Shown: positions 1-17,656 of the stretch, piece by piece | Layout of the letters: each line of letters opens with the position of its first letter | How positions within the stretch are numbered: the stretch's first letter is position 1 | From: Candidatus Nanohaloarchaea archaeon | GTDB lineage: Archaea; Nanohalarchaeota; Nanosalinia; Nanosalinales; Nanosalinaceae | Length of the DNA: 17,656 nucleotides | Assembly: GCA_041640035.1 (NCBI GenBank) | Contig: JBEQBC010000014.1 | Span: 1 to 17,656, forward strand | Reading direction: 5' to 3' | The notes under the pieces: model-generated | The model's input: the letters and a program-made list of their open reading frames with translations, nothing else | The model's database searches: none | What the model was told of the DNA's origin: nothing | Position numbers and translations under genes: made by a program

Positions 1-490
1 GCTGGCAGAATAAAGCGGGATGACGCCTTGGCTGAAACAAGCCAGGTATCACGGCCGACCGCGAACACCAAAAAATTCTAGCAAAGGAGTGAAAAACGAC
101 CTCTAGAAGGTTGTACCTCCTCTGAACCGGTTTTTAACCCTCTCTGTGGAACAATTTGAGGGAAGAAGACCAAGGAGGTAACTACTTCAAAGTCTTTTTC
201 TCTCCAGGCGGACCTTGCTTCAAGTGGCAGAGGTAAGGTACCGCCGTCGGAAACTTTCACAAACACGATCCAAAACAAGGTACCAAACACCTGGAACCTA
301 ATCAGAGGTGAACAACACCATGGACGCAAACACACGCCACTTTGAAACAGAACTTGCAGCACAGGAAGTAGAGAAAGAACGGACAGAAGCACGAGTACAT
401 CCTGAAGCTGAAGTAATGACTGCAACCGCTCTTTAGAATAAAGAAAGAAGGTAGCTGCCAGATAATCGAATGCTCTCCGGAGAGCTAGCT
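1..490 (+). ncRNA. Candidate structured RNA / long structured leader, probably truncated by the window edge; family and strand unresolved
   Basis: Many stems by eye: 27-33/40-46, 96-102/108-114, 114-121/173-180 enclosing 129-135/165-171 and 138-142/158-162, 207-218/233-245, 2-8/455-461. Mismatches read mostly as G-U on the + strand. Confidence 0.4.
320..436 (+). CDS. Small acidic peptide, 38 aa (MDANTRHFETELAAQEVEKERTEARVHPEAEVMTATAL), below ORF-track cutoff
   Basis: GAGGTGA SD at 305-311, ATG 320, TAG 434-436; GAA/GCA/ACA codon use like the highly expressed genes here. Confidence 0.55.
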   Translation: MDANTRHFETELAAQEVEKERTEARVHPEAEVMTATAL

Positions 491-965
491 ATTCACTTTC
501 GTAGGCAGCTGACTCGAACGCAGCCCAACCGTTGGCCATAGAGTCAAGTATTGAGGTAAAAGTACGCGCCGGCTTTATGACCTTACGACGACCTTGAGCA
601 CCTTCCTTCGCATCACGATACTCCAGATACTCGTATTTGATAACACCCAATCTCCGTAATTTAGGTAATATATTGTTCTTCAGGTTCGACTTACCTTTCT
701 CATGACCCCATTCATCGAACGCATTCAACTTCTCTGAATCGATCTCGCCCTCCGACTTCAACTCTCTCAGGAATATCTTGGCATACTTGTTACGCTTCGG
801 AGACTGCTCATGCGGGAAGAACAGGTCTACGATCTTCTCCCAGTTCCACGCTCTCTCCGAACGCTTGAACTTCTGCTCATCCTCCGGAATAGCGATTGAG
901 TGTTTGGTTACGATTGTTGAGGTCTTGCGTGCTTCTTCATCTACAAACGGATGATCATCTGCCAT
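489..965 (-). CDS. Uncharacterised winged-helix DNA-binding protein (~158 aa; start re-placed at ATG 965)
   Basis: wHTH-like segment AKIFLRELKSEGEI...NLKNNILPKLRRLGVIKYE followed by a basic wing (QGRRKVIKP); the upstream extension MYTFFVYFF is just the repeat box. Confidence 0.65.
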   Translation of the reverse strand: MADDHPFVDEEARKTSTIVTKHSIAIPEDEQKFKRSERAWNWEKIVDLFFPHEQSPKRNKYAKIFLRELKSEGEIDSEKLNAFDEWGHEKGKSNLKNNILPKLRRLGVIKYEYLEYRDAKEGAQGRRKVIKPARTFTSILDSMANGWAAFESAAYESE

Positions 966-992
966 AAAGAAGTATACAAAGAAGGTATACAA
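963..992. promoter_or_regulatory. Tandem AAAGA(A)GGTATAC boxes between a putative TATA region and the wHTH start codon
   Basis: CATAAAGAAGTATAC (963-977) then ACAAAGAAGGTATACAA (976-992); near-identical copies at 9861-9875, 9953-9967 and inverted at 10007-10023. Confidence 0.6.
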
Positions 993-1111
993 AAAACTTT
1001 CTAAATTCGACAGACATCGAATAAACCAGTAAGGAAAAACACTGAGAACCGCAGGAGAAATCTTCTGCTGTAAGAACCAGTATTTAACACATCGAGCCCT
1101 AAACCATTATT

Positions 1112-1972
1112 ATGAAAACAAAGACACAGTTTATAGCGGTTACTTTATCAGCTCTTTTGCTGATGTCAGGAGCTGCGACGGCACAGAACAGCTCCGATAC
1201 AGAGCTGGAGGATAATATCTCCAGCAATGACACAGATGACTCCGAAAGCCGGTTAGGTGACGGCGTCAGATCCTACAGCTTCGATATACAGGGATTACCT
1301 GTAGGTGCAGCCCTCAAAGGGCCTTCCAGTTCAGCAGAGGAAGACCCAAGCGAAGTAGAGCGCGCTGAAGAACCTGTAGTCAGGCTTTCAGGTTTCGTTG
1401 AATTCGAGACAGGAGGATACGAAGTAGAAGTAGAATCCGAAGAAGAAAACAGAACGGTAGACCTCACTGTAGCAATCGAGGAACCTGAAGAAGCACCAAC
1501 ACAGCAAATCACCAGAGTACCTGTAGAGGAAAATCTAGAAGTCGAAGAAGGAAGCTACACAGTAGACCTGGAAGTAGTTAGAGGGAACGAAACTCTTCTA
1601 GAACGAACGAAGGAAGTCAAGATCTCCTCAACTGAAGAAGACGAAAGCCAGTACGAGAAATCACCAGAGAACATGACCCAAGAGGAACTGGTAGAAGAGG
1701 TTAAACAGCTCAGAGAAAAGATCGCAGAACTCACAGGCGAAGAAACCGATTCCGAAGAAAGACAGGGACCACCAGAAGACATCCCAGCAAACCCAGGACA
1801 GGAAGGAGACGACGATAGTGAAGAAGCAAACGAAACAGAAGAATCAGATGAAACTGAAGGAAACGAGACAGAAGACTCTTCACTGGGACCTCCATCAGAG
1901 ACACCAGGTCAAGGAAACAGCAACCGACCAGGATTCGTAAACCGAATGCTGGGCGGACTTTTCGGTCGATAA
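1112..1972 (+). CDS. Secreted acidic protein with PrcB C-terminal-like domain, coiled coil and amphipathic C-terminal helix
   Basis: Signal peptide MKTKTQFIAVTLSALLLMSGAATA; motif TGGYEVEV...VDLTVAIEEP...TQQITRVP resembles PrcB_C (GGYxVxI...TQVITYP); ends GFVNRMLGGLFGR. Confidence 0.6.
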   Translation: MKTKTQFIAVTLSALLLMSGAATAQNSSDTELEDNISSNDTDDSESRLGDGVRSYSFDIQGLPVGAALKGPSSSAEEDPSEVERAEEPVVRLSGFVEFETGGYEVEVESEEENRTVDLTVAIEEPEEAPTQQITRVPVEENLEVEEGSYTVDLEVVRGNETLLERTKEVKISSTEEDESQYEKSPENMTQEELVEEVKQLREKIAELTGEETDSEERQGPPEDIPANPGQEGDDDSEEANETEESDETEGNETEDSSLGPPSETPGQGNSNRPGFVNRMLGGLFGR

Positions 1973-1984
1973 ACTACCGACCAA

Positions 1985-2012
1985 ATTCCTCTCCTTTTTT
2001 CTTTCATTCCTT
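1985..2012 (+). terminator. Pyrimidine/T-rich archaeal terminator-like tract
   Basis: ttcctctccttttttctttcattcctt directly after the stop at 1972. Confidence 0.4.
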
Positions 2013-2047
2013 ATTGTATTTTAATATTGAAGACTACATCTCGCAAC

Positions 2048-2551
2048 ATGAACTACGAAGAACTTTCTAGAGAAAAACTTGTTGAAGCCCTTGAACAGAT
2101 GGAAACGGAACTGAAGCAGAGCCGTGAAGAAGCGGATGAATGGGAGAGCAAGGCTAAGAAGATCAAGGCCGACTTCGAGAACTACAAGAAAGATGAAGAC
2201 GACCGGAAAGAGAAGTGGAAGCAGGATGCCAAGAAAGAACTGGCAGAAGAGATGATTGAAGTGATGGACAACATGGAAAGAGCGCTTCTCACAGCCGAAG
2301 AAGATTCCTCAGTCTACCAGGGAGTAAAGATGGTGGCGGATCAGCTATACGAAAAACTGGAAGACGAAGGACTACAGAGAATCGACGCAGAAGGAGAGGA
2401 ATTCGATCCAAGGATGCACAAAGCAGTAGATACGGAAACTCATGAAGAGCACAACAGGATAATAGAGCAGCGCCGGAAAGGATACATGTACGATGATGAG
2501 ATTCTCCGTGAAGCAGAGGTAGTGGTTGGGAAGAACGATTCGGAAGAATAA
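2048..2551 (+). CDS. grpE: Nucleotide exchange factor GrpE (ATG 2048 preferred over TTG 2027)
   Basis: KADFENYKK, VMDNMERAL, GEEFDPRMHKAV, KGYM...ILREAEVVV motifs; upstream of dnaK. Confidence 0.95.
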   Translation: MNYEELSREKLVEALEQMETELKQSREEADEWESKAKKIKADFENYKKDEDDRKEKWKQDAKKELAEEMIEVMDNMERALLTAEEDSSVYQGVKMVADQLYEKLEDEGLQRIDAEGEEFDPRMHKAVDTETHEEHNRIIEQRRKGYMYDDEILREAEVVVGKNDSEE

Positions 2552-2583
2552 GAAATAAAAAACACTGCACATATTTGTCACCT

Positions 2584-3273
2584 ATGAGTGACATAAACCA
2601 GTACAGTCTTGACAATCTGCCTTCGGAAGTCACAGTCCTTCCGATGAGCCACCCAGAAGATGTACTTGAGAAAGCAGAAGACGACTACAGAGAAGTAGAC
2701 AACCATGTCTACGCTTCTGAGGACAGCGTTGTCCTAGGAGACATCTACGGAGCAGGTCAGACCATCGACAAGATGGCAGACGCGATCGAAGGCGGAGCAG
2801 AAACATTCAATATAGTCGGGCTCTGCGCAGCCAGAAAAGGAACATACGAACCAGGAGACATCGTAGAACCGGAACAGGTACACGGAGTAGATACCTTCTC
2901 AACCTCCACAGAACCAGAGTATGTGAGAGAGCCTGAAGAGTTCCCAGCACAGGAAGTAGTCGATGGCAGAACAACGCACGCTTCAGTACCAGCAGTACAT
3001 TATGATGCCTCAGAATATGTACATGAAAACGAGATAGACACTATAGAGATGGAGACAGCAGCCGCTCTTCTCGCAGCTGAAGGAGGCGACCGAGTCGACC
3101 TCACAGAAGAGGAAACAGAAGATACCTCAGTAACTGCAGCTTTCGCCGTATTCGACACATTTGAAGACGAATTAAGCCAGGATGCGGTATGGGACGACTC
3201 CGAGATCACATTTGAGGAAGCATACGAGAAATCAACCGCGGCAGCAGCCGAAGCAGTCGATAAGCTTCCCTGA
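2584..3273 (+). CDS. Divergent nucleoside phosphorylase-fold (PNP/UDP) protein
   Basis: NIVGLCAA, PGDIVEP and IEMETAAALLAA match NP-I family motifs; highly acidic. Confidence 0.6.
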   Translation: MSDINQYSLDNLPSEVTVLPMSHPEDVLEKAEDDYREVDNHVYASEDSVVLGDIYGAGQTIDKMADAIEGGAETFNIVGLCAARKGTYEPGDIVEPEQVHGVDTFSTSTEPEYVREPEEFPAQEVVDGRTTHASVPAVHYDASEYVHENEIDTIEMETAAALLAAEGGDRVDLTEEETEDTSVTAAFAVFDTFEDELSQDAVWDDSEITFEEAYEKSTAAAAEAVDKLP

Positions 3274-3369
3274 AAAAGTTCTTCTCTAAACCCTGATTTT
3301 TCTAGTCGTTCTCTTTAAAAATTTTTATTCATGTAATCAAAAAACATAGCTGTAGGTGTAACCACAAAA

Positions 3370-5310
3370 ATGAGCAAGATAATCGGCATCGACCTAGGTA
3401 CAACAAGAAGCGCAATGGCCAAAATCGAAGACGGAGAACCAGAAATAATCGAAAATAGCGAAGGAGAACGCGTAACACCTTCAATAGTAGCATTCGACGA
3501 CGGCGAAAGACTGGTCGGAAAACCAGCAAAGAACCAGATGGTAACCAACCAGGAAAACACCGTCAAATCCATCAAAAGACACATGGGAGAAGACTACAAT
3601 GTAGAACTAGACGGAGAAGACTACACACCGCAAGAAATCTCCTCCATGATCCTCCAGAAACTGAAAAACGATGCCGAAGAAAAAACAGGAGACGAAGTAG
3701 AGAAAGCAGTAATCACAGTACCAGCACACTTCGACGACACACAGAGACAGGCAACCAAAGACGCAGGAGAGATCGCAGGACTCGAAGTCGAAAGAATACT
3801 TAACGAACCGACCGCAGCAGCACTAGCATACGGACTGGACGACGAAAGCGACCAGACAGTACTCGTATACGACTTCGGAGGAGGAACCTTCGACGTCACC
3901 GTCCTAGAAATGGGAGACGGAATCTACGAAGTACAATCCACAGAAGGAGACAACGACCTCGGAGGAGACGACTTTGACGAAGAAATCGTCGACTGGGTAC
4001 TCGAAAAATTCGAAGACGAAAACGGAATCGACCTATCAAGCGAAGACGAAGCGATGCAGCGAATCCGTGAGAAAGCAGAAGAAGTCAAGAAACAATTGAG
4101 CAGCAAGAAACAGGCCAAGATCAACATTCCATTCATCCACCAGGAAGACGGAGAAACATACAACATCGACTACGAAATAACACGAAGCAAGTTCGAAGAC
4201 CTGGTAGAAGACCTGATCCAGAGAACTACTGAGCCTACTGAAACAGCGATCGACGATGCTGGAGTCAGCAAAGGGGATATCGACGAAGTCATCCTCGTCG
4301 GAGGAACCACACGCGTACCAGCAGTAAGAGAACATGTACAGGCAATCACCGGTCAGAAACCAAACCAGGAAGTCAACCCTGCAGAAGCAGTTGCACAGGG
4401 AGCAGCAATCCAGGCAGGAAGCATCGAAGGAGAAATGGACGACATCCTACTACTCGATGTAGCACCACTCAGCCTAGGAGTAGAGGTCAAAGGCGGCCTA
4501 ACAGAAACACTTATCGAAAAGAACACAACAATCCCAGCAGAAGAAAGCAAGACCTTCACAACAGCTCAGGACAACCAGTCCATGGTAACCGTACATGTAG
4601 TACAGGGAGAAAGAGAGATGGCACAGGACAACAAGTCCCTGGGGCAGTTCAACCTGCAAGGACTTCCACCAGCACCTGCAGGACAGCCACAGATCGAAGT
4701 AACATTCGAGATCGACTCTGACGGAATCCTACAGGTAAGCGCTGAGGAACAGCAGAGTGGGGAGGAAGCAAGTATCAGCATCGATGACTCAGCACGGCTA
4801 GATGATGAAGAAATCGAAGAGATGAAGGAAGAAGCAGAGAAACACGAGGAAGAGGACCAGCTGAGAAGAGAGTTCATCGAGACCAAGAATAAGGCAGACC
4901 AGATTATCAGCCAGGCAGAACAGCAGATGGACAACTTCGAAGACGAAGTCGACGAAGAGATCCTCGACTCAATCGAGGACGCTATCGAAGATGTAGAAGA
5001 CGCGAAGGAAGAAGCTGAAGAGATCGATGACCTGGAAGAAGCCAGCGAAGTACTTGACTCCGCAATCGAAGACCTGGAGAAAGAATTACAGGAGATCGGA
5101 CAGGAAATGTACGGCGGAGAAGGACAACAAGGCGCTCCCGGCGGAATGGGAGGCATGGGAGGAGTCGATCCTTCCAACATGGATCCAGAAGATATCAAGG
5201 ACGCAGCCCAGAACATGGGTGGCGCAGCAGGACAGTCCGGTGACGATGATGTAGTTGACGCAGAGTACGAAGAAGTCAACACGGATGAAGATGAGGACAA
5301 GGAAGAATAA
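3370..5310 (+). CDS. dnaK: Chaperone DnaK (Hsp70)
   Basis: [49 protein letters not shown]; Gly/Met-rich tail with VVDAEYEEV. Confidence 0.99.
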
Positions 5311-5377
5311 TGCGTTCTTCCCTTCCTCTTTCAAAATCTTCTAACAAACAAATAGCGATCACCGCCCGTGACTATTA

Positions 5378-6130
5378 ATGTCAAGTAGGATGTACTACCT
5401 AGTCATCAGTTCTAACCCCGAAGATATCCAATCTAAGTTTAGAGATAGATTTGACGCTCCTGAGATGGGGAAAATTATCGAATCTAGCCAGGTTTTATTC
5501 CGGCTTAACGAGACTAATAAATTTTCAGGTTACGTTGGCGAAGGAACCGTGGAAAAAGATAGTATCTGGCATGAAGCGGCCGAAGATATTGACAGAGTTG
5601 TTGAAATAGCATGGAACGATACAAGCAGTATCACTTACGGCACCCTATACAAAATAAGGGATGGAGAATCTATTAAGGTAGATCACGAGTATGGCGATCT
5701 TCACCCTTTCTTCGGAGATGAGGCGGAAGACCTAGATATAGATGCGGATCTAGATAAACCTGATTTCCAAGCCCACTCTCATGTTCCAGCATATTTTTTC
5801 AGAGTGCATGGACTGAAGATATTCGACAAATACCCTGAAGAACGGTCAAAAATTGAGTTTAAAGATACTTACAGCCCTGATTCTGATTCAGATGTTGAAA
5901 GGACTTGTCCTTCCTGCGAAAGTCATAAAATCAGTCTTGAAGAATGGAAGGCTGAGTGTGAAGACTGTGGATATAGAAATACAGAAGTTTGGTTCAGCCA
6001 GTATTCAGTTAAGACCACGAGGCTACGCGATTCTGATTTAACAAGAAAGAATAGCTCTTCGGCTAATAACCACAAGCAAAATTCAAACATTCTGGATAAA
6101 CTTCTCAAGGTGTTAAATAGAAATGACTAA
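5378..6130 (+). CDS. Hypothetical protein with C-terminal zinc ribbon
   Basis: 250-aa ORF, CPSC...CEDCG; T-rich codon usage unlike neighbours; overlaps dnaJ start by 8 nt. Confidence 0.7.
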
Positions 6131-7217
6131 AGAATACTACGAAATTCTCGGAGTAAGCGAAGACGCAAGTCAGGACGAAATCAAGAAAGCATACAGAAAG
6201 AAGGCGAAGAAATACCATCCGGACTCCAACTCAGAGACAAGCGATGAGGAGAAGTTCAAGAAGATAAACAAAGCATACGATGTTCTCTCAGATGAGGAAA
6301 AACGGAAGAAGTACGATCAGTTCGGTAAACAGGGCGTAGAAGGTTCTTCAAGCCGAGGTCAGAGAAGAGCAGCCTCCAACTTCCAAGACATATTCGAACA
6401 GATCTTCGGCGGAGGCGGCGGTTTCGGAGGCCAGAGCCGAGGCGGAAACCAGCAGGAAGCACATCTGAAGATACAGACAACAATCAGCCTACAGGAAGCA
6501 TACGAAAGCACAGAAAAAACATTCAAAGTAGAGAGAAGAGTAGAATGCAGCGAATGCAATGGTTCAGGAGCAGAAGACGGAGAGACAAGCACCTGTACAG
6601 AATGTGACGGACAGGGAAGAAAGCGCGAGGTACGCAGAACACCGCTTGGAAGAGCAGAAACAGTAGTTGAATGCGAACAGTGTAACGGAACCGGACAGAT
6701 ACCTGAGACAGAATGCAGCGAATGTAGTGGAGAAGGATTCATTGAAGAGGAAGAGCAGATCACTGCCGATATCCCTCCAGGAGTTAAAGACGGTCAAAGA
6801 CTCCGGTTATCCGGTAAAGGTAACGAGACACGGCAGGGAACCGGCGACCTGTTCATCTATGTAACCGTAGAACCTCATGACGAAGTTGAGCGAAAAGAGA
6901 ACGACCTCTTCACCACGCTTCAGATAGGTATCGGTGACGCAGTTCTCGGCGCGAAGTCTGAAGTACCTCATCCTTCAGAAGACTTGCAGGTAACGATTCC
7001 CGAAGGCACTCAGCCCGGTCAGGTACTGCGGATGCAGGGCAAAGGTATGCCTTCACAGAGGCGGCGCCGTGGAGAAGGCGACATGTATGTAGAGATCGAT
7101 GTCGAAGTCCCTGAAGATGTCTCTGAGGAAGATGAAGAAGTGTTTGAGAAGTTCAGAAAGAAACAGCCGGACAGTTCGAAGAACTTCTTCGAGAGCGTGA
7201 AGGACCTGATAGATTAA
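6123..7217 (+). CDS. dnaJ: Chaperone DnaJ
   Basis: J-domain ([12 protein letters not shown]), G/F region, four CxxCxGxG repeats, C-terminal IPEGTQPG. Confidence 0.98.
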
Positions 7218-7260
7218 AACCACCAAAATCTACTTTACCTTTCTCTACACAGGTTTTTCC

Positions 7261-7455
7261 ATGAAGATAGACAAGATCCAGGACGACGGCGAGAGATTCA
7301 TCATCCACGGAACCAATATCCATGACGAACTTCAGTCTATCTTCGACAACATCGCACTCGGAGTAACAGTCTCCAAACACGGAGACCAGTCACATGTACT
7401 GTACACCGAGAACAACAGAGATATCGTGCTGAGAATTCTGAACGAGAAAACCTGA
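7261..7455 (+). CDS. Small hypothetical protein (64 aa)
   Basis: ATG ORF filling the gap between dnaJ and the convergent HTH gene; host-like codon usage. Confidence 0.6.
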   Translation: MKIDKIQDDGERFIIHGTNIHDELQSIFDNIALGVTVSKHGDQSHVLYTENNRDIVLRILNEKT

Positions 7456-7456
7456 A

Positions 7457-7828
7457 CTAAGAATACTGATCCTCGAACTCATCAATCATGTCTTCTACAA
7501 GGTCTCTCCAGTTCTCTACGCGTTCTCTCATGCGTTGAGAAACTTTTTGTGGCGGTACGGCGTTGTACACATTTACATAGCTGCCTCCGTCAAGTCCGCG
7601 GGTATCTTTCTCGACGAAATCGTTCTCCAGAAGTGTTTTTAGCGATCTGAAAACCGTTGATCTTTCTTTACCCACTTTTTCAGCGACTTCATCAACCGTC
7701 ATCTCATCTTCTTCCAGCATGGAGAGATATATCTCTTTCTCCAGGTCGCCGAAGCCTGCTATGCATTCCAGGATGTCTTCACACTCTTTCTCTCTTTGTT
7801 CCAGGTAGTTGATTACTGATCGCTTCAT
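7457..7828 (-). CDS. TrmB-like helix-turn-helix transcriptional regulator
   Basis: CEDILECIAGFGDLEKEIY...MTVDEVAEKVGKERSTVFRSLKTLLENDFVEK...GGSYVNVY, typical euryarchaeal short TrmB-type HTH. Confidence 0.85.
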   Translation of the reverse strand: MKRSVINYLEQREKECEDILECIAGFGDLEKEIYLSMLEEDEMTVDEVAEKVGKERSTVFRSLKTLLENDFVEKDTRGLDGGSYVNVYNAVPPQKVSQRMRERVENWRDLVEDMIDEFEDQYS

Positions 7829-7916
7829 ATCGTGTAATTGGTGTTGATAGGTTAAAATGCTGGTCCGTTAGCGGGAAGCATTTATATTCAGGAAAAGAAA
7901 ACAGTGTATTGTAAAG

Positions 7917-8186
7917 ATGACACAAGACTCTGATGTTGAGAGAGCCGAAGTCATATACGAAGGATACAAAGAGATCATCGGAGAAGCAGCCGCAGGAATC
8001 GCCAAAGAAAAGGATTATGTAGATTTTGAAGACGGCGAGATAAAGGACTTCAACGGCGACGAAGAGGACATGAATGATTTTGTAGAATCCTTCAAGGACA
8101 CTATCGGCGAAGTTGCGATAAGAATCGGCAAGAAAAAGCTGGAAGAAGAAAATGTAGAAGACATTCCAGAGACACTGGAGGACTAG
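7917..8186 (+). CDS. Small helical protein with internal duplication; putative signalling adaptor
   Basis: YKEIIGEAAAGIAK / FKDTIGEVAIRIGK repeats; 6 nt upstream of a membrane protein. Confidence 0.65.
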   Translation: MTQDSDVERAEVIYEGYKEIIGEAAAGIAKEKDYVDFEDGEIKDFNGDEEDMNDFVESFKDTIGEVAIRIGKKKLEEENVEDIPETLED

Positions 8187-8192
8187 AATACT

Positions 8193-8492
8193 ATGATGCA
8201 ATACATACCAATAGCACTGAACCTGATCGGCATAATAATCCTGCTTTTCGGATTCAGAGAAGCCTACAAACTCAGAAACAAACTAGGAACAGGAACACTG
8301 AAAGAAGCCTGGGACAAGCTCTCAGTCTTCATAGCAGTATTCATAGCCGGATACGCAGCATTCTCTGCGACACTCTTAATGGGTGGAGACAACACTATCA
8401 ACTCCAACCTTATCACATCGCTCGTATTCCTGCTTGGATCAGGCTTCGTCCTGCTAGCAGCACACTACAACCGACAGGCATTCGAACACTAA
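8193..8492 (+). CDS. Stand-alone 3-TM membrane protein, sensor-module-like
   Basis: Three hydrophobic helices; W..LSVFIAVFIAGY and LITSLVFLLGSGFV recall N-terminal membrane modules of bacterial GGDEF/His-kinase proteins. Confidence 0.7.
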   Translation: MMQYIPIALNLIGIIILLFGFREAYKLRNKLGTGTLKEAWDKLSVFIAVFIAGYAAFSATLLMGGDNTINSNLITSLVFLLGSGFVLLAAHYNRQAFEH

Positions 8493-8641
8493 AAATGGTT
8501 GTATAAACCCCCTCACCACATCTTTTTTCTTTAAAATTTTTCTTCGTAATTAACCCATACACAAACAAACAGAATGTTGTTACCTTGCAATAACACTTAA
8601 AATTGTTGGGTTATAATACCATTGTATTAGGTGAACTAACT

Positions 8642-9247
8642 ATGGTACAAAGCAAAGAAGATCTTGACGAATCTATTGGCGAAGCCGTAAGAAAAAACAG
8701 AAGAGGCGCATATAGACCTCATACCGGACCTTCCGGAGACTCATTCGAAGACTACAGAGGACAAGGTCAGAGCGGAAGCAAACCCGCACACAGCGAACCC
8801 GCACACGAACTGGGTACCTCCCAGAGCATGCAGGAGACCTACAAATCAGGACTCCTGAGCAGAGCACTCAGCAAACTAACCGGTTCAACTCACACCGACC
8901 CTTCCGAAGGACTGGATCAATACGCAGACCTTGGGGAAATGACAGACGAAGAAGTAGAAAATGTCCCACACCCAAGCGACCTTGATGCAGAGGAAGGAGA
9001 AAGACCTTACGAAGCAGCACAGAACTGGATCGACAGCAGACTAGAACAGGGACAGACACAGGATGTAAAAGTATTCCTGGAGAAGGAAAGAGAATCTCAA
9101 GGAAGAAAGACCGTCCTAGGATATGTGAACGAAGACCAGCTTGCAACAGTTAACACACAGGATCCTGAAGGAGGACTTCACAGGACAGAGGAGATCTCCG
9201 ACGAAGAAGCGGCTCAGGCACTGGAACCATACGACCCAGAGCAATAA
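8642..9247 (+). CDS. Hypothetical acidic protein (~201 aa)
   Basis: AGGTGA SD before ATG 8642; host-like codons; FLEKERESQGRKTVL motif near C-terminus. Confidence 0.7.
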   Translation: MVQSKEDLDESIGEAVRKNRRGAYRPHTGPSGDSFEDYRGQGQSGSKPAHSEPAHELGTSQSMQETYKSGLLSRALSKLTGSTHTDPSEGLDQYADLGEMTDEEVENVPHPSDLDAEEGERPYEAAQNWIDSRLEQGQTQDVKVFLEKERESQGRKTVLGYVNEDQLATVNTQDPEGGLHRTEEISDEEAAQALEPYDPEQ

Positions 9248-9467
9248 CCTGGTTCCACACCTCTTTCCACCTTTCTTCTACTCACAAAACAAAGAATACA
9301 GTGGAACTAAAAACACCGAAGTAGTTAATTTAGAACGAACATACCATTCTTTTTAAATAGTTTCGTAGTCACCGACCAATTAAATTTAAGTCAAAGAGTG
9401 TTAAATATCATCGAACACCCCTTGGTTAGACACAAGAAGTAAAAGATAGAGAAACCTGTTTAGACAT

Positions 9468-9788
9468 ATGGAGAACCCTCTAAGCAACGATATCAGAGTT
9501 GGAACAGTAACTAAAGCTGAGAAGTTTGATGAAGCCAGAAAGCCTGAAATGTTCAAGCTCTGGATCGATATAGGAGACAGAAAAGTACAGAGCGCGGTCC
9601 AACTAGGCTACAACCACACAATAGAGGAAGTGGAAAACAGCCAGGTTATGTGTGTATTGGACCTAGGCGAAGTCAAGATTGCAGGATTCAAGTCCGAAGC
9701 ACTCACAGTTGGTGTACCTGACGAGGACGGCAACCCTGTACTGATATCGCCGAATGAAGAAGTACCTGAAGGTGGAGAACTATACTGA
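9468..9788 (+). CDS. csaA: CsaA/Trbp111-type tRNA-binding / export chaperone
   Basis: DIRVGTVTKAEKFDEARKP, KLWIDIG, VKIAGFKSEALTVG, LISP...VPEGGELY. Confidence 0.9.
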   Translation: MENPLSNDIRVGTVTKAEKFDEARKPEMFKLWIDIGDRKVQSAVQLGYNHTIEEVENSQVMCVLDLGEVKIAGFKSEALTVGVPDEDGNPVLISPNEEVPEGGELY

Positions 9789-9860
9789 GTGTTCAAACAA
9801 AATTAACACTCATTAATCAGATTTAATCGAGTAAAGCGGCAAGCCAGAAAATCGCCCAGC

Positions 9861-10023
9861 ATAAAGAAGGTATATCGCAAGTAGGCGAGTTTGTGTTTCC
9901 TGGTATATCCCTGGCGCTTTACCTTGGGTAAGTGCGACGGATACGACATATAATAAAGAAGGTATATTTTCTCAGTCTCCTGACAAGTAAACGATTCACT
10001 CGATTCTTGTATACCTCCTTTGT
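9861..10023. repeat. Three AAAGRAGGTATA boxes (two direct, one inverted) in a convergent intergenic region
   Basis: ATAAAGAAGGTATAT exact at 9861-9875 and 9953-9967; TTGTATACCTCCTTTGT at 10007-10023. Confidence 0.8.
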
Positions 10024-10083
10024 TATGGCCAAATTTCTGATATCTTCACCATTCATGAGTGTTCATCGTTTTTTAACACTCAT

Positions 10084-10722
10084 TTATCTCTGACCAGACA
10101 GGTAAAGATGCGGCGAAGATTCAGGATCATAATGAATCTCTGTTTCAAACCCGTGTTCTTCCAGACGAGATGCTATTCTATTTGCATACTCAAGTTGATT
10201 GTCTAGAGAATCTTCTGCTAGGTCGGGCATCTGATATCGGTTAACTCCTTTCATAGTGTAGAGAAGTGCAGAATCTTCATCATCCAGTAATCTGTCAGAG
10301 GTGCTAGCTAGACGCTGAAATGCGTTATCAAGAACTTCATCTCTTTGTTCATGATCGGAGTAATCGAAGGTGTGCAGGTTTGTTTCTTCACCAATCTGGG
10401 TCTGGAGAGCTGCTGTAGTATCGTCTCCAAGAGCCCATCCGTACTCGAAGTCAAAGCCGTTTCCTGTGTAATTATGTGTTTTGACAGGTGCTACGGTTAC
10501 TTCAGGTTGTCTTGAGAAGCCTGAACGGGGAGTCATTCCTACGATATTATCGACATCTCCTTCATCAACCAGGCTCCTGCTGATTCTTTCTTCATTCGGC
10601 CAGACAAATGCTTTTTCGGGCTCTATATCCATCTCAGAGAGCCATTTTCCAACCCTCACACTGTCCTCTACACTCGGACTGTTCACTTCAATTGAACTCT
10701 CAGGTCGGGAAGAATTACTCAT
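10084..10722 (-). CDS. Hypothetical protein, possibly degenerate class I methyltransferase fold
   Basis: 212-aa acidic ORF; VLDNAFQRLASTSDRLLDDEDSALLY loosely resembles the MTase post-motif region; no clear GxGxG. Confidence 0.6.
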   Translation of the reverse strand: MSNSSRPESSIEVNSPSVEDSVRVGKWLSEMDIEPEKAFVWPNEERISRSLVDEGDVDNIVGMTPRSGFSRQPEVTVAPVKTHNYTGNGFDFEYGWALGDDTTAALQTQIGEETNLHTFDYSDHEQRDEVLDNAFQRLASTSDRLLDDEDSALLYTMKGVNRYQMPDLAEDSLDNQLEYANRIASRLEEHGFETEIHYDPESSPHLYLSGQR

Positions 10723-10870
10723 TTCACTTTACAGTATAAACACAAGTATTTAAAAACATTTGAATGTTCGTTTTTTGTCAACAACATAGTGTTCGTTCAG
10801 AGCGAACACTCAGCAAGGTGATGTGAGTTTTGAGCCCGGTTTTTTCAGTTTTGAGTCATGAATCGCGGTT

Positions 10871-11356
10871 ATGAAGGCGGCGTTTGTCTCGGAGCACGAA
10901 GAGTTACTGAAGCGGTTGGTGGATGAGTTCGACCTGGTGATCAGTGACCGTGATGATCTTAGGCATGTATGTGAGGATAAGTTCCTGAATCTAGAGCATG
11001 ATGAGGGAGAGATCTTTGAGGTGCTTGAATCGAAGGGTGTTTCCACCGCCGTTAGCCTGGGGTATCGAAGGCTTTTCTCCGAACATCTCTTAGAGCATTC
11101 TGATTGTGAGTTCTACAACATGCATCCATCGATACTTCCGGCCTTCAAAGGACTTGATGTATACCAGCGAGTTCTTGACCGAGGTGTCGATGTGAGTGGT
11201 GCAACTCTTCACCGCATCAACGAAGAGATGGATGAAGGAGAGATAATTGACCAGATAACATACCGTGTGAGAGAAGATATGACTGTGGAAGAACTGAAGA
11301 GGTATGCTTCGAAGTATGAGGCCCGTATTGTGAGAACAAACCTAGAAGAGTTGTGA
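10871..11356 (+). CDS. Formyltransferase, PurN/Fmt_core family
   Basis: FYNMHPSILPAFKG, SGATLHRINEEMDEGEIIDQ catalytic motifs. Confidence 0.9.
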   Translation: MKAAFVSEHEELLKRLVDEFDLVISDRDDLRHVCEDKFLNLEHDEGEIFEVLESKGVSTAVSLGYRRLFSEHLLEHSDCEFYNMHPSILPAFKGLDVYQRVLDRGVDVSGATLHRINEEMDEGEIIDQITYRVREDMTVEELKRYASKYEARIVRTNLEEL

Positions 11357-11404
11357 CTGAACCATAACAAATTTAACTTTGTTCTGTTGTTTTACAATTA
11401 ATAG

Positions 11405-12241
11405 ATGTCTATTCGAAAGCCCAGCCTCACCAGCGTGGAAAGCGCACTCATTGAAGAACCCAGCGAATGGGGGCATTTGAGGAAGGATGTTGTCTTCAGA
11501 GAACGAGATAAGGGGATTAACGCTGTTCATAATGGAATAAGCAGCGAGAGAGGTCAATCATTCAGTTTCGACGAAGCGATGAGTGAAGAAAGCCCATTTC
11601 CCGATGAACCGGATATCGGCTATGAAGTAGAATTAAACCAAAATATGGATTTTGATAAAAGCGACTCACTCGACTGGTCCGAATTAGATGTAGAAAAAGA
11701 GAACGGAAATCTATACCAACTTAACCTGAACGAATCGCTGATATATGGCAGCAAAGATATCGATGGAGAGTACATAAACGGGAAAGGTCTAGCCGAAACC
11801 GAGTTAGATACCGGACTGAATCTACACGCCATAGTATACGAAGAAGAAAACGGCAAGAAACACCTCATGCACTGGGATCCCGGAGTATATGATGAAAACG
11901 GTGTTAAACACAAATACAAGGAAAATAACGGTTCTCCAAACCTAATGAATGTAGCTGACGAAGGAGAAGACAAATTTGAAAACTACGATGTCATGGAGCT
12001 GGAGGAAGGGCTCGAGCATATCTACGACGAACTGACCAGAGGCAGCGAAGAAATCGAACAGAGCGCACATAGACAGATGATTGAAAACTCCGGAAAGAAA
12101 GATGAGGGTCTTGGATACAGCGATGAAGTTCTGGAAGAAGCTTGGATGGCTGAAAGATGGCGTGGAATGGCGGACGCAATCAAGACATTCAACAGTACGA
12201 TCCAAGAAGGCTACGGACAGCAAGAAAGAATCAGCTTTTAG
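11405..12241 (+). CDS. Hypothetical acidic protein (278 aa)
   Basis: Long ORF, halophilic composition; no firm family. Confidence 0.7.
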   Translation: MSIRKPSLTSVESALIEEPSEWGHLRKDVVFRERDKGINAVHNGISSERGQSFSFDEAMSEESPFPDEPDIGYEVELNQNMDFDKSDSLDWSELDVEKENGNLYQLNLNESLIYGSKDIDGEYINGKGLAETELDTGLNLHAIVYEEENGKKHLMHWDPGVYDENGVKHKYKENNGSPNLMNVADEGEDKFENYDVMELEEGLEHIYDELTRGSEEIEQSAHRQMIENSGKKDEGLGYSDEVLEEAWMAERWRGMADAIKTFNSTIQEGYGQQERISF

Positions 12242-12278
12242 ACAAAGCAGCACAAGAAAATAGCATAGGTGGAAAATA

Positions 12279-12680
12279 ATGGATAAAGAAGAATTCAAGG
12301 AAATAATGGAGGAAGGAAGAAGAAGATTCAGCATCGAAGAAAACACCATAATACAAGAAGAAGGAAAAAAACAGCTTGGAGAAGAACTCAGTTCAGAAGA
12401 ACTTATTAAACAAAAAATAAGACTGCAAAGAGAACTTGATCTACCAGAAAGATACGATAAAGCCAGAAGAATAAAACGGAAATTTAAGGAATCCAGAAAA
12501 ATGGTTCAAGGAGACGAATATAATGTGAATACCAATTCAGATTTAGCAAACCAGTTAATTACTAATCTTAAAGACATAGATGAACGATCAGCTAGCAAAA
12601 AAGAGTTAGAAAATCTCAAGACCGCAGTCGAAAGATTCATAGTTGAAGAGAAAGATATAGAGTCTCCTGAACTTGAATAA
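12279..12680 (+). CDS. Hypothetical helical protein (133 aa), AT-rich
   Basis: AGGTGG SD-like upstream; E/K-rich helices. Confidence 0.65.
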   Translation: MDKEEFKEIMEEGRRRFSIEENTIIQEEGKKQLGEELSSEELIKQKIRLQRELDLPERYDKARRIKRKFKESRKMVQGDEYNVNTNSDLANQLITNLKDIDERSASKKELENLKTAVERFIVEEKDIESPELE

Positions 12681-12685
12681 ATATC

Positions 12686-13639
12686 CTATTCAACTGTTTT
12701 TCCATTCTGATCTATCTCTCCATTTCTGATCCTTGAGCAGGAAATCGGTTCAGAGTCCTCAGACTCTAGCTTTGCAACTATATTTACCTCTAACTGTTCT
12801 TTACCTTCATCCACGCGTTTCTCGTTGATCTTCTCTGCGTTCTCCCTGTTCTCAGGGTTAACAAGCAGGGTTTCGCCTTCTTCTACTGCGTTTCCGTAGA
12901 TATCATTTATCTCTATGATCTGGAAATCCTCCTTACCGAGGGCTTGCAGGAAATTTCTTATGTTGTCGGCTCTTTCCTCAAAACTGTCGTGCTCTTCAGT
13001 CCCTATCTTTTCTGTAAGCATCTGATCGGAAGTAACACCTACATCAAGATGCTGCGATTTCTGTACAGCAGTACTGAGAATGTATCTATGACCAGAATGG
13101 AATATATCCCAGCTACCGCCTACAATCAAGTGCTTAGACTTATCTAGATCAACTAAATCCTCCACAAACTCTCTATTTTCCTCATTCGCTTCCATCAGGA
13201 CAGCTCCCTCACCCGGCTGACCGTATACGACTAATGCATCTTCCGGAGCAAACATCAGTGATGGGATGGCCAGAAGGTCCTCCTCCCCCTCAACTTCAAT
13301 CATGGCAGAGCACCGTAGTGCGGATGCTTTCCTCACTGTTTTCCAAGCTTCCTCCGATATTTGGCCTGCCGGATTCTCAGTTTCAAAGGTTCTCTCTGCC
13401 TCTATATCCTCAAAGTGCTCTTCACCTACTTCTTCACGCTGTATGCTGCCGTCTACAATAGAGAGCTCTGCCTCTATATCGGACTCCGCTATATCCTGTG
13501 AGACTCTATCTCCGACCGCGATAAGCCGGGAGAAATCTCTTTCCCGAAGCTCCTCAATCAGTTCCTCTTCCTCGTATACCGGTCCTCGAGGCTCTTTCAG
13601 CTTTTCTCTATCTTTTTCAGACGGCGTGTAGAAAGTCAT
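12686..13639 (-). CDS. Fusion: GTP-dependent dephospho-CoA kinase (DUF359) + phosphopantetheine adenylyltransferase
   Basis: N-half LKEPRG, IAVGDRVS, SIVDG, ENPAGQIS, VEGEEDLLAIP, VVYGQPGEG; C-half VGGSWDIFHSGH, VGVTSD, INDIYG, ISCSRIRNGEID. Confidence 0.9.
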   Translation of the reverse strand: MTFYTPSEKDREKLKEPRGPVYEEEELIEELRERDFSRLIAVGDRVSQDIAESDIEAELSIVDGSIQREEVGEEHFEDIEAERTFETENPAGQISEEAWKTVRKASALRCSAMIEVEGEEDLLAIPSLMFAPEDALVVYGQPGEGAVLMEANEENREFVEDLVDLDKSKHLIVGGSWDIFHSGHRYILSTAVQKSQHLDVGVTSDQMLTEKIGTEEHDSFEERADNIRNFLQALGKEDFQIIEINDIYGNAVEEGETLLVNPENRENAEKINEKRVDEGKEQLEVNIVAKLESEDSEPISCSRIRNGEIDQNGKTVE

Positions 13640-13644
13640 TTTTT

Positions 13645-14022
13645 CTATGAAGATCTTGCGAGGATCTCAACTTCATAACCTTCAGGATCTTTGACGAACC
13701 CGTAGTCTCCAGGGCATTCTGCGGGAGGACGGTAGTCTTCTCCTCCTGCTTCTACAGCCTGATCATATGCTTCCTGCAGAGTCATGTCTTCCGGCGTGTG
13801 GATCGCGAGGTGTCCGAATCCTTCTCCTTTCTCGTATCTGTCGTCTTCTCCATGGTTGTATGTTAGTTCGATTTCTGCAGTCTGACCGGGATGGCCTAGG
13901 AAGTACAGTGTGAATGTGTCCATCTCTTTCTTCCGTTTCATCTCCATATTGAAAGCTTCTGTGTAGAATTCGATCATTTCGTCTGGAGATCCGGTTCTAA
14001 GCATAGTGTGTGCTAGTTTCAT
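13645..14022 (-). CDS. gloA: Lactoylglutathione lyase (glyoxalase I, VOC family)
   Basis: LAHTMLR, FTLYFLG, IELTYNHG, GEGFGHLAI, FVKDPEGYEVEI. Confidence 0.85.
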   Translation of the reverse strand: MKLAHTMLRTGSPDEMIEFYTEAFNMEMKRKKEMDTFTLYFLGHPGQTAEIELTYNHGEDDRYEKGEGFGHLAIHTPEDMTLQEAYDQAVEAGGEDYRPPAECPGDYGFVKDPEGYEVEILARSS

Positions 14023-14065
14023 ACTAATGAATTGGTGCGTGGAGATTTTTAGTGTTAAGCAGAGT

Positions 14066-14452
14066 TCAGTTCTGTGGCAGTATGTTTACTGCTTCTGTGT
14101 GTTTACTGCCTTCCAGCTCGTTGAAGAACTCTATTACCAAGTCGGCTTTTCCATTCGTATGGAATACTTCCAGACAGTTCTCGCCGTCTAACTTGCTGTG
14201 GAGCTGGGTGGTTATGACGCTGTCGTAGTCGTGTGCTATGCCGCCAATCCTCTGCTCTTTCTTGTGAGGATGTCTTACAACTATAACTGCATTGAGTTCT
14301 CCGCTAAGACTCTGGTTATTTATTGTTTCTTGGTGCAGGTTCTCTATCGCTTTCCGGAACAGTTCGCTCCGGCCGTTGAAGCTTGATTCTTCCTGTATTT
14401 CATCGATTTTCTCAAGTGTTTCTTCATCCAGTGAGAGACTTATTATTTCCAT
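14066..14452 (-). CDS. NikR-like ribbon-helix-helix metalloregulator
   Basis: IISLSLDEETLEKID...GRSELFRKAI RHH plus ACT-like domain with H...QLHSKL...CLEV. Confidence 0.85.
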   Translation of the reverse strand: MEIISLSLDEETLEKIDEIQEESSFNGRSELFRKAIENLHQETINNQSLSGELNAVIVVRHPHKKEQRIGGIAHDYDSVITTQLHSKLDGENCLEVFHTNGKADLVIEFFNELEGSKHTEAVNILPQN

Positions 14453-14461
14453 AACACCTGA

Positions 14462-14489
14462 TTAATAGCACTGCTTAAAAAGTTATTAA
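14462..14489. promoter_or_regulatory. Putative NikR-type operator TTAATA-N16-TATTAA
   Basis: Perfect 6-16-6 inverted repeat inside the 52-bp divergent gap between regulator and ZIP gene. Confidence 0.6.
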
Positions 14490-14504
14490 CAAAATGTACT
14501 GGTT

Positions 14505-15239
14505 ATGAACATAACTGAAATCCTCGCAGCACTCACAGCTACAGCAGTTTTCTCCGCAATCAGCGCCTTCTTCCTATTCATATCGGAGAGAGACTTCGAG
14601 AAAATCACACCTTTCCTGATCTCGCTAGCCGCCGGTACAATATTCGGCGGAGTATTCATCCACCTCGTGTTCAGGATGGCAAACAAGTACAGCTATACGC
14701 GGAACACCGGTCTGCTCGTTATAGCCGGGATCCTCGGATCGTTCTTCCTGGAGAAACTCGTACACTGGCACTGTCACCATACCGGGAGGCATGAGGAACC
14801 GCTTCCCTATGTTCTCGCCGCAGGAGACAGCGTCCACAATGTCCTTGACGGCATCCTGATAGCAACCAGCTTCCTCGCATCGACTTCAGCAGGGATGGCA
14901 GCAACAGTCGCAATCATCGCACACAAGATACCGAAAGAACTAGGGGACTTCGGAGTCATGGTTGACGGAGGATTCTCACAGATCAAAGCTTTAGCAGTCA
15001 ACATCGGCGTCAGCGTCTTCATGTTCGTAGGAGCCGGAATGGTACTGCTGCTTTCACAGACCTCAATCGCTCCTGTACCTGTACTTCTGCCGCTTGTAAT
15101 CGGAAACTTCGTTTTCATAGCAGGCAGCGATCTGCTTCCCGAGTTTAAAACAGAAGATCAGTGGATTAAACACCTAGCTCTGTTCTCGGTCGGAGTACTG
15201 ATCATGTACCTGATCCCGTACCTGAAAGCTGCGGTCTAG
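14505..15239 (+). CDS. ZIP family divalent metal (zinc) transporter
   Basis: LAAGTIFGGVFIHL, His-rich loop HWHCHH, GDSVHNVLDG, IAHKIPKELGDFG. Confidence 0.92.
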   Translation: MNITEILAALTATAVFSAISAFFLFISERDFEKITPFLISLAAGTIFGGVFIHLVFRMANKYSYTRNTGLLVIAGILGSFFLEKLVHWHCHHTGRHEEPLPYVLAAGDSVHNVLDGILIATSFLASTSAGMAATVAIIAHKIPKELGDFGVMVDGGFSQIKALAVNIGVSVFMFVGAGMVLLLSQTSIAPVPVLLPLVIGNFVFIAGSDLLPEFKTEDQWIKHLALFSVGVLIMYLIPYLKAAV

Positions 15240-15502
15240 AACTCGTTCAGTACTTTGCTGAGTTTCTTGGCGATTTCCTCGCCTTTATCCGTTAACTCGA
15301 TATTCTTTTTCCTGCCTTTCTCCTCTGTATCCACCAAGCTGTTTTCTTCAAATCTCTGGATAACTCTTACAGCATGGGAGTATGTGCAGTCAACGGATTT
15401 AGAAAGTTCAGAAGCATAATTATCAGTACGCGGATTGTTTATCTCGATCAGAAGCCGGACCGGCTTTTCACGGACAAAAAGTTCTCTAAGCGGTTTTGAC
15501 AC
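15236..15502 (-). CDS. MarR-like winged-helix regulator (88 aa, GTG start)
   Basis: YASELSKSVDCTYSHAVRVIQRFEENSLV...KGRKKNIELTDKG; GGAGG SD upstream. Confidence 0.85.
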   Translation of the reverse strand: MSKPLRELFVREKPVRLLIEINNPRTDNYASELSKSVDCTYSHAVRVIQRFEENSLVDTEEKGRKKNIELTDKGEEIAKKLSKVLNEF

Positions 15503-15629
15503 CTTTAATTCTCCTCCTTCCCCCTAACAACAAAGTACAGGTTTTGATACACTTAACTTCTAGGGTTGAAACCTTGTGATGGGTCCCTTTTTATGCGTTA
15601 ATGGAACTTTTACTGACTGTGAACCAACC

Positions 15630-15827
15630 ATGGAATTCTCCAACACCAAAATGAAGGACATGATCAAAGATGAAGGAAACAAGAGAGTAGCAGAAGACGC
15701 AGCAGACCTGCTAGGCGAGGTACTGGAAACCTTCGCAGGAGATGTAGCAGAAGAAGCAATCGCAGTCGCACAGGAAGACGGCCGAAAGACCGTCCGAAAA
15801 GAAGATGTGCGAGAAGCACTTCAATAA
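15630..15827 (+). CDS. Archaeal histone (HMf-like singlet, 65 aa; true start ATG 15630)
   Basis: KRVAEDAADLL...AEEAIAVAQEDGRKTVRKEDVREAL histone-fold signature. Confidence 0.92.
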   Translation: MEFSNTKMKDMIKDEGNKRVAEDAADLLGEVLETFAGDVAEEAIAVAQEDGRKTVRKEDVREALQ

Positions 15828-15931
15828 CTCTCTTTTTTCTCCTTTATTCCCAGTTAACTCACAGCCCCTGAAAACCGTTTATTCAAACCGGAATCACCAC
15901 AGATTTAAGGTTTCCAGCTTATTCTATAACC

Positions 15932-16939
15932 ATGAAGACAGAGAAAATAATCAGCCGTATAACCGAAGAAACCGACCTTGAAGAAGACGAGATTGAGGAA
16001 AAAATTGAGGACAAAATGGAAGAGTTCTCAGGCCTCGTATCGGAAGAAGGAGCTGCCCACCTGGTAGCCAAAGAACACGGCGTACATATCTCAGAAAATG
16101 CAGGAGAAGACCTGAAAATAGATAATATCGTACCCGACATGCGGAAAGTCAACTTCACAGCCAAAGTAGTACGGATCAGCGACCTCAACACCTTCGAAAG
16201 AGATGATGACGAAGAAGACGGCAAGGTCCAGAACATGGTTCTCGGAGACGAAACCGGAACAATCCGGATGACACTCTGGGACGAACAAACACAGATAACA
16301 GAAAAAATCGCTGAAGAAGATGGGATCAACATCAGCGGCGCATACACAATCGAAGATGACGACGGAAACGCAGAAATCCGGCTCGGAGACGACGCACAGG
16401 TAGCAATGGCAGACGAAGACGAAGTACCTGAACTAGACGAAGAAACACGGAAAGCCAACACCACCACAGAAACCACAATCAGAAATGTACGGTCAGAGAA
16501 CAGCTCCTACAGCGTCAAAGGAATGCTGATGGCAATGTACACAAACAACCCATTCTACCGCGTAGATCCAGAAACAGGAGACACAGTACGGGAAAACGAT
16601 GACGGAGAATATGTAACAGACGAAGGAAAAGAAGTAGAAGAACCTGACCACAGACTTGCAATCTCAGGAGTAATAGACGACGGAACAGGCAACATCAGAA
16701 CAGTATTCTTCGGAGACACAGCAAGAGAACTACTCAACATCAGCGAAGAAGAAGAGAAAGACGGAGACATGGACGCAGTCGAAGAAGGCGTAGAGAAAGC
16801 AATCGGAAAAGAAATAGTCGTAGAAGGAAGAACACGGCACAACGACTACTTCGACAGCCTAGAAATCCTGGCCAACGAAATAGGACAGCCAGATCTCGAG
16901 GACAACATCGAAGAACTACTGGAAGTACTCGAAGCGTAA
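15932..16939 (+). CDS. rpa: Replication protein A (OB-fold ssDNA-binding protein)
   Basis: GLVSEEGAAHLVAKEHG N-domain; LGDETGTIRMTLWD and IDDGTGNIRTVFFG OB motifs; upstream of radA. Confidence 0.92.
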   Translation: MKTEKIISRITEETDLEEDEIEEKIEDKMEEFSGLVSEEGAAHLVAKEHGVHISENAGEDLKIDNIVPDMRKVNFTAKVVRISDLNTFERDDDEEDGKVQNMVLGDETGTIRMTLWDEQTQITEKIAEEDGINISGAYTIEDDDGNAEIRLGDDAQVAMADEDEVPELDEETRKANTTTETTIRNVRSENSSYSVKGMLMAMYTNNPFYRVDPETGDTVRENDDGEYVTDEGKEVEEPDHRLAISGVIDDGTGNIRTVFFGDTARELLNISEEEEKDGDMDAVEEGVEKAIGKEIVVEGRTRHNDYFDSLEILANEIGQPDLEDNIEELLEVLEA

Positions 16940-16959
16940 AATAAAGAGGATATAATACA

Positions 16960-17656
16960 ATGACAGAACAAGAAGACATAGATCTTGAAGAACTAGACGG
17001 CGTAGGAGGAAAAACAGCAGAAAGACTGGAAGATGAAGGACTAACCAACCTCATGGAAATCGCCAACATGAAAGCAGGCGAACTATCCGGAAGAGTCGAC
17101 GGAATCGGCGAATCAGCCGCAGAAAGCATCGTCAACTCCGCCAAAGACCTGGCAGATGTCGGAGGATTCGAGACCGGAACCGAGAAAATGGAACAAAGAA
17201 AGGAGATGAAGAAGATCGGTACCGCAAGCAGCCAGTTCAACGACCTGCTCGACGGCGGAATAGAAACACAGGCAATCACAGAACTATACGGAGAATTCAG
17301 TGCAGGAAAAACACAGATCGCACACCACCTCGCAGTAAATGTACAAAAAGACCCTGAAGACGGCGGAATGGGTAAAGGCGCAATCTACATCGACACAGAA
17401 GACACATTCACACCTGAAAGAGTCGAGCAAATGGCGGAAACACAGGGAATGGATCCTGATGAAGTACTGGATAACATCTTCGTAGCTAGAGCTTTCAACT
17501 CCGACCACCAGATGCTTCTGGCAGAAGAGGCCAAACAGATCTGCAACGACAACGACATCGGCTTGATCATAGTTGACTCTCTGATGGCTCACTTCCGTTC
17601 AGAGTATGTAGGACGAGGAGAACTGGCCAACAGACAGCAGAAACTGAACAAGCACA
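16960..17656 (+). CDS. radA: Recombinase RadA, 5' part (runs off the window; absent from ORF track)
   Basis: Manual translation [23 protein letters not shown]...[21 protein letters not shown]...[12 protein letters not shown]...[30 protein letters not shown]. Confidence 0.98.

Follow-up and report, generated by a model that had tools for sequence, protein, structure and literature searches.

ArgR/AhrC proteins combine a winged-helix DNA-binding module with a small alpha/beta domain for oligomerisation and effector functions, and their ARG boxes, 18-bp palindromes, are arranged as tandem pairs that cover promoters and at times fall within genes. The CIRCE/HrcA operator of bacterial chaperone operons consists of a 9-bp inverted repeat with a 9-bp spacer and the arm GAGTGCTAA. 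The AspA protein of the Sulfolobus plasmid pNOB8 is described, in the introduction of PMC13722703, as binding a 23-bp palindrome and spreading. Gene regulation and chromosome organisation in DPANN archaea are almost wholly uncharacterised.

Here, we followed up an original prediction made on a 17,656-nucleotide stretch of DNA from Candidatus Nanohaloarchaea archaeon (contig JBEQBC010000014.1, the window in what follows), in which a cluster of GTGTT-N11-AACAC palindromes had been noticed. The motif, which we term PAL, is 27 bp long and consists of two 10-bp half-sites, YGAGTGTTCR, flanking a 7-bp spacer, with the order-wide consensus YGAGTGTTCR-N7-YGAACACTCR. In a full-text literature search of main texts without supplements, no description of the motif was found, the results being primer coincidences or nothing. 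The CIRCE arm GAGTGCTAA resembles the PAL sequence GAGTGTTCA, with the arms in opposite order; unlike CIRCE, no PAL is present upstream of grpE or dnaK in the window, and none of at least 13 bits lies upstream of grpE in the loci fetched from relatives.

Distribution and evolution of the palindromes

Five to seven copies of PAL lie within one 1.5-kb stretch of the genome from which the window derives (G000; 978,572 bp in 24 contigs, 89% complete). Exact GTGTT-N11-AACAC matches occur four times in the window (at 9398, 9789, 10059 and 10789), a number reached by none of 200 window shuffles (mean 0.47), and these four, spread over 1.4 kb (9398-10809), are the only ones in the 978,572 bp; the same arms with other spacer lengths (5-17 except 11) gave 0-2 matches each. 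When the genome was scanned with a 27-bp matrix derived from 59 sites in relatives, our own genome excluded, ranks 1-5 were all window sites (31.1, 29.6, 27.7, 23.9 and 20.5 bits), and the best score outside the window was 18.5 bits. Matches of at least 20 bits numbered five in G000, all of them in the window, and none in the reversed genome or in any of three local shuffles. Seven window positions exceed 3 bits, all inside 9319-10812. The many scattered copies of a dispersed repeat of the REP/BIME or MITE kind were not found in this genome, where strong copies are confined to one 1.5-kb locus. Secondary matrix matches at C2:9862, C2:74715 and C1:70952 fall within coding sequence, have no TATA composite and were set aside, and a 17.8-bit match at C4:49124, within the RNase P RNA, was taken as chance. 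We also rejected a viral origin of the motif: the exact 16-base pattern is present in 15 viral contigs, once each and never clustered.

The original prediction had listed six palindromes, and all of them are present where it had placed them, the one at 9321-9344 being weak (4.4 bits) and supported by its position; a seventh, at 10676-10702 (20.5 bits), was absent from that list. The matrix scan that had been suggested for localisation bears out a single locus, as no match of 20 bits or more is scattered elsewhere in the genome. A varying 7-bp spacer had been described, and all seven window spacers indeed differ. Likewise, one site starts on the csaA stop codon (TGA at 9786-9788, site 3 at 9786-9812), and another abuts a convergent stop, the 212-aa ORF ending at 10084, one base past site 4. 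The claim that csaA, a non-coding locus and the 212-aa ORF are each bracketed by sites holds as well, the non-coding block being bracketed by PAL in all 14 aligned relatives. An asymmetry between a TTAA and a GTTC arm is seen in the window's own genus (G000 and G002), whereas the order-wide consensus is symmetric.

PAL is not restricted to this genome. Of 41 relatives, 28 carry the exact core, while the reversed control pattern hardly matches at all, and a longer pattern is found in 24 of 70 genomes, compared with 0 of 70 for its control. Clusters of 3-9 copies (at least 13 bits) are present in 18 of 18 plus 9 of 9 fetched loci, i.e. in all 27 related loci examined, which answers the question of presence in relatives raised by the original prediction. 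Covariation of the arms was assessed on 100 sites of at least 15 bits, a matrix-based selection that biases somewhat against double changes. At arm position 9, both arms carry the consensus in 52 sites, one arm deviates in 47 and a single site is compensated; at arm position 4, both arms are consensus in 49 sites, 40 deviate on one side, 1 is compensated and 10 deviate in both arms without compensation; and arm positions 6-7 are invariant. Per conserved position, 0-2 compensated changes stand against 13-48 one-sided deviations. A and T make up 72% of the spacers, which are different even in G000 and G002, whose arms are identical; across the order, half-sites are kept in sequence and spacers drift. 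As the arms decay independently, with almost no compensatory changes, PAL behaves as a protein site and not as a hairpin. Conserved palindromic half-sites, a free spacer and independent arms, the features of an operator array, are all observed.

Putative promoters, genes and the non-coding block

The features of the locus are collected in Table 1.

Table 1. Positions of the palindromes, putative promoter elements and genes in the window
Feature	Position	Strand	Description
s64 (64-aa protein)	7261..7455	+	located by tblastn; directly behind dnaJ, without upstream PAL
PAL site 1	9319..9345	none	4.4 bits; right arm CGAACATAC good, left arm degenerate; weak putative upstream operator of csaA promoter
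TATA-like box TTTTTAAATA of csaA promoter	9350..9359	+	between sites 1 and 2; assigned by likeness
PAL site 2	9395..9421	none	23.9 bits; putative downstream operator of csaA promoter; ends 46 nt before csaA ATG
csaA-like gene	9468..9788	+	tRNA_bind domain (Pfam PF01588, E 5.9e-12); in own genus first gene under PAL-flanked promoter
PAL site 3	9786..9812	none	29.6 bits; left bracket of non-coding block; overlaps csaA stop codon
Conserved non-coding block	9813..10055	none	~240 bp; ~70-75% DNA identity across genera
PAL site 4	10056..10082	none	27.7 bits; right bracket of non-coding block; one base from end of 212-aa ORF
212-aa ORF (p212)	10084..10722	-	lineage-restricted; under PAL-flanked promoter
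PAL site 5	10676..10702	none	20.5 bits; within codons 7-16 of p212; putative downstream operator of p212 promoter
AT-rich TATA-like box TATTTAAAAAC	10747..10757	not assigned	putative, from sequence
PAL site 6	10761..10787	none	14.6 bits; abuts TATA-like box 10747..10757
PAL site 7	10786..10812	none	31.1 bits; best match in genome
Formyl-transferase-domain gene	10871..11356	+	Pfam PF00551, E 6e-24; 59 nt past site 7
88-aa winged-helix protein	15236..15502	-	Pfam HTH_27 / DUF6293_C; candidate PAL binder

Upstream of s64 in 12 relatives, and upstream of csaA and of p212 in three genomes each, the right arm of a PAL, CGAACATTC, has a T/A-rich box no more than a few bases behind it, similar to the boxes upstream of tRNA genes. 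A second PAL follows this box, 76-85 bp beyond the first. The ATG lies 36-46 nt past the second PAL for s64 and csaA and before it for p212, and since the position of the ATG relative to the second site differs in this way, the PAL sites seem to track the promoter rather than the ORF. Spacings between neighbouring PALs peak at 25 bp (4-6 times), 76-78 bp (10 times) and 100-103 bp (6 times). Among the 12 s64 promoters, six have both sites at 13 bits or more, five have one and one has none; the weaker partners in these PAL-TATA-PAL composites were recognised by eye. The sites thus appear to flank core promoter elements, the TATA boxes being assigned by their likeness to tRNA promoters.

The window follows the same plan. 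Site 1 abuts a TATA-like box 76 bp before site 2, which matches the geometry upstream of s64 in relatives, and the box is of the type found ~40 nt upstream of 36 tRNA genes as well as after the upstream PAL of relatives. Site 5 is kept in three relatives (G002, G008 and G020), and sites 6 and 7 form a tandem pair at 25 bp, the spacing that recurs in relatives. Read on the minus strand, the TATTTAAAAAC box lies ~25-35 nt before the ATG of p212, a composite also seen in G001, G008 and G020; on the plus strand, the box could be that of the formyltransferase gene, which adjoins PAL sites in G001, G004 and G024 too.

The genes next to the sites are of mixed character. For p212, there was no Pfam or NCBIfam match and no usable ESM Atlas match, and its homologues comprise only 9 representatives among 1.84 billion proteins; in Foldseek, its structural model (pLDDT 77) was similar to folds of class I SAM-methyltransferases (E 3e-6, TM about 0.5). 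In most relatives of the window's own family (f1), s64 is the first gene behind a PAL-flanked promoter, and in our genome it has moved to its position behind dnaJ. Among structural matches, the s64 model (pLDDT 89) is closest to the oligomerisation domain of ArgR (Z 8.0 and rmsd 2.2 across its 64 aa; Foldseek TM 0.65-0.68), with ACT domains near-tied at Z 7.5 and the match within the range that the tool calls a common arrangement. Of five genomes with PAL clusters from families f3 and f4, which are 69-88% complete, four yielded no s64. Neighbouring genes in the window encode a histone, RPA and RadA, and the grpE-dnaK-dnaJ operon lies 2-7 kb from the array; in many relatives, this operon is also within a few kb of the cluster.

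Two AAAGAAGGTATA boxes are present in the bracketed block, at 9863 and 9955. A further copy, at 10010-10021, is inverted, and the sequence at 9993-10002, GATTCACTCG, forms a core. The inverted repeat formed by the boxes around a CACTCG core is complementary in two families although the letters differ (AAAGAAGGTATA/TATACCTTCTTT in f1, GTCAACAG/CTGTTGAC in f4), and the core of the f4 block carries tandem CTTGACAAAAYCCG repeats that are iteron-like in look. With RNAalifold, the box hairpin was the only consensus structure of the block on either strand, and the minus strand folds with z = -2.95. Rfam gave no match at the gathering score in the window, none for the block at E up to 10 and none for the f4 block at E up to 1; three weak matches within 9250-10900 all fall outside the block. 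A known RNA was therefore rejected, the RNase P (subthreshold, 41 bits), SRP and 5S RNAs being located elsewhere in G000. A small protein was rejected as well: the block holds a 51-aa minus-strand ORF in G000, but the alignment lacks codon periodicity (entropy 0.87, 0.81 and 0.91 by phase), and the frame is interrupted by stops in several genomes and has an ATG in only some. The block is likely to have TATA-like boxes of its own and to include a small RNA, which may be a lineage-specific one with no Rfam family. Among the listed sequencing runs, none from RNA contains this stretch.

A proposed operator array and its rivals

With moderate confidence, we favour the explanation that the palindromes are operator sites of one sequence-specific dimeric or higher-order DNA-binding protein, which would control a single small locus in Nanohaloarchaeota. 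Because the motif flanks promoters and brackets a conserved block throughout the order, it is best read as a docking site of one DNA-binding regulator and not as a recombination site. Of the readings offered by the original prediction, an array of sites for a dimeric protein fits best with the conserved half-sites, drifting spacers, one-sided deviations and fixed positions around the TATA boxes. At regulated promoters, one PAL would abut the TATA box on its upstream side and a second would lie 76-85 bp further, just past the expected transcription start, often with a third 25 bp from the first, so that a bound protein could sandwich the core promoter. Oligomerisation of the protein might loop or wrap the DNA, so that the genes on either side would be silenced or their transcription gated: csaA or s64 on one side, and p212 together with the formyltransferase gene on the other. 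Through its bracketing sites, the block could be drawn into this nucleoprotein complex, and the sites may also prevent read-through out of the convergent genes. The s64 protein, with its ArgR-C/ACT-like fold, may join the winged-helix protein as an oligomerising or effector subunit. Protein binding at the PAL sites and repression are what we infer from this arrangement. Some observations run counter to the operator reading: ordinary transcription factors rarely have a regulon of 5-9 sites that is confined to one locus, the distance between half-site centres is 14-17 bp where 10-11 bp is usual, and the block-bracketing sites lie at gene 3' ends, where a role as promoter operator is not evident.

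As to the protein that binds PAL, we regard the neighbouring 88-aa winged-helix protein as the best candidate, though a tentative one, on the grounds of sequence and gene position. Its gene adjoins the PAL cluster in most of the loci of the order, and its recognition helix TYSH[TA]V[KR] and wing GRKK are invariant. One source names it a MarR-family regulator; the closest solved relative is the uncharacterised AF_1382 (2qvo, E 2.5e-14), and profile matches include MarR (7kua, E 9e-5), SlyA (E 5e-4) and AspA of pNOB8 (E 2.5e-4), all four of which are small dimeric winged-helix proteins. In the window, the gene is 4.4 kb from the array and its own promoter has no PAL. The family with an identical recognition helix comprises at least 593 stretches across DPANN phyla. 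A PAL is found within 2.5 kb of the gene in 16 of 80 loci, all of Nanohaloarchaeota type or untitled, and in none of the loci among these 80 titled Woese-, Nano-, Pace-, Aenigmat-, Micr- or Parvarchaeota. The protein family is DPANN-wide and the motif is not, which makes the link between the two doubtful.

Alternatively, the palindromes could be core sites of a site-specific recombinase, similar to dif/pdif, hix or shufflon sites, which inverts or shuffles csaA or s64, the block and p212. In the order-wide matrix, 10-bp arms enclose an AT-rich 7-bp spacer, which fits tyrosine-recombinase core sites with their inverted arms of 9-13 bp and spacers of 6-8 bp, and the units are each bracketed. Relative to the fixed anchor of winged-helix and histone genes, the block has the same orientation in nine genomes (G003, G005, G007, G008, G010, G019, G020, G023 and G024) and the opposite one in four (G000, G004, G015 and G021). 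Between G004 and G024 the block is flipped with both flanks (the winged-helix and formyltransferase genes) fixed, between G008 and G020 the s64 and p212 sides are swapped with the block unflipped, and the ends of such inter-genus flips lie inside the PAL cluster. The synteny comparison suggested in the original prediction was partly positive, in that local inversions between genera are real; no recombinase is conserved together with the sites. No domain of the Phage_integrase (PF00589) or Resolvase (PF00239) type was found in G000, 89% complete as it is; the one-contig genome G016 has seven sites and no PF00589 match, and the matches in the complete genomes G003, G008, G020 and G021 are scattered and not syntenic. 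Moreover, recombination sites would be expected to share identical spacers, which those of the window do not. Contigs from four metagenome DNA runs, which drop rare variants, contained no strand-changing joints, only low-likeness skips and loose ends at 9789, 9845 and elsewhere that stem from related strains. Recombination also does not explain the fixed position relative to TATA boxes or the site inside an ORF, and intergenic breakpoints may coincide with sites by default. As a mechanism, the tyrosine-recombinase or pdif-like cassettes of the original prediction thus find no support in recombinase domains (G000, G016), spacers or joints, and we consider recombination sites quite unlikely. If it is true that the sites drive the inter-genus inversions, they would represent a recombination system without a recognisable recombinase.

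A different possibility is that array and block form a chromosome-organising site, either a centromere-like locus on which an AspA-like winged-helix protein binds and spreads, or an additional replication origin that works independently of Orc. Such a function would be in keeping with a single locus per genome, in which 5-9 phased palindromes surround a conserved non-coding core with inverted and direct repeats, and with the iteron-like tandem CTTGACAAAAYCCG repeats of the f4 core, the AspA profile match, the histone, RPA and RadA neighbours, and a distance of 18-62 kb from orc1 in four one-contig genomes. Against this, the AspA match is no better than those to MarR and SlyA, the 25 window ORFs include no ParA-type ATPase (AAA_31 matches fall only on contigs C2 and C20), the block is not AT-rich by eye, the PAL sites track promoters, and the locus lies at about 103, 164 and 428 kb in G012, G008 and G019, and hence has no fixed relation to orc1. 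The orc1 genes of G000 are on contigs C8 and C10, with none in the window, and the ORB boxes with G-strings and the AT-rich stretch upstream of orc1 on C8 rule out the array as the canonical replication origin; PAL itself contains no ORB-like sequence. The origin or terminus organiser of the original prediction finds no support, this canonical origin lying on another contig, and we hold an organising site to be unlikely. It is more improbable still that the palindromes are RNA or DNA hairpins serving as bidirectional terminators or processing signals around a small RNA gene. Two sites do lie exactly at convergent gene ends, some loops contain T-runs (e.g. T6 at 10067-10072), the minus strand of the block folds with the z-score given above, and complementarity of the box inverted repeat is kept though the letters differ between f1 and f4. 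However, the arms of the palindromes do not covary, with one-sided mismatches in 30-47% of sites at several positions and 0-2 compensated; the same arm sequence is used order-wide, which a hairpin would not need; many sites lie upstream of genes beside TATA boxes; and the loop T-runs are inconsistent among relatives. The hairpin reading concerns the palindromes only, and the block itself may still encode an RNA.

One might further speculate, with little expectation of being right, that the locus is a Nanohaloarchaeota-specific chromosomal hub, in which the winged-helix protein (AF_1382-related, distantly AspA-like) assembles on sites phased at 25, 76 and 101 bp. Beyond repression, such a hub could mark a centromere-like or Orc-independent initiation site, or gate a small RNA unit that is repeatedly inverted between sites, that is, an archaeal invertible module without a classical recombinase. 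Whichever function applies, the locus offers a concrete order-wide cis-element with clear half-sites, fixed promoter geometry and few candidate partners, namely the 88-aa winged-helix and the 64-aa ArgR-C/ACT-like proteins.

Comparison with known systems

Like pdif and Xer-dif sites, the PAL sites have inverted arms of ~10-11 bp, a spacer in the 6-8 bp range and genes bracketed by sites. Unlike in those systems, no Xer-type recombinase is conserved, spacers differ, the sites are fixed relative to TATA boxes, and all copies lie in one chromosomal locus and not on plasmids as for pdif. With AspA, the candidate binder shares a winged-helix fold of ~90 aa, and the described AspA palindrome is of similar length at ~23 bp (PMC13722703). 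No parB-parA cassette is adjacent to the array, however, and many separate sites take the place of one site plus spreading, so that the likeness to AspA is at the level of generic winged-helix proteins.

The palindromes overlap promoters in the manner of MarR/SlyA repressor operators, but 5-9 sites are found in one locus in place of one or two, the 88-aa protein is a bare winged helix without the MarR dimerisation helices, and its family spans the DPANN, well beyond the Nanohaloarchaeota to which the motif is confined. In comparison with ArgR, the two modules would here be encoded by separate genes, s64 is not found in several genomes with sites, and the half-site spacing differs, PAL reading GTGTTC-N9-GAACAC against the 18 bp of an ARG box. 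What the locus has in common with ArgR/AhrC is a winged-helix protein together with an s64 fold resembling the ArgR oligomerisation domain, and palindromes that stand in tandem pairs over promoters, one of them inside a gene.

The palindrome cluster and its genomic setting

Our genome (978,572 bp in 24 contigs, 45% G+C, 89% complete), of which the window is contig C14 in full, was scanned as a whole for the exact core GTGTT-N11-AACAC. Four copies are present in the window, where 0.47 are expected and none of 200 shuffles attained four, and there are no exact matches outside it; spacer lengths other than 11 gave between zero and two exact matches. The coordinates of the six sites listed in the original prediction were confirmed in the window sequence, and we treat the sites as 27-bp palindromes with 10-bp arms and a 7-bp spacer, named by their start. 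With a 27-bp matrix derived from 59 sites of relatives, our own genome being excluded, the top five matches genome-wide all fall in the window (see table), and the best match elsewhere in the genome reaches 18.5 bits. At 20 bits or more, five matches were found in the real genome, none in the reversed genome and none in each of three locally shuffled genomes. Window positions scoring above 3 bits are confined to 9319-10812. The matrix scan that had been proposed for localisation thus places the strongest matches in a single cluster, and this distribution rules out a dispersed repeat or a viral element. The predicted site at 9321-9344 is present, but weak (4.4 bits).

Positions of the palindromes and neighbouring features in the window and of additional palindromes in related loci
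Feature	Position	Matrix score (bits)	Remark
Palindrome	9319		left of csaA
Inferred TATA box	9350-9359		
Palindrome	9395	23.9	left of csaA
csaA (+)	9468-9788		
Palindrome	9786	29.6	left of block
Non-coding block	9813-10055		
Palindrome	10056	27.7	right of block
p212, 212-aa ORF (-)	10084-10722		
Palindrome	10676-10702	20.5	within codons 7-16 of p212; not in the original prediction
Inferred TATA box	10747-10757		
Palindrome	10761		
Palindrome	10786	31.1	
Formyltransferase gene (+)	10871-11356		
Lone palindrome	L055:5609		family f3 or f4
Lone palindrome	L056:11585		family f3 or f4
Lone palindrome	L057:11568		family f3 or f4
Lone palindrome	L058:12309		family f3 or f4
Lone palindrome	L068:9278		family f3 or f4

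The exact core is shared by 28 of 41 relatives, a reversed control pattern being nearly absent, and a longer pattern was found in 24 of 70 available genomes of the phylum, all belonging to one order (control 0/70). Clusters of 3-9 sites (matrix score of at least 13 bits) were present in 18/18 and 9/9 fetched loci, including those of genomes without an exact core match. The asymmetry between a TTAA and a GTTC arm, as originally described, is seen in our own genus but does not extend to the order, whose consensus is symmetric (YGAGTGTTCR-N7-YGAACACTCR). In families f3 and f4 of the order, an extra lone palindrome (17-21 bits) is located ~0.3-0.9 kb downstream of radA, off the main cluster.

The window also carries grpE-dnaK-dnaJ, genes for a histone, RPA, RadA and several small HTH proteins, and many family-less ORFs, and its DNA is contained in hypersaline-lake metagenome runs. 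Source records assign close homologues of the window's proteins to Candidatus Nanohaloarchaea. The grpE-dnaK-dnaJ operon is interleaved with two family-less ORFs (2575-3273, 232 aa, and 5378-6130, 250 aa). At 14066-15239, a ZIP metal-transporter gene is divergent from a NikR-like regulator gene, a pair that is likely metal-responsive and without relation to the palindromes.

Half-sites, promoters and the bracketed block

The two arms were compared in 100 sites of at least 15 bits from 20 loci, and deviations at mirrored positions are confined to a single arm. Both arms have the consensus at position 9 in 52 sites, 47 are one-sided and 1 is compensated. The corresponding numbers at position 4 are 49, 40 and 1, the remaining 10 sites being changed in both arms in an uncompensated way; no variation was found at positions 6 and 7. 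Although choosing sites by matrix score leads to some bias against double changes, one-sided mismatches are frequent and arm pairing is therefore not under selection. The spacers are 72% A+T and unlike from site to site, and between our genome and its 91% identical relative G002 the spacers differ while the arms are retained. Judged from these alignments, the independent deviation of the arms is the signature of two half-sites that would be read by a protein dimer.

The sites are also positioned relative to predicted promoters. A recurring arrangement of palindrome and T/A-rich box is found upstream of s64, which codes for a 64-aa protein (12 relatives), of csaA (our genome, G002 and G003) and of p212 (our genome, G008 and G020). 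A few bases at most separate the right arm of the first site (CGAACATTC/CGAACATAC) from the T/A-rich box that follows (e.g. TTTTTTAAAGG), which is of the same type as the boxes found ~40 nt before the genome's 36 tRNA genes. The distance between the first site and the second is 76-85 bp, with ~100-110 bp in some of the genomes. For s64 and csaA, the ATG is located 36-46 nt past the second site; the ATG of p212 precedes it, and because of this one palindrome lies within the p212 reading frame. Both sites reach 13 bits at 6/12 s64 promoters, one site at 5/12 and none at 1/12; the weaker partner was recognised by eye, often as a good right arm alone. Three distances between neighbouring sites stand out over all loci, namely 25 bp (4-6 cases), 76-78 bp (10 cases) and 100-103 bp (6 cases), and the outer margins of the clusters repeatedly show triplets such as 25+76.

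The non-coding block between csaA and p212 contains no long ORF, yet its DNA is ~70-75% identical in many genera, and palindromes flank it on both sides in all 14 aligned relatives. It has the core sequence GATTCACTCG and AAAGAAGGTATA boxes, direct at 9863 and 9955 and inverted at 10010, and four genomes have one of the boxes in inverted orientation. No Rfam family matched the block, no codon periodicity was seen in the alignment of relatives, and the consensus structure consists of the box hairpin only. The 11-mer AAAGAAGGTAT has only three occurrences in the genome, all within the window: two in the block, at 9863 and 9955, and one at 978, close in front of an unrelated ORF. The sole other genomic place with the block's box is 966-990, where a family-less 158-aa ORF (minus strand, ATG at 965) is directly preceded by two AAAGAAG(G)TATAC boxes in tandem. 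The block is not the RNase P, SRP or 5S RNA, whose genes were found elsewhere in the genome; the RNase P RNA (C4:48829-49139, minus strand) reaches only 41 bits, where the gathering score is 84, and is therefore a divergent form that would escape standard annotation. Family f4 has an analogous bracketed block of ~310 bp with a different sequence and a similar plan (L056, L057, L058, L066 and L068), comprising an inverted repeat GTCAACAG/CTGTTGAC around a CTC[AG]CTCG core, a strong TATA (TTTTTATATAGG), two tandem CTTGACAAAAYCCG repeats and a left palindrome abutting a TATA-like box. We take the block to be a putative palindrome-controlled non-coding transcription unit, RNA gene or DNA element. 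No description of the motif and bracketed block was found in the parts of the literature searched.

Candidate binding proteins

Across the order, the gene for an 88-aa winged-helix protein (wHTH) adjoins the cluster and is divergent from histone-rpa-radA; in our own genus it lies 4.4 kb away (15236-15502 in the window), displaced by an inversion (G024 versus the window). The recognition helix (TYSH[TA]V[KR]) and the wing (GRKK) of this protein do not vary, which, together with its solved relatives, speaks for wHTH as a candidate binder. What speaks against it is that its protein family extends DPANN-wide, with the same helix motif in at least 593 genomic stretches and ~45-50% identity across phyla. 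Among the best 80 wHTH loci (L069-L148), 16 have palindromes within 2.5 kb (by title 11 Nanohaloarchaea-type, 2 Asbonarchaeaceae of the same phylum and 3 'uncultured archaeon'), and neither the palindrome nor a related one was found at those titled as other DPANN phyla. The solved relatives of wHTH are AF_1382 (E 2.5e-14), followed by MarR, AspA (described in PMC13722703) and SlyA (E 1e-4 to 7e-4); AF_1382, the only close one, is uncharacterised.

The s64 gene is usually the first after a palindrome-flanked promoter and is apparently restricted to Nanohaloarchaea, from which every named one of 250 matches originates. Its product has a predicted beta-beta-alpha-beta-beta-alpha fold (pLDDT 89), and in structure comparisons it aligns best with the ArgR oligomerisation domain (64 residues, Z 8.0, rmsd 2.2), in a near-tie with ACT domains (Z 7.5), both Z values being in the tool's 'common arrangement' range. 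An attractive lead is that wHTH and s64 would form a split ArgR-like repressor, with s64 as the oligomerising effector domain; against this, s64 was not found in 4/5 f3 and f4 genomes with sites (69-88% complete). In our own genus, s64 (7261-7455) is located 43 nt behind dnaJ and no longer has the palindrome-flanked promoter, which drives csaA instead. As for p212, a set of 1.84 billion proteins contains no more than 9 representatives, and Pfam gave no match. The structure predicted for p212 (pLDDT 77) is similar to the Rossmann folds of class I SAM-methyltransferases (TM ~0.5, Foldseek E 3e-6); no GxGxG motif is obvious by eye.

Recombination, replication or repression

Were the palindromes recombination sites, the segments between them should change orientation, and the original prediction had proposed a synteny comparison on this ground. 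Such changes were indeed found: relative to the wHTH anchor, the block has the same orientation in 9 genomes and the opposite one in 4, and at least two flips (G004 versus G024 and G008 versus G020) begin and end within the cluster. However, no tyrosine or serine recombinase domains were found in our genome (89% complete) or in the complete genome G016, and those of other genomes are not syntenic; in addition, the spacers differ among sites, and the metagenome contigs showed no inversion joints. The flips may only reflect a fragility of short palindromes or a preference for them as breakpoints. A replication origin or centromere, the former also suggested in the original prediction, fits the locus poorly too, as the canonical origin is on another contig, the distance to orc1 is not fixed (18 to 428 kb) and there is no ParA gene nearby. 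This origin (C8 ~1480-2080, upstream of orc1 at C8:2089-3174) is of the canonical archaeal type, with several ORB-like repeats containing G-strings (e.g. TTCCACATGAAATCAGGGGGT) on both strands, which flank a very AT-rich stretch of ~90 bp.

Taken together, the sites are a real, highly non-random array of putative protein-binding palindromes that is conserved order-wide and arranged around promoters and a conserved non-coding block. With wHTH as a candidate binder only, the array would work like a multi-operator repressor system.
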